From contig BCGN01000001.1 of the NCBI GenBank assembly GCA_001599295.1, positions 496,001-560,000 on the forward strand: DNA of 64,000 nucleotides, read 5' to 3'. This document shows positions 1-64,000 of the stretch, one piece after another. Source of the stretch: Sporopachydermia quercuum. Lineage: Eukaryota. The notes under the pieces were generated by a model. That model saw only the letters and a list, made by a program, of their open reading frames with translations. It searched no databases and had not been told where the DNA came from. The position numbers and the translations under genes are program-made. The stretch's first letter is position 1. The number at the start of each line of letters is the position of its first letter.

Positions 1-658
1 TGACTTTTTTGCTTTGTTTGTGGCCTTCCTGAATTTTCTTTCTGTTCTCATCTACAGTTAAGTAGTCGCTTTCGCTGAATCCGTGGTTCAAATCGTATTC
101 ATGATTAGAAGCAAAATCAAACGGCGTACCAGCATTATTACATCCAATTATATCTAAACTTTTATCATGTCTTTCTACTAAGAAAACCCATCCATTTCCT
201 GGTAATGTATCTGCTTTGTAGAGAAAATAGTTTTGGAAGTTTTCTAAAGATTCAAATTTTTCCTCGACTTTTGATCTGAGGGTGTAAAAAAGATTTGATG
301 GACTACCACCTGAATTGGCAGGACACAGTGTATCAAAGAAAAAGTGGTTGTTGAAAGCTTGTGATGCGTAATTGAATACGTGAGCTTTTGAAGGATCTCT
401 GCTTGTNCTTTGTATAATATGCATTGGGGATCTTGTTTCATTATCAGTTTGGCTGGTTAAACCTGATAATTTAGTGGTTACCAGTATTTGGTAATCTTTC
501 CATGCAAGCTTGAATTGTTCTGGTGAGTACAATCCCGAAATACCTTCTTTGAGATACACTTCTTCATTCTTTAAAGTAGGTGGGAGATGAATAGATCTAG
601 CCANACCTAACGTCTGGCTCACCTTAGTTGGCTTAAGTGTTCGAGATAGAAGAGACAT
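1..658 (-). CDS. RSM26: Mitochondrial small-subunit ribosomal protein of Fe/Mn-SOD-like fold (Rsm26/mS42); 3' end runs off the window
   Basis: Not in the ORF track because it has no stop in the window. ATG at 658 reads MSLLSRTLKPTKVSQTLGXARSIHLPPTLKNEEVYLKEGISGLYSPEQFKLAWKDYQ...FNYASQAFNNHFFF...GNGWVFLVE, open to base 1. Resembles yeast Rsm26 (IHVVPKL...FKTVWFDYQ...NNHLF) and is divergent from AIM25 as in S. cerevisiae. Confidence 0.8.
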   Translation of the reverse strand, partial: MSLLSRTLKPTKVSQTLGXARSIHLPPTLKNEEVYLKEGISGLYSPEQFKLAWKDYQILVTTKLSGLTSQTDNETRSPMHIIQXTSRDPSKAHVFNYASQAFNNHFFFDTLCPANSGGSPSNLFYTLRSKVEEKFESLENFQNYFLYKADTLPGNGWVFLVERHDKSLDIIGCNNAGTPFDFASNHEYDLNHGFSESDYLTVDENRKKIQEGHKQSKKV

Positions 659-1300
659 GATGACAGCTCCAATCTTGTAATATTAATGACGCTTTGAAGT
701 ATAGTCCAAAGTCTCAAATCTGGCAGATTAGAGTCTCTGCTGATGTTTCAAAATGATAGTTGTTAACTTCTTTGGAAAGTGGGATATTCAGATCGCCCTA
801 ACCAGCTTTACTTTCTGTTTTTCTATCATATTTACCGTTCCTCACTCGATGTTGAAACTTGAACTTTTCACAATTACTTAGGGCTGAAATATTCACTAAT
901 GAGCGCAATACTGCGGGGTTTTCAGAACCTTTATCATGTCTCAACAAACTACATTTCACATGTAGTTTGTATTTGCATTATAGTACAGGTAACTGCATAT
1001 ACCCAGTCAACTTAATTATTAAATAAAGGCGATTGACAGATAAATGTGACAGATAAATGATGGCTTTTAGGTGACATATCGACACTTGTGGTTNCTGAAA
1101 AGGAGACAAATACTCTTGTCATGTGTACTTGTTTGGAGTATATTCCTTTGCTATACTTTCAAGTTTCACAAGCGAACCATTAGTCAGTAGCCTATTCATG
1201 AAAGGTTCATACGGACTAACACTAACTATCTATTGGTTGGTTCGCATATAAAGCATTCTGACTACATCAGTTTGAAATTAGCAAGAAGTTTACAACAGCT

Positions 1301-2365
1301 ATGATGAATATTGCCACGAAAGGGGTTGTTGGATCTAGACCTCTTCTTTCATCTTACAGTAGCCTGTTTTTTGGCAGGACTGCCTCCTTTGGTAGAAGTA
1401 TCAGAGACTGTTATACCAACGTCAATCGAAGATACTATTCGCCACTAACAGGTATACCCTATGATCGTTCTGATACGTATCGCAAACACAACCTAGCGAG
1501 AACAACTGTTTTTGACAAGGCCCGACATGCACGAAAAGCGCATGTGGAATATACTTATGGGTCTGGTGATGTGTTGACTCATAACAGTCTCATCACGCAC
1601 AGCGATCCTATTGCCAGTATACTGGCTCAGCCAACAATTGTGATAGAGAGACAACTGGAGATGATGAACGTAATTCTTGGTTTTGAGCAGGCTAACAGAT
1701 ACGTTATTATGGATGTTAGTGGTAGTATTATTGGTTACATGTATGAAGAGGATTTTGGTATAGCTAAGGTGATATTAAGACAACTTTATAGATTGCATAG
1801 ACCATTTAAAGTGAGAGTAACTGACGTGAATGACAACCACTTGCTAACAATTTCCCGGAGATTTTCACTTATTAACTCTCACATTAAATGTATGTTGCCT
1901 ATTCAATCATCAGATTATGCCACAAATGAATTAGTAGTTGGAGAGTCAGTTCAGTCATGGCATTTATGGAGACGGCGTTANAACTTGTTCAGATGTGAGG
2001 ATAATGAACCAAGAAACGAGGTGTTTGAGCAATTTGGTAAGATTGACGCTCCTTTTCTATCCTTCTCTTTCCCTGTTGAAAATAGAAATGGTGAGGTGTT
2101 AGCATCTGTTGATAGGAATTGGGTTGGTTTAGGGCGTGAGTTTTTCACTGATACTGGTGTGTATGTTATACGTATGGACCCACAACAGAGTTTTTTAGGA
2201 ATGGAAGAACAATATGATCTAGGACACGGATTTGCCAGTCAGAGAGATATGATGAACTACGATCAAAGGGCAGTTATGTTGGCAACCGCTGTGAGTGTTG
2301 ATTTCGACTACTTTTCCAGACATAGTGGACGCGGAGGATTCTTATCTTTCGGTGCTGACGAGTAG
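1301..2365 (+). CDS. AIM25: Mitochondrial phospholipid scramblase-family protein
   Basis: 354-aa ORF with presequence-like N-terminus and motifs IERQLEMMNVILGFEQANRY, RQLYRLHRPF, QRAVMLATAVSVDFDYFSRHS. Confidence 0.9.
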   Translation: MMNIATKGVVGSRPLLSSYSSLFFGRTASFGRSIRDCYTNVNRRYYSPLTGIPYDRSDTYRKHNLARTTVFDKARHARKAHVEYTYGSGDVLTHNSLITHSDPIASILAQPTIVIERQLEMMNVILGFEQANRYVIMDVSGSIIGYMYEEDFGIAKVILRQLYRLHRPFKVRVTDVNDNHLLTISRRFSLINSHIKCMLPIQSSDYATNELVVGESVQSWHLWRRRXNLFRCEDNEPRNEVFEQFGKIDAPFLSFSFPVENRNGEVLASVDRNWVGLGREFFTDTGVYVIRMDPQQSFLGMEEQYDLGHGFASQRDMMNYDQRAVMLATAVSVDFDYFSRHSGRGGFLSFGADE

Positions 2366-2574
2366 GCTTCGAACAACAATATTAATTTTGGTTAAGATCA
2401 GCTTGCATAATGCGGCATAGTATAAATTTTCATGACATAGTGACGAGAGAAAGAATTGACTGTTTCAATCCTATATGGATTATTTACTTCAAGTTAATCT
2501 TCATGGATGTTCTCACATGATTGTTTTAATGGTGAGTATCTAATTTAGCTCATCTTCTGATCCAAATAAACTCC

Positions 2575-3934
2575 TCATTTATTCTGTGCACTTTCGAGCA
2601 ATACTTTCTGTGATTCATAGTTATTTTTAACTACAAGTCTTCTTTTCTCTTCAATCTTCTCATAAAATGGTTTGGTCCATCCCTCATACGTATATACTGC
2701 CCTCTATTTCTTCATATCTCTTTCCATAGACTTCTCCTGGTGCTGTTCATAGAAATAATTGATCGTTCGATCTTGTGGTCTAGAGTCACCCCCATCTGGA
2801 GTTTTACCAAGAAAATAATTAACACCTTTGTAGTATTTCTTCATGGCATTGTGTAAAGCTGGTGGGATCGCTAACTCTTTTTTGGTTGAATTAGCGTATT
2901 TCAAACCTATGGGACTTGCTGGAGGGAACAACGATCGATTTCCATGGGTCATGAGGTTCAGTGGTCCAACATCATCTGGGTCTATTGTTAACTCTTTGTT
3001 TGTGGTTTTCTGTGAATAAATCAACGGGAGCATTGTACTGGCAGGTTGATCGTAAAATCCATAATCTTTTGAGCCTAAATATGCAGGTACAGTAAAAAGN
3101 TCTGGTAGTTGTGAGACATTATTCCTCGTTTGAAGTTTACTTCCAGTTTGCGGCAATCGTTGCAGTAAATATATAGTCAGTGACTCCAGCTCGTTATTCA
3201 GATTGTCATTCTTTTTTATGATGTTATTGAATATATGAAGACAACTGTTTTGATCGTCGTTATCTATATCGAATTGGTCTTCTGAGTCGCTTGCTTCTTC
3301 TGATGCCTCTGATGAGTATTTTCTAGATTCCATTACTCTGACGAATTTTTTCTTCTGTTGATAATTCTACTGACAACGGCTTTGGAATAATTGTGAGAGC
3401 TAGCCAAAGCTATACAAGTGACCATAGATTCTTTCTATTGCTTTCACATGCATAACAATGTGTGAGAAGAGCGCCTAGATTGGCTCTCAAATACCTTATG
3501 AATATCTTCTCTTCATATGATACCGAAGTTCTATATTTCGTTTTCATTGAGAAGTATAGTATATCATTGATAAGTTAAAGGACACTTAGTCTCCTTCTTC
3601 TTTTCAGTATGGTACATTTTGAATATGCTACAAGGTATAGGAATAGAGCTTTCATTTTAGCTCTAGATTCTATTACCCTGTTTTCTGTAAGCTATACTCT
3701 CGTTTCTTGAATATTCTCGTTCGAATAATCCAACATTGCATGATTGAATAGTTTAAAAACTTCTTCAACCCTTCCTATCCCTATTCCTGGTGAAAATGCT
3801 GCCCTGAAATAGATCTGAAACGGTTTCAGTAGCTCTGATAGCTTTTCGTTAAAACTTCTTTGAGAAGTACTTTTGTTGCGATGGTTATTTTTCTCTTCGC
3901 CCTGTTTATTGGTTGGTATTGTATTCTTGCTCAT
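2575..3934 (-). pseudogene. Disrupted CID-domain, CHERP/SCAF6-like splicing factor
   Basis: The frame from ATG 3934 continues through TAG 3692-3694, TAA 3575-3577 and TAG 3410-3412 (ENIQETRV*LTEN...RRLSVL*LINDILYF...WSLV*LW), matching a CID domain. A +1 shift near the T6 run at 3346-3351 joins ORF 2704-3333 (FYDQPASTMLPLI). After TAG 2704-2706 it reads RAVYTYEGWTKPFYEKIE to TGA 2575-2577. Confidence 0.75.
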
Positions 3935-4710
3935 TTTGACTTCCTTGGTTTTCTGCTAGGTGTTTATTATGCTATTTTGTTGATGTGTCATAGGTGATAA
4001 TAGTAGCTTCTGCGATACTGAAGTATTGTCCATCAATTGAAACAGGATAGATAGATTTCGAATATTAATATGTGAGAGGGTTTTATTTCTAATAAAACCA
4101 AGTATCTGGACACCTTCTTAGCTAGTTTAACTAACTTCTGTTGGCTGACCTAGGTTTGAATCTCTGGGTCTTCAATTCGTGTATTCAGCACGGTTGATCT
4201 TCCTGTCAAACCGGTATGGATATCAATCAGTCGTACATGTCGTCAATTTCTGTTGATACAAATATATCTATGTTATTATCATAGGAGACAGTATTATTGT
4301 TGTTCTTGATTGCCGCTTGACAGTGATCAGTATTAGAATATGCTCTTAGTTTCTAGTTAATCAGTGGCTCAATGTTTTAAAAATGGGTTTCGCGTCTCCC
4401 ACTAAGGCGACCAAAGGAGGGAAATTGAAAGATACTAAAATACAAAGCATATGCAAATAAATCAGCACTAACACCCATAATTCTAATTTATAGAGAGGCA
4501 ATGAACAGCCACTTAGTTGTCCAAAGAGCTAGGCATTCTAATGTATCAATAAACATCGATTAGAATATCATACTAGATTACCATCATGTAATATAGGTGG
4601 TGCTATTTGTCCTCTTATACTTGATTTGAGAACTATCGATTTGCTTGTCCTTAGTCAATTCTGAGACTTCTCCAGTTTTAATCCATCTCGATTGATTAGA
4701 ATAGGTAATC

Positions 4711-5792
4711 ATGTCAAGCGGTGGATGGAACACAATCGAATCAGACTCCGTAAGTATCTCATGTAACAGGTAGTGTATTATCCAGCATTTCCAGTTAGCG
4801 GTAAAACAGTCAGGACCGAAATTAAAACTCACATCAAGGTTGCTTATTCTAATAATATACAGGGTGTCTTTACTGAATTAATTGAATCACTAGGAGTCAA
4901 AGGTCTACAGTTTGAAGAATTACTGAGCATTGACTATGATAGTCTCAAATCAATTGGGTCAGAAATATATGGACTGGTTTTACTATTCAAATATGGAGAT
5001 TATGCCTATAGTGCACATGGTGATCTAAGTAGGATTTCTGACGACGAACAAAGGGACAAAGGTATATTCTTTGCCAAACAGAAAATACAGAACGCATGTG
5101 CAACACAAGCAGTACTCAATATTCTCATGAATATCGACACAGATACGAAAGAGGACATACAATACGGCGAAACGGAAGTCCACAAAAACAACAAAGGTGA
5201 TATTCAAATAGGAGAAAGTCTCAAGGAATTCAAATCGTTTGTTGGATTATTTGATTCTGATATGAAAGGCGAAGTTATCTCCAATTCCGATCTCATTCGT
5301 AACACTCATAATTCATTTTCAAATCCAACAGCATTTGTAGATGAAAGTGTCACCAAACCTAGATCAAGTGATGACGATGGATTATATCATTTTATTGCAT
5401 ATACAAAGTCTCCCAGTGAAAATGCGGTAATAGAGTTAGATGGACTACTCGATGCTCCTATTAGACATAGTTCCTTTGATTCATATGATGATTATTTGAA
5501 AATATTATCCAAAGTTATTCAAGATAGAATTGCGATGTTCCCTTTAGGTGAGATCAGATTCAATGTAATGGCATTGATCAAAGACAAGAGGGTAGTTTAC
5601 GCTCTAGAAAACAACCACATAGCACTAGAGATTGAATTAGAGAAACGAGAGAAGTGGAAACGCGAGAATGAGTTAAGAAGATTTGACTACTTCGAATTAA
5701 TTTATAAATTGATTAAAGCTTACAGTGGTCAAAAATCCGACGAAGAATGGAATGATTGTTTGAATAAAGCAAAGGAAAAGACGAGACGATAG
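4711..5792 (+). CDS. UCH37: Ubiquitin C-terminal hydrolase, UCH37/UCH-L5 type; exons 4711-4749 and 4863-5792
   Basis: Intron 4750-4862 (GTAAGT...TTCTAAT...CAG) restores MSSGGWNTIESDS|GVFTELI. Catalytic motifs QNACATQA, YHFIAY and ELDGL are present, plus the UCH37-type C-terminal tail EKREKWKRENELRRFDY. Confidence 0.88.
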
Positions 5793-7084
5793 ACATGCAA
5801 AAGTCAAGATTCGATAAGAAATAAATGGAAAAAAAAAACAGAGTAGATGAAGAAAGCGTCGCCCCTCATTGCCATAGATACAACCTCAGCGATGATAAAT
5901 AAACTAGACAAAGTAATGTCAATACTGTTTATACTGGCAAGAACTGATTTGAACCGCTGTCGTAGAAGACTTTTAGCTATATCAAAATACTTTGACACCA
6001 CGTTTCATTTGGTCAAAAGTAAGCATACCAAATGATTTAACAATCAGATTCAAAAGCCATGTCTTCAACATGTTACCTACCCGAAGTCTTTAGCGTATCA
6101 GTACGAGTTACATTGCAGCAGATCGTTCGAGCTACCTACATAAAGAGTTCTTCAAGAGCAAAGGGCTCATCAACAAAAACATCCACATCATATCAACTAG
6201 ATCCAAATAATTAGTTGCAGATAACTAAATTCCAAAACACCAGATTCTAAGTAAAACTCCAAGGGAATAAAATACTATTCAACCCAACATTGCGTGAGTT
6301 GTATATCATCGGATAATTTAAATGAATTTTCAGTATAGAACCATTCATGCTGAAGTAGAATGTAAACTAGAAATTTCCTATAGCCGGGCAAGTTCCTGTC
6401 CACGCAGGGTTAGTTTTAGTTTATACAGAAAGGAACGAAATACTTCTGTCAGGCCGATCCAGCCAAAACATATCAGTTCACTGTGTTTCTGTAAATTTTG
6501 CTACAATTGATATAAAAAATTCGCCTGTTCTTCCTCATTATTTTAAAGATACTATAATCTCATACACTCATCACGCTTTACTATTAAGGCAAAATGATAC
6601 ATAAAACACACAGTCAATGAACTGCTTGAATCCAAGTGGTACATACTCCTTCCAATAATATATTCAAAATTCAAAAATTAAATCTTATGCAAATACTTCC
6701 AAATATCGTCACAATTCATCTATACAACTAAAGATATGTATCTAGCTTTTCACCTTCGTTATTGTTAATAATAGAAAGAAATAACTAACAGTAAAAGCAC
6801 AGCACCTCTATTCATTACAACCTATAATCCTTATCACTACGTCATTTGCCCCTGATAAGACATGGGGAGATGATGAAACCCAATTACTATAAAGAGAACG
6901 CCTCTTACTTTATTTTACTTACTCTACTATTATCTTTCTAATCGGATGTTAATTAATTAGTTTATATTCAAAAAGATTAAACAAGATAGTATATAATTTA
7001 CTTGCAATTGAGTTCAGAGATATCAAATTGTTTAACAAAGTCACTAGACATTTATCATTGGAACATCTAATAGCGAAGATAAAG

Positions 7085-7657
7085 ATGTCAGNCAAAAAAT
7101 CATTTATTGTACGTGTGTGAATTGATGAGAAAGGTGAGAGATGGAAAGAGATTAAAAAAGAGGGTAGCCAGTTGCTATATTTATTTACTATGAAGTGCGA
7201 TAATGTGCTTTGAAGAATGGGAGAACTAATATTTCGATTCAAAGGTAACCTTGAAAGATTCTGTTTCTGACGAGTCATTGTCACAGTAAGTATTCACACA
7301 GTTAATAGACGAGGAATTGATAGGCAAATTAACAAGGACAGCACAGATTTCAGTTGATATACTAACTACTTGAACGACAGATTCAAGAATGAGCTCAAGT
7401 CACAAGGAGGTGAAATAATTCACGAATACAACCTCATTAAAGGATTCGCGTAAGTGCTTGGTTGGTTATTTATCGCTGACTAAAGAAAACGAGTGAAAGG
7501 AACCATCGAGATAATAATGAAGTGCTTCATTCAACTAACCTTTAAAATTGTATTTCATTTCATTAGTATCAAATTACCTGAGGTCACTGCGAATGCTATC
7601 AGAAACCATCCAGATGTAGCCACTATCGAAGCTGATCAAGAAGTTCGAATCAATTAG
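7085..7657 (+). CDS. PBI2: Peptidase inhibitor I9 / proteinase B inhibitor, 74 aa; exons 7085-7108, 7245-7285, 7381-7449, 7567-7657
   Basis: Three introns: 7109-7244 (GTACGT..ACTAAT..AAG), 7286-7380 (GTAAGT..TACTAAC..CAG), 7450-7566 (GTAAGT..ACTAAC..TAG). Splicing gives MSXKKSFIVTLKDSVSDESLSQFKNELKSQGGEIIHEYNLIKGFAIKLPEVTANAIRNHPDVATIEADQEVRIN, matching Pbi2 (NFIVTLK...GGSIVHEFDIIKGY...VEEDKEVHTN). Confidence 0.88.
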
Positions 7658-7853
7658 GGCAGTACCGCGAACATGGATGAAGCTCTGTATAGTCAAGTCA
7701 TTGATCATGGCCAGAAAAGGAAAGCGCATTAAGAACGAGGAAATTATTTTTGAATGAAACAGCACTACATAAAATGTGATGTTACCGTTTATAGATAGGT
7801 GTAGCTATTAACATAATATATACTCCATCTGATTCTTGAACTCAGGCATTTAT

Positions 7854-10409
7854 TTACAACAGTCCCATAGGAAATTTGGCAAAATCAAACTGCTCATTTT
7901 CTGTCTTTCCGCTGACAACATAGCTTAGTCGTACTCTTAACTTGACATTCGCTCCTTCAGGACCTGTGATCTTCATACCTTGAGTAATTGTAACATTATC
8001 TTTACTTAGAGATGAACTAGAGATGGGATACAGTAAAAGCTTTTGAGTTTTTGGAACAGCCACTTGGATATTGATATTAGAGATAGGTGTTGATGTCAAT
8101 GAGGATACATTAATCGTAATTTGAACAGATCCAGGTGTAGTCTTGGCACGTGGGGTAAAAGATAGAGTGAAATAATTATTTTTGTATGCTTGAAATGACT
8201 TTTCATTTGTAGCGACAACAGGATTCTTCTCTTGGGATGTCAATGCAACTGAGCCAGTTCCATTTACAGATCCAAATAATCCCAATATATCAGAGTTTGA
8301 TGATGGTACACCAGAGACACTAGTTACATTGGAAACTTGTTTCTGAGATACGCTTGTTGATCCCAANAAATCTGATAANAAATCAATGGAATTACCCGCA
8401 GGTTGTTCAGACGTAGAGTTATTAGATTGGGTATCATTTCCCCCAACTAGATCCAACAATAATTGCTCTGAAGCTTTTGGCGCCTTCTTGCTTTCAATTG
8501 TAGATGCTTTGGAATTAGCATTAGTAGTTGCATTTGTATTGGTAGGTCCTGAAGACTCATAAATTTTGTTATGAGTATTAGAAGCAAGGTTCGCTCTGGG
8601 AGGTGCAGGCATCTTTTCCAATATACCTCTTTTAAGCTGTATGGGTTGAGAAAACAATACTGAGTACTCTCCGGAACGCTGTTGAATATCGACATTAATA
8701 TCTTTAGATTTGGCTGATATCAATCTGCGTATGCTTTCCAGCTCTTTTGGATCTTGAATAATAATGGATAACTTGATCAATGAATTCAAGCAATACATTA
8801 CAACATTATCACTAGCATACTGGTTTAGCATTAATGTCTCAAGTAATTGAACTGTATCATGTTCAGTAACTGTATACTCTTTTTCGTCTTCATCTTTAAA
8901 TATATTACCATTGTTATTCAAAAGTAAATCAGAATATTCTCCAATACTCCAAATTGAAACCAATGTCAATGACTCTTGAGAAACATCTTTCTGAATAGCG
9001 GCATATAACTTCTGGACAACATATTGTTTCATGCTGCTGTCCTTTGTTTTCATCAAAAGTCGTAGGAAGTCAGAAACAACATCATCATTAACAAAGCTAC
9101 CAGCGAGTTTCAAAACTCGAAGCAATGTGTCAAAATGCCATCTCAAGTTAGGAGCAAATTTTTCTGCAGCAATAGCAATCTGAGTAGTAATAAATGGTTT
9201 GAACTCCGAATCAGCTCTTTCTAAAAAGTTCAATAGTTCTCGTGTCAATACCCTAATATTCTGATCATTGATGATTGCAAACGATAGTTCTAACGCTCTT
9301 CTTCTGATACTTATATCTGAATCGTCTAAACAACCAATAATTGTGTTTCTATGTCTTTGAACAGCTAAAGGTTCGAACTCAACAACAGACAAAAGAGAAT
9401 TCAGGGCTACATATCGTGTATTATTGTCCTTATTAGATAAGAATTTTCCTAAAATATTGATACCTAGAACCTTTAAACCAGAATCAGAAGTCTTGATACC
9501 AAATATAGTTCTAACTGTTTCATATAAGACAGCGTTTCCAACATTTTTAGATGAATCAGTATTGGAAGCGATTTGAGCCAACAAATCACTAAGATTATCA
9601 ATTCCTTCAATTTCATTCACTTCATTAAGCGACAAATTCTCTAGCAATAATCTCATTGTCTGTAAAAGTTGTACTTGTAAGAATGGATCAGTGATACCCA
9701 CCACGTCATGCTCGGGAGAGTAGCCAGAAGAAGTAAGAGCTTTCAAATGTTTGACAAAAACCGGGAAAAATTCAATGAAATCTTGAACTTGAGCAGGATC
9801 TACAGTACATATTTCACTAATGAGATATAAAGCACAAAGTAAAACACCATGGTTCCTTTCTTGTAACAAAAGCTTAGCCTTATCAGTAAAAATTTCAACT
9901 AAATCAGGAACTTTGGCAACAATTTTCATTGCACAGACTGCAGCCTTCTTTTTTAAATAAGGATTTGGACTAGATATTAATTTCTCAACATCAGTATAAA
10001 GGTCTGTAGCTAACTCTGGAGATGCGATATTTCCAAGCGTGCATAGAGCCAAACCTGCAACATACTGATTGGAGCTGTTCAAATCATTGTTCAGTGAATT
10101 GGTCAATAATGTCAATACTTCTTGATTTTCATCAAGTAATAACATAGTTCCAAGATAACCAAGTCTCTTGTCAATGAAATTTGGTGATGGAAGCAATTTC
10201 AAGCATTCTACTTGACCAAAATGTGTTCTTTCCCCTAGGGTAAAGAGGTACAGAAGTTTAGCGATATTTTCTCTTCTAATACCAGCATCACTATAATCTT
10301 CACGGAACGAGGTTCTAATAGCTGCCGATTCCCTCTGAATGATAGACCTTTCTTGCGCTATTGTCTTGGCGCTTCTAACGCTTTTGATGAAAGATTTAAG
10401 AGATGTCAT
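7854..10409 (-). CDS. APL4: AP-1 adaptor complex gamma subunit
   Basis: 851 aa. N-terminus SLKSFIKSVRSAKTIAQER, motifs GERTHFGQVECLKL and DPFLQVQLL, and a C-terminal gamma-ear domain (QVAVPKTQKL). Confidence 0.95.
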   Translation of the reverse strand: MTSLKSFIKSVRSAKTIAQERSIIQRESAAIRTSFREDYSDAGIRRENIAKLLYLFTLGERTHFGQVECLKLLPSPNFIDKRLGYLGTMLLLDENQEVLTLLTNSLNNDLNSSNQYVAGLALCTLGNIASPELATDLYTDVEKLISSPNPYLKKKAAVCAMKIVAKVPDLVEIFTDKAKLLLQERNHGVLLCALYLISEICTVDPAQVQDFIEFFPVFVKHLKALTSSGYSPEHDVVGITDPFLQVQLLQTMRLLLENLSLNEVNEIEGIDNLSDLLAQIASNTDSSKNVGNAVLYETVRTIFGIKTSDSGLKVLGINILGKFLSNKDNNTRYVALNSLLSVVEFEPLAVQRHRNTIIGCLDDSDISIRRRALELSFAIINDQNIRVLTRELLNFLERADSEFKPFITTQIAIAAEKFAPNLRWHFDTLLRVLKLAGSFVNDDVVSDFLRLLMKTKDSSMKQYVVQKLYAAIQKDVSQESLTLVSIWSIGEYSDLLLNNNGNIFKDEDEKEYTVTEHDTVQLLETLMLNQYASDNVVMYCLNSLIKLSIIIQDPKELESIRRLISAKSKDINVDIQQRSGEYSVLFSQPIQLKRGILEKMPAPPRANLASNTHNKIYESSGPTNTNATTNANSKASTIESKKAPKASEQLLLDLVGGNDTQSNNSTSEQPAGNSIDXLSDXLGSTSVSQKQVSNVTSVSGVPSSNSDILGLFGSVNGTGSVALTSQEKNPVVATNEKSFQAYKNNYFTLSFTPRAKTTPGSVQITINVSSLTSTPISNINIQVAVPKTQKLLLYPISSSSLSKDNVTITQGMKITGPEGANVKLRVRLSYVVSGKTENEQFDFAKFPMGLL

Positions 10410-11025
10410 GTCGTCGATCTCCCTTCCTTTTTCTCCGACCTCTCAATCCGATCTCACCTTTGGTGTGTATTGGTGTCAAGTTTGATAACTTGTCAGCTTT
10501 AATATCAGCTTTAATGTCAAGTAAAAGAAAAAAAACACGAATGGAATCAACAACTAAAAAGAAAGAGCTATGGTTTCGTGTCTTTGTTGTCCGCTATTAT
10601 TATTTTTTGTCAAGATTGGAGATGAATACAGTTGCTTATCCCGTATCATATTGCAATTCAAAGTTGTATACACGAAATAGAAACACCCAACCCCAATTGT
10701 TACGTGAGTGAAACACCAAAACTGTCCCAAATGAGATACTGTAATAATGAAAATATATGTTCTGTTCACTTGCAAGAGATCTCAGGGAGGGGGACATAAG
10801 ACTGGATTGAAAATAGTAGCTTCTAAAGATGAGGTAGAGAGAGACGTAAAGTCAGCAAGAGGAAGAGAAGTAGGTTAAGCTATGAGAATGGATAGACACT
10901 TTTAAGGAATCGATNCTTTTGCTCATACTATTCGTATTCCTTTTCTAGGCGCTAAAACAATTTTATTTGAATGTGCTTGAAATCATGGTTTTAGTTTTAA
11001 TAACATAGTCAATTAATCTATAAGT

Positions 11026-11522
11026 CTACACACCAGTGCTACCAAATCCACCGGCCCCTCTATCAGTAGTCGTAAGTTCAGCCTCAGAGATAGATTCTAC
11101 GTCAGCGAGAACAATCTTTTCTAAAACCAATTGGGCAATTCTATCACCTTTCTTGACTATTAATAAGTTAGTATTTGCCGAATTCAACTTACCGTGGAGC
11201 ATTTATTAAACTCCATTAACATACTTTCAAAATCCTTTTCCGAATGGTTAAACAAAACAACCTTCACTTCTCCTCTATAATCAGCATCGATAACACCAGC
11301 ACCAGTGGAAATACCATGTTTGACAGCCAAACCTGATCGGGGGGCCACTCTTCCATAAGTACCAGGTGGAACAATAATTGAGATATCAGTAGATACTAGT
11401 CCTTGCCCTTTTCCTGGAATGAGACTATCTTCCGAAGAGTATAAATCGTACCCTGCCGATAATACGGAACCCCGAGTGGGAAGAGTTGCTTTTGGTGATC
11501 TTAGAAACACTTTGAGGGACAT
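11026..11522 (-). CDS. DUT1: dUTP pyrophosphatase, 142 aa; exons 11522-11225 and 11156-11026
   Basis: Motifs [14 protein letters not shown] and [10 protein letters not shown]. Intron 11157-11224 (GTATGT...TACTAAC...TAG) restores [13 protein letters not shown]...[11 protein letters not shown]. Confidence 0.95.
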
Positions 11523-11608
11523 TTTGAATGTTGTTTGATTTCTGAAAATGATTATAAGACCGGATCTATAAACGCACTAGTTTTCTGGTTATTTAACATT
11601 TCTGCCAT

Positions 11609-11671
11609 GCGCGTATAAGAAGATGAAAAGTAACTTGATTCTCATTACAATCATATATCAAGTTTTCGCGT
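11609..11671 (-). promoter_or_regulatory. MCB/SCB-like CGCG elements upstream of DUT1
   Basis: ACGCGC (11609-11614) and ACGCGAAA (11664-11671) on the minus strand, 90-150 nt upstream of the DUT1 ATG; consistent with G1/S regulation of a dNTP gene. Confidence 0.45.
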
Positions 11672-11791
11672 CAAACTCAATTGCCGTGTATACATGATCA
11701 CGTAATCATATAAACAAACCACACAAACACACAAACACCATAGGAAGGGGTTATTCATAATATCAATCATTTTCAGAGATTGAAAATGTAG

Positions 11792-11800
11792 GTGAGTCAT
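11792..11800. promoter_or_regulatory. Gcn4-type site ATGACTCAC in the DUT1-ARG1 divergent promoter
   Basis: GTGAGTCAT on the plus strand is a consensus RTGACTCAY site; ARG1 is a classic Gcn4 target. Confidence 0.6.
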
Positions 11801-12561
11801 ACATTGAAGTTCCTCTTTGAAGGTTAGTAAACGATAAGAGAACGAGAAGCTGATAACCATACACTGATTTCGTACATAACAAAATATATAGAACAATAGG
11901 TTATATCAACCGCTACCAACTATCTCAGTTTACATATATTTGAAACCGCACTTTAATTAGAAAACAATGATACAATTATATTTTCTAATCCAATTGATTT
12001 TGTTAATTTTGTTAACTGACTTATCTGTCATACATCCCATCCCATTCCTATCCTGCAGTAGATGCAGATCACCCTAAACTTTGCACTCAAAACACATGGT
12101 AAGAATCAAATATCAACTAGCAACTAGTAATGATTGAATAATACAAATTTTTTTCTTCACTTTCTGCTAAAATTCAAAGGTTCCCAAAAATATCATATCT
12201 TTCATAACATTTTAATTGAAATTTTGCTTTTTTTTTTTTGACATCTCCATCCTCAACTCATAGTTCATTCATAATTCATTCATAAAACTTCTCCCATAAA
12301 AATTCGATTGGTTGACTATCCATATTAGGAAAGTAACTAACTAACAAATTTTCAGGGTGATCGACAGAGGAGGAATACCTCTGGACGTTTTTCTTTGAAC
12401 ATCTTTGATAATTTGATTTTTAGTTTCATCATAATTAGGAGCAATAATCAATTGAATTTTTTATTTGTCAGCAGGTATAATTTTTCTTATTGATTGATAA
12501 TATAGCATTATAATTAGTGAGTTATATTGTATTTATAGTAAAATATATAATTGTCAGCAGA

Positions 12562-13818
12562 ATGTCGAAGGGAAAAGTTTGTCTTGCTTACTCTGGAGGT
12601 TTAGATACCTCCATTATCCTTGCTTGGTTATTGGAACAAGGATACGAAGTCATTGCCTTTATGGCCAATATTGGTCAAGAAGAAGATTTTGATGCTGCTA
12701 GAGAAAAAGCTTTGAAGATTGGAGCTACGAAATATGTCTTGGTAGACGTTAGAGAAGAATTTGTCAAGGAATTATGTTTCCCTGCCATCCAAGTCAATGC
12801 TATCTACGAAAATGTTTATCTTTTAGGAACTTCCTTGGCTAGACCTGTTATCGCTAAAGCTCAAATCAAGGTTGCTCAAGAAGAAGGCTGTTTTGCTGTT
12901 TCTCATGGTTGTACTGGTAAGGGTAATGATCAGGTTAGATTTGAATTGAGTTTCTATGCTTTACAACCTGACATCAAGGTCATTGCTCCATGGAGAGATC
13001 CTGAATTTTTCAACAGATTTGCTGGAAGAAACGATCTCCTAGAGTATGCTGCTGAAAAGGACATTCCAGTTGCTCAAACTAAAGCTAAGCCTTGGTCAAC
13101 TGATGAAAACTTGGCTCATATTTCTTTTGAAGCAGGTATTTTGGAAGACCCCAATACCACCCCTCCTAAGGATATGTGGAAACTCACGGTTGATCCTACT
13201 GATGCACCTGATATACCAGAAGATATTACTATAGTTTTCAACAAGGGTATTCCCACTTCCTTGAAGTACTCTGATGATAACGGTGCTACTATTACTGAAG
13301 TTACTGAACCCGTTGAGCTCTTCCTTACAGCTAACAAGATCGCTCGTAGAAATGGTGTTGGTAGAATCGATATTGTTGAAAACAGATTCATTGGTATCAA
13401 GTCTAGAGGTTGTTACGAAACTCCCGGTTTAACCATCCTTCGATCTGCCCACATTGATTTGGAAGGTCTTGTTATGGACCGTGAAGTCAGAGCCATTAGA
13501 GATACTTTTGTCACTCCTTCTTATTCTCGTCAATTATACAATGGTATGTACTACACTCCCGAATGTGAATATGTTAGATCAATGATTCCTCCTTCTCAAG
13601 AAACTGTCAATGGTGTTGTCAGAGCTAGATTATATAAAGGTTCTTTCAGCATCTTAGGTAGATACTCTGATACCGAAAAGCTTTATGATGCTACTGAATC
13701 TTCTATGGATGAATTAGAAGGTTTCGAACCTCAAGACACTACTGGTTTCATTGCTGTTCAAGCTATCAGAATCAAGAAATACGGTGAAACCAAGTTGGCC
13801 AAAGGTGAATCTTTGTAA
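12562..13818 (+). CDS. ARG1: Argininosuccinate synthase, 418 aa
   Basis: Start MSKGKVCLAYSGGLDTS at ATG 12562 (the track's GTG start is unlikely); motifs HGCTGKGNDQVRFE and KSRGCYETPG. Confidence 0.97.
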   Translation: MSKGKVCLAYSGGLDTSIILAWLLEQGYEVIAFMANIGQEEDFDAAREKALKIGATKYVLVDVREEFVKELCFPAIQVNAIYENVYLLGTSLARPVIAKAQIKVAQEEGCFAVSHGCTGKGNDQVRFELSFYALQPDIKVIAPWRDPEFFNRFAGRNDLLEYAAEKDIPVAQTKAKPWSTDENLAHISFEAGILEDPNTTPPKDMWKLTVDPTDAPDIPEDITIVFNKGIPTSLKYSDDNGATITEVTEPVELFLTANKIARRNGVGRIDIVENRFIGIKSRGCYETPGLTILRSAHIDLEGLVMDREVRAIRDTFVTPSYSRQLYNGMYYTPECEYVRSMIPPSQETVNGVVRARLYKGSFSILGRYSDTEKLYDATESSMDELEGFEPQDTTGFIAVQAIRIKKYGETKLAKGESL

Positions 13819-14224
13819 ATTGTCTGTCTCCGCTTTTGATATATGTATTTAAATTTATAAAATTTCACATAAATATAATATCTTTGTTGTAACTATGAGA
13901 TTATTATGGAATTCATCAGCTGAAACTACCAGTAGTTGGATCAATCTCATCATAGAGCTAAGTTGTTACGCATATTCTATGCATATTCCAATTGTACTTC
14001 CACAAGTTGTGGAGTAAAAAGGTAAAATGAGTGTAGTTTATCAAATAGTTACAAAGTACTGAGGAAATCAACATTAAGAAACATAAATATATAATCCGTA
14101 CTATCATAACATCATAAATCATATAATGACCAGTGCTATAAAAAATTGTCATCGAATAGATGAATTGAATAAATACAACAAAGAAACAAGAAAACAAAAC
14201 GTCCTAATAACCCTTTCTATAANA

Positions 14225-15286
14225 TCATAAGAAATATTCGCTTCTGGAAGCTTTTTGGGGAGCCATTTTCAAAGTATCATCAGGTACAGCACTAAATATC
14301 TTGAAAGTTGGCCCACAATCTCCACCTTTACCGTCTGTAATTTTATCGACTTTCATTACACTAGCGACATTACCACACCTATAGCAATAGTTAGGCGCAC
14401 TCCACACCGTCACCACATCTTTATCTTTGAAATGATATCTAAACCCTTCCATCACTAACTGATGCGCTCGGGCAACTAGATTTAAGTTGTTCACATGATT
14501 GAATTCTCTTGCTACTCGTTCTCCAAACAGCCAACCGGCACCTCTAGATGAAACAGCCCAAGTTTCAACGTTATCAGGATCAGACCAAACAAGATCACAG
14601 AATCCACCTTCATGGGGAACTTCTTGAGCTCTGCTTAAAACCCTAATTTGATCCAACATGCGAATTTCTGGTGAAAGTCCTCCGTGAACACATAAAATCT
14701 TACCATCAATGATAGCGGAAAGTGTGAGGAAATCAAATACTTGGCAACAATATTTCCAAACGGTGGTACTTCCATATTTATTCAAACATTCTTCATAAAA
14801 CCCATATACTTGAGTGATTTGACGAGATTCATGATTGCCACGAACTAACGTTATTCGTTGAGGATATTTCACCTTTAGGCACATCAACAATGTGAAAGTT
14901 TCCAAACTAAAGTAACCTCTATCTACATAATCTCCCAAAAATATATAATTAACTTGATCAGGAAGTCCACCACTTATGCGAAATAATTCCAATAGATCAT
15001 GAAATTGACCATGAATATCACTATGGGTTATGTTAGTGCTGTTTCCGTAACTGCTGTCGAGAAAAAAAAGCGAATCCATGATTGATCAAATCTCAAAGCC
15101 AGAATATCTTCATTTACTCAGTAACACTTACCCACAAACTGTCACAGGAGTCTGCACAGGTTGAATATTCGACTCCTCCATTAGTAGTTCTTTAACCATT
15201 TCGCATAGTTGTTTCATATCAGATTCTGGTAGAGGTTCACATTTTTTCACCTCTTCCAGCCATTGGTCAGGGCCTCGTTCTGGCAT
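14225..15286 (-). CDS. SIT4: PP2A-like (PP6) Ser/Thr phosphatase; exons 15286-15132 and 15020-14225
   Basis: Intron 15021-15131 (GTAAGT...CACTAAC...TAG) restores [12 protein letters not shown]...[13 protein letters not shown]. Motifs GDYVDRG and RGNHE, C-terminal YFL. Confidence 0.95.
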
Positions 15287-15806
15287 ATTGGAATTCGAAT
15301 GATGCTATCTATGCTTATGAATTATGAGTATTAACCGATGTAAATCTTATTCAATAATAGGATGGTTTGATTGGCTTGAAAAGCCAGAAGGAGAGTCGAT
15401 GACTTTATCAACAAGCTCTTCTTTTGCTTGCCTGTCTAACTAAACCTTTATTATATTCGCTTCTCACTGAGTGAATATGTTAGACCACCTCTCTCAATAC
15501 AAACCAGAACAAAACGACAGATGCTGATTTGTATTACAAATCTACTCACGTTTTACTATAATAAATTGCTTGAAACAATGTTCTATTAATGCTTCTTGCA
15601 AGTTTACTTTTAATTTCTTATCATTTATGTGTGTGCAATGAGTTCGCCATTTACTAGTAGAAAGTCTCCCTCTATAGGTCCTGTCTGTCCTATCTGGTTG
15701 TCCAATCTCACAACAACCATACATGGCTTTAAATCTACTCGCTATTGAGTAGACAGACAAAAGCATAGAGTGATGGTGTATTTTGACGTCTCATTTCGTT
15801 CAAGGG

Positions 15807-15814
15807 TTACCCGG
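15807..15814 (+). promoter_or_regulatory. Reb1-type site TTACCCGG upstream of SIT4
   Basis: Perfect 8-mer with a CRE-like TGACGTC at 15784-15790 nearby. Confidence 0.45.
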
Positions 15815-16224
15815 ATGAATGGAGCAGAAAAAAGTGAGTAACATGCATATTTTTGATTACATAATAATAGTGTGGGTAAACTAGACCGTAGGTATTTGTT
15901 TGATAAGATATGAAGCTAATGAAGAGCTACAGAGTGAGTGCATTCTAAAAGAGGTATCAAATTGATTAGTTCACAAAGTGAATAAATTAATATATTTGTA
16001 TGTACGTATAGGTATAATAAAATACAACAAGTGCCTGAATACACTGTTTGATGAGCAGAAATGGGTTAGTAGAAAGCATACTGATGGGCACCCGCGTGGT
16101 AGGAGGACCATTATAATTCATAGACGATGATTTGCAGACTGTCAAACTGGAGGTATAGGATACAATGAGTGGTAAAGATCTTTGTTTTGTTTCTGCAATA
16201 AACAACCATTTATATAACTTTGAG

Positions 16225-18060
16225 TTAATGAAGCATCCATTCTTCTTCTGGTATAGGCTTTGAGTACTTCTTATTGAACAATTGACTGACATTCATAACC
16301 GGATCAGACCTACTAAGACCTACCATTCGTCTCTTGATGTACAAGAAACCACGAACATATCCTTGAGAAATAAGACTAGTACATAAACCCTCAATTTCTA
16401 AATCAACGTCATTTTGTCCTTTAATTCTGTTTTCAGCACCCTCTAGAGACTCTCTTAGTAATAGTCCTGACATTGGAACAAGATTCAACTCCTGTTCGAA
16501 AGTATGATTAGCACCCAGAATGGTATCTAAAAGCTGCTTCAAACCGTAGAGATTATTCTGTAGCTTTATCCCATTAGTTGTATTTCCGGTTTGAAATCCA
16601 TTTTGGACGAAGAAGCCAGATACATTTTCTGCGCCCTGTATAGTTGAAAATAATAGTGCATGCTTAATCAAATCATAAGGTAATTCATGACTATTCATAA
16701 CGCTAAGTTGAAAGTTTGCTAACTGACTAATTAAAGATCGCATGATTAGTAGAGGAAAAGTATTCATAATCAATATTAGCACTTCATGGCTGTGAAAATA
16801 CTGATGATAATTGGTTATATGAGTGATATATTGCCCAAAGTTTCCGTACTTCACACTTTCAACTAAAGGGAGTATTTCGTCCTGTAACCCAAATACTGCT
16901 AGAGTTTGCCTTTTGGGTAAAATGCCTCTGATTATGGAACAAATAGATAAATACCTCAGGATTCGTCTAGTGTTTCGTTTAGTACTTGATACATTTAAAT
17001 TTCCATTAACATCATTCAATATTTCCTTAAAAGCAGTGAACAGATGATTGTAAGATTGGGAGAAGTTGTATTCCAGTATGTAGTACTTTCCAATTGCATA
17101 GCGATACTCAATCATTTCGCTCTTCGGATAATCAGAATACTTCAAATCAGATGGGCTGTATCTACCAAACGCATCAACACTTGTTTGACGTTTGCTCACG
17201 GAAGATGGGTCAACAGAATTTTTTAGTGTGTTGTCAATTGCAGCCAATACAGGCTTGAATAAGTTATAAGTTTTATTATGCATGAATATTCTAAACTGCT
17301 GATTGGTAACAAAAAACAATAACCCTTTCTTCGTTGACCAGAGCTTTTGTTGCTTTGGTGGTATATTGCTACCACTGTAATTAATATTTTGCCCCGCTGG
17401 AGATGAATCATTTCCTACTATTTTTCGATCGTTCCTTATAGTACCGGATATGTTGTTCAATAGAAAGGCTATTCTTGATGATCTCGGGGGTTGTTTAAAT
17501 GTTGGAGAGTAAACATCGTCCAACTTCATAGATAATGGGACCACCAATTTGATAATTGACTTTAAAACTCTTTGGAATAGAATACCAATGCTATTAGAGT
17601 AGCATGAGCTTAAAACTGAGAATATAGCTTCCAATAATTCAAAAGTCAAACATTCATCTTGTGGATTGACGTTCTTACAGAAGTTTAGGTATTCTTTAAC
17701 TAAAGCATCAAATGATGGCCAATCTCCATCAAAAAACTTAGTTTTTGCAATAACCGCCTCGATTTTTATTTTATTCTAGAATATATTAGTAGATAAACAA
17801 CAGAATAAAAGCAATCGAGTAAGAAATAATATTCCACGTTTACTAATTACCGAGGAGGTACCATTAACCTCAAATCAGCTCACTTGACTTACCTCTATAA
17901 TGTTGTTTTGTAGAGATGCTACATGACCGTCAGTCAAGGTAAATGTAAACAAAGTATCAAGTCCTAGTTGCAATTCAAGTAGTTTCTGTGGATTTTGAGT
18001 GTATTCATTAGTAGAATTTTTGATCTGGTTCAGCAAAGTTTGAACATCAATGATACGCAT
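16225..18060 (-). CDS. THP1: PCI-domain protein, Thp1/PCID2 (TREX-2)-like; exons 18060-17893 and 17775-16225
   Basis: Intron 17776-17892 (GTAAGT...TACTAAT...TAG) joins ORFs 17875-18066 and 16225-17649 in frame (WPSFDALVKEYLNFCKNVNP). PCI-family motifs YPKSEMIEYRYAIGKYY and IEGLCTSLISQGYVRG. Confidence 0.72.
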
Positions 18061-18898
18061 CTTCAATGTCTAATCAAAATCTACCAAGATCTGCCTACGC
18101 AGTACACAATCAAATGTGGGTCGAAATGGTCACTATTGAGTTTTTCTAGTTACCTTCTCGACAGCCTAATTTGAAACAAATACATATTTATCTGTATAGA
18201 TAATCATATATGAACATTATAAGAAGTATAGAAACCAAATCAATATCATTGTTTATTTTATGTTGCGCACCCTGCGTTTTTTCGTTTTTAGGCATTCCAC
18301 ATGGTCTCCGCTATTTGATTACAGCAAATATTTCGGAAACTATTTACCATGGAGCTCATCTTCAGGTGGTGGAAGCATCAAACCAATATACTTATCTGGA
18401 GGAATTAACGTTGGCAAGGATAGAATTGTATATGACTTAGAATAAACAAGTCGAATGGGAATGAAAGGAAACTGGATTGAAAGAGGTTGTTTTTGGTAAA
18501 TAATGATCAACTAGAGAAAGGCAAAGGTTTAAAGCTGACGGTTTGCAATAACATGATCTTTCGCTGGAATTAGAAACCATTGTATTGTATGTTGAAGAGA
18601 AATAAGATAGGAGGATCAATGTGCCGATTTATTAGCAAATAGAACAGAGTGGACTATTTAGGAAGGTTTTATGAGTTAGTGAGAGTTTCCTCCTCCATAG
18701 ACATTGCTTTGCTCTCCAGAAACCAAGTAGATATAGGTACCAGAAGACATCTCATATCTTCCAATCAACCATTCTATGTTCGATTAAGTACTAACGCTGA
18801 AAATCACAGATCATATTAGAGTCATTTTATTCTAACTGATAGAGGGTAGTTTTACTTGAGAGAATTTATTATACCGTTTGTTCTTCAAGTAAGACAGT

Positions 18899-20200
18899 AT
18901 GGAAAAACCAGGACTTCCTTTAACACCAGTTAGAGATTCTAGAGGGTTGATATTGCAAAGAAATGGTCGCAATGTTGACAACGATAAAATGAAAAAGATC
19001 AAGACTCGTCTTGCAGATGCAGGAATTTTAAGGAAAGAGCAAGGAGAAGAGTTTGTTGTTTTAAACAATTCAGAAGAATCTTCTCACAATTTGTACTCAA
19101 AGCTATCAAACTCCCAAACAGTTTATATTCATTCAACAGAACATCAATTAAAACAATCTATTGAAAACAAAATCAAGAACGACATAAATGAAGGTACTGT
19201 TATTAAAGTTCAANTGCTTAGAAACGAACTCAACACAGATATGTTTGTATCCTCAAATTCAGAAGAGAATAGTGCTTGGTATCAACAATATGGAATACCC
19301 ATTCAATATAGATTAGGTCCTATTGGTTCAAAGAGTGAGCTTGTAGATGCTAAATTTTTTACTGAAGGTGAAATAACTAGTTCTCCCGTTTATCGTATGT
19401 TTTTGTTAGCAAATACAATATTTCTAGAAGAGGGGAAGGATAAGAGTAAGAGTAAGGGTAACGCAGCAGTAAAAGCTAGAAAGAGTGCTTTGGATAGGAG
19501 TATCAAATCTCTCAAATCAAACTCAAGGGGCAAAGAAAGAGAAGTGTTAAAAGATAAGTCAAAAGGCTCAGGAAAGATAAAATCTAAATCAAAACCAAAG
19601 ACCAAGTCAAAATCTAAAATGAAAGATAAGCCCAAAGAAAGAGCAAAAGAAAGAAACGGCAACAAGACAAACAATATAGAATCGAAGAAAGATAATGCCA
19701 ATGTGAGTGCACATAGAAATGACCGGAAAGATTTAAGAGAAAGCTCAACTATGAATAAAGTGTCGTCAAAATCGAGGTCAAGATCAAGGAGGACGAGACA
19801 ATCTAAGAATAAATTATCTGAAACGAATATATCTGAGCAGAAAAGCTCATCAAAAGCAGATGCCAACTACATTTCTAAAACAAACATTCAGCTGAATAGG
19901 GATCAAACAAATCTCAAGAGTACCGAGAAAACAGAAAAAGACGATTCGGTTAACAAGAGAAGGAAAGACTCTAGAAAACAGTTTAAAAATAAAAAAGAGT
20001 CAGGAAGATCAGACCAGAAAGGCCAAAAACCTGAGAAACCATCATCTAAACCTGGATTGAAACCCAAATCAGAAGATATCACCGATAACCCAAGTTGTAA
20101 AGGAAANAGTTCCTCAAGCCAAGTCAGTGAAACGGACAATTCATCTCAGAATAAGAAGCATCAAAACAGGAAACGAAAACCTAAGCGTTCAAACGACTGA
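18899..20200 (+). CDS. Hypothetical protein with a Lys/Ser/Arg-rich low-complexity C-terminal half
   Basis: 433-aa ORF; I recognise no family. A TACTAAC...CAG splice-acceptor signal at 18789-18809 leaves the 5' structure unresolved. Confidence 0.6.
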   Translation: MEKPGLPLTPVRDSRGLILQRNGRNVDNDKMKKIKTRLADAGILRKEQGEEFVVLNNSEESSHNLYSKLSNSQTVYIHSTEHQLKQSIENKIKNDINEGTVIKVQXLRNELNTDMFVSSNSEENSAWYQQYGIPIQYRLGPIGSKSELVDAKFFTEGEITSSPVYRMFLLANTIFLEEGKDKSKSKGNAAVKARKSALDRSIKSLKSNSRGKEREVLKDKSKGSGKIKSKSKPKTKSKSKMKDKPKERAKERNGNKTNNIESKKDNANVSAHRNDRKDLRESSTMNKVSSKSRSRSRRTRQSKNKLSETNISEQKSSSKADANYISKTNIQLNRDQTNLKSTEKTEKDDSVNKRRKDSRKQFKNKKESGRSDQKGQKPEKPSSKPGLKPKSEDITDNPSCKGXSSSSQVSETDNSSQNKKHQNRKRKPKRSND

Positions 20201-21025
20201 GCTTATATTTACATCTACCTTGAGACACGATTCACTGGATTGATTGATACTGATCAGTTTCAATACTTTTTCTAGTGGGCTTTTCATAAAGAATTGGAAC
20301 TTTGTTGAAGTAAGCTTTTTTATTAGACAAAGTTTACTGACAAATTTTTCTTCGAGGATTTGATGTCTGTGAGATCAGTCTATGCTTTAAGGCCTCTAAG
20401 GTCTTTTAACATTTTTTTTTGTTCGTTTGATAATTAAGCCGATAATAATGAGAATGTCATCACTTACGAGTATTCGTTGGACATGATACCAAAACAAAGA
20501 ATTAGGCGTTGTTAGCTCATTGTACTCATGAAATTACAAGATCTTGTCAGATTAATGAATAGCATAAGAAGCATTCAGATGGTAAAGTCTACACTTCTTA
20601 CAGTTCACACTCAACAGTCTAATTTCAATGGCATTTTAGAGGTAATTGGATGATCAGTACCTCTAATGCATCCTCTGAAGAAGCTCTAATATTGTGCGTG
20701 GGTCTCTGTAATTGGAGTATAGAATTGTCTTTCTTGATACCTTTTTTAAAAATAAACCTACGAGCAATCAACAATTGTAGTAAACAGTGATCAAACAATT
20801 GTTTAACCTGTTAGAAGATTAATTTTATTAGTACTCTATCTCATATAAATGATTACATCAATTCACATTCTAAGCATATAAAACCATCCTTGATACTCAG
20901 ATAATTTATTAAAACACAAAAATTTCCATCTAGTAAATAGGTGAACAACCGTGATCGAAATTCATTTAATTGAAATACTCTCTTCCGGCATTCGAAAATT
21001 CGTTATCGCTTGATTTCTAGTCCGC

Positions 21026-21427
21026 TTAGAATATAGCATCCAAAGTACAACAAACACATAAGGCGGCACAACAGGCTGCCAAACAACCCATACCAGCAGA
21101 ACTACCGCCGCCACCACCTTGTTGTTGGACGTAAATTGGTTGTTGCTGGGGATGTTGAGGTTGTTGATAATATCCACCTTGGGGTCCACCGTAGCCTTGA
21201 GGTGGAGGATAGCCTTGGTGTCCACCGTAGCCTTGAGGTGGAGGTCCATAGTTGTTGTATCCGCCATATGATTGCGGCGGTTGTTGATTACTGAATAGTC
21301 CTTTATCATTACCAGCATTTGGTGGAGGTCCGGATGGTGGAGCATAATTGTTTTGTCCTGATGATTGATATTTCGTATCCCAGTTCGGAGGTGGCCCAGT
21401 TGGAGGGTCGTATTTTTGATCTGCCAT
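21026..21427 (-). CDS. CYSTM (cysteine-rich transmembrane module) Pro/Gly/Gln/Tyr-rich protein
   Basis: ATG 21427 (MADQKYD), PPPQGYGG repeats and C-terminal GCLAACCAALCVCCTLDAIF. Confidence 0.88.
   Translation of the reverse strand: MADQKYDPPTGPPPNWDTKYQSSGQNNYAPPSGPPPNAGNDKGLFSNQQPPQSYGGYNNYGPPPQGYGGHQGYPPPQGYGGPQGGYYQQPQHPQQQPIYVQQQGGGGGSSAGMGCLAACCAALCVCCTLDAIF
21184..21244. repeat. 25-bp exact direct repeat at 36-bp period inside the CYSTM gene
   Basis: GTCCACCGTAGCCTTGAGGTGGAGG at 21184-21208 and 21220-21244, encoding PPPQGYGG twice. Confidence 0.85.
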
Positions 21428-21689
21428 TTTGCTTATACGAACAATCACAGTAACCAGTTGACGCCAACAGTTATTTTCAAATTCTCAATCCAAGCAGAAT
21501 TCTTTGAGTTGCAAGTTAATCGACTATTATTTGACATCAAATCCAACCTAGCTTCAATATGATCGCTTTTTCTCAACGCCTTTTCGATAGGTTTGCAGCG
21601 AAAAAGTAATGTTATTAATAGGTAGTGATACTAAAACACCTTTTAAGATTTCTCTGTGGTGTGAATTTTGTTGTGAATCCTACCAAATG

Positions 21690-21697
21690 GTCACGTG
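21690..21697. promoter_or_regulatory. Cbf1-type E-box GTCACGTG upstream of the CYSTM gene
   Basis: RTCACGTG consensus; the same motif occurs at 31426-31433 (upstream of DUF1) and 49515-49522 (upstream of BSD2). Confidence 0.35.
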
Positions 21698-23128
21698 TTA
21701 GTGTAAACTGTGAGCTATTTTGGATAGAAATGGGATATTTACGAGATGATGGATAAAGATAAATTTTCTATGCTAATGGTTTCATTGAGTTAAGACTTGC
21801 ACTGCCAACTTCTCTTTGAATTGGGAGATACCATATCTGGGATGTGTTTGGATAAAATGAAAGAATAGAAAGAAATTCTGAGGAAAATTCAGCTATGTGG
21901 TAAGTTATTCTATTTGAATAAGATAGAGAGTCGATATATTGTTTGACTTCTTTCCAATTCCCAAGAATGAAAGAGGGGTAAAGAGGGAGACAACTCAAAC
22001 GGATTATGTAATCTGCCAAATCAAACAGAAGAAAATTGAGAACAGTCGACACTTTCCTCAATGTATGTTTTGAATGAGTAAGAAATATGCAATGGGCTAT
22101 ATCTTAGCTCAGTTAGATTCTTAGAAGAAAATGATTGTCCTCCCGTTTACCAAAATAGCAAAAAGTGCCCCACGTCATAAGAAATTAATCAGACAAATTG
22201 TGCTCACTGATACATTTACTGATTACATAACATCAGAAACCAAATGTAAGTTTGACTGTTTTACACATGCAAGTGAACAATAGGAGAGATAGTGTCTCAT
22301 TATTTGCTAAGCCATAGTTTACCCTAATTCTATGGACAGACGATTGGGACTCACTGGTTGTATTTATCGACTTTTTGTATTGATTGTCCTTGCGAAAATT
22401 GTATATGCTTTCATGCTGCCGCAAGAAAATATTCAACAAGTTGCTTATTATGTAAATAGATAGAAATATATACTGAATGATACGATACATACATACTTCC
22501 CACTTTTTCTGATATGGACATGAACAACCCCTGAAAACACATTTATGCACACAAACTTTCCATTTCCAATTTACTCTGCAAGACAAATCTTGCAATATAT
22601 AATCATTTCTTTATGAGAAACATCAAAGCTAAATAATTTCCTTTTACACTTTGTCTAACGAAAGTGAAAAGCTCTTAATTGTACTTGCTGATCCGCTACT
22701 GGGGTAAATATCCAGTATCCCAACTTTTTGGTCTCCACTCTTCAACTTCTCCAGACTTTTTTTTTTTTACTTTTAATTTACTATGTACATGTAGCCTCTT
22801 AAGCTAGAATTGGAAATAAACGCATCCGAGGAACGAAATGGAGAGCATGAAACCCTGATTGTATTGACATGATTGATGAACATAATCAGAAGGTTTTACA
22901 TTGTCCAGATTACATCTTTATCATTCATAAAAGCAAGATCAGTTATCGTTATTATAATTACTTCCTGGCTGTATATCTTAAAACCTGCCGAGCTGAGAAG
23001 GAGAAGCTGAAGGTGACCATATCCAAAGAAATTGATGTACCAAGAATAGGGAATACAGGCTGAAACCAGATTAAAGATACAGACACTAGCTTATTGATTT
23101 CCTACATTAATTGTTACAAGGAATAAAG

Positions 23129-25963
23129 ATGGCCCTATCTTCTTTAGATTTCAATGGAAATGATACGACAGAAATCAACTTATTACAGTTTATCTTCAGC
23201 AAGCCAACAGTAGTACTGGGCAATGAAAATGAGATATCTGATCTTGACTTCAGTAACTCAGAACTAGATACTGATTTGCAAAATGAGGTAAAACAAATGA
23301 GCTTTTTCCCGGTACCAGAGTATCCCGCGGGAAGTAGAGAAAGTAACAAGGCTTCCTTCTGTATAAAAGTCTTATCAAATCTGCTGCGTGTAATGGTTTG
23401 GTTGAAAGATGAAAATCCATCCAGTCAAGAGAGTGAAGAGAGTACTGTTAGAAATGACCTAAGCAATAGTTATCTGAATATAACGGGCCCTAAGGTTATG
23501 TCAAAAGGATTTTCTTCTAATCTTTCGGACTCAATACTGAAATCAGAACGACTAACGGATACCCTAAGCAAATTGAGTAAAGAGATTGTTGAGTCAGAGG
23601 TTAAGAACTCCTTGATTGACCCTTATCATATGAATAAACGCTTAGAAGTTGTCCAGAGTTGGTTGGAAAGAGAATGCAAGAACTACCTAACTCCACAGGG
23701 CAGAGATTCTATCTTATGTGGGTTCGAACATATAAATACTTTAAGACTAGCATATGTGGCAGTTATTTTGGCGTTGTCAAAGCTCTATAACAAGGGAGTG
23801 TTCGTTTTGAAGCAGGATTTGATGAAATTGAAAAAACTATCCATTAAAGCATATAAGGAAAAGAAATCGTTGATTTTCATACCCTGCCATAAATCACACG
23901 TCGATTACATGGTAGTTCACGTTCTATGTTTTAGATTCAATATATCTCTCCCCTTGGTTGTGGCAGGTAACAATCTAAATGTTCCTATATTTGGTCCAGC
24001 TCTTAAGAATATCGGTGCTCTCTTTATCAAAAGAAAGCATACTTCTAGGATAAAACGTGGAAACAGCTCTAGCATATTGGATAAGGAAGATTATGTATAC
24101 GAAACAGTCTTGAAGTCATATATCTCTACTGTTCTGAAAAAAGGGATAAATTTTGAGGTTTTCATTGAAGGAAGTAGATCACGCAGTGGAAAACTTCTTC
24201 CACCTAAACTAGGAATTTTGAAGATAATTTTGGAGAGCTTTTCATTTGATAAAACAGCGGACGGGAATTATTATATAAACGAGTCAAATNATGCTTATAT
24301 AGTGCCGATTTCGACGCAGTATGATAAAGTACTAGAAACTAATGAATATGTGAGTGAGCTGTTAGGCAGTGAGAAAATATCTGAATCATTCCAATCCATA
24401 TTCTTCAATGGATTGGATATAATGTTTTCTGATAATGGGAATAAAACCTCAAAGAGGATCTCAGACAATTCATATGAATTCAACTTCTCACATGGGTTTG
24501 GTCGAATGGACATTCGGTTAAGTTCTGGTTGGTTGTTAAAAGAATTCTTGCAAGAGGAGATGAAAAAAGCATCACACGATGGAGAAGAAGAGCTGAGAAT
24601 GATAAATCAACCTGAAATCAGTCAAGTAAAGTTTAATAAAGTCTTGAACACTCTAGGATACAAAGTGTTGAATGAGATCAACAAGATTAGCATCATTATG
24701 CCCACAGCCATAGTTGGAACAATCCTCTCGAGTCATTTAAATGAGAACGGTAAAGGAATTGCTAATGGTGGTGGTGGAAGAAACATTCGAGACAATCTTG
24801 AAAAACAAATTGTTGTTGATGGAATGGTCGGAATTGGCCACAAAGAATTGGTGATAAAATGCACTTGGCTTGTTCTCATGATTCTAAGTAACGGAGGAAA
24901 TTTAGGTACATCTATATTAGAACCAGTGCACCAACTGATGCAAGCACTAGGTAAGTTCAATTATAATGAGCTTGAGCTTTCGGATATGGTGAATAGTAAA
25001 TCTTTATATCGCACAATGGAAGAAATGGTGGAAGAATCTGTCGGAGTGTTGGGTCATAATATTATTTATATAATAGGAAAATCCAGGTTGCAACCTTTGG
25101 TTCAAAAGAATGATCATATCAAACCAACACTGGAACCAATTTACTGCGTTGTTGACTCTTTTCAATTAGCATATTATAGAAATATGTTGATACATCTATT
25201 CATCTCGGAGAGTATTGTTTGTGTGGTGCTGCATAGTCTTGTCTCTTGGGTATATGCCACTTCCTCANTGGATGCTCCACCTGAAGCTGTGTTGTCAATT
25301 AATGAAGAAACAATTGAATTGGATTTGAAATTGATTGAAAATCAAGTGAAATCCTTGTCTCAGCTACTTTCTAAAGAGTTCATCTATGATGTTAATGGAA
25401 TAGTTGCTAATCTCCTTCAAACAATTGTAAAACTTTCTAGATATAACATCGTAAAACACGACTTCAGAAGGGGAATTATTGTTGTTGAGAGATCGCTATT
25501 ACAAAGAAATGTCATTGACACCTACTCATATCCTTATTCATCAACAGGAAGTCTAATGAACCTTTTCTCGGGATCTTTAGATATTGAAAACAAACTCCCT
25601 CTTTTATTTTTTTGTTGTTTACTTTGGCCCTTTGTAGATTCTTATTGGGTAGTTCTTTTAGCAATACAACACAGTCTTGGTACAGGTGAAAGACTCACGG
25701 ATAAAGAGTTCTTGTTTGTAGCTCAAACAATTGCACGCACATTATTCCATGAGGGAAAGATTGAATACTACGAAGCATTGAGTCGTGAAACCATGAAAAA
25801 TGCAATTGATGAATATGAAAAAATGGGTGTTTTAGCGAGAAGAGAAGGTACAGTACAGTTGGTAGATTCAAAGGCGGTTGAAAAGCTGCTGCGTGAAGTA
25901 TTTGTTTGGAGAAAAAGAGGTTATGGTAGAGGAGTTAGTTTAGGGCTACCTGGAAAGTTGTAG
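23129..25963 (+). CDS. PlsB-type glycerol-3-phosphate / dihydroxyacetone-phosphate acyltransferase (GPAT/GNPAT family)
   Basis: Acyltransferase motifs PCHKSHVDY (HxxxxD), GALFIKR and FIEGSRSRSGK; first in-frame ATG at 23129; ends PGKL*. Confidence 0.88.
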   Translation: MALSSLDFNGNDTTEINLLQFIFSKPTVVLGNENEISDLDFSNSELDTDLQNEVKQMSFFPVPEYPAGSRESNKASFCIKVLSNLLRVMVWLKDENPSSQESEESTVRNDLSNSYLNITGPKVMSKGFSSNLSDSILKSERLTDTLSKLSKEIVESEVKNSLIDPYHMNKRLEVVQSWLERECKNYLTPQGRDSILCGFEHINTLRLAYVAVILALSKLYNKGVFVLKQDLMKLKKLSIKAYKEKKSLIFIPCHKSHVDYMVVHVLCFRFNISLPLVVAGNNLNVPIFGPALKNIGALFIKRKHTSRIKRGNSSSILDKEDYVYETVLKSYISTVLKKGINFEVFIEGSRSRSGKLLPPKLGILKIILESFSFDKTADGNYYINESNXAYIVPISTQYDKVLETNEYVSELLGSEKISESFQSIFFNGLDIMFSDNGNKTSKRISDNSYEFNFSHGFGRMDIRLSSGWLLKEFLQEEMKKASHDGEEELRMINQPEISQVKFNKVLNTLGYKVLNEINKISIIMPTAIVGTILSSHLNENGKGIANGGGGRNIRDNLEKQIVVDGMVGIGHKELVIKCTWLVLMILSNGGNLGTSILEPVHQLMQALGKFNYNELELSDMVNSKSLYRTMEEMVEESVGVLGHNIIYIIGKSRLQPLVQKNDHIKPTLEPIYCVVDSFQLAYYRNMLIHLFISESIVCVVLHSLVSWVYATSSXDAPPEAVLSINEETIELDLKLIENQVKSLSQLLSKEFIYDVNGIVANLLQTIVKLSRYNIVKHDFRRGIIVVERSLLQRNVIDTYSYPYSSTGSLMNLFSGSLDIENKLPLLFFCCLLWPFVDSYWVVLLAIQHSLGTGERLTDKEFLFVAQTIARTLFHEGKIEYYEALSRETMKNAIDEYEKMGVLARREGTVQLVDSKAVEKLLREVFVWRKRGYGRGVSLGLPGKL

Positions 25964-26342
25964 CTTTGTAGCTTTTTGTTATTACTACGTAATAAAGAGA
26001 ACAGTAGTTGCAAAAAGGTATTGGTTATAGTTATATGCTATAATGGTAATCTACTACTGAAGCAGTAGTAATTGAAATTATGCATCTGTGTGTGTGTCGT
26101 CAATGTAAGAAGAAGAACGGTAATTCCCTTACTACAAGTTCTGATTTCTCGTTGGTTTCGATTTCCATCTTACATTTCAATTAACTTGCCATTTTTCCTC
26201 GATTNTTCCATTTTCTAATACTTTAAATCAAAAAGTAAAGTGTGCCACCCCTGATTTCGTTTTACAACATTTTGTAGTAATGACTCGCTTTTTGATGTTA
26301 CACAATGGGCCTTCTGTATGGAGCTATATAGAATGTGTCTCA

Positions 26343-26368
26343 ATATCAGGAAGCGATATCAGGAAGCG
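26343..26368. repeat. 13-bp tandem duplication
   Basis: ATATCAGGAAGCG twice. Confidence 0.85.
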
Positions 26369-27380
26369 AATACGGAAAAGTCGTTACCAATTCCAGTTCA
26401 TCCACCGTATCTGAACATGTGGTGGCAAATTACTATGTAGAACATTCGAAAGACGGGATATATCATCTTAAACTTCTTTTCTATTAGAATATTCTATTTA
26501 ATATGCTCTATAAAAGGGAATTCTAAAGGATGCGCAATTGAACTCCAACTCAATTGATTATAGAAAATTTGCCATTGTAAATTCTATCTAACTATACTTG
26601 TAAATATCTATGTTACGAATTTAAAAACCGCAACTGACAATTTTATAGTTATAACGAGATTTACTAGGTCATCTCAAAACATTGTTATTTGTGAATTATC
26701 TTATAGCATGTATGCTTAGATGGTTATACACTTTGAAGACCATTCCTTTCAAGCTCAAATGTCTTCATGCTGGTACATGATGATTAGAAAAGAATAATAA
26801 TTTGGCCAGTTTGAAATGAAAGGTAGGTAACTAATGAAATAATGAAATATTGAGGTGCATGCAACCTTCTAATAAGAGTTACGCTGAGTCCAGGTATATT
26901 CCACGTTAAGAACCTGTATCTTCTTTGCATACCTCTCTCCTGACCAGATCATTACACACCTCGTTGCATAGCTTCTCTTTAACATAGTACTCAGCCTCGG
27001 AGCTTAGTTCTACATAGTGTTCGAGGGTGGGACTGTAACATAATGTAATATAACGTATAGAATGATAATAACTATGTAATTTGAATATTGCCTTGGAAAT
27101 TCTTGAAAAAGTACCTAGAAGGTATTTAAAATAGTAACAATAACAATTAAATTAATATAGAAGTATATTTTTTACCAGTTTGATAAACACATATAGATAT
27201 TATTATCTTTCTTCTCTTGGAGCTAACTTTAGAACTCTCCAAAGTGTATCAGATCACGAGACTGGAAGCACTTCGCATAGGTAATTTTCTTTCGCTCCAA
27301 CAAGGTACATCTATCTCATCAAGGTACAGAACAACAATAATACAAAACCATATTGTGGAAACTGTCTATTATTAGTGTTG

Positions 27381-27411
27381 GTAGATGGACTGTTTCGTAG
27401 ATGGACTGTTT
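27381..27411. repeat. Tandem duplication at 16-bp period
   Basis: GTAGATGGACTGTTT at 27381 and 27397. Confidence 0.85.
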
Positions 27412-28121
27412 ATCTCAATGATTCTTATATATTTATTACGCCAATTCCAACAAATTATCAAATTCATCATTTTCTTTCAACCTGTCATAATCTTTGAATA
27501 TTCTAGGAGCATTTTGCTGCTTATGTAAACTGACCTCATTGTGAAACCTCATTCTGAAAGGCANTTATTGTACCTGATATCTTAGTAATAACGTCTCTCT
27601 ACTTATGCCTAATCAACAGTCATCCTTGATTCTGATTATTCATTCACTATTCTTCTCACAAGTTCTATGTCTAGTACATGTAGTTTGAATACCAGACTCA
27701 TCGGAGATAACGACATACAAAATCCGAATTTGGTGCAAATGTTCGGTATAAGTATATTGTACGTAATATGGAAGGATTAGAATATTTANCATTAGAAATC
27801 AACAATTGAGCTTACCGAGATGGATCACTCAGATCATTGAGATATTACTGACAGTCTACTGAAATGAATCACATNTCGATTATATAGAGGTTTTCATCAA
27901 AATTGATTGATGTATTACGTGATTTCATATATTCATAACTGAAAATTAACATCATAATGATGAGAGTCGTTAAAAAAAAAAAAATGAAAAAAATAGTGAT
28001 ATAATTCTGTACCCAGCCCAAAAAAAAAAGGAATCTATATTCGTTACTCATAATGGATTTGTACCTGATATCATTCATAACCAGATGAATAGCGAAGCAC
28101 AATGCGTTGATGAAGTGGAAA

Positions 28122-28754
28122 TTAAGCCACTATTGAAATAGGATTACTATCAACATTTTCCGTCACTTTTGCAGTCTCCGGTTCTTCTTTCAAACTGATA
28201 GTGCTTCTGGACAAACTGATATTGGTTTCAATCTTTGGTTCTTCTTCTTCTTCCTCCTCCTCTTCAGAGGAGGATGATGAGTAAGATAGGCCTGGAATTG
28301 TTTGTGTTTTTGACAAATCCAAACCATCATTTTCCTCAAGATCTAATGTTGGCATAAGTCTATAAGAATTTCGAACCGACTCTATATCATTGTTGGTGTT
28401 TCTTGAACTGATAATGAAGTCTTCATCAAAATCGTAATCTGAATCTGATTCGAAATCTGAATCTGAGTCGTAGAGATATTCTTCTTCTTCGTATTCTGAA
28501 TCATAACTGATCGTAGTTTCAGGAACAGTTTCGAGTGTTCTATTTGGTAAAGAAAAGGAAACTTTTCTCGGTATGGTTTCATTCATTGATTCTCTTAATT
28601 GTGGTTTATTGCTTGTACTAATGTGATCCATTAAATAGTCCAGCATATTTGCGTGTGATACCAACTTCCGTAGATCATGATCTGGCTTGGATGCTTCTCT
28701 TGTCAGCTTGGTCTTGGCCTTAGAAGCCAGAATNTAGGCCTCAGTTATCGACAT
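28122..28754 (-). CDS. Ecm13/YJR115W-like protein
   Basis: N-terminal motif LASKAKTKLTREASKPDHDLRKLVSHANMLD followed by an acidic low-complexity tail. Confidence 0.75.
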   Translation of the reverse strand: MSITEAXILASKAKTKLTREASKPDHDLRKLVSHANMLDYLMDHISTSNKPQLRESMNETIPRKVSFSLPNRTLETVPETTISYDSEYEEEEYLYDSDSDFESDSDYDFDEDFIISSRNTNNDIESVRNSYRLMPTLDLEENDGLDLSKTQTIPGLSYSSSSSEEEEEEEEEPKIETNISLSRSTISLKEEPETAKVTENVDSNPISIVA

Positions 28755-31700
28755 TATAGTAGTAAATGGATTGATGGTAAGTGCGTATGTATGTATAGTG
28801 TACGCGTTGCTTTGCCCCTTGATGTGTCAGGGTATTGAGATTCTATTCAACTGAGTTAGTTTTGTTTTGCTTACTGATGAATGCTTATTCTTAAAATATC
28901 TGCCTCCTTTTATATTTTTATCACATCGGTAATTGATATCATTATCAAACAGGAAAGTCCCTTATATATATATTATCTTGTAAGTGGAACTTCTTCCAAA
29001 ATGAATCATTCAAAACCGTTAAATGCGTTATGTATACTGTTAGCTCTTGGTATAAGTATCCACATTAGTAATATATGAACCTTAATTAACCACAAAGGTG
29101 CGTTAAAACCTTATTAGATGCGTGTGGCGTTAAGTCCTCTTCCTCCTTGCTTCATCAGACGAAACGAGCGAGTAAGTCTGGAGACAGACCATCTTGAACT
29201 ACAAAGCGAATACTAATTAATTAAATGACATAGGGACTTTTCGCTTGGGTGTATTATGATCAGCAATGATTTCATACCACTTACCAAAGTCTCCGTAGTC
29301 AAGTAGCGAGTTATCAGAATATTCCTGAAACTATATTCACAGTTAAGGTAGTTGTTACTTACCTCAGTTAATTAATAGTGAGACAGGCCGGTATATTATG
29401 CCGTCCTTCATCGGGTATACTTCTATTGCTCTTATAATCAATCATAAACAATGATAAAAATAAAGATATAAAGTTCAATTTAATCTAATTTAATGCTTGA
29501 AAATTATGGTTGGTTGTTGTAATCAATTTTCCAACATTTCTTTAACGTTCCTGGTTAGTTCGTAAAATGACAGTTTGATTATAAATCCAATTCCGCCCCA
29601 ACTACGCAAAGCATTACGTTACGATAATATTAAAACATAACGTAATATAACACAAAAAAATATAATATAATGTAGTATAACAACCGTATCTCACTGCGTG
29701 GTAGCCAATCTAACCGTTGGTGTTAATAAACTGTATGAGTCACCAGTGACATACCTAGGCTCCCACAACGGCTATTTGCTGTAGTAGATAGTCGCAACAG
29801 GATTAATCAGTGTGGCTAGGAACTTAAATTCATACCGGAATAGGGCATTTGCCGAGAATAGCCGTTTGCAGGTTTTCCCTCTGAAAAATTAGTAATGTGG
29901 CTTACTCATAATAAATGGTTGATTGTCTAGTTAGTAAACATTCATATGATTGAACCTCAATATGAACAACTTGAAAATGTGAGGTATACATACCATAGTA
30001 CTCTGAAAAAAGTAGATAAATTCATCTCATTGACTTCAATCAAAGGACGGGAAAGTAACCATTACCCTTCAATCAGCAATACTCAATGATTATAATTTTT
30101 TAAGTACAACAACAGACTGATCATATCCGCAAGATCATCTCGTAGATAATCTCTAAGTACTTTTTCGGCTCATTGTTTATTGATAAACAGCTCTAGTTAA
30201 CAAATCATTTTTAGCTGACAAATAAAGTTTCTGTGATTCTTCTATTGACCTTTAAACATCCATATTAGGTAACTACGTACTAAAAGTTTTTCAAAAACGC
30301 TACCGAAAGAGTTCGTTCCCGTAAAGTTTATTAATTGTTGGCATTAGAAGTTACCATATACGGGCTTCGACGTTCTGAGATATTGGTCTACAAATGATTG
30401 GGAATAGTTCCCTTCTAACTTCTAATGTGTTCTGATAGGTAAGACAGGCTATAATTAACTATCGTTGGTTAGCGTAGAAAGTTTAGTGAAAGAATTAATT
30501 CAGGGAGGCTTGAGATAGCTTTTGAATATTTATTTTTAAAGTATCTGCAAAGGGATAGAAAAGGTGTATTTGCATCTTTGNTATCTCATATCGAAAGTCT
30601 TTTTACTTCTGTACCAAGTGACCATCATATTTTCCAAGTTTTCTCATTCACTACAACATCAATTCGTTTATTTAAAAGTGGAAAGTCCCAATATTCTAAC
30701 TAGTTTTTTATTCCTGTTCAAATATTATACCTATATGTCCTGTTGTGTAGGTTATACAGTTTAACAATCATTTGATCTATAACCGTTGAATTACCTATTT
30801 TGTAACTAGAATGAAAACTATAAGGAGAACTTCCCACTGATTTGAATCAATTGACTTGCTGAGGTAATCTAATGATGAAGAAATCTGGATTTACTGGGAT
30901 ATATTAGGAAATCTCTTGTATCCTGTTTTGATTATTCGGCCAACGATTTGTCTCATTTAGTCAGCTAATTGCTTCAACTGTAAATCAAAACTTCAGCCAA
31001 TGATACGATACTTCTACTAGACTTGGAGTCCTATGTACACCAACCAGTGCTATGAGTCAATTGATTTCAAATGATGTGTATATGGTTCAGCTCTCGGCAA
31101 TGGACTAAACATTAAAGTGCTCAATATCTCCAGTTCTGAAAGTCGGCATGAAAAACCTAATAGACAGATTTGATTCCATTCCAATATTAATGAAGTTACA
31201 CACTATTAATGTATGATGATCATGTTGATATGCTGAGGGTGAGGGTAACGTGTTGTTGTTTTCCTATTCCCTTAGTAATTGATAATTTGATCTTCTTTTG
31301 TAAATCGGCTGGTTTTACCTATTTCAACATCTTTAACGATTGTTAATACTATTTGCACAATTTATCTGTTATTGATATGCATCATCTCAATCTGCCTATC
31401 CTTGCGTAGATTTATGTAGCTCATTATCACGTGCCACACCGCGGCAGAGAAATCCTATCTCCGCCCTCCAGAATACTCTCTCCATGCAAATTTCTTACAG
31501 AATTCTGCATAGATAATATTTGAACAAGACAAAAATCCTGAAATGCTTATTGACCAATTTAACAAATCTGATATACTGTTAATAAAATCCTTCTCACTGA
31601 AAGCGCAGGGATTATCATTTATGGGGGAGCATCGATTTCCACTTACTTCCATTTTTTTCACTCATCCCGGCAATCTTTCAAAGGGTCACTGGTGATTTTA

Positions 31701-32184
31701 CTTCAAATTACCCCTTGTCGATAAGAAATCACTTCATATCTCCTTTCAGAGACTATTAGAAATTGCATAGAAAGTCCATTATTTTGAATGAAGGCCTCGA
31801 GTTTCACTTTAGTGTAAAGCTAGCAAGCATTCATTGTCAGCTGTTTATTGACGAAAAAGTATTGTAAAAAGAATTATAATAAGCATTCGTTATATGAAAC
31901 TCATAATCGGTTTTGTAGTATTTATTACAATTGATTCTTTGAATGGCAGGAAGAAGTGTAAGATTATTTGGTAGCATACAGTTAGTTGGGTTTATTAGTG
32001 TCGATTGACCAAGAAACCTATCAACCAACTAATCAGTCAAATAGTCTTTTCAGTTGAGAATGAATTAATGCATGATTACATTGAAATAGTAGTTTTCACA
32101 TACAGAAGGTTATCTTCTGGGTTGATAAAGTTTTGAGGGAAGCAATTGAGTATTTCTTGCAAATAACGAAGCTGATGAAGTATC

Positions 32185-35100
32185 ATGGATAGAATATCAA
32201 GACGTCGTCTTTCCTACGTTCTTGACTCCACAACGGAGAGCAATGGACATTGTCTTGGAGTCAATGCATTACAAATAGCCAAAAATAGACCAAATGTTTT
32301 ATATTCTGGTGGTAGAGATGGAACTGTTGTAACTTGGGATATTGCACACAAGGATAGTCCTGTGTTGTATCCGTTATCGGAAGCAGGAGATGATGAGTTT
32401 GAAAATGATCCTTATGTTCCCTTAGTTGCTAAGGAGAAAAAACTTACTGGCAAGATTTCCAGTATGTTNGAGAAAGTCAAGAAAGCAAATGAGAAGAATT
32501 CGTCTGCTGAATCGACAAAGCCCCGAAATGCAACTAAACATGTATCACATATACAGCTACATAGTAACTGGATCAATGACATGGTTATAACCAAAAATGA
32601 TGAGACATTAATAACATGTTCAAGTGATTTAACAATTAAATCTTGGAATCCAGAAACAAATGAAATCTCCAGAGTTGGCTCGCATTTAGATTATGTGAAA
32701 TGTCTTGCATACAATCCTAGCAATTCAACAATAGTTTCTGGAGGTCTTGATCATCAAATAATCACTTGGGACCTTGCTTCATCTAAAGGAAAAGTATCAC
32801 AACTTGATAATGGGGATAAAGGAAACAATCCACATGGTTCAATTTATACATTAGCTACATCTCCAGAATCTCATTTGATTGCATCTGGTGGACCTGAATC
32901 AATTATTAAATTGTGGGATTCTCGTTCTCGATCATCTAGTGGCAATTCAATAACCAAACTCATAGGACACACTGATACTATTAGATCATTAATCTTTTCC
33001 CAAGATGCCTCATTATTATTATCTTGCTCATCTGATTGTACTATAAAGCTATGGTCGACTAGTGCTATGAAATTATTGTCAACGTTTGATGTTCATACTG
33101 CCCCTGTATGGTCTCTTTACGCTTCAGACCCAAACCTTGAAGTATTTTATTCGTCTGATAGGGATGGATGTGTGTTTAAAACTGATTTGAGGGCTTTAGA
33201 CAATCATACTGATTATCCAGGCGAATCAACTTTTCTTTTCCAGGAAACAAACTCCGTCCAACGTATACTTCCTACAGAGAATGGGATTTGGACGGCTACC
33301 ACTTCCGAATCATGTATTCATAGATGGAACGATATCGATGTATCATACGTCACTGAAGCTCGGCTTGTTAGAGCAAAACTGGCTGAAGAATGTTTTGATG
33401 AAACATCAAGAAGTCAGCTGAGTTCCAGACCAAGTTCAATATATGATGGTCCATCAATTATTGGTGCATTATTAGGAACTACTGATACAACCTCCTTAAC
33501 ACCTGCACCTACAGTGTTAACCGTACCTATTGATACAGAATCTGATAACAGTGAAGTTGATGAAGATGCAGTTGAAGATTCTGATGATAATGCTACTGAT
33601 GCTGCTGTTGTTACTATTAGAACTAGTTCAGAAGGTAAATTTTCTGATCTNATAACCAATTATGTTACGGTCGCTGGCGAATTATTAGCTCCTATCATTG
33701 AACCAACTGGCCCTATTTCTGGTGAAGCAAACTTGACGTTAGCTCCAATTTTCTCGACACCAATTGAAACATTGGAAGGAAGCTCGGGAGCTATCAAACA
33801 CAGATTACTAGATAATAGGCAACACGTGTTAACTCTTCATACAGATGGCGAAGTTAAACTATTCGATATTGTTAAATGTAAGCTAATACGCAGTCTGGGC
33901 AAAGTCGATATTGATCAAGCGGCAGAGGAATTGTCTGGTAATGAAAGTGTGATCACATGGTGTTCTGTTTCTACAAGAGCAGGAAGCTTAGTTATAACTT
34001 TGGATTCATCTTCTTGTTTTGATGCTGAAATATATCTCGATGAGGTTGTCAAAGGAGCTCCCGATGATCAAAGGTTGAATCTAGGTAAATGGGTTATAAG
34101 AAATCTGCTGAGTAAGGTGTTGGAGGCTGAAATTGAGAGAGATAGGAAATATAGAGAAGCTAAAGTTAAGCCTTCTTTAATTCAGAGGCTATCTTCATCA
34201 CATACACTGGATGAAATATCAAATGTGGGTAAGAAAGAAGTAAAGAAACAAACTGATGATAATACAGGAACTAATGGTTCAGTATCTGGTAGTGGCAATG
34301 GAAACGGCAGCGGCAATTATAATAATGCCAATAACAGCCCTATTATCAATACCAGCACTGGCAGTGAAATTAACCTTACAAGAGGGAAATCAAAATTTAG
34401 ATTTTTAAGTAGATCTAAGTCTACTGTCAAAAACAATAAATCAGATGAAACAAGAACAGCATTACCAACATTGGGATCTTTCTCGACTAATACTCGAGCA
34501 ACTTCTACAAACCCTTCTACATCTAGTGAATCATCAGGAGGCTCTGGATCTCATGCTTCCATTGTCAGTCAAAGTAAACATCAAAGTGTCAGTAGTAATG
34601 GAAGTCAGACACATCATATTCATCATCATCAACACCATCATCATACATATTCTTCTTCATCAATTCTCCCAAAAGATATGGAATCATCATTTTATACTGT
34701 TATTCATAGATTACAGCAACAGTATGATAATATAAATCCTTCATCTACTGCTCAGCCATCTATGCTCAAATTGATCTCAGCTGAGTTTTCTCCCACCGTT
34801 TATATTCCACCAGAAATACGGATCCTTGTGGAAGAAGTAAGGCCTGATGCTGCATGTGCTACGGATGTGTTATCTCTTTCATTTGAAGAAACGGGGTACT
34901 CTGAGAATGTCGATAAACTAGAAAGGTTTTTGCCTAAATGGATAGGAGAAGTTTTGTTAATGGACAGAATACCCTTGAAAGAACAACCTAAGTTGAATTT
35001 CCTTATTCAAGAATGGAAACCTTCAAACTATGATAAAGAAAAGAACAGCAATAGCAGCGGAAGAGAACCGTTGCCTACTATTGCAGGAGCACCTATCAGA

Positions 35101-35337
35101 TTGAATTCTCATAGAATGTTGAGAATTATCAAAGTTCTGCAATACATTGTAGAGAAGTTTGATAAACCCACCCAAGAAATGAAAGATGGATTAAAACCCG
35201 AAGAATGGCTAGAAGTACTATGTCAAGGAAAGGTAGTTCCCTTGCACGCCACTTTGTATTATACAAGAACGCGTTTATGGAAAACAGGTGGTGATCTTGT
35301 ATTATGTTACAGAAGAAAGCAAATACAAGGCAGATAA
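32185..35337 (+). CDS. DUF1: WD40 DUB-associated factor (WDR48/UAF1 family)
   Basis: 1050 aa; RRRLSYVL N-terminus, WD40 repeats (LYSGGRDG, HSNWINDM, HLDYVKCL), RLNLGKWVIRNL and C-terminal LWKTGGDLVLCYRRK. Confidence 0.9.
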   Translation: MDRISRRRLSYVLDSTTESNGHCLGVNALQIAKNRPNVLYSGGRDGTVVTWDIAHKDSPVLYPLSEAGDDEFENDPYVPLVAKEKKLTGKISSMXEKVKKANEKNSSAESTKPRNATKHVSHIQLHSNWINDMVITKNDETLITCSSDLTIKSWNPETNEISRVGSHLDYVKCLAYNPSNSTIVSGGLDHQIITWDLASSKGKVSQLDNGDKGNNPHGSIYTLATSPESHLIASGGPESIIKLWDSRSRSSSGNSITKLIGHTDTIRSLIFSQDASLLLSCSSDCTIKLWSTSAMKLLSTFDVHTAPVWSLYASDPNLEVFYSSDRDGCVFKTDLRALDNHTDYPGESTFLFQETNSVQRILPTENGIWTATTSESCIHRWNDIDVSYVTEARLVRAKLAEECFDETSRSQLSSRPSSIYDGPSIIGALLGTTDTTSLTPAPTVLTVPIDTESDNSEVDEDAVEDSDDNATDAAVVTIRTSSEGKFSDXITNYVTVAGELLAPIIEPTGPISGEANLTLAPIFSTPIETLEGSSGAIKHRLLDNRQHVLTLHTDGEVKLFDIVKCKLIRSLGKVDIDQAAEELSGNESVITWCSVSTRAGSLVITLDSSSCFDAEIYLDEVVKGAPDDQRLNLGKWVIRNLLSKVLEAEIERDRKYREAKVKPSLIQRLSSSHTLDEISNVGKKEVKKQTDDNTGTNGSVSGSGNGNGSGNYNNANNSPIINTSTGSEINLTRGKSKFRFLSRSKSTVKNNKSDETRTALPTLGSFSTNTRATSTNPSTSSESSGGSGSHASIVSQSKHQSVSSNGSQTHHIHHHQHHHHTYSSSSILPKDMESSFYTVIHRLQQQYDNINPSSTAQPSMLKLISAEFSPTVYIPPEIRILVEEVRPDAACATDVLSLSFEETGYSENVDKLERFLPKWIGEVLLMDRIPLKEQPKLNFLIQEWKPSNYDKEKNSNSSGREPLPTIAGAPIRLNSHRMLRIIKVLQYIVEKFDKPTQEMKDGLKPEEWLEVLCQGKVVPLHATLYYTRTRLWKTGGDLVLCYRRKQIQGR

Positions 35338-36099
35338 TACATGATGAAAGCATTTTGATAAGAATTGATTTAACATACGTATAGGAACATATATAGAAAC
35401 ATGTCTAACGTTCTAAGACTTATGAATAGACAAAGGGAAGTTTGATTTCTGGTTCAAAATGATTGATTGAATTCGGGCAATAAACATACGTTTATCATCC
35501 AAATACTTAGCAATCAAAATTTTTTAGATCATACATTATGAAAATACCTATCTATAGATCTACATATAGTAGGAGAGCGGGCAATGAAAACCATTCATTG
35601 TCTTCGAAGAAAGCCTATTGACTNTACATGGGGAGACATTTGACGATAACTATATATTTTTGAAAGTGAAGTTATAGAAATTAACTCTTCCTAAATTTTA
35701 TTTTCGAATATAATTGCAATTAATCCTAGTATTAATCTGAATCATTTATTTGTTCGCTCTTTAATTCTCCTTCAGTTGTCTTTTATCAATCAAAGAAGTA
35801 GTATTTCCGAAATTTCCTCTATCGCACATAGTATCCGAAATAGTCTTTAATCATTTCCTTTTTGATCTTCTTATAATCATGCCCTAGACTTTAGGTTTCT
35901 TCTATTTCTATCTCTTTCCATCTCTTTCTTTCCTTTCTTTGTTTGTCTAGTGATATCTATCAAACATTGCTTCATGGAATAATACCATACTAGAAGTTTT
36001 CATAGTTTTTCAAACATATAAGTATGTTCGTATATCTGACAGCTGTTCAGCAGTAAGAACTCTATCATATAACAAAAGCACTATCATTCTATATCTATA

Positions 36100-36879
36100 A
36101 TGGCCCCACTCATCCCTCTACCAGTGTCTCTGAAACCGTTCCTAGAGCCTTATCTACCAGTTACCGATTCTCCTGCATCAGAAACTCAAATTCCTTTCAT
36201 TACATTAACTTACGCTTGCTCTCTGGACTCTCGAATTTCTTCAAAGCCGGGCGTTCAGACAGTGATATCTCATTTGGAAACCAAGGCAATGACGCATTAC
36301 GTTCGTAAACATCATGATGCAATTCTAGTAGGAGCTGGAACATTCTCTGCGGATGATCCAGGGCTCAGTTGCAGATTCCCTTACACACAGAAGCAAATAA
36401 GACCTGTCATTGTTGATCCAAAATTTAGATCTGGATTAAATAAAGATTCAAGAGTGATGAAAAATGCGCAAACCGCTGAGGGTTTAGCGCCTTACTTGAT
36501 TGTCAGTGAAGAGGTGAGTACTTCCAGTGACAATTCGTTGCTAGCATCATTAAAATCGGATTTGGAAAAATTAGGTGGGAAAATCATAACGATACCTGTT
36601 GATAACAATAATAGATTTGACTGGAAGGTTTTATTTTTTGAATTATCTGCATTGGGTATAAAATCGGTAATGGTTGAAGGTGGAGCTAACGTGATTAATG
36701 ATTTATTGAGGAAAGCACAGAATGGTGATATTACGATCAACACATTGGTGGTAACTATAGGGCCAATATATCTGGGAGCAGAGGGCGTGGAAGTTGCCCC
36801 AGTAGGTACTGTCAAACTAACGGATGTTTCCTGGTGGACAGGAACGCAGGATGCTGTACTAGCAGCACGTATTGGATAG
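36100..36879 (+). CDS. RIB7: Riboflavin-pathway pyrimidine reductase (RibD C-terminal domain)
   Basis: Motifs PFITLTYACSLDSRI, HDAILVG and SVMVEGGANVI. Confidence 0.93.
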   Translation: MAPLIPLPVSLKPFLEPYLPVTDSPASETQIPFITLTYACSLDSRISSKPGVQTVISHLETKAMTHYVRKHHDAILVGAGTFSADDPGLSCRFPYTQKQIRPVIVDPKFRSGLNKDSRVMKNAQTAEGLAPYLIVSEEVSTSSDNSLLASLKSDLEKLGGKIITIPVDNNNRFDWKVLFFELSALGIKSVMVEGGANVINDLLRKAQNGDITINTLVVTIGPIYLGAEGVEVAPVGTVKLTDVSWWTGTQDAVLAARIG

Positions 36880-37072
36880 GCAAATGTAAATAAGCGATTA
36901 GCCGTAGCAACATTGATTGATGATAATTGGAAAATAGTTAATTTGAGGATTATTATACAGTTTCAATTTTTTTCTCTATGTAAAGGAAGAAAGCACAAGT
37001 CATTGTATGACATACTGTTACATGCATATTATATGACTTTCCTTATTTCGTTTTATCTCGTCGTTAGCAAGT

Positions 37073-37790
37073 TTATATGCATATTCGGTAACTTGCGTAT
37101 CTACCACTGGTTTCACTTCTTCTGATGATTTTAACGATTTGACCTCTTTTCAATCCCAGATAGCGAGCCACAGGATCTTCACGCTGAATTCTAGGAAGTT
37201 GACTTTCTTTCAATCTATATCTTTGTAATAACTCTTTCTTTTCAGCTGATGACAATCGGATATGTCTAGGGACTAATTCATGGTGTGTGATGTTTACCAC
37301 TAAATCAGCTTCTTGGAAAATTTCAATAGTGGCTGGAGCGACAGTAGGAATTAATTTAGTAGCCGATGGAGTCAAACTTTGTTCGTAGATAAATATACCG
37401 GTCTGAAAATTCTTCTCAGCAATATGTAAACAGAATGTTCTCATGGTTTTAACACCAACAGCTGCTTCAGGGCAGAACTCCACCCATAAAGGTCCCAATT
37501 CAGGGAACTTTTCTGCAGCCTCAGGTGTAGGATTAGCTTGAAATGATAGAATTTTCCGTTCTGGCTCTCCCATAACATTGCAATATGTTGCTCTGAACTG
37601 GTCTAATGTTAAGCTTATTTCTTCTTCCGATATATTATAACCCTACAATATTCGTATTAGTATAATATTCTTATCATCATATCTTCACTCCTGTTAGGTT
37701 AACAATAACACTTACTCTGTCTCTAACCATCTCCTTGATAGTCTTATAGACTCTAAAAAGTTTTGAAGCTTTTCTCTCTGTTTCTGACAT
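37073..37790 (-). CDS. RPB5: RNA polymerase I/II/III common subunit; exons 37790-37716 and 37642-37073
   Basis: Intron 37643-37715 (GTAAGT...TACTAAT...TAG) restores [33 protein letters not shown]. Motifs NITHHELVP and [13 protein letters not shown]. Confidence 0.96.
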
Positions 37791-39193
37791 GTTGACTTAG
37801 AATTTTTATAATTATGAGATGAGTGATATTGATGACTGAAATTCCCTTTTAGTACAGTTTGAATATCTTGACTCCTTTTATGGTTATAATAATCAGTATG
37901 TGTTGATTTGATTTGATGAACTTTGAGATTAGTGACAAATATCTCCAATATTCTCTCTTTCTTTTTTTCTTTCTTTCTTTCTTTCTCGAGTGTGTTTCCT
38001 CTCTTTGTTGTGATCTTAATACTTTTCTTCTTCTAGTAGCAACAACTGAACCTATTTCTCTTTATTTCACAACTGTTCGCTGCATAAAATATTACTATCC
38101 TTATTAATGCCATGCAATCTTGAATCAATTTCAATGTAAATTCAACCTTTATTCACCCTTTTTCTATCAACTGTGATACTAAAATGCTCCCCTGGAAAAG
38201 TGAAGATAGGTTATGACAAAAAGGCCATTATCTAGTATTATCTACTACTCTACTTTGGTTAATTGATAGAAACATTAGATAGATTAATTCTTTTCTCTCA
38301 CTAAAAAAGGTGGATAGTAAATAAACCATGATGAGGAGGGTGGAAATAATTTTTTGACTTTGGAACTACTTAGTGCTTAAAATTACTTAGCGGTATCATT
38401 ATTACTCTTAAGTTGGAAAAAGATTATTAGTATGCAAGGTATTGATAAGAGAGTATAAGAAGAAAAAGATACAAAAATTGCTGAAAACAGTTTGTTCATA
38501 GGTATATAAGGTGTTAATAAGTTATATTGACCCTAAAATGTTTTCTACTAAAGGTTTGGAGCTTTGAATTAGAACTGATTGGAGACTGCCGTGGGAGAAC
38601 TGTAATATCTCATTGATTGATCTAGAATTTTATATAGTAATAAGATAATCACATATGGTGTCGTATTCATTTTTAAGCTTGTTTGTTTGAAATAATTAGC
38701 ACGGGACTTTAATTATCATAATCTTGATAATATGCTGTTCTTACGCCTTTGCTTTAGACTTGTCTGATAAAAGTTTCTCTTACCTCCATGTGCATGTGAA
38801 AATCTGGAAACATTGATCCTAATAGTGATATCAGTGTTATCAACTACTATGCAGCATATAAGTGGAACCGAGATATCTATTCCTTGATTGCACTCCGAAT
38901 TCATACATCAAATTAAATGTGCTATGAAAATTGAGTACCTTTTACTTATTTTACCTATTTTACCTATCTTTTACGTTGCAATAAAACCATTCTTCAAATG
39001 CAACCCACTACTTAAGAAGATACTATTCACACAATTGATGCTGACGTGAACAGAAATACGCATCTGCATTGTCATCTTCACAAGTGAATGATGAAAAGTA
39101 TATGATAAATAGGCCATTCTGGTTGAGCCATTCTTCGCCGGTGTATCATTGAGAAGGCAACAATCTCTGGACCATCTGAAAAACAGTTGAAAA

Positions 39194-40374
39194 ATGGTTC
39201 CCAAGAAAACAACCAGATATTTTCCTGGGAAAGCTGACAAGGCACAACAGACGTCAAACTTCGACTCATCTTCAGATTCAAATGGATCTGAAATCGAAAA
39301 TGAAGTTCAAGTAACAGAAGTGAAGAGCCAACCCAAAGATAGAAGGGTTCAAGGAATTCCAGGCAATAAGAATTTGCCAACAGAGGGAAATGGGAATAGG
39401 CTACAAATAAACAAGACAGAACAAAAAGAAGAGAGCAGTGAATCTGAAGGAAACGAATGCGAGGAGTCTTCTGATGAACAAACAAATAGCGGTGACAACA
39501 AAAGGGACTCAGACAGCAAAGAAGACTCATCAGAATCGGATACAGACGAAGAATCAGAATCAGGATCGGAATCATCAGACTCTAATGTACTAATACGACC
39601 AGTGTTCATTTCAAAGTAAGTAATTATTTGCTAATCAATAAGATAAATTTATCCGTTCTGTGAGCAAAATGTCTAACCATATACATCTACAGGAAATCAA
39701 GAGCCACGAAAAAAAAAGGACAACAGAACGAGCAAGAAAAGGCGAGGTTAAAAGAACAAAGTATCAAAGAAATAGAACAGCACATAAAGCGGCAACAAAA
39801 TGAGATGAGCAGAGACGAATCAACAGAAGATTTGCAAGGTGTGGATGATACGGATGACTTAGATCCTGAACAAGAGAAAGCTGCATGGAAACTACGAGAA
39901 CTAAAGAGAGTTAAAAGAGAAAGAGAGCAACTTGAAGCAAAAGAAAATGAACTGGAAGAACTAGAAGCTCGTCGTTCGATGACCGAAGAAGAAAAAGAAG
40001 CTGAAGCGCGGAAGAAAATCGAAAAAGAGAAAAAAGAAAGAATGGAAAGAAACACGCCATACATACAAAAATACTATCACAAAGGTGCATATTATAGCGA
40101 GAAAGACTCTGAGCTATTCAATCGAGACTTAAATGACCCCAAACAGGACGAATTCCAAAACAGAACGATACCACCCAAAGCTTTACAGGTTAGGGATTCA
40201 ACTCAAGGGTTGAAAGGTAAAACGAAGTACAGAAGTTTAGCAGAAGAAGACACAAGTCGAGGCTCTTATCGATTTGCATTCACCCGATTCAATTCCTCAA
40301 ATACATATGGTTCCAAACGGAATGCTCATGATAGAGGTGAGCATAATGATGATCACAAGAGAAGAAGGTCATAG
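39194..40374 (+). CDS. SPP381: MFAP1/Spp381-family B-complex splicing factor; exons 39194-39615 and 39693-40374
   Basis: Intron 39616-39692 (GTAAGT...GTCTAAC...CAG) fuses two ORFs in frame. MFAP1 motifs RYFPGK, RPVFI, VDDTDD, AWKLRELKRVKRERE and QKYYHKGAYY. Confidence 0.85.
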
Positions 40375-40932
40375 AGACACATCCAAAAAACCAACACCCT
40401 TAACTCATCCCTGTATATTATAGCGAAAAAATACATCAAAAGGCGTACCAGAGATTTGTTATATACAACATTTTTTAGTTTATCAGTCAATCGAAGTTCG
40501 TTATCTTATTCCATTTACTAGCATAATCTCGTTTGTATCAACTTTTTGTTTCATACTAACTTACCAATTCATCCATTTCAAGTCTCATCTCAACATGCTG
40601 AACGCTACCCCAAGAAACTCCGATAAGAATGTGTCCAAACAGAGGTTCTATCTTGAAGGCTGGTACCCTATTCAGCCACCAACGAGATAAGAAAGTGATA
40701 TGGTTCTTTCGTGTATGAGGTGTTTCATTGATACCATCCTTAGTAATGCATGATTGTGACAATGTTTTGCTTAATTCAATTAAAGAGTAAAAGTAATACT
40801 TGAGTCCAAACATGAAATCTGATGGGAGAGAACAAATGCACTACTGAAATTTAATATAATATATAGATCATAAACTCATCTAAGCTTCTGCACTGGACGA
40901 TTTCAATATAGGAGAAAGATCAGACATAAACA

Positions 40933-42582
40933 ATGAAGATCAGCTTCACAGCTTGGCTCTCAATTGCCATTCATCTTTACGCAACGAAGTCAACAGCAAT
41001 TGATATTCCAAAGTTTGATTTGTTTAAAAATGAGGAGCAGAGTGTCTTGGGTCGATTGAAATCAATGTTGTCTCATGCTCCATTGAACACAGAACCTGAA
41101 CTCACATTACTAGAACAAGCAAAGGAAGTATTTGGCAATGAAGAAATTTTATCCAACGGGGAGATTCTCAATATGTGGAAAGAAACTGAAGAGTTGCTAG
41201 ATGATGATTATAAAAAACGAATCAAGTTCACCAAAGAACCTAAGAAGATTGACGAAGAAGTTAAATCTAAGATTGTATGGGACAAAGTTGTTACTGATGA
41301 GAAGTTCCCCGACCATCAATTGAGAATCAAATCACCTAATCCCATTGCCACAGGTGTTGACAATGTCAAGCAATATTCAGGATATATTGATGTCGACGAA
41401 GAAAACAAAAAACATTTGTTTTTCTGGTTTTTTGAATCACGAAACGATCCAGTAAATGATCCAGTTGTTTTATGGCTCAATGGCGGACCAGGCTGCTCAT
41501 CGTTGACTGGATTATTGTTTGAGCTGGGATCATCATCCATTAATAGTGCAGCACAACCAGTAAATAATCCTTATTCATGGAACTCCAATGCAAGCGTTAT
41601 TTATCTTGACCAACCTATCAATGTTGGGTATTCCTATTCTGAAGAGTCAGTCACTTCAACTTCTGCTGCAAGTAAAGATGTTTACGCTTTCCTCTCTTTA
41701 TTTTTCTTGACTTTCCCTGAATACAGAACCCTGCCATTCCATATTGCTGGAGAATCATATGCTGGTCATTATATTCCTAAATTTGCATCTGAGATAATCA
41801 ATCATGAAGATAGGGAATTTAACTTGACCTCTGTGTTAATAGGAAATGGTATTACTGACGCTAGAATCCAGTATGGCTACTATGAGCCCATGGCATGTGG
41901 AAAAGGAGGGGTGCCTTCTGTTTTATCACCTGATGACTGTGAATCAATGAAATCTGCTTATGCCAGATGCAAACGTTTAATCGAAGCCTGCTACAAATAT
42001 CAAAATGCGTTTGCTTGTGTTCCTGGTAATTTATATTGTGAAAATGCCCTCATGTCGGCATTTGATAAAACTGGTCTCAACTACTACGATATGCGGATTA
42101 AGTGTGATTCCGAAACTGACAATTGCTATAAAGGATTGGATTACGTTGATCAGTTTTTGAATAAAGAAGAGGTTAAGATAGCATTAGGGGCCGAAGTTCA
42201 AACCTACGCTGGTTGTTCTGATGATGTGTTTGCTGCATTTGGTAACACTGGTGATGAAATGAAACCTTTCCAGCAATACGTTACTGAATTGTTAGACAAT
42301 GAAATTCCCGTATTATTATATGAAGGTGACAAGGATTTTATTTGCAATTGGTTAGGAAATCAAGCGTGGAGCAATGCGCTAGAATGGCATGATCAAGAAG
42401 GATTCAACGAGGCACCATTCTCACCTGTTATCTTGGACGATAAACAAATAGGTACAGCTAAAAGTTCATCTAATTTTACATTCTTAAGAGTGTATGATGC
42501 AGGTCACATGGTGCCTCACGACCAGCCAGAAGCCTCACTATACTTTTTGAATGAATGGTTATCTGGAAACTATGAATTCTAA
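40933..42582 (+). CDS. ATG42: Vacuolar serine carboxypeptidase (S10, CPY family), closer to Atg42/YBR139W than to Prc1
   Basis: Signal peptide and pro-region; [21 protein letters not shown]. The variants GLLFELG, GNGITD, CGKGG and KPFQQY resemble Atg42 as I recall it. Confidence 0.75.
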
Positions 42583-42924
42583 TAGTTGATAAACCTGGAC
42601 CATAAATGTATCCAAATAAGGGAATACTTTGACAGTTATTACATATAATAGTTACATATAATAAAATGTTGACAGTTACTCAACTCAGTAGTACAGTTTA
42701 GCTTTCTAGATACCGTCAATCACAAACTTACAAATGCATATACGACAGACCAATAATCGAACATTATATAAGCAAATACTAACTTCACTATGTAGGGAAT
42801 TGTAATATTAGTTCAGCCTCTTTCGATAAATGTGTCGAATAATACTGGTATGCCGGCAACATTAATTCTAAAGACAAAAGGAATGTTCAACAATTAGATT
42901 CAATATCGATTGGAAACATGTACT

Positions 42925-43509
42925 CTAGTATTGTACACTAATTAAGTAATCAGCTAATTGTTCTACAACTTTGGTTGCTTCACCAGGCTGGATACCAGCT
43001 GGATAATGAGCAATCAGAATAGTTTGCTTAGTACGGACAGCAACGATTCCTTCAGCATCGTGCTTACCATAAATACTTCTATCGTCTGCTCTAAGAAGAA
43101 AATACTTTTGTCCTTGAACGTGTAAACCAGCAGCTTGTAAATTGCTTGGATTGTCAAACCCAGATGCTAATTCAGCAATTTCTGAACCACCCAACTGTGT
43201 TTAAACCGGTTAGTACGAATACGAGTCACAACATTAAACTGCGAAGAGCAGGAGCCCAAGCTAATTAGCCTGAGCTCAATTCAACTTACAGTAAAACCAG
43301 CTGATGAGGCCCAGACCGCATCTCCAGCCTTAGAGTAGATTGCAGCCTTGTCGATCTTTTGAGAACCGATCAAGTTATCAACGTATGCTGTAACAATATG
43401 TTAGTATTTGCTGCTAATCATGCGAACTCAATCACTGATACAATAGAGAAGATGCATGATAGNAATTACCATCATATCACAAAAAAAAACCCCTACCTTG
43501 CCATGACAT
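42925..43509 (-). CDS. PFY1: Profilin, 126 aa; exons 43509-43497, 43387-43290, 43194-42925
   Basis: Introns 43388-43496 (GTAGGG...TACTAAC...CAG) and 43195-43289 (GTAAGT...TACTAAC...CAG) give [23 protein letters not shown]...[13 protein letters not shown]. Confidence 0.95.
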
Positions 43510-44411
43510 GATGATCTAATATATGAGTTACAATTAATTGCTTATCTAAACATATATTAGTATTCCTCGCATAATTGAGCATGAAAAGTTATCGGATAGT
43601 GATATACATAATGGACTTGCAATCCATACACTGTAGTAAACCTTTAATCCTGAACGACCATCAAATAGCAATTAAGAGTTCTCAACAGAAACCGGCCAGC
43701 AATGTCGATTGTTTTCTATAGTTGATAGCTGCTTAACATCAAGAATTTTTTCAATTTGAAAGTCAAATAAATGTTGGAATCGAGTTAAATAGGATAGCGC
43801 TAGTATTGTGCGCTATAATCTGTGCTTACAACTACTATTGAACCAGCGGATACTTACTTCACTTTATTAACTGAATAAATCTCGTTATACAGTTTCAAAT
43901 TGAAATACAGGTTGATTGAAATTGAAATTGAAATTAAACTACCTTATTCCTAGAGATAAAGTAGAAGGTAACTTCAATAATAAGTTTAATCCTATGAGAT
44001 TATATGATGAATTAAGACAACACAATACTTTGTGTGACGGTAAGGACTGAAAGAAAACCGGAGAAGATAGTGGCCAAAATAATTAAGCTAATGAGGCGAA
44101 AATGGAGTTTAGAGTGGATAAATTCACATGACATTAGAGATTAAATGGTGGTGGAGGGGGGTACCAAATAAAAGAGGTGGTGTTGTTTATGATTAACCCG
44201 TACTCGTGAGTATAAGGCAACTATAATTTCAGAAAGTTATTTTCAAACACAGGTGAATCAATATCTTGAAGCTTGTCCACTGAAAAATACTGGGATATAG
44301 CATCAGAATTACTTCAATGTTTCACTATTCATATTATCCTGTTTCCCCAGCGATGAGATAGAAAACGGAAATAATCAAATCGATGGTAAATTGTTCTAAC
44401 TTCCTAGACGC

Positions 44412-44419
44412 CCGGGTAA
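44412..44419 (+). promoter_or_regulatory. Reb1-type site CCGGGTAA in the PFY1-TFA1 divergent promoter
   Basis: Perfect 8-mer about 290 nt upstream of TFA1. Confidence 0.45.
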
Positions 44420-44703
44420 CTATTTCATAATCATTTGAATGATAATTCCGAAAATCATATATCAGATTACGTAATATATTATTAATCCTTAGTTCTTTTA
44501 GGCTTGAAACATTTGTCCCTAGAAACAATCTACAGAAAGACAGATGGGTTAACAAGCAAGAAGAGATACGATAGTCTGACATGTAGATACCACGGGAAAA
44601 CGGGGTGTAAGAACGAAGAAAGTAGTGGAATACTATAATCAAGCTATTTATAGGGGAAACTAGAAGTGACGTACTAGGTATTCTGTGAAGAAGGACCTGG
44701 AGG

Positions 44704-46053
44704 ATGGAAGATGTTACCAAACAACTGGTACAATTTGTATCACGCAGTTTCTATGACAAGTCGTATGTNATAGTAATGGACGCAATATTGGTTCATACAG
44801 TGCTTTCAGAAGATGATTTAATTTTTTTAGTTGGAATACAGAGGAAAGAACTGAGAGGAATATGTGCCAAGTTATGTGAGGATCGGCTGCTCACACAACA
44901 CTCTCAAAAGGAACCAGGTCCTATGAACAGACCACTTACCAGAACATACTTTTTCATAAATTATTGCCAATGCATAGATGCCATTAAATGGAAGATGCAT
45001 TCAATTGTCAAAGCCACCAAAGATGAACTAATGCTCGATGCAAACCCTCAGGGATATGTTTGCCCTATTTGCCATACTAGATACTCACAGATTGATGCTG
45101 TCGCCAATCCAGCACCTGATAATTCAGGATTCTTATGCGATTTGTGTGGTGTAGTGCTAATAGAAGATGACACATCAATTCAGTCGAAGATAAAACAAAA
45201 GAAACTAGCAAGGCTAATGAATATCCTACAACCACTGATTGATTTGTTGCGTAAAGTTGACGATACTTTCATACCAGACAATACATTTGAATCAGAACTG
45301 ACTAAAGCACTACCCGTTTCGACACAACCAGTTGCAACATACCAAGTAACCAATTCTAGATTCAAGAAATTTGGCAATAATTTCAACAAACAAAGTACAT
45401 CTGCAACTGCTCAGAATGCTACACTTAACGTTAATATTATATCTGCAGAGGATTCAGCAGCTCAGAAGGAAATGGAANTAGACGAGAAGGCTAGATTAGC
45501 TAAACTAAATGCTCTTCCTACTTGGCATGTGGAAAGTACTGTTGGAAAGACTTTACTCTCAAAGAGTGATACGAAGGATTCTAATGAAAACAATGAAAAT
45601 GCTGGAGATGGAGTCAACGATAGTGAAGCTAGTAAACAATCAATCATTGATCAAGAGGCTGAGAATGCATTGTCTGCTTACTACTCTCAATTGGCAGCTA
45701 AACAGAAGTTAGAGGACGAAGAAGAAGAGGAGGAAGATTCTGACGAAGATTATGAATTTGAAGACGTTGTTGATCCTAATAACAACGGCTCCTCAGCTGA
45801 GAAAACTAAGCAAGAAGAAGATACCGATATAGAGTTTTTAGATGTTGANACCGATTCCAAGCCTTNATCCAACTCAGATAGAGAAGTAACCCCAATGATT
45901 GATTTGGGTGAAGATGACACGAAGGATACTGACTGTAATCATGATGATTCAAAATCTAAAACAAACATCAGTAGTAATAATACTACTGAATTCCAAGATG
46001 ATGATGATGATGATGATGATGATTTTGATGATCTTGAGTTTGAGGATGTTTAA
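44704..46053 (+). CDS. TFA1: TFIIE large subunit
   Basis: IDAIKWK motif, zinc ribbon (CPIC...CDLC), NALPTWHVESTVG and acidic C-terminus DLEFEDV with a (GAT)n poly-Asp tract. Confidence 0.94.
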   Translation: MEDVTKQLVQFVSRSFYDKSYXIVMDAILVHTVLSEDDLIFLVGIQRKELRGICAKLCEDRLLTQHSQKEPGPMNRPLTRTYFFINYCQCIDAIKWKMHSIVKATKDELMLDANPQGYVCPICHTRYSQIDAVANPAPDNSGFLCDLCGVVLIEDDTSIQSKIKQKKLARLMNILQPLIDLLRKVDDTFIPDNTFESELTKALPVSTQPVATYQVTNSRFKKFGNNFNKQSTSATAQNATLNVNIISAEDSAAQKEMEXDEKARLAKLNALPTWHVESTVGKTLLSKSDTKDSNENNENAGDGVNDSEASKQSIIDQEAENALSAYYSQLAAKQKLEDEEEEEEDSDEDYEFEDVVDPNNNGSSAEKTKQEEDTDIEFLDVXTDSKPXSNSDREVTPMIDLGEDDTKDTDCNHDDSKSKTNISSNNTTEFQDDDDDDDDDFDDLEFEDV

Positions 46054-46798
46054 TCATATGGATATGATACACATAATGAATACACATTACATTCCCCGCT
46101 GTATAATTGTGGATGATACATAACAGAACACTACAAAACTGTACTATAATCTGAAGACTGTGTCGTTTGAATTTTTTTTTTGGAATCTTTTTTCTTCTAT
46201 GGATATATGTTACCCTCTATACAATAATTCACCATTTATTGTCATTTATCCTTACCATTCTTGTAACATTATCTATTTGAAAACTTCAGTTTGTCCTACT
46301 CGAATTCTTTGTGTCATTCATTCATTTACTCCGTAATTCTTATCAAATCTCCGAAATTCCAAATTGCGGAAATAATAAACTTAAAGTCTCCTCATAACAG
46401 ATACTTTTTCAACCCCATAAAATAGTGAAAGACTGAATAATTGTCAAAGGACTGAAAATTTCACTGATTTGTCAACGTCTTTATGTTATTTTATCTCCAA
46501 GAATGTCTTGCTCAAGCGACATCAACCNTTTGTGTAAAGAAGTGAACCCGAATGTTTGGTGGAATTTGAATTTTCAATATGAGTTCAGGAGACAAAGGAA
46601 ATAAAAAGGCATGTATTATAGGTGGTAAAATCAATGGCATATCTGAGTGATCGATTCACAACTGTTTATAGCAAGCTCCAGAAAAACTTATACTCTGATG
46701 CTTTCATATTTATAGAATAAAAAAGTGGACTTTCTTCAAGTAAGATTTGGATAAATAACTATTTAGAAGTGTATATTAACATGTTTTAGCCGGATCCT

Positions 46799-47774
46799 AT
46801 GAAATCCTTCATTGCTGGTGGTGTTGCAGGAGGTATTGAAGGTGTGATCACTGTGAGTATTACTTGTTTCGCTGAGATTAAATAGACTGAAAGAAACAGC
46901 TNCTTTTTTAATTTACAGTATTTTCTTCCGAAGTGGAATGATATAATTTAAGTTTTCTTTCGTTACTAACAAAAGTGATCATAAGTATCCCTTTGAATTT
47001 GCCAAAACACGACTCCAGCTTGTTGATAAAACATCCAAGGCCTCAAGAAATCCGCTGGTCCTCATATACAACACAGCAAAGACTCAAGGTATTTCTTCCT
47101 TGTATGTTGGATGTCCAGCATTCGTTGTAGGAAATACGGTGAAAGCATCAGTTCGTTTTTTGGGGTTTGATTCAATAAAAAGATTACTAGCTGATGATCA
47201 AGGCAAACTTTCAGGACCTAGAGGTGTACTTGCAGGATTGGGTGCAGGTTTATTGGAATCATTCATTGCCGTGACACCTTTCGAGGCGATAAAGACCGCT
47301 TTAATCGATGATAAACAAGCAGCTCAACCAAAATACCAGAATGGAATAATTAAAGGCAGTATTAAACTATGCAAAGATATGGGAGTAAAAGGTATTTATG
47401 CTGGAATTGTTCCTGTTTCTTTACGACAAGCTGCAAATCAAAGTGTTAGATTAGGTAGTTATAACTCTTTGAAAACTCTTGTTCAAGGAGGAAGCACTGC
47501 TCCTTTGAGTTCTCTCCAAACTTTTGCAATTGGTGCATTTGCTGGTATTATTACTGTATACACTACAATGCCAATTGACACAGTAAAGACACGCATGCAG
47601 AGTTTGGATGGTAAGAAGCTTTATGGAAGCACACTCAATTGTTTCGTTAGAGTATGGAAGGATGAAGGCGTAATGACCTACTGGAAAGGCGCTACACCAA
47701 GACTTGGTCGTTTGGTGTTGAGCGGAGGTATCGTATTCACAATCTATGAGAAGATGTTAATACTCTTAGGCTGA
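46799..47774 (+). CDS. CTP1: Mitochondrial citrate carrier; intron 46853-46985; true 5' end may include a further upstream exon
   Basis: Exon (P)DPMKSFIAGGVAGGIEGVIT splices (GTGAGT...TACTAAC...AAG) to YPFEFAKTRLQL. Three carrier signatures: PFEFAK, PFEAIK, PIDTVK. A probable additional intron lies at 46740-46789 (GTAAGA...TATTAAC...TAG). Confidence 0.9.
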
Positions 47775-47994
47775 TTAAAAACAGAAAACTGTTTATTGAT
47801 CATAAGCAATAATCAGCATCTNTACTACTATAAAAGTACTAATTCACCATAGATGCTAATGCATAAAAAACAATATAAAGCTATACCTCATATAATCAGT
47901 AATTAATATATACAATCATCTATTTATCCTAACCCTTCAAATTCATGTCTAAAGCGTAACTAAAGAAAGAAAAAATCAAACCACGCAACCCTAT

Positions 47995-49194
47995 TCAAAC
48001 AGGAACATTTTCATTTTCTTGTGTTGTTTCAATGTCAACTACTGTTGGAGCTCGTAAAATGATCATTTCCATTCTGATTGCTCTGATATAATCGACTACT
48101 GATATCAGAATCAAAAAGCAACCAATTCCAACGAATAACCAACCCATAGTTCCTGAGCCATCATCAGCAGCTAAATATCCATCTGTGCTATCTGAAGATT
48201 GATGTTGTATATCAGTGCTTACTGATCCACCATATGGATCATTGGCTGAGTCTATATCATAGTTTGAAGGAGTATTAGGTTGGAAATAGCTCTGATCAAC
48301 ATGTGCAGGCTTATTATAGTCTGTGCTAAATGAACCTTCAGGAAGGATATAATAGCCAAACTGTATTGAAGTTAATCCTAATCCTGCTCTAGAACCATTC
48401 TTGGCTGCATGCGATGTATGTAATAAATAAGTAAGGAAGAACCCAACAAGTTGAAATGCATAAGATACCATCAAATTCCATACAAAATTTACTATGGTGC
48501 CCACGGGAAGGCCATCAACATATACTTCATCATTGAATCCTGGTGTAAAAACAGTAGCTTCCCAGTAAGGAGGTGTAGCATCAGCTGCTGCTTCTTCATA
48601 TGAAGGGGGTAGTTCTTCACTATTTTGAGCATCAGTAGCACTTTCTGGTTTAGCCGTTAGGTTGTTGAAAACACCATCATTATCAACACCTAATCCAACA
48701 TAACGGGCTCTTCTTTGTACCCCTGAATTTCTACTGAAAGAGTTCAATTTGCTTTTGACCCAATTCCAAGATCCTAATCTTTCCTGAGATCTGGTTTGAG
48801 TACCAATACTCGTTGAAGTACCTGAAGTACCTAACGTGTCATTCTGATAATCAGTGTCTAAAACGTCTAAATCATCTTCTGGAGAAATTACACGATCATC
48901 GTTTAATCCTCCCCCTACTGAAACGTATTTGGCATTACCAACATGTCTACTGCTTGTTGTTTTGGTATTATTGCCATGAACAACAAGATCATCACTATCA
49001 TTATCGCTATCGTCACTGTCATCAAAAGATGAAATTAATGCATTATATCCATCTGAGTTATCATGTCTTACATCTCTGGCGGGTGACGCTGTGTTATTTG
49101 CTGTAGAATCTGTTGGGACTTCAAATAATACTGTGTCATTTTCCCCTGAGCCTATTATTGTGTGGCTCACAGGAGTGTAAGCTGGTTGTATCAT
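47995..49194 (-). CDS. BSD2: Rsp5 adaptor / metal homeostasis protein (NDFIP family)
   Basis: NDGVFNNLTAKPE, PY motif PPSYEEAAADATPPYWE, YLLHTSHAAKNGSRAGLG and three transmembrane segments. Confidence 0.92.
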   Translation of the reverse strand: MIQPAYTPVSHTIIGSGENDTVLFEVPTDSTANNTASPARDVRHDNSDGYNALISSFDDSDDSDNDSDDLVVHGNNTKTTSSRHVGNAKYVSVGGGLNDDRVISPEDDLDVLDTDYQNDTLGTSGTSTSIGTQTRSQERLGSWNWVKSKLNSFSRNSGVQRRARYVGLGVDNDGVFNNLTAKPESATDAQNSEELPPSYEEAAADATPPYWEATVFTPGFNDEVYVDGLPVGTIVNFVWNLMVSYAFQLVGFFLTYLLHTSHAAKNGSRAGLGLTSIQFGYYILPEGSFSTDYNKPAHVDQSYFQPNTPSNYDIDSANDPYGGSVSTDIQHQSSDSTDGYLAADDGSGTMGWLFVGIGCFLILISVVDYIRAIRMEMIILRAPTVVDIETTQENENVPV

Positions 49195-49871
49195 TTCTAA
49201 ACCCTTTCTGGTTTCTATTCTCCGTTTCCCTTTCTCTTTTGTTATGGTTAACTATTATGTTTCTCCATACATCTGCCTACTTCTTGACATCATAATAAAA
49301 TACGATTTTGTGCAGAATGGAGTGCTTTGTATGCAATTATAAATAACAGGCATCATAATATGATGGGACACTTAGTGGGCCATGAACAAACAAACTTAGA
49401 CAAAAGAAGGACAGGTAGAGAATATGCACAATATATAAACAGAAGGGGGTAATCTTGGAGATTTGTTTAGTCAAGTGGCAAGCAACTTTATTTGGGTCGG
49501 CAAAGAGCAAAGAGCACGTGATGATGGTATGTGGGGTAAAGGGTGTTGGAGTAGTGCTAGCATGTATGTAACATTTAGGAATAACTAGATAAACAAATAA
49601 TGAGAGTACTTATGCCGAAACTAGTATTTTTGTTACTCTTGGGGAAATAAGGATATATAGATTTAGGAAGTAGATTAGATGATTAATATACAAGACATGC
49701 TGTTTATGGCGTATGAGGTGAGGTGTGATGGTGGGAAAATATTGTAAAGATTATATCAGGATAAATCGTTTCGGTAGTGCCTTGAGCTTGTAAGTGAATT
49801 ATCATTTACATAGTAAATAGCTTGAGTAAACTGAAATCCGTTTATTATAATAACATACTGTACATTAACGA

Positions 49872-52337
49872 TTAGAAACGAGGAAATCTAGCAAGCTTCT
49901 CAGGGGCTATTTTCAGCTTCACCTTGTAGTTCTGTTGCGAGACTGGGTTAACACTGAGATTTAACGGTGATCCATTATAAGAACCGGAGATTCTGAATGT
50001 TGAAATAGATGAAGAGCCACTATGACTATTACCGCTGAAGTCATTCTTGATTCTGAATTGACCGTTTTGGGAACCTGAGCTTCCAGTGTGATTACCAAAT
50101 GATTTGGCGTCAGCAACAAATGTGGTGATTCCTGATCCAGCTGAGGATTGTTTCCCATCCGACATAATCACATCATCGCTATAATCAGGTAAATCTTCAA
50201 TGGGAGGTCTTACCGATCCTGGTAGAATGGATGATTTCACAGGTGTTCTGAATGTTCGCTGAATGTCTGTTAAATCTGGTAATACAGGTCCTCCACGTCT
50301 TGTAGCTCTACCCATTCTCCTCTTCCTTCGAAAATCACGTTCTCTATCTTTATCCATTCTATCTAGTTCCAATTCGGTGACTTCAATAAACATTGGAGAA
50401 AATTCTTTGAGGTTTGGCTTAGGTCGAAGAACATCTTCTGGTTGTAATTGTTTTCGGATATGTATCTTGATGTCCTCATCTTCTATAGTAGTACCATCAA
50501 ATCCATAACCAACAAGGAATAAACACTTAGTATACAATTGTACCTGTTCTCTAATTGAATGTGCAATTGCTGTAGCAAATTCACCAGGAAGATTTAACTC
50601 CTGAGCCGTTATTTCTGCAAATGTTTCTGGTTCATTATCAGGATTGTTTATATCCCATTCAAACTGATCGATATAGGTAGTGGTACCGTTAGTGATATCT
50701 AGCTTGATTAGTATTCTAGCGTCTGAATCTTTAACACGTTCAGAGATTTGCTGAGAAGAATTACGAGATGATAACAACGGTCCTGCTGGTGAAATAGGAG
50801 TCTCAGGTGGCACTGTTGTAGATTTGGATTTTCTAATTGCAACGGAAGCCGATAGTGAAGCACTGATATTCCCGGCATCTAAGGTTCTATCAGTCCCATC
50901 TGGATAAGCATGTGGATGGAAATCATCAATCTGTTCTTTGATACCTGCTGCTATTTGATCCACAAATTGATACCCTATATCAAAGTCTTCAGCTATTTGC
51001 CTTGCAAATTTCTCCACAGTAAGCTCTTTATCACTTAAATTCCATACAAATGTATCTCTAAGTCTGAATTTATCCTTCTCTGGGTCAAATTCCAATCTGA
51101 TAGGGACCAGTACATCTTGCCGACTATTTGGCTTATCATCAACATTTGAAGGTCCTAATTCGAAATCATCCTGTAACATTTTATCAGACAATAGAGGTAA
51201 CTTAGACTTACGCTTTCTATGTCTAGGATAAAGTACTTCAGTTCTATCAATAGTCCAACCATTTCCATAACCTTTATAACCTTCACCCCAAATTGAGGGT
51301 CTTCCTCCAGGACCTGATGGTAACCCAGGCACAGGCCCTTGATCTAGACCGAACCTTGCCATTTTTAAAACTCGAAAATAAACGAAATCTCTTCCGAATT
51401 TCTTCATGACTCTCCCATCTATGAAATCTTCTATGTCTCTTTGATAAATTTGCCTATTTACCAGATCTTTTTCGATTATTGATTCATATTCTTTCAACCC
51501 AGGTGGAATTGGTTTATCAGCCCTTAATAACATGGTAGACCAGTACTTTGTTCCAGGGATACGAACCGGTCCTGCTGGTGTACCACTGTTCAGCCCCGAG
51601 GAACCAGTTAGGCCTCCAGGTGCCACAAGACCACCTTGCACTGGAGGGATCCCAGCAGGACCTTGTTGAGTACCTATAGGAAAAGCATTTAAATGAACAG
51701 GATTTTGAATGGTCTCGTTACTACCAGAAAGAGCTGGGTTGCCTAAACCAGGGTTCCCAGCAACCACGTTAGGTGTAGCCTGTGGAACATTCCCTGCAGC
51801 AACTGCAGCCGCTGCGGCAGCTGCGGCAGAACCCGAAACGCCCATAGAATTAGAAACGGCTCCTCTAATTGGCCCAGTAGATAATATATTTTGCTGGATT
51901 ATACCAACAGAGCCCGGTCCAGGAACAGGTCCTGCCATTGATCTATTAGGAGGCATCATAGGATTTCCCATTCCTACTGGAGCCATATAAGCTGACTTCA
52001 TTCCTACTGGAGATTCGACACTGCTTTTCCGTGGTGTTCCTATGCTCTGGTTTGACGGAAGATGTGATCGCAATAAAGCTTCGTTCTGAGCGTTTAGTAG
52101 TTGCGGTGGCGGTATATTTAGTAAATGTGCTGGCATATCAGGCATCATTCCGTAAGGATTCAAAGGATAAGAGGTCATTCCACCAGTATTGGGTTGACCC
52201 TTGGCTGAGAATTGAGGATCTGGTTCTCCAGGTTGAGAGAATGAGTTTTGTACAGGATTCATTGGTCGCTCTGGTTGAATGGCACCAGTGGCCAATCCCA
52301 TCATTTTCTGTTGCAGTTGTGCTTGTTGGGATTGCAT
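49872..52337 (-). CDS. SNF5: SWI/SNF complex subunit; N-terminus may extend upstream
   Basis: SNF5 repeats LVPIRLEFD...LRDTFVWN and IKLDI...DQFEWDI...EFATAIAHSIREQ; SIWGEGYKGYGNG; Q/P/G-rich N-terminus. The frame stays open to about 52388. Confidence 0.92.
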   Translation of the reverse strand: MQSQQAQLQQKMMGLATGAIQPERPMNPVQNSFSQPGEPDPQFSAKGQPNTGGMTSYPLNPYGMMPDMPAHLLNIPPPQLLNAQNEALLRSHLPSNQSIGTPRKSSVESPVGMKSAYMAPVGMGNPMMPPNRSMAGPVPGPGSVGIIQQNILSTGPIRGAVSNSMGVSGSAAAAAAAAVAAGNVPQATPNVVAGNPGLGNPALSGSNETIQNPVHLNAFPIGTQQGPAGIPPVQGGLVAPGGLTGSSGLNSGTPAGPVRIPGTKYWSTMLLRADKPIPPGLKEYESIIEKDLVNRQIYQRDIEDFIDGRVMKKFGRDFVYFRVLKMARFGLDQGPVPGLPSGPGGRPSIWGEGYKGYGNGWTIDRTEVLYPRHRKRKSKLPLLSDKMLQDDFELGPSNVDDKPNSRQDVLVPIRLEFDPEKDKFRLRDTFVWNLSDKELTVEKFARQIAEDFDIGYQFVDQIAAGIKEQIDDFHPHAYPDGTDRTLDAGNISASLSASVAIRKSKSTTVPPETPISPAGPLLSSRNSSQQISERVKDSDARILIKLDITNGTTTYIDQFEWDINNPDNEPETFAEITAQELNLPGEFATAIAHSIREQVQLYTKCLFLVGYGFDGTTIEDEDIKIHIRKQLQPEDVLRPKPNLKEFSPMFIEVTELELDRMDKDRERDFRRKRRMGRATRRGGPVLPDLTDIQRTFRTPVKSSILPGSVRPPIEDLPDYSDDVIMSDGKQSSAGSGITTFVADAKSFGNHTGSSGSQNGQFRIKNDFSGNSHSGSSSISTFRISGSYNGSPLNLSVNPVSQQNYKVKLKIAPEKLARFPRF

Positions 52338-53552
52338 GGCGCACTTGTTGATTATCTGTTCGTTGTATTTCAGTATTGTGTTTGGGCTCTAGAGAAGATG
52401 AATTATAAACTAAGACTCAGTTCATAAGTCAACCATACATTAACTTAGTTTTCGATGCCGTGATATGCAGTGATTCTTAATATGAACATTATGCTTTCTA
52501 ACCAGATTATTTCCAGTTGCTATTAGCAAAATTCCTTCCAGTTTGAGAACGATGAAGTTGATACTTTATATAATACAGTGGTGAACAATCAAAACTAATC
52601 GTACTTATCCCCGCTACACTTTCTCAATCCAAAATACCAATGAATATAGTCGAAATACTAACAGGTAAATAACAGGTGTATAAACAAGACTTTGAATAAC
52701 AGTAGTTAGTAACTCAATGTATCAGTCTCCAATAACAGTGATTGACAAGTAACTCAGTACAAGAAAATCAGACAGGTTCCTGTGTTTTGTTAATGGGCTT
52801 GTTATCACAAACTATCAGACATAAAACAGCCAGTCTATAAATTGAATGTACTGCGATTTATCTTTCGTTGCGGAAACTCAAAGACTCAAGACTGCCTTTA
52901 GTAATCAAAGGATTATTTCAATTTTCAAACCGGTTTTTTGTTTGGTATTTCGCGTTTATTGCTACTAGTCAATTGATCCTTCTTATCAGATAATTGTTAT
53001 TATTTATTAGTTGGAACATGCGTGTTTGAACATTCAGCGTTCTGCTAATGACTTACGAGTTTCTGAGGTGGAACCGGAAAGGATTGAGAAAGGAGAAAGA
53101 TGGTTTTATATCTTCTCCGGAATATGAGGTGACTGGGTGTTAGAGAATGGGGGGGGGAGCTGCTGGAGATATGAAGTGGAAAGAGGTATATTCGATTACG
53201 TTATTATATAAATTTAGAAAGTACGTACTGACTGAGGATGAGTTGAATATACTGAAAGATATGGAATATTATTGATTTGTTGAGAAGTAGATGTTCTTAA
53301 GATTAGCGGTACAAAAATAATGCCTTTCGTTTTTATATAAAGGGATGTGTGGGAGTTCTACTCAGAAATGAACTGGGTAATGAATGCAAATCAGGTTGTA
53401 TCATTCAGTATTTTCGCTTATCACAGGCTGTGTAGCAAATTGATTACATAGTTCTTCCTGATGTTTCACCCAAAAACCATTTGAAAATTAATGTATCGCT
53501 TCTATCATAATACAAATAAACCATTCCAACTAAATATCTCATGATTTATGCT

Positions 53553-54884
53553 TTATGTTCTGTAGTCACCATTAATGGTAACGTACTCATGCGTGAAATC
53601 ACAAGTCCAGTACTTAGCTGATTGTCCACCACCAGTACCAAGTGAAACTAAAATATGAAGGTCTTCCATTTTCAGGATTTCACTTGCCCTATCTTCGTCA
53701 ACATTTTCTGGTTCGCCGTTGACTAAAAGTTTAAGCTCAGCAGTTCCATTCGTTGGAATGAATGAAACATTGGTCTTGAAAGGATCAACATCTACACCAG
53801 CATAACCTGTGGCGCATAAAATTCTTCCCCAGTTAGCATCACCTCCATACAAAGCACATTTAACAAGGGCAGAAGTAGCAATAGTGGATGCAACCTGCTT
53901 AGCATCCTCGAAAGAATGAGCGTCAGTAACTTCAATGGTAACAAACTTAGTGGCACCCTCACCATCCCGGACAATCAATTGTGATAATTCTTGAGCAAAT
54001 TCAACAAAGATGTTCTGTAGAACAGAAAAACCAGGACTAGATTCAGTGATCACATCAGCTTCACCTGGGGCTGCAGCACCATTTGCTAAGGCAGTAAGGG
54101 TATCGTTTGTTGACATATCACCATCTACAGAAATAGAATTGAATGATCGATCAGCAGCAAACTTAAGAGCTTTTTGTAAAGCAGATGGTTCAACTGCTGC
54201 ATCAGTAACGAAGAAACTCAACATCGTTGCCATGTTAGGATGAATCATACCAGCACCCTTCGCCAATCCAGCAATGCTATATGTCGTTCCATTAAGCTCA
54301 AACTGCTTGGAAACAAGCTTTGGGAATATATCAGTGGTCATAATAGCTTTAGCACAAGATAGCCAAGCGTCATGGTCGGAACCTAGATTGCTGTTATACA
54401 AGGTACTGATACCTGGAATAATCTTATCCATAGAAAGCTTTTGTCCGATAACACCTGTAGACATAACCAGTGTATGCTTAGATCCGTCAGCAGCACCGGT
54501 GAGATTATCAACCTCATCAACCATAGCCTTTGCGTCTTTGATACCTCCTTGACCTGTAACTGCATTAGCACATCCACTATTCACTACAATAGATCGAATT
54601 CCCTTACCGCCACTAGTTTCCATAATATCTTTATCAACAACGACAGGAGCTGCCTTGAAGATGTTTCGAGTAAATATAGCAGCGGCAGCACATTCTCTGT
54701 CTGATACTAACAAAGCCAAATCAGAGTTGCCATTTTTCTTAACACCTGTTGCAATTCCACCAACGGAAAACCCTTTAGGATATGTTCCAGATTTGGGAAC
54801 GAATCTACTCTTATCCTGGGCAAGGGTTTTACTGGCCATTGTAAAGTATCGCACACCAGTTTTCATTGATACCTCAAAACCCAT
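53553..54884 (-). CDS. ARG7: Mitochondrial ornithine acetyltransferase (ArgJ family)
   Basis: Motifs [17 protein letters not shown], the autocleavage site [20 protein letters not shown] and INGDYRT. Confidence 0.96.
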
Positions 54885-55095
54885 ATTTGAAAATATCTTT
54901 TGAATTCTTCTGTTCTTCTTGCTTTGTTGCCTAACCTATAGGAACTCTAACACTAACACTTAATACACTGCCTACCAACTGCTCACCTTCAAAACAAGCA
55001 ATAAAAGGTCAACCACTACCGTACTTAAATATCTGCCTCTATTAGTTAACCTTCTCAAAAAAAGTTCATTGTCCTCTTGACTAGTTTGCTATTCA

Positions 55096-55104
55096 ATGAC
55101 TCAC
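55096..55104. promoter_or_regulatory. Gcn4-type site ATGACTCAC upstream of ARG7
   Basis: Consensus site about 215 nt upstream of the ARG7 ATG; identical 9-mer to the ARG1 site. Confidence 0.6.
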
Positions 55105-55307
55105 TCAATGTACGGCTCATTCATTGACCAACCCTTCAGCAATTTATTTCAACCTTTTATTTTCAGTCATACTCCATACAGCGACTTAATCGCCAAAAGG
55201 TACTTGTCTTAAATCAGATACTCGCTTTCACACCCATCAACTCAATTGACAAATGTGGAAGATCTTCTCTCTTCCTTAAATGAAGTGAGACTCTAAGTAT
55301 GTACTCG

Positions 55308-55315
55308 CCGGGTAA
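55308..55315 (+). promoter_or_regulatory. Reb1-type site CCGGGTAA in the ARG7-Cdb4 divergent promoter
   Basis: Perfect 8-mer. Confidence 0.45.
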
Positions 55316-55483
55316 CCTTTATTTTCCACCGCAAAGGCATGAGAGAAAATACACCACAAAAAAGTTTTACACAATGCTAGAATTAAGTGTATTATATTCG
55401 TGCGAAGCTAAGTAAGGCGATGATGAGTGGAGTTTTACCAGTTGACTACCTAAGTAAGAGAAGAGAAGTTGAAGATAGAAGAA

Positions 55484-55505
55484 ATATATATATATATATA
55501 TATAT
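55484..55505. repeat. (AT)11 microsatellite
   Basis: Directly visible about 90 nt upstream of ATG 55593; may double as a TATA element. Confidence 0.9.
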
Positions 55506-55592
55506 TGATAGGAACAAAGAAGTGAGGATTGATGTTATATACAAATTTGTATGATCAATTAAAGAATATCAATTTGTTAGAATAAAGAAAAA

Positions 55593-57051
55593 ATGTCTAA
55601 AGAAGCTGCTGGTAAGTGTCATACAATTGAATAATGAGTGGTATACCGTGATGGTGAATTTCTGTTCAGATTAAAGACTTAGAGATGGGAGAGAAGCTGG
55701 AAAAGATACAAGAACGAATAGCAAGCGAGAACTCTTGATAATTGATTTATAATTTATTAGAAGGAGGTATATTTTATACTTCTTTGTTTGTCTTATTATT
55801 TTTATAGAATAATTTACGTACAATTGTTTTAGAGGAGATTGCTCTAAGGATGAAAGGTGAATCANCCATGTCACTCACAATGTGTAATCACTTAAATATC
55901 GAAACAGTACAAATGAATATTAACATAACATAATTTTAGCACCAGATTATACGTTGAATAACTCTGATGTTATTACCAAATACAAGGCCGCTGGTGATAT
56001 CGCTGGTAAGATTTTGGCTGAATTGAAGGAAAAAGCTGTTGAAGGAGCTACTATTTTTGATTTATCTGTTGAAGGTGATAAGAGGATTGGTGAAGAAACT
56101 GCCAAGACTTTCACCAGTAAGAAGAACCCGGTTTCCAAGGGAATTGCTTTCCCAACTTCTATCTCAATCAACAATTGTGCTGCTCATCTTTCCCCTTTGA
56201 CTGCTGAGGATGAATCAAATGCTACTTTGAAGAAGGGGGATCTGGCCAAAATCACTCTTGGTGTTCAAATTGATGGTTTTGCTTCTATTGTTTCTGAGAG
56301 TATTGTCATTGGTGGTTTAGAAGAAGCCACCGGCAAAGTTGCTGATGCTCTTGCTGCTGCTTACTATGCTTCAGAAGCCGCTCTGAGAACTTTCAAGCCA
56401 GGTAACAAGAATTGGGATGTTACCAACATTGTTGATAAAGTTGCTACTGAATTTGACGTCAAACCTTTAGAAGGAATGCTGACTCACAACCAGACTAGAA
56501 ACGTTTTGAATGGTCCTAATGAAGTTATCATTAACCCCAGTGAATCTCAAAAGTCTTCCGTCTCAACTTTCACATTCGAAGAAGGTCAAGTTTTTGGTCT
56601 AGACATTTTGATCTCAACTGGTGAAGGTAAGGTAAAGCAAGGTGAAACTAGAACCACTATCTACAAATTAACTGGCAACAGTTATCAATTGAAGTTGAGA
56701 ACTTCCCGATCTATTTTTAGTGAAATTCAGAACAAAGCAGGTCAATTCCCTTTCTCTATCAGAATCTTGGAAGATGCGAAGAAGGCTAGAATGGGTTTAC
56801 AAGAATGTCAATCTCACGAATTGATTAACGCTTACGACGTTATGTATGAAAAGGAAGGTGAAGTCATTGCTCAATTTTATACTACTTTTGGTATCACCAA
56901 GAATGGTATTCTTTTATTCGGTGCTCCTAACTTTGATATCTCCAAGTTGAAGACTGAAAAATCAATCCAGGATGAAGAAATCAAGGAATTGCTTACCCAA
57001 CCTTTGAAGACCAACAAGAAGAACAAGAAGAAGGCTGTTGAATCAGCATAA
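55593..57051 (+). CDS. Cdb4/PA2G4 (EBP1)-like MetAP-fold ribosome-associated protein; exons 55593-55611 and 55940-57051
   Basis: Intron 55612-55939 (GTAAGT...TATTAAC...TAG) gives MSKEAAAPDYTLNNSDVITKYKAAG. Motifs KGIAFPTSIS, LGVQIDGF, YQLKLRTSR and a basic KKNKKK tail. Confidence 0.9.
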
Positions 57052-58427
57052 GTATGTTTCTAGTATTGACTGGAGTTTAACAGAATAATACCAATTTAAT
57101 TGATAAAAACACAAGAACATCAAAATTCATGAAGATCGTTATCTGGTTCATTTTTGTTTGTTGTAGTATTTTCCATTTTAATGTTGAATTATCACACGGT
57201 AGATTTGAGAAAATTCAACCCAAATTGAGCAAAGGAGTGCTTTTCAGTTTTGATTGGTGCACCCCATTAGAACAACCTTACCAGCGAACCTATTCAATAG
57301 TGATGATACTCTACAGGTGACATAGGTGAGAGTTATCAACTGAGAATTCTCTTCTGATCAATTTAATAGCATCTATCATAAATCTACTTTCTATTCCTTT
57401 ATTCAATTCGATTTGCCCTCAAGAATTGATCCAGATTTATTCCGTTTCTAATGAAACTCCATATTTTGTATTAATGCCGAATTGCCGGTTTTTATTAGTT
57501 AAGAAATAAGATTAGAAGCACAAACATTCAAGCCAGTTATCTACACACTTTTCAATGGTGCGACATATCAAATGCTAGTGGAAATGAACACCCGAACTGC
57601 ATTAGCAAAAAATTAATGTTCTGTCTATTCTTCAATGTGTTTATAATCCAATCAGTCTCAAAGAGAAGTTTCTGTTTAATTGGTGGTTTTCCTTTTACTG
57701 GGTTTCGAAAAAGAACCCCAAAGTGAAAAATTGGCTGGGTCATCATTTCGGAACTTATCCCACGACATCCTTATATACACATTACCATTTCGATGAAACT
57801 TCATTTAAAACAACCCTAGAACAACATAATACATTTCAAATATAACTCATATGATTTACCTGCTATTTCCTCTTTATTTCTATCAAATTAAATCATCATA
57901 TCTAATGATATTTACAGCTTCTTCGAGTCAAATCATCTCCAGCTTACCCCAACTATTTTAGATTACATAATATTAAATAATCAAGCCTTACATTCTTCTC
58001 ACAGATCCTTGATTCTCTTCTCTTCTCTTCTTCTTCTCTTCCACAACTACAGGATTCCTACCTTATCTAATCATCTATATACGTAGATATCATAAGGGTC
58101 ATCTCATCTTTTGTCAAGATTTTTGGCATTCTGCTCTACTAAAGGTCACTGTTCAAACTGAATTGATACTTGGGGTCATTGCTGAAATACTGAAGTAGGT
58201 GTTCGTGCTCTCAGATTCTGTAACGCGTCTGGTCTGTTGGTAGGTAGTGAAGAGTCGTTGAATGGAAATCTCTAGGCTATATATTGAGGATTTGAAGATA
58301 TTATTAGGAGGACTCAACGATAAATTTAATTTTAGGTTACTCTGATATAAAATATCCTCAAGTGAAAATAACAGGAAATTGATGGTTTATCATCAGTCTC
58401 TTTCATTCTATCCAACCTCATCTCATA

Positions 58428-60908
58428 ATGGCTGAAAGACAGGGAGACCCCACAGGGCTCCATAGCCCACGAAGAAAATCATTATCACCAGATGAGGTAA
58501 GAGAGTCCTCAGGCGGCGAAGAGACGAAATCTGGAAAAAATGGGAAGGAAAAGACCATCAGAAGAAGTTCTAGAAGGCTCGCGAAAGAAGCAATGAAACA
58601 GGAAGCTGAATCGGAGGTTGATTCTTCAGATATGAATGTTGATAGTAATCAGGATCAGGAGAGTGTGGATTCAAGCGGGGAAGAATCAAACGAGCAAGAT
58701 TTCACGTCAGATGGAGCAACTTGGAAGGAACCTGCAGTAGCTGAACAAAAACCGGGAATTACAGGATATCCTTTAGATGCTTTGCCTCCAGCTAAACTAT
58801 ATCCTAAGCCATCACGGGGAGTTAAAAATAGAGGAACTAGAGGCAGACATAGCAATAAAAGAGAAACCAATAAACAAGAAGAAAAGCCAGATTCTCATCA
58901 CGACTCAAAAGAACAAACACCTATTAGTGAAGGAATCAACACAGAGAATTCATCCAGTAGTTTATCTTCATTGGATGGCACCCCAGCATCTGATTTCGTT
59001 TCTACTGTCGATAAACTTCACACTAGGGACGCTACACTTTCATTGGCTGAAAGATTGAAGGTTGCATTAGAAACAGACGTCTCAGAAGAAATTTCAAAAC
59101 CAAGTAGTATTCGATCATCATTGAAAAGACTAGCGAAAGCTCAAGCAGAGGAAAATATCTTAAACATGAAAAACAGTATAATCACCAATGCTGAGATAGA
59201 CGGTAGAGAAACACCAAGCAGGAGAAGAAAATCCAATCAATATGAACCAGAAACTCCAAATGGTCATAATGGCCAAAGTCATAATAGTAATAGTCATAGC
59301 CAGAGTAAAACAGGGAAAAGGAAAGGTGTGAAAATATCGTCGCCTCATAGATCTCGAGATAACCCTTTTGGCTATGGCCCACCTGATGATCTGGCGAAGA
59401 AACCACGGGTAACGGCTAGTAATAATCCAGCTAATGATGAACTCACTAAAGACAATGATGACTTCTGTTCAGCTTGTGGTGAGCCTGGTATGTTTTTATG
59501 TTGTGATGCATGCCCAAAATCTTTCCATCCTGCATGTTGTGATCCTCCTTTTGATGAGGATAACTTACCGGAAGATGAGTGGTTCTGTAGAGAATGCTAT
59601 GCAAGGCGTCATCCTCCTATGCCCTATAAGAAAGGACTATTCAGCAGACTGTTAAACCAAATAGAAAGAAGAAATCCAGTTAGATTCTCCTTACCAAAGA
59701 AAGTAAAAGAACGGTTCCGTGGAGTCCATGAAGGTGAATTTGGAGAATATCAAAGTAATGACATGAAATCAACGAAGAATTTGGTATTCCAGAAAGACGA
59801 TGATCCAACTGCTAAATTATACGATAAAGATGGGAAAATGATGTTCTGTTTCAAATGTGGATTATCTGGTTTGAATAATAGACTGTTAACTAAATGTGAT
59901 TACTGTGATTTATGCTGGCACTTGGATTGTTTGAATCCTCCCTTATCAGCCGCTAAAACAATTGGAAAGAAATGGAAATGTCCTAATCATGCCGATGAAG
60001 ATTTACCAAAGAAAAGACAGCTAAGAAAACCTTTGATGGTAGAGACTATGCTGAGGCGAGGATTTAAGAATGATGGATTCATTGAGATAGAAGAAGAGGA
60101 TCCTAATGAAGATAGGAATTATCGTGATTATGTTGTTTCTGATAAACTGAAAAACAATCCTAAGATTAAAGATTGTAGGAAATCTGAAGCCAGAAGTATT
60201 GATTTACCAGCTTTCTTCGAAGCTTTTGATACTTCAACGGGTGTTTCAGCTAGAGTAAGCAAAGCTGGAGCAAAATTGTTCGATTTGGAGAATATAGTGT
60301 ATAAAGTGCCTGAGAAGACTATCAAGTTGGATTTCATTGAGTATGTCAAGAAGAACAGAATAATAAATAAGGAGCAGTTTATTAAACAGTCGGTTGATAG
60401 TTCGTTATACACTAATGAAACTATTATGGATGCTTTGGATGAATTAGCAGAAAGACCTCAATGTGATCGAGAAGCAATTAGAAATATTTGTCTTTTTTCT
60501 TATAAAGATAGTGAAACTGAGTCATCAAATAACGTATATGGTGAAAATAATACAGTTGGCGATAGTAATACTTTTAGGAAAAACTATCAAAACTCTGAAG
60601 ATGATTTTAAACAAATAGTGGAATCTATTTTGAAGATGTTTGATACCTCGGAGCAAATATCTAATAAGAAGAGGAAATTAGAAGATATTGATGCCAATGG
60701 TACTGATATTGATGAGGTAGATAGTGGCCATAGGTCTAGGAGTAATAAGAGAATTCTTATTGAGAAGAATGACAGCCCAAATGGCTTAGTAAATATTGAG
60801 ACCAATGGAGTAATCCAAGAGAAAGAATTGGAGGAATTGAAGAGTATTAAAGCTTTAATCAAAAGGAAGGGCAAAAAAGCTCTACTAGCATTTTTGGAGA
60901 GTGAATAA
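58428..60908 (+). CDS. RCO1: Rpd3S complex double-PHD-finger subunit
   Basis: PHD1 NDDFCSAC...CCDACPKSFHPAC and PHD2 CFKC...CDYCDLCWHLDCLNPP...WKCPNH; convergent with PDS5 as in S. cerevisiae. Confidence 0.9.
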   Translation: MAERQGDPTGLHSPRRKSLSPDEVRESSGGEETKSGKNGKEKTIRRSSRRLAKEAMKQEAESEVDSSDMNVDSNQDQESVDSSGEESNEQDFTSDGATWKEPAVAEQKPGITGYPLDALPPAKLYPKPSRGVKNRGTRGRHSNKRETNKQEEKPDSHHDSKEQTPISEGINTENSSSSLSSLDGTPASDFVSTVDKLHTRDATLSLAERLKVALETDVSEEISKPSSIRSSLKRLAKAQAEENILNMKNSIITNAEIDGRETPSRRRKSNQYEPETPNGHNGQSHNSNSHSQSKTGKRKGVKISSPHRSRDNPFGYGPPDDLAKKPRVTASNNPANDELTKDNDDFCSACGEPGMFLCCDACPKSFHPACCDPPFDEDNLPEDEWFCRECYARRHPPMPYKKGLFSRLLNQIERRNPVRFSLPKKVKERFRGVHEGEFGEYQSNDMKSTKNLVFQKDDDPTAKLYDKDGKMMFCFKCGLSGLNNRLLTKCDYCDLCWHLDCLNPPLSAAKTIGKKWKCPNHADEDLPKKRQLRKPLMVETMLRRGFKNDGFIEIEEEDPNEDRNYRDYVVSDKLKNNPKIKDCRKSEARSIDLPAFFEAFDTSTGVSARVSKAGAKLFDLENIVYKVPEKTIKLDFIEYVKKNRIINKEQFIKQSVDSSLYTNETIMDALDELAERPQCDREAIRNICLFSYKDSETESSNNVYGENNTVGDSNTFRKNYQNSEDDFKQIVESILKMFDTSEQISNKKRKLEDIDANGTDIDEVDSGHRSRSNKRILIEKNDSPNGLVNIETNGVIQEKELEELKSIKALIKRKGKKALLAFLESE

Positions 60909-61311
60909 AGAGAACGAATAGAAGCGAAAAAGGATGAGAGAGACAATCGGATATGTTTATAATTCTATTTTCGCGTATTTATTCATTATTAGTATATATT
61001 ATATCATAACTATAATCATAATCATAACTTATCATTAATCATAGTCACAATCTTCCTGATTTAGTAATAGCTCAATAGTTATTATAGCATAGAAGTAAAA
61101 AGAAAACATATAATATAATTATCTACTTCCAATTGATTAAACATATATAATATATAGGCTACAAACTATAAGAACTCAATTGACTATAAGTAATAACCAT
61201 AGAAACGTACAACCAGACAGGTTATACTATTATTATTATACATAAATAATACGGATATATTAATAAGCGATTATTCATACAAAATCATCCCCATTGATTC
61301 TGATTTTACTC

Positions 61312-64000
61312 TTAGCTAACTGATATATCATCATTATCGTCATCATTATTATCCTCAATTCCGCTATTATCATCACTCTCTTCCTCACTACCATCACCAT
61401 CANCATCACCATCCTCCTCGTTATCATCATATTCTAATACCTCTTTATAACTTACAACATTACGTGCTCTTCCACTAGTTCTTCTAACTACATTAGAACC
61501 ATTACTAGATAAACTTCTCTTCTTGTTCTTGTCCTTGCTACTCTTTCTTTCTTTAGAGCTCTTCTCTCTCTTTCGCTTATTTTGTTCTTGCTTCACTTTA
61601 TTCTTCACATCATCAATTGTAGAAGAAATAGTCCTCTTCTGTTCTTGAGCTTTTCTATGAACCATCGAAGCCATTCGCTCTTTAACAAAAATCACCAACT
61701 TATCCAATATCTCATTATGGATGAAAACAGTGGTAGCAATATACTTGGCCTTTTCAGATGAGTCAATCGAAGCAAATATATCTGAATACAATCTCACTTT
61801 CCCTGGCCAAGTCTGTAAAGGCCAGTTCTTAACAATATGTAGATCTTTAATAGCCAGTTGAGCCAAATCAGATATTCTATAAATATGATTAGCTCTATCA
61901 TCATCATGATCATCAACAATACCATCGCAGTATTGCTTAACTCTTTGAGCAAGATAAAATAACAACGAGATATTAGAACTATTAGCCACAACTTCCAAGA
62001 AGAATACAATGTATTCTAATGATAATGAATAAGCATTGAACAAGTTTTCATTTATTGTTTCTTCATTAGCACCATTTTCTTTACTCTGTTCATACTCTTT
62101 CAAATTTTCAATAAAATCATTATGATGAGCAATCATATGAATTAACCTTGCAAACGAATGCTCAAATACTGTTTGCTTCTCTTTAGTTAATCGTTGACTA
62201 TAAGATTGAATCCAAGTTTTTACATTTCTTTTCAACTCGACATCTGGTTCATGAGCAGCAAAGAAAATCACAGGGAAATAACGGTCAGATATTAAATTAT
62301 TGTTGATATATCTCTCGAATGTTTTTATGAATATTGATCTTACTTCGGAACATTCGTCTTGAATAATGAATAAAAGCCTGGCAAGATGCTGAGGACGAAT
62401 CATTTCATTGTAAACAGGAATTTTAGCTAGTTTCAATACTAATAACCCCGCTGTTAATCTTAAATGTGATTGATAGTGTGGTGGTGTAACACCAAACCTT
62501 GCAGGAACAATTTCTCCACCATTTCCAATCAATGATATCAATAATTTGAATACAGAAGGGGCCAATTTCTCTGCAGCTTCTGATTCACTACTAGCTCGAA
62601 GTCTATTGACAAATAAACGCAAACCAGCAATTTTTGCTTTACACTCTTGATCAAGAGAGGAAATTTCAACCCAATTGACTGATTCAGATGATTCAGACGA
62701 TGGAGAATTATCTTTTCGTTCGTTTTTCAATAATAGTTCTTTGATGATATAGTTAGTTAATTCTCCAGCATATTCTTCAATCAGTTCAGGTATAGTCAGA
62801 AACATTGTACCTAAAGCTGTTAGTTTACTTGAAAAAGCGACTACCGATTTATCAAGAGGAAAACAATTTTCGATAATTTCAGAACAATAACATTCCTTGT
62901 CGGGTAATAAACAGAGGATTTTCACTGCATGCTTAGCTTCTTTTTCATTGCCAAGCAAAGCAAACTGTTGAATTTTAGCAATGCATTCTTTTATCTCATC
63001 TTTATTCAAAGCTTGATTTTCATTAGTAGGTGAAACGATATCAGTTGTCAAGAAGTTATCAGGAAATTGTCTGGCGAATAATAAAAGAGCCTTTAGAGTA
63101 CTAGTTGTATCGTCTTTACCAGGTGTTCTGTTGATGATTAATTTGACCAAATCAACAGTATGAGTTCTGAAAACTTGAGGTAAAACACTAGAAATATTTT
63201 TGATTAACTCATTAGCAGTTTCTTGAAAAGAATCATCCTTTTGATTTGATATATGAATTATTCCTGATATATTGCTTCTATTGTAGAACAGATTGGATGC
63301 TTGATAGGTAAGTAATTGGAACACAGTGGAGATATTTTTGTTACTTTCATCGAGTCTTGAGAAGAGTTCTTTTAACGATTTGACAACTAAGGTATAATCA
63401 CTTTCAGGACTTATACAATGTTTTATCAATTTGTGAAGTCTTTTATTGTCTAATCGTAGGAAATCTGACAAAGCATCGTCGACGTTCATATCATTAGGAC
63501 AAACAAAAGCTAGGGTTTTTGATAAAAGCTTGTACTTTTTGTTTAATTCATCAATGGGTGGCTGATCCGTTAACTGTTTAGCATTCAGAGCTTCACAAGT
63601 GTCAATGAGCTGTAATATATAGTCAGCTAACTGTTTCTGTAAGGAACATGCTTTATAAAAAGCGATTTGAGCTTTAGAATCCAAGTTCTTCAATACTTTC
63701 AATAATCTATTTACTCTGGTTTCATTTGTTGTATCAAATGGTAGTAATTTTTCCCTTAAGGCTTTAGCAACTAAAGCATTGATCTGTTTATCGTTGATAT
63801 ACACCAGGTTCAATAACACTGACGGGATTTGACCCAGCAGTTGATCTAATTGATCATCACCATCATATAATTGCCAGAAAGCACCATCGTATAATTCAGC
63901 TAAAACCTCAATGGCAGCATTTCTTACTAGTAAACTTCTATCTCTCGTTAAAGCTTGAATATTTGAGATTAATTCTTTACTGCGTATTTTGTTAACAATC
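61312..64000 (-). CDS. PDS5: Cohesin-associated HEAT-repeat protein, 5'-partial
   Basis: The frame is open from the window end. Motifs EAKHAVKI, SHLRLTAGLLVLKLA, ARLIHMIAHHNDF, NISLLFYLAQRVKQ and LQTWPGK. Confidence 0.93.
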   Translation of the reverse strand, partial: IVNKIRSKELISNIQALTRDRSLLVRNAAIEVLAELYDGAFWQLYDGDDQLDQLLGQIPSVLLNLVYINDKQINALVAKALREKLLPFDTTNETRVNRLLKVLKNLDSKAQIAFYKACSLQKQLADYILQLIDTCEALNAKQLTDQPPIDELNKKYKLLSKTLAFVCPNDMNVDDALSDFLRLDNKRLHKLIKHCISPESDYTLVVKSLKELFSRLDESNKNISTVFQLLTYQASNLFYNRSNISGIIHISNQKDDSFQETANELIKNISSVLPQVFRTHTVDLVKLIINRTPGKDDTTSTLKALLLFARQFPDNFLTTDIVSPTNENQALNKDEIKECIAKIQQFALLGNEKEAKHAVKILCLLPDKECYCSEIIENCFPLDKSVVAFSSKLTALGTMFLTIPELIEEYAGELTNYIIKELLLKNERKDNSPSSESSESVNWVEISSLDQECKAKIAGLRLFVNRLRASSESEAAEKLAPSVFKLLISLIGNGGEIVPARFGVTPPHYQSHLRLTAGLLVLKLAKIPVYNEMIRPQHLARLLFIIQDECSEVRSIFIKTFERYINNNLISDRYFPVIFFAAHEPDVELKRNVKTWIQSYSQRLTKEKQTVFEHSFARLIHMIAHHNDFIENLKEYEQSKENGANEETINENLFNAYSLSLEYIVFFLEVVANSSNISLLFYLAQRVKQYCDGIVDDHDDDRANHIYRISDLAQLAIKDLHIVKNWPLQTWPGKVRLYSDIFASIDSSEKAKYIATTVFIHNEILDKLVIFVKERMASMVHRKAQEQKRTISSTIDDVKNKVKQEQNKRKREKSSKERKSSKDKNKKRSLSSNGSNVVRRTSGRARNVVSYKEVLEYDDNEEDGDXDGDGSEEESDDNSGIEDNNDDDNDDISVS

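Follow-up and report, generated by a model that had tools for sequence, protein, structure and literature searches.

A Probable Pseudogene of a CID-Domain Protein in the Yeast Sporopachydermia quercuum

The Reading Frame and Its Surroundings

The 64,000-nucleotide stretch of Sporopachydermia quercuum DNA analyzed here (the window; assembly GCA_001599295.1, contig BCGN01000001.1, positions 496,001 to 560,000 of the forward strand) carries on its minus strand, from 3934 to 2575, a single read-through path of 452 codons that can be followed from an ATG to a terminal TGA if four in-frame stops are skipped and the frame is moved once (Table 1). The four internal stops are TAG or TAA in every case and TGA in none. 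Every lesion coordinate given in a preliminary description of this DNA (TAG 3692, TAA 3575, TAG 3410, a +1 shift, and TAG 2704) proved to be correct. Because the +1 frame is open from 3366 and the first frame is stopped at 3325-3323, the shift must lie within 3366-3326, and the likeliest site is the A6 run at 3351-3346, with one base in excess. Past the shift, the second open piece contains an acidic Ser/Glu/Asp stretch followed by the stretch FYDQPASTMLPL at 3057-3022 (minus strand), and an internal ATG at 3333 opens an ORF of 209 codons that ends at TAG 2704. The single ambiguous letter at 3100 is base 3 of a GAN codon (Asp or Glu).

Table 1. Features of the 452-codon read-through path (positions in the window)
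Feature	Position	Strand	Remarks
Start ATG	3934-3932	minus
First open piece, 80 codons	3695..3934	minus	Lys/Asn-rich N-terminus and beginning of the CID
CID domain, Pfam PF04818	3389..3733	minus	Read-through residues 68-182; profile positions 10-111 of 120
In-frame TAG	3694-3692	minus	Codon 81; within the 9-mer GTATAGCTT
In-frame TAA	3577-3575	minus	Codon 120; directly before LINDIL; Tyr strongly favored by the CID profile
In-frame TAG	3412-3410	minus	Codon 175; also within GTATAGCTT
Zone with both frames open	3326..3366	minus	Holds the +1 frame change
Second open piece, 220 codons	2707..3366	minus	+1 frame
TAG ending the first frame	3325-3323	minus
In-frame TAG	2706-2704	minus	Codon 221 of the second part
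Last 42 codons	2575..2703	minus	Include EGWTKPFYE at 2685-2659
Terminal TGA	2577-2575	minus

The path is far more open than its composition would allow by chance: it has 4 internal stops in 452 codons, whereas 2000 shuffles of the same DNA gave a mean of 33.1 (SD 5.3) and a minimum of 16. The six fixed frames of 2575-3934 contain 18-32 stops each, and none of them follows the composite path. A stop count this far below chance indicates a coding frame with few breaks and not random AT-rich DNA.

Two of the TAG codons share their immediate context, since the 9-mer GTATAGCTT, read as Val-stop-Leu, occurs on the minus strand at both 3689-3697 and 3407-3415. The window holds three copies of this word on both strands, compared with 0.59 expected, and three or more were seen in 5 of 100 shuffles. 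Possibly both sites once read Val-Trp-Leu and suffered the same G>A change; the pattern was seen post hoc, and chance is conceivable. Upstream of the start, an open stretch of 53 codons (3956-4117, minus strand) is in frame with the ATG and separated from it by one TAG (3956-3958). This stretch, which yielded no Pfam match, is probably due to chance, but it could be an additional decayed N-terminal part.

The surroundings contain several recognizable genes; the broken frame is flanked by a scramblase gene on one side and a UCH37-type gene on the other. The UCH37-type deubiquitinase (Peptidase_C12 and UCH_C) is encoded divergently at 4711-5792 on the plus strand, 777 bases from the ATG of the broken frame; its first exon (4711-4749) comprises 13 codons and is followed by a 113-base intron (4750-4862) in the local intron style, with a GTAAGT donor, a TTCTAAT branch site, and a CAG acceptor. 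An ORF at 39664-40371 (plus strand) strongly matches MFAP1 (microfibril-associated/pre-mRNA processing; Pfam E = 1e-48), with the gene start probably in an upstream exon, and the strength of the match indicates that at least one accessory splicing factor persists in this organism in well-conserved form. Three long open frames, of 516, 435, and 234 codons at 16228-17775 (minus), 18893-20197 (plus), and 28125-28826 (minus), have no Pfam match at E ≤ 1e-4. The window has 32 other ORFs of 110 codons or more. Pfam matches were found for 22 of them, in every case within a single open frame; broken frames are thus not typical of the assembly.

The CID and the Search for Relatives

When the first 189 codons of the repaired translation, with X at the stops, were compared with Pfam, the CID profile (PF04818) matched at 29.3 bits (E = 1.1e-6), above the curated gathering cut-off of 23.9 bits for this family, in agreement with the CID proposed for the N-terminal part in the preliminary description. 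The match is found in one of the three minus frames of the gene, the same frame as was used there, and Pfam searches of the minus frames of the gene flanks gave no CID. The score responds to the residues that are put in place of the stops. At the TAA, Tyr raises it to 37.4 bits (+8.1 relative to X) and Trp to 32.2 bits (+2.9), and Gln lowers it to 28.9 bits (-0.4); for TAG, Trp gives 32.6 bits (+3.3) and Gln 29.3 bits, the same as X; the combination of Trp for TAG with Tyr for TAA reaches 40.7 bits (E = 3.2e-10). Because Tyr and Trp raise the score, the stops concerned occupy profile-preferred residues: judged by the profile, the TAA before LINDIL stands where Tyr is strongly preferred, and Trp is favored at TAG 3692, at TAG 3410, or at both. 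Conserved core aromatics of the domain are present here only as stop codons one base off. Of the conserved Trp, Tyr, and Gln on which the stops had been said to fall, the Tyr and at least one Trp are borne out by these scores, which speak neither for nor against the Gln.

At the level of single sequences, the domain is remote from its structurally characterized relatives. For the CID part, phmmer listed six PDB chains at E ≤ 10, and none was a CID, also when the stops were read as Trp and Tyr. Over both parts of the gene, the phmmer rows from the PDB were at chance level only (TBC1D7, E = 0.1-0.25; a phosphatase, E = 0.36). The CID fold is an eight-helix right-handed superhelix. Two single-sequence AlphaFold2 models are all-helical and of low confidence (pLDDT 63.5 and 66.6); with the first of them, Foldseek found nothing in the PDB at E ≤ 0.001 and placed a SCAF4 CID at rank 41 (E = 2.1), and all hits from VIA-align were to generic helical structures (Z ≤ 9.3). 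Since the fold is not confirmed by single-sequence models, the CID is assigned from its sequence. What the gene has in common with other PF04818 proteins is profile positions 10-111 of 120, with stops at Tyr- and Trp-preferring positions; it differs from them in being broken and in being too divergent from solved CIDs, and from all library proteins, for single-sequence search.

Rtt103, Pcf11, and Nrd1/Seb1 are yeast CID proteins with solved CID structures in the PDB. They have the CID near the N-terminus, as here, and Rtt103 is also of similar size. None was matched by phmmer at E ≤ 10, however, and neither an RRM nor any further domain was detected in the present gene; the locus is possibly a decayed duplicate of one of them.

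Searches for relatives of either part came back empty. The first part had no match at E ≤ 0.001 in a full HMMER search of 1.84 billion representative proteins, and none of 400 candidates among longer proteins reached E ≤ 10. Pfam matched nothing in the second part (263 codons) at a threshold as lax as E ≤ 10, and phmmer gave no PDB match beyond chance level; none of 375 candidates among proteins of near length reached E ≤ 0.01, and none of 166 candidates among longer proteins reached E ≤ 10 with residues 89-263. In metagenome loci, 597 and 572 pattern matches to the two parts left none confirmed, and nothing usable in the ESM Atlas matched two unbroken pieces of 131 and 54 amino acids. The absence of any match among 1.8 billion library proteins indicates that the parent family is divergent, and it makes any living orthologues worth finding.

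Gene Decay and Rival Accounts of the Lesions

The locus at 2575-3934 is very probably an ordinary pseudogene of a CID gene of about 450 codons. It carries several disabling changes in a frame that otherwise has far fewer stops than expected by chance, and four stops together with a frame change leave no full-length protein by ordinary reading, so the preliminary description was right to call the gene broken. In the parent protein, a CID (RNA polymerase II CTD-interacting) would have followed a short, basic N-terminal part and preceded an acidic linker and a C-terminal region without a family match; in life, the protein most likely used the CID to bind either a peptide partner or a phosphorylated Pol II tail, and the C-terminal region to bind a second partner. 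Three nonsense changes lie within the CID, the frame shifts by one base shortly behind it, and the fourth nonsense change is close to the end of the path. Constraint was presumably lost some time ago, with about 5% neutral change since, and the locus would at present be without function.

Among all single-base changes that the sense codons of today could undergo, 5.8% produce a stop. Under neutrality, the four nonsense changes then correspond to about 69 substitutions, at about 0.05 per site (95% range 0.014-0.13). This suggests a species-level event of moderate age instead of a very recent loss or an accident in the laboratory, and the earlier wording of a "recent" pseudogene is to be softened to this extent, the pseudogene itself being upheld. 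Gene relics, or unitary pseudogenes, of yeasts are a known class; like the present locus, they consist of a single locus between intact neighbors, with several disabling changes and a recognizable frame, and the present case is unusual only in that the library searches detected no living relative of its parent family. Three points count against a pseudogene: sequence searches found no relative and thus provide neither an intact orthologue nor a dN/dS value; an intact second allele, or an intact copy in other strains, is conceivable, given that contigs drop minor alleles; and the 220-codon open piece, with its internal ATG, could give a product.

Introns do not remove the lesions, as far as sequence signals tell. 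Upstream of the lesions there is no donor of the GTAAGT type, and the only donor-like sites of the form GTRNGW on the minus strand of 2400-4100, at 2689 and 2516, are both downstream of all five lesions. A weak donor, GTATAG at 3415, was combined by hand with acceptors at 3370, 3338, and 3323, and the resulting introns of 46, 78, and 93 bases led to a wrong frame or a stop. With no suitable donors, and with the GTATAG trials failing to give an open frame, splicing was rejected as a rescue.

Alternatively, the lesions themselves might be illusory, either as sequencing or assembly errors or as one allele of a heterozygous diploid with an intact other allele. The window contains 33 single N letters, about 1 per 2 kb (e.g., at 407, 604, 1094, 1981, 3100, and 7092), which may be masked letters or may mark ambiguous or heterozygous assembly sites; none, however, falls on a lesion. 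Contigs from three runs of the same organism in two studies (2016 and 2023) each span 2300-4300 in one piece, at contig word depths of 23, 35, and 100, and agree with the window at every base, without a differing letter or a gap, so that all lesions recur identically; a run from another organism gave no contig that matched here. The comparison covers contigs, which may be from the same strain as the window, one of them may be its source, and minor alleles are dropped in contigs. Identical separate contigs therefore rule out an error of one assembly and leave strain-specific or heterozygous states. With five lesions in 1.36 kb, compared with none seen in the 22 Pfam-matched ORFs, we regard an artefact or a broken allele as very improbable. 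Still less credible is a working gene whose message is repaired, with A-to-I editing turning UAG and, by double editing, UAA into UGG, and with slippage at the A6 run. Filamentous ascomycetes are known to correct stops by editing in their sexual stages. In the present gene, TGA is absent from the four internal stops, which are all TAG or TAA, Trp at the TAGs adds 3.3 bits to the CID score, and a homopolymer run is found where the frame changes. The TAA position, however, prefers Tyr far over Trp, the UAA would need two edits, five independent repairs would be required for one protein, and efficient slippage generally needs a longer run than A6; stop-correcting editing is not known in yeasts. 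A gene conditionally restored in its RNA would be the first such editing substrate in a yeast, an outcome that we hardly expect.

A shorter surviving gene is improbable, if less so than either of these. The CID alone would be dead, and the 209-codon ORF from ATG 3333 to TAG 2704 would live on with a putative C-terminal partner-binding stretch; in keeping with this, the 220-codon piece is open and includes an ATG, it lies downstream of three of the four internal stops, and the frame change falls at its start. An open gap of this length among five random lesions is nevertheless expected about 1 time in 5 (hand calculation) and is thus no sign of selection. The final 42 codons with the EGW stretch would be lost, no family match and no homologue was found, and the G+C contents by codon position (0.45, 0.32, and 0.35) are not distinctive.

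A Tentative Link to CHERP

The preliminary description went further and derived the pseudogene specifically from a CHERP/SCAF6-type U2-associated factor, its decay marking the loss of the U2SURP-SPF45-CHERP module and thus giving a snapshot of spliceosome streamlining; we hold this as a tentative proposal, with the balance of likelihood against it. Human CHERP/SCAF6 is U2-associated and forms a complex with SR140/U2SURP and SPF45/RBM17. It has a CID and, far downstream, a short conserved stretch, an arrangement that the gene in the window would share. The motifs proposed for CHERP downstream of the CID are Y-D-x-P-A-x-x-M-x-P-L and then EGW...YE; the window contains FYDQPASTMLPL and then EGWTKPFYE, in that order. 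Full-length CHERP is far longer than the gene in the window. The residues of human CHERP are numbered to at least 740 (PMC13332222), compared with about 450 codons here, and a segment comprising residues 631-740 reportedly binds the SURP domain of SR140/U2SURP, with an AlphaFold3 model, crosslinks, and a pull-down as evidence (PMC13332222). If the gene was of CHERP type, its conserved C-terminal stretch may be the counterpart of CHERP 631-740, a putative binder of the SR140/U2SURP SURP domain, and the reported binding gives the C-terminal module a plausible role. A link to CHERP is also in keeping with the CID itself, both in its presence and in its being unlike all solved CIDs by phmmer, which fits a CID type without a solved structure. 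The retention of MFAP1-family and UCH37-type genes in the window, of which S. cerevisiae is not known to have close forms, points the same way.

The domain composition points in the opposite direction. Human CHERP has an N-terminal SURP domain at aa 1-75 (PMC4666396) and a G-patch domain near the C-terminus (PMC13332222), whereas neither was detected in the gene in the window. With Pfam at E ≤ 1, no SURP was found in any of the three minus frames of the gene (2575-3934), of the 777 bases upstream (3935-4711), or of the 210 bases downstream, a search that a decayed or very divergent copy might escape; nor did the minus frames of the gene, of 2366-2720, or of the 777 upstream bases yield a G-patch at this threshold. 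As both domains were looked for and neither was found, the gene is not a CHERP by domain membership: the CID part of a CHERP/SCAF6-like protein stands, with its match to PF04818, and the SURP and G-patch parts do not. Because the C-terminal half has no Pfam, PDB, or homologue match, its putative likeness to CHERP is confined to the proposed motifs. Among the papers listed in a literature search, CHERP and Saccharomycotina were named together in one only, with a single mention of CHERP, and nothing on fungal CHERP orthologues was found. More specifically, the locus may be what is left of a minimal adaptor of CHERP type, with a CID and a putative U2SURP-binding stretch but without SURP or G-patch, a reading about as likely as the link to CHERP itself.

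Taken as found, the locus is another yeast pseudogene, and its chief use is to stop annotators from calling two orphan ORFs genes; it would gain modest interest only from evidence that its parent belonged to a CHERP-type family. Accessory, proofreading-type splicing factors have been studied through fungi that keep them and fungi that lack them, as described in a preprint (bioRxiv 10.1101/2021.03.19.436190). If the parent was a CHERP-type partner of U2SURP, the pseudogene would be a datable trace of a yeast shedding such factors, and a form of CHERP without SURP and G-patch would once have existed. Should a minimal CHERP-type adaptor be the true parent, the pseudogene would put a date on when this lineage lost the U2SURP-SPF45-CHERP module.
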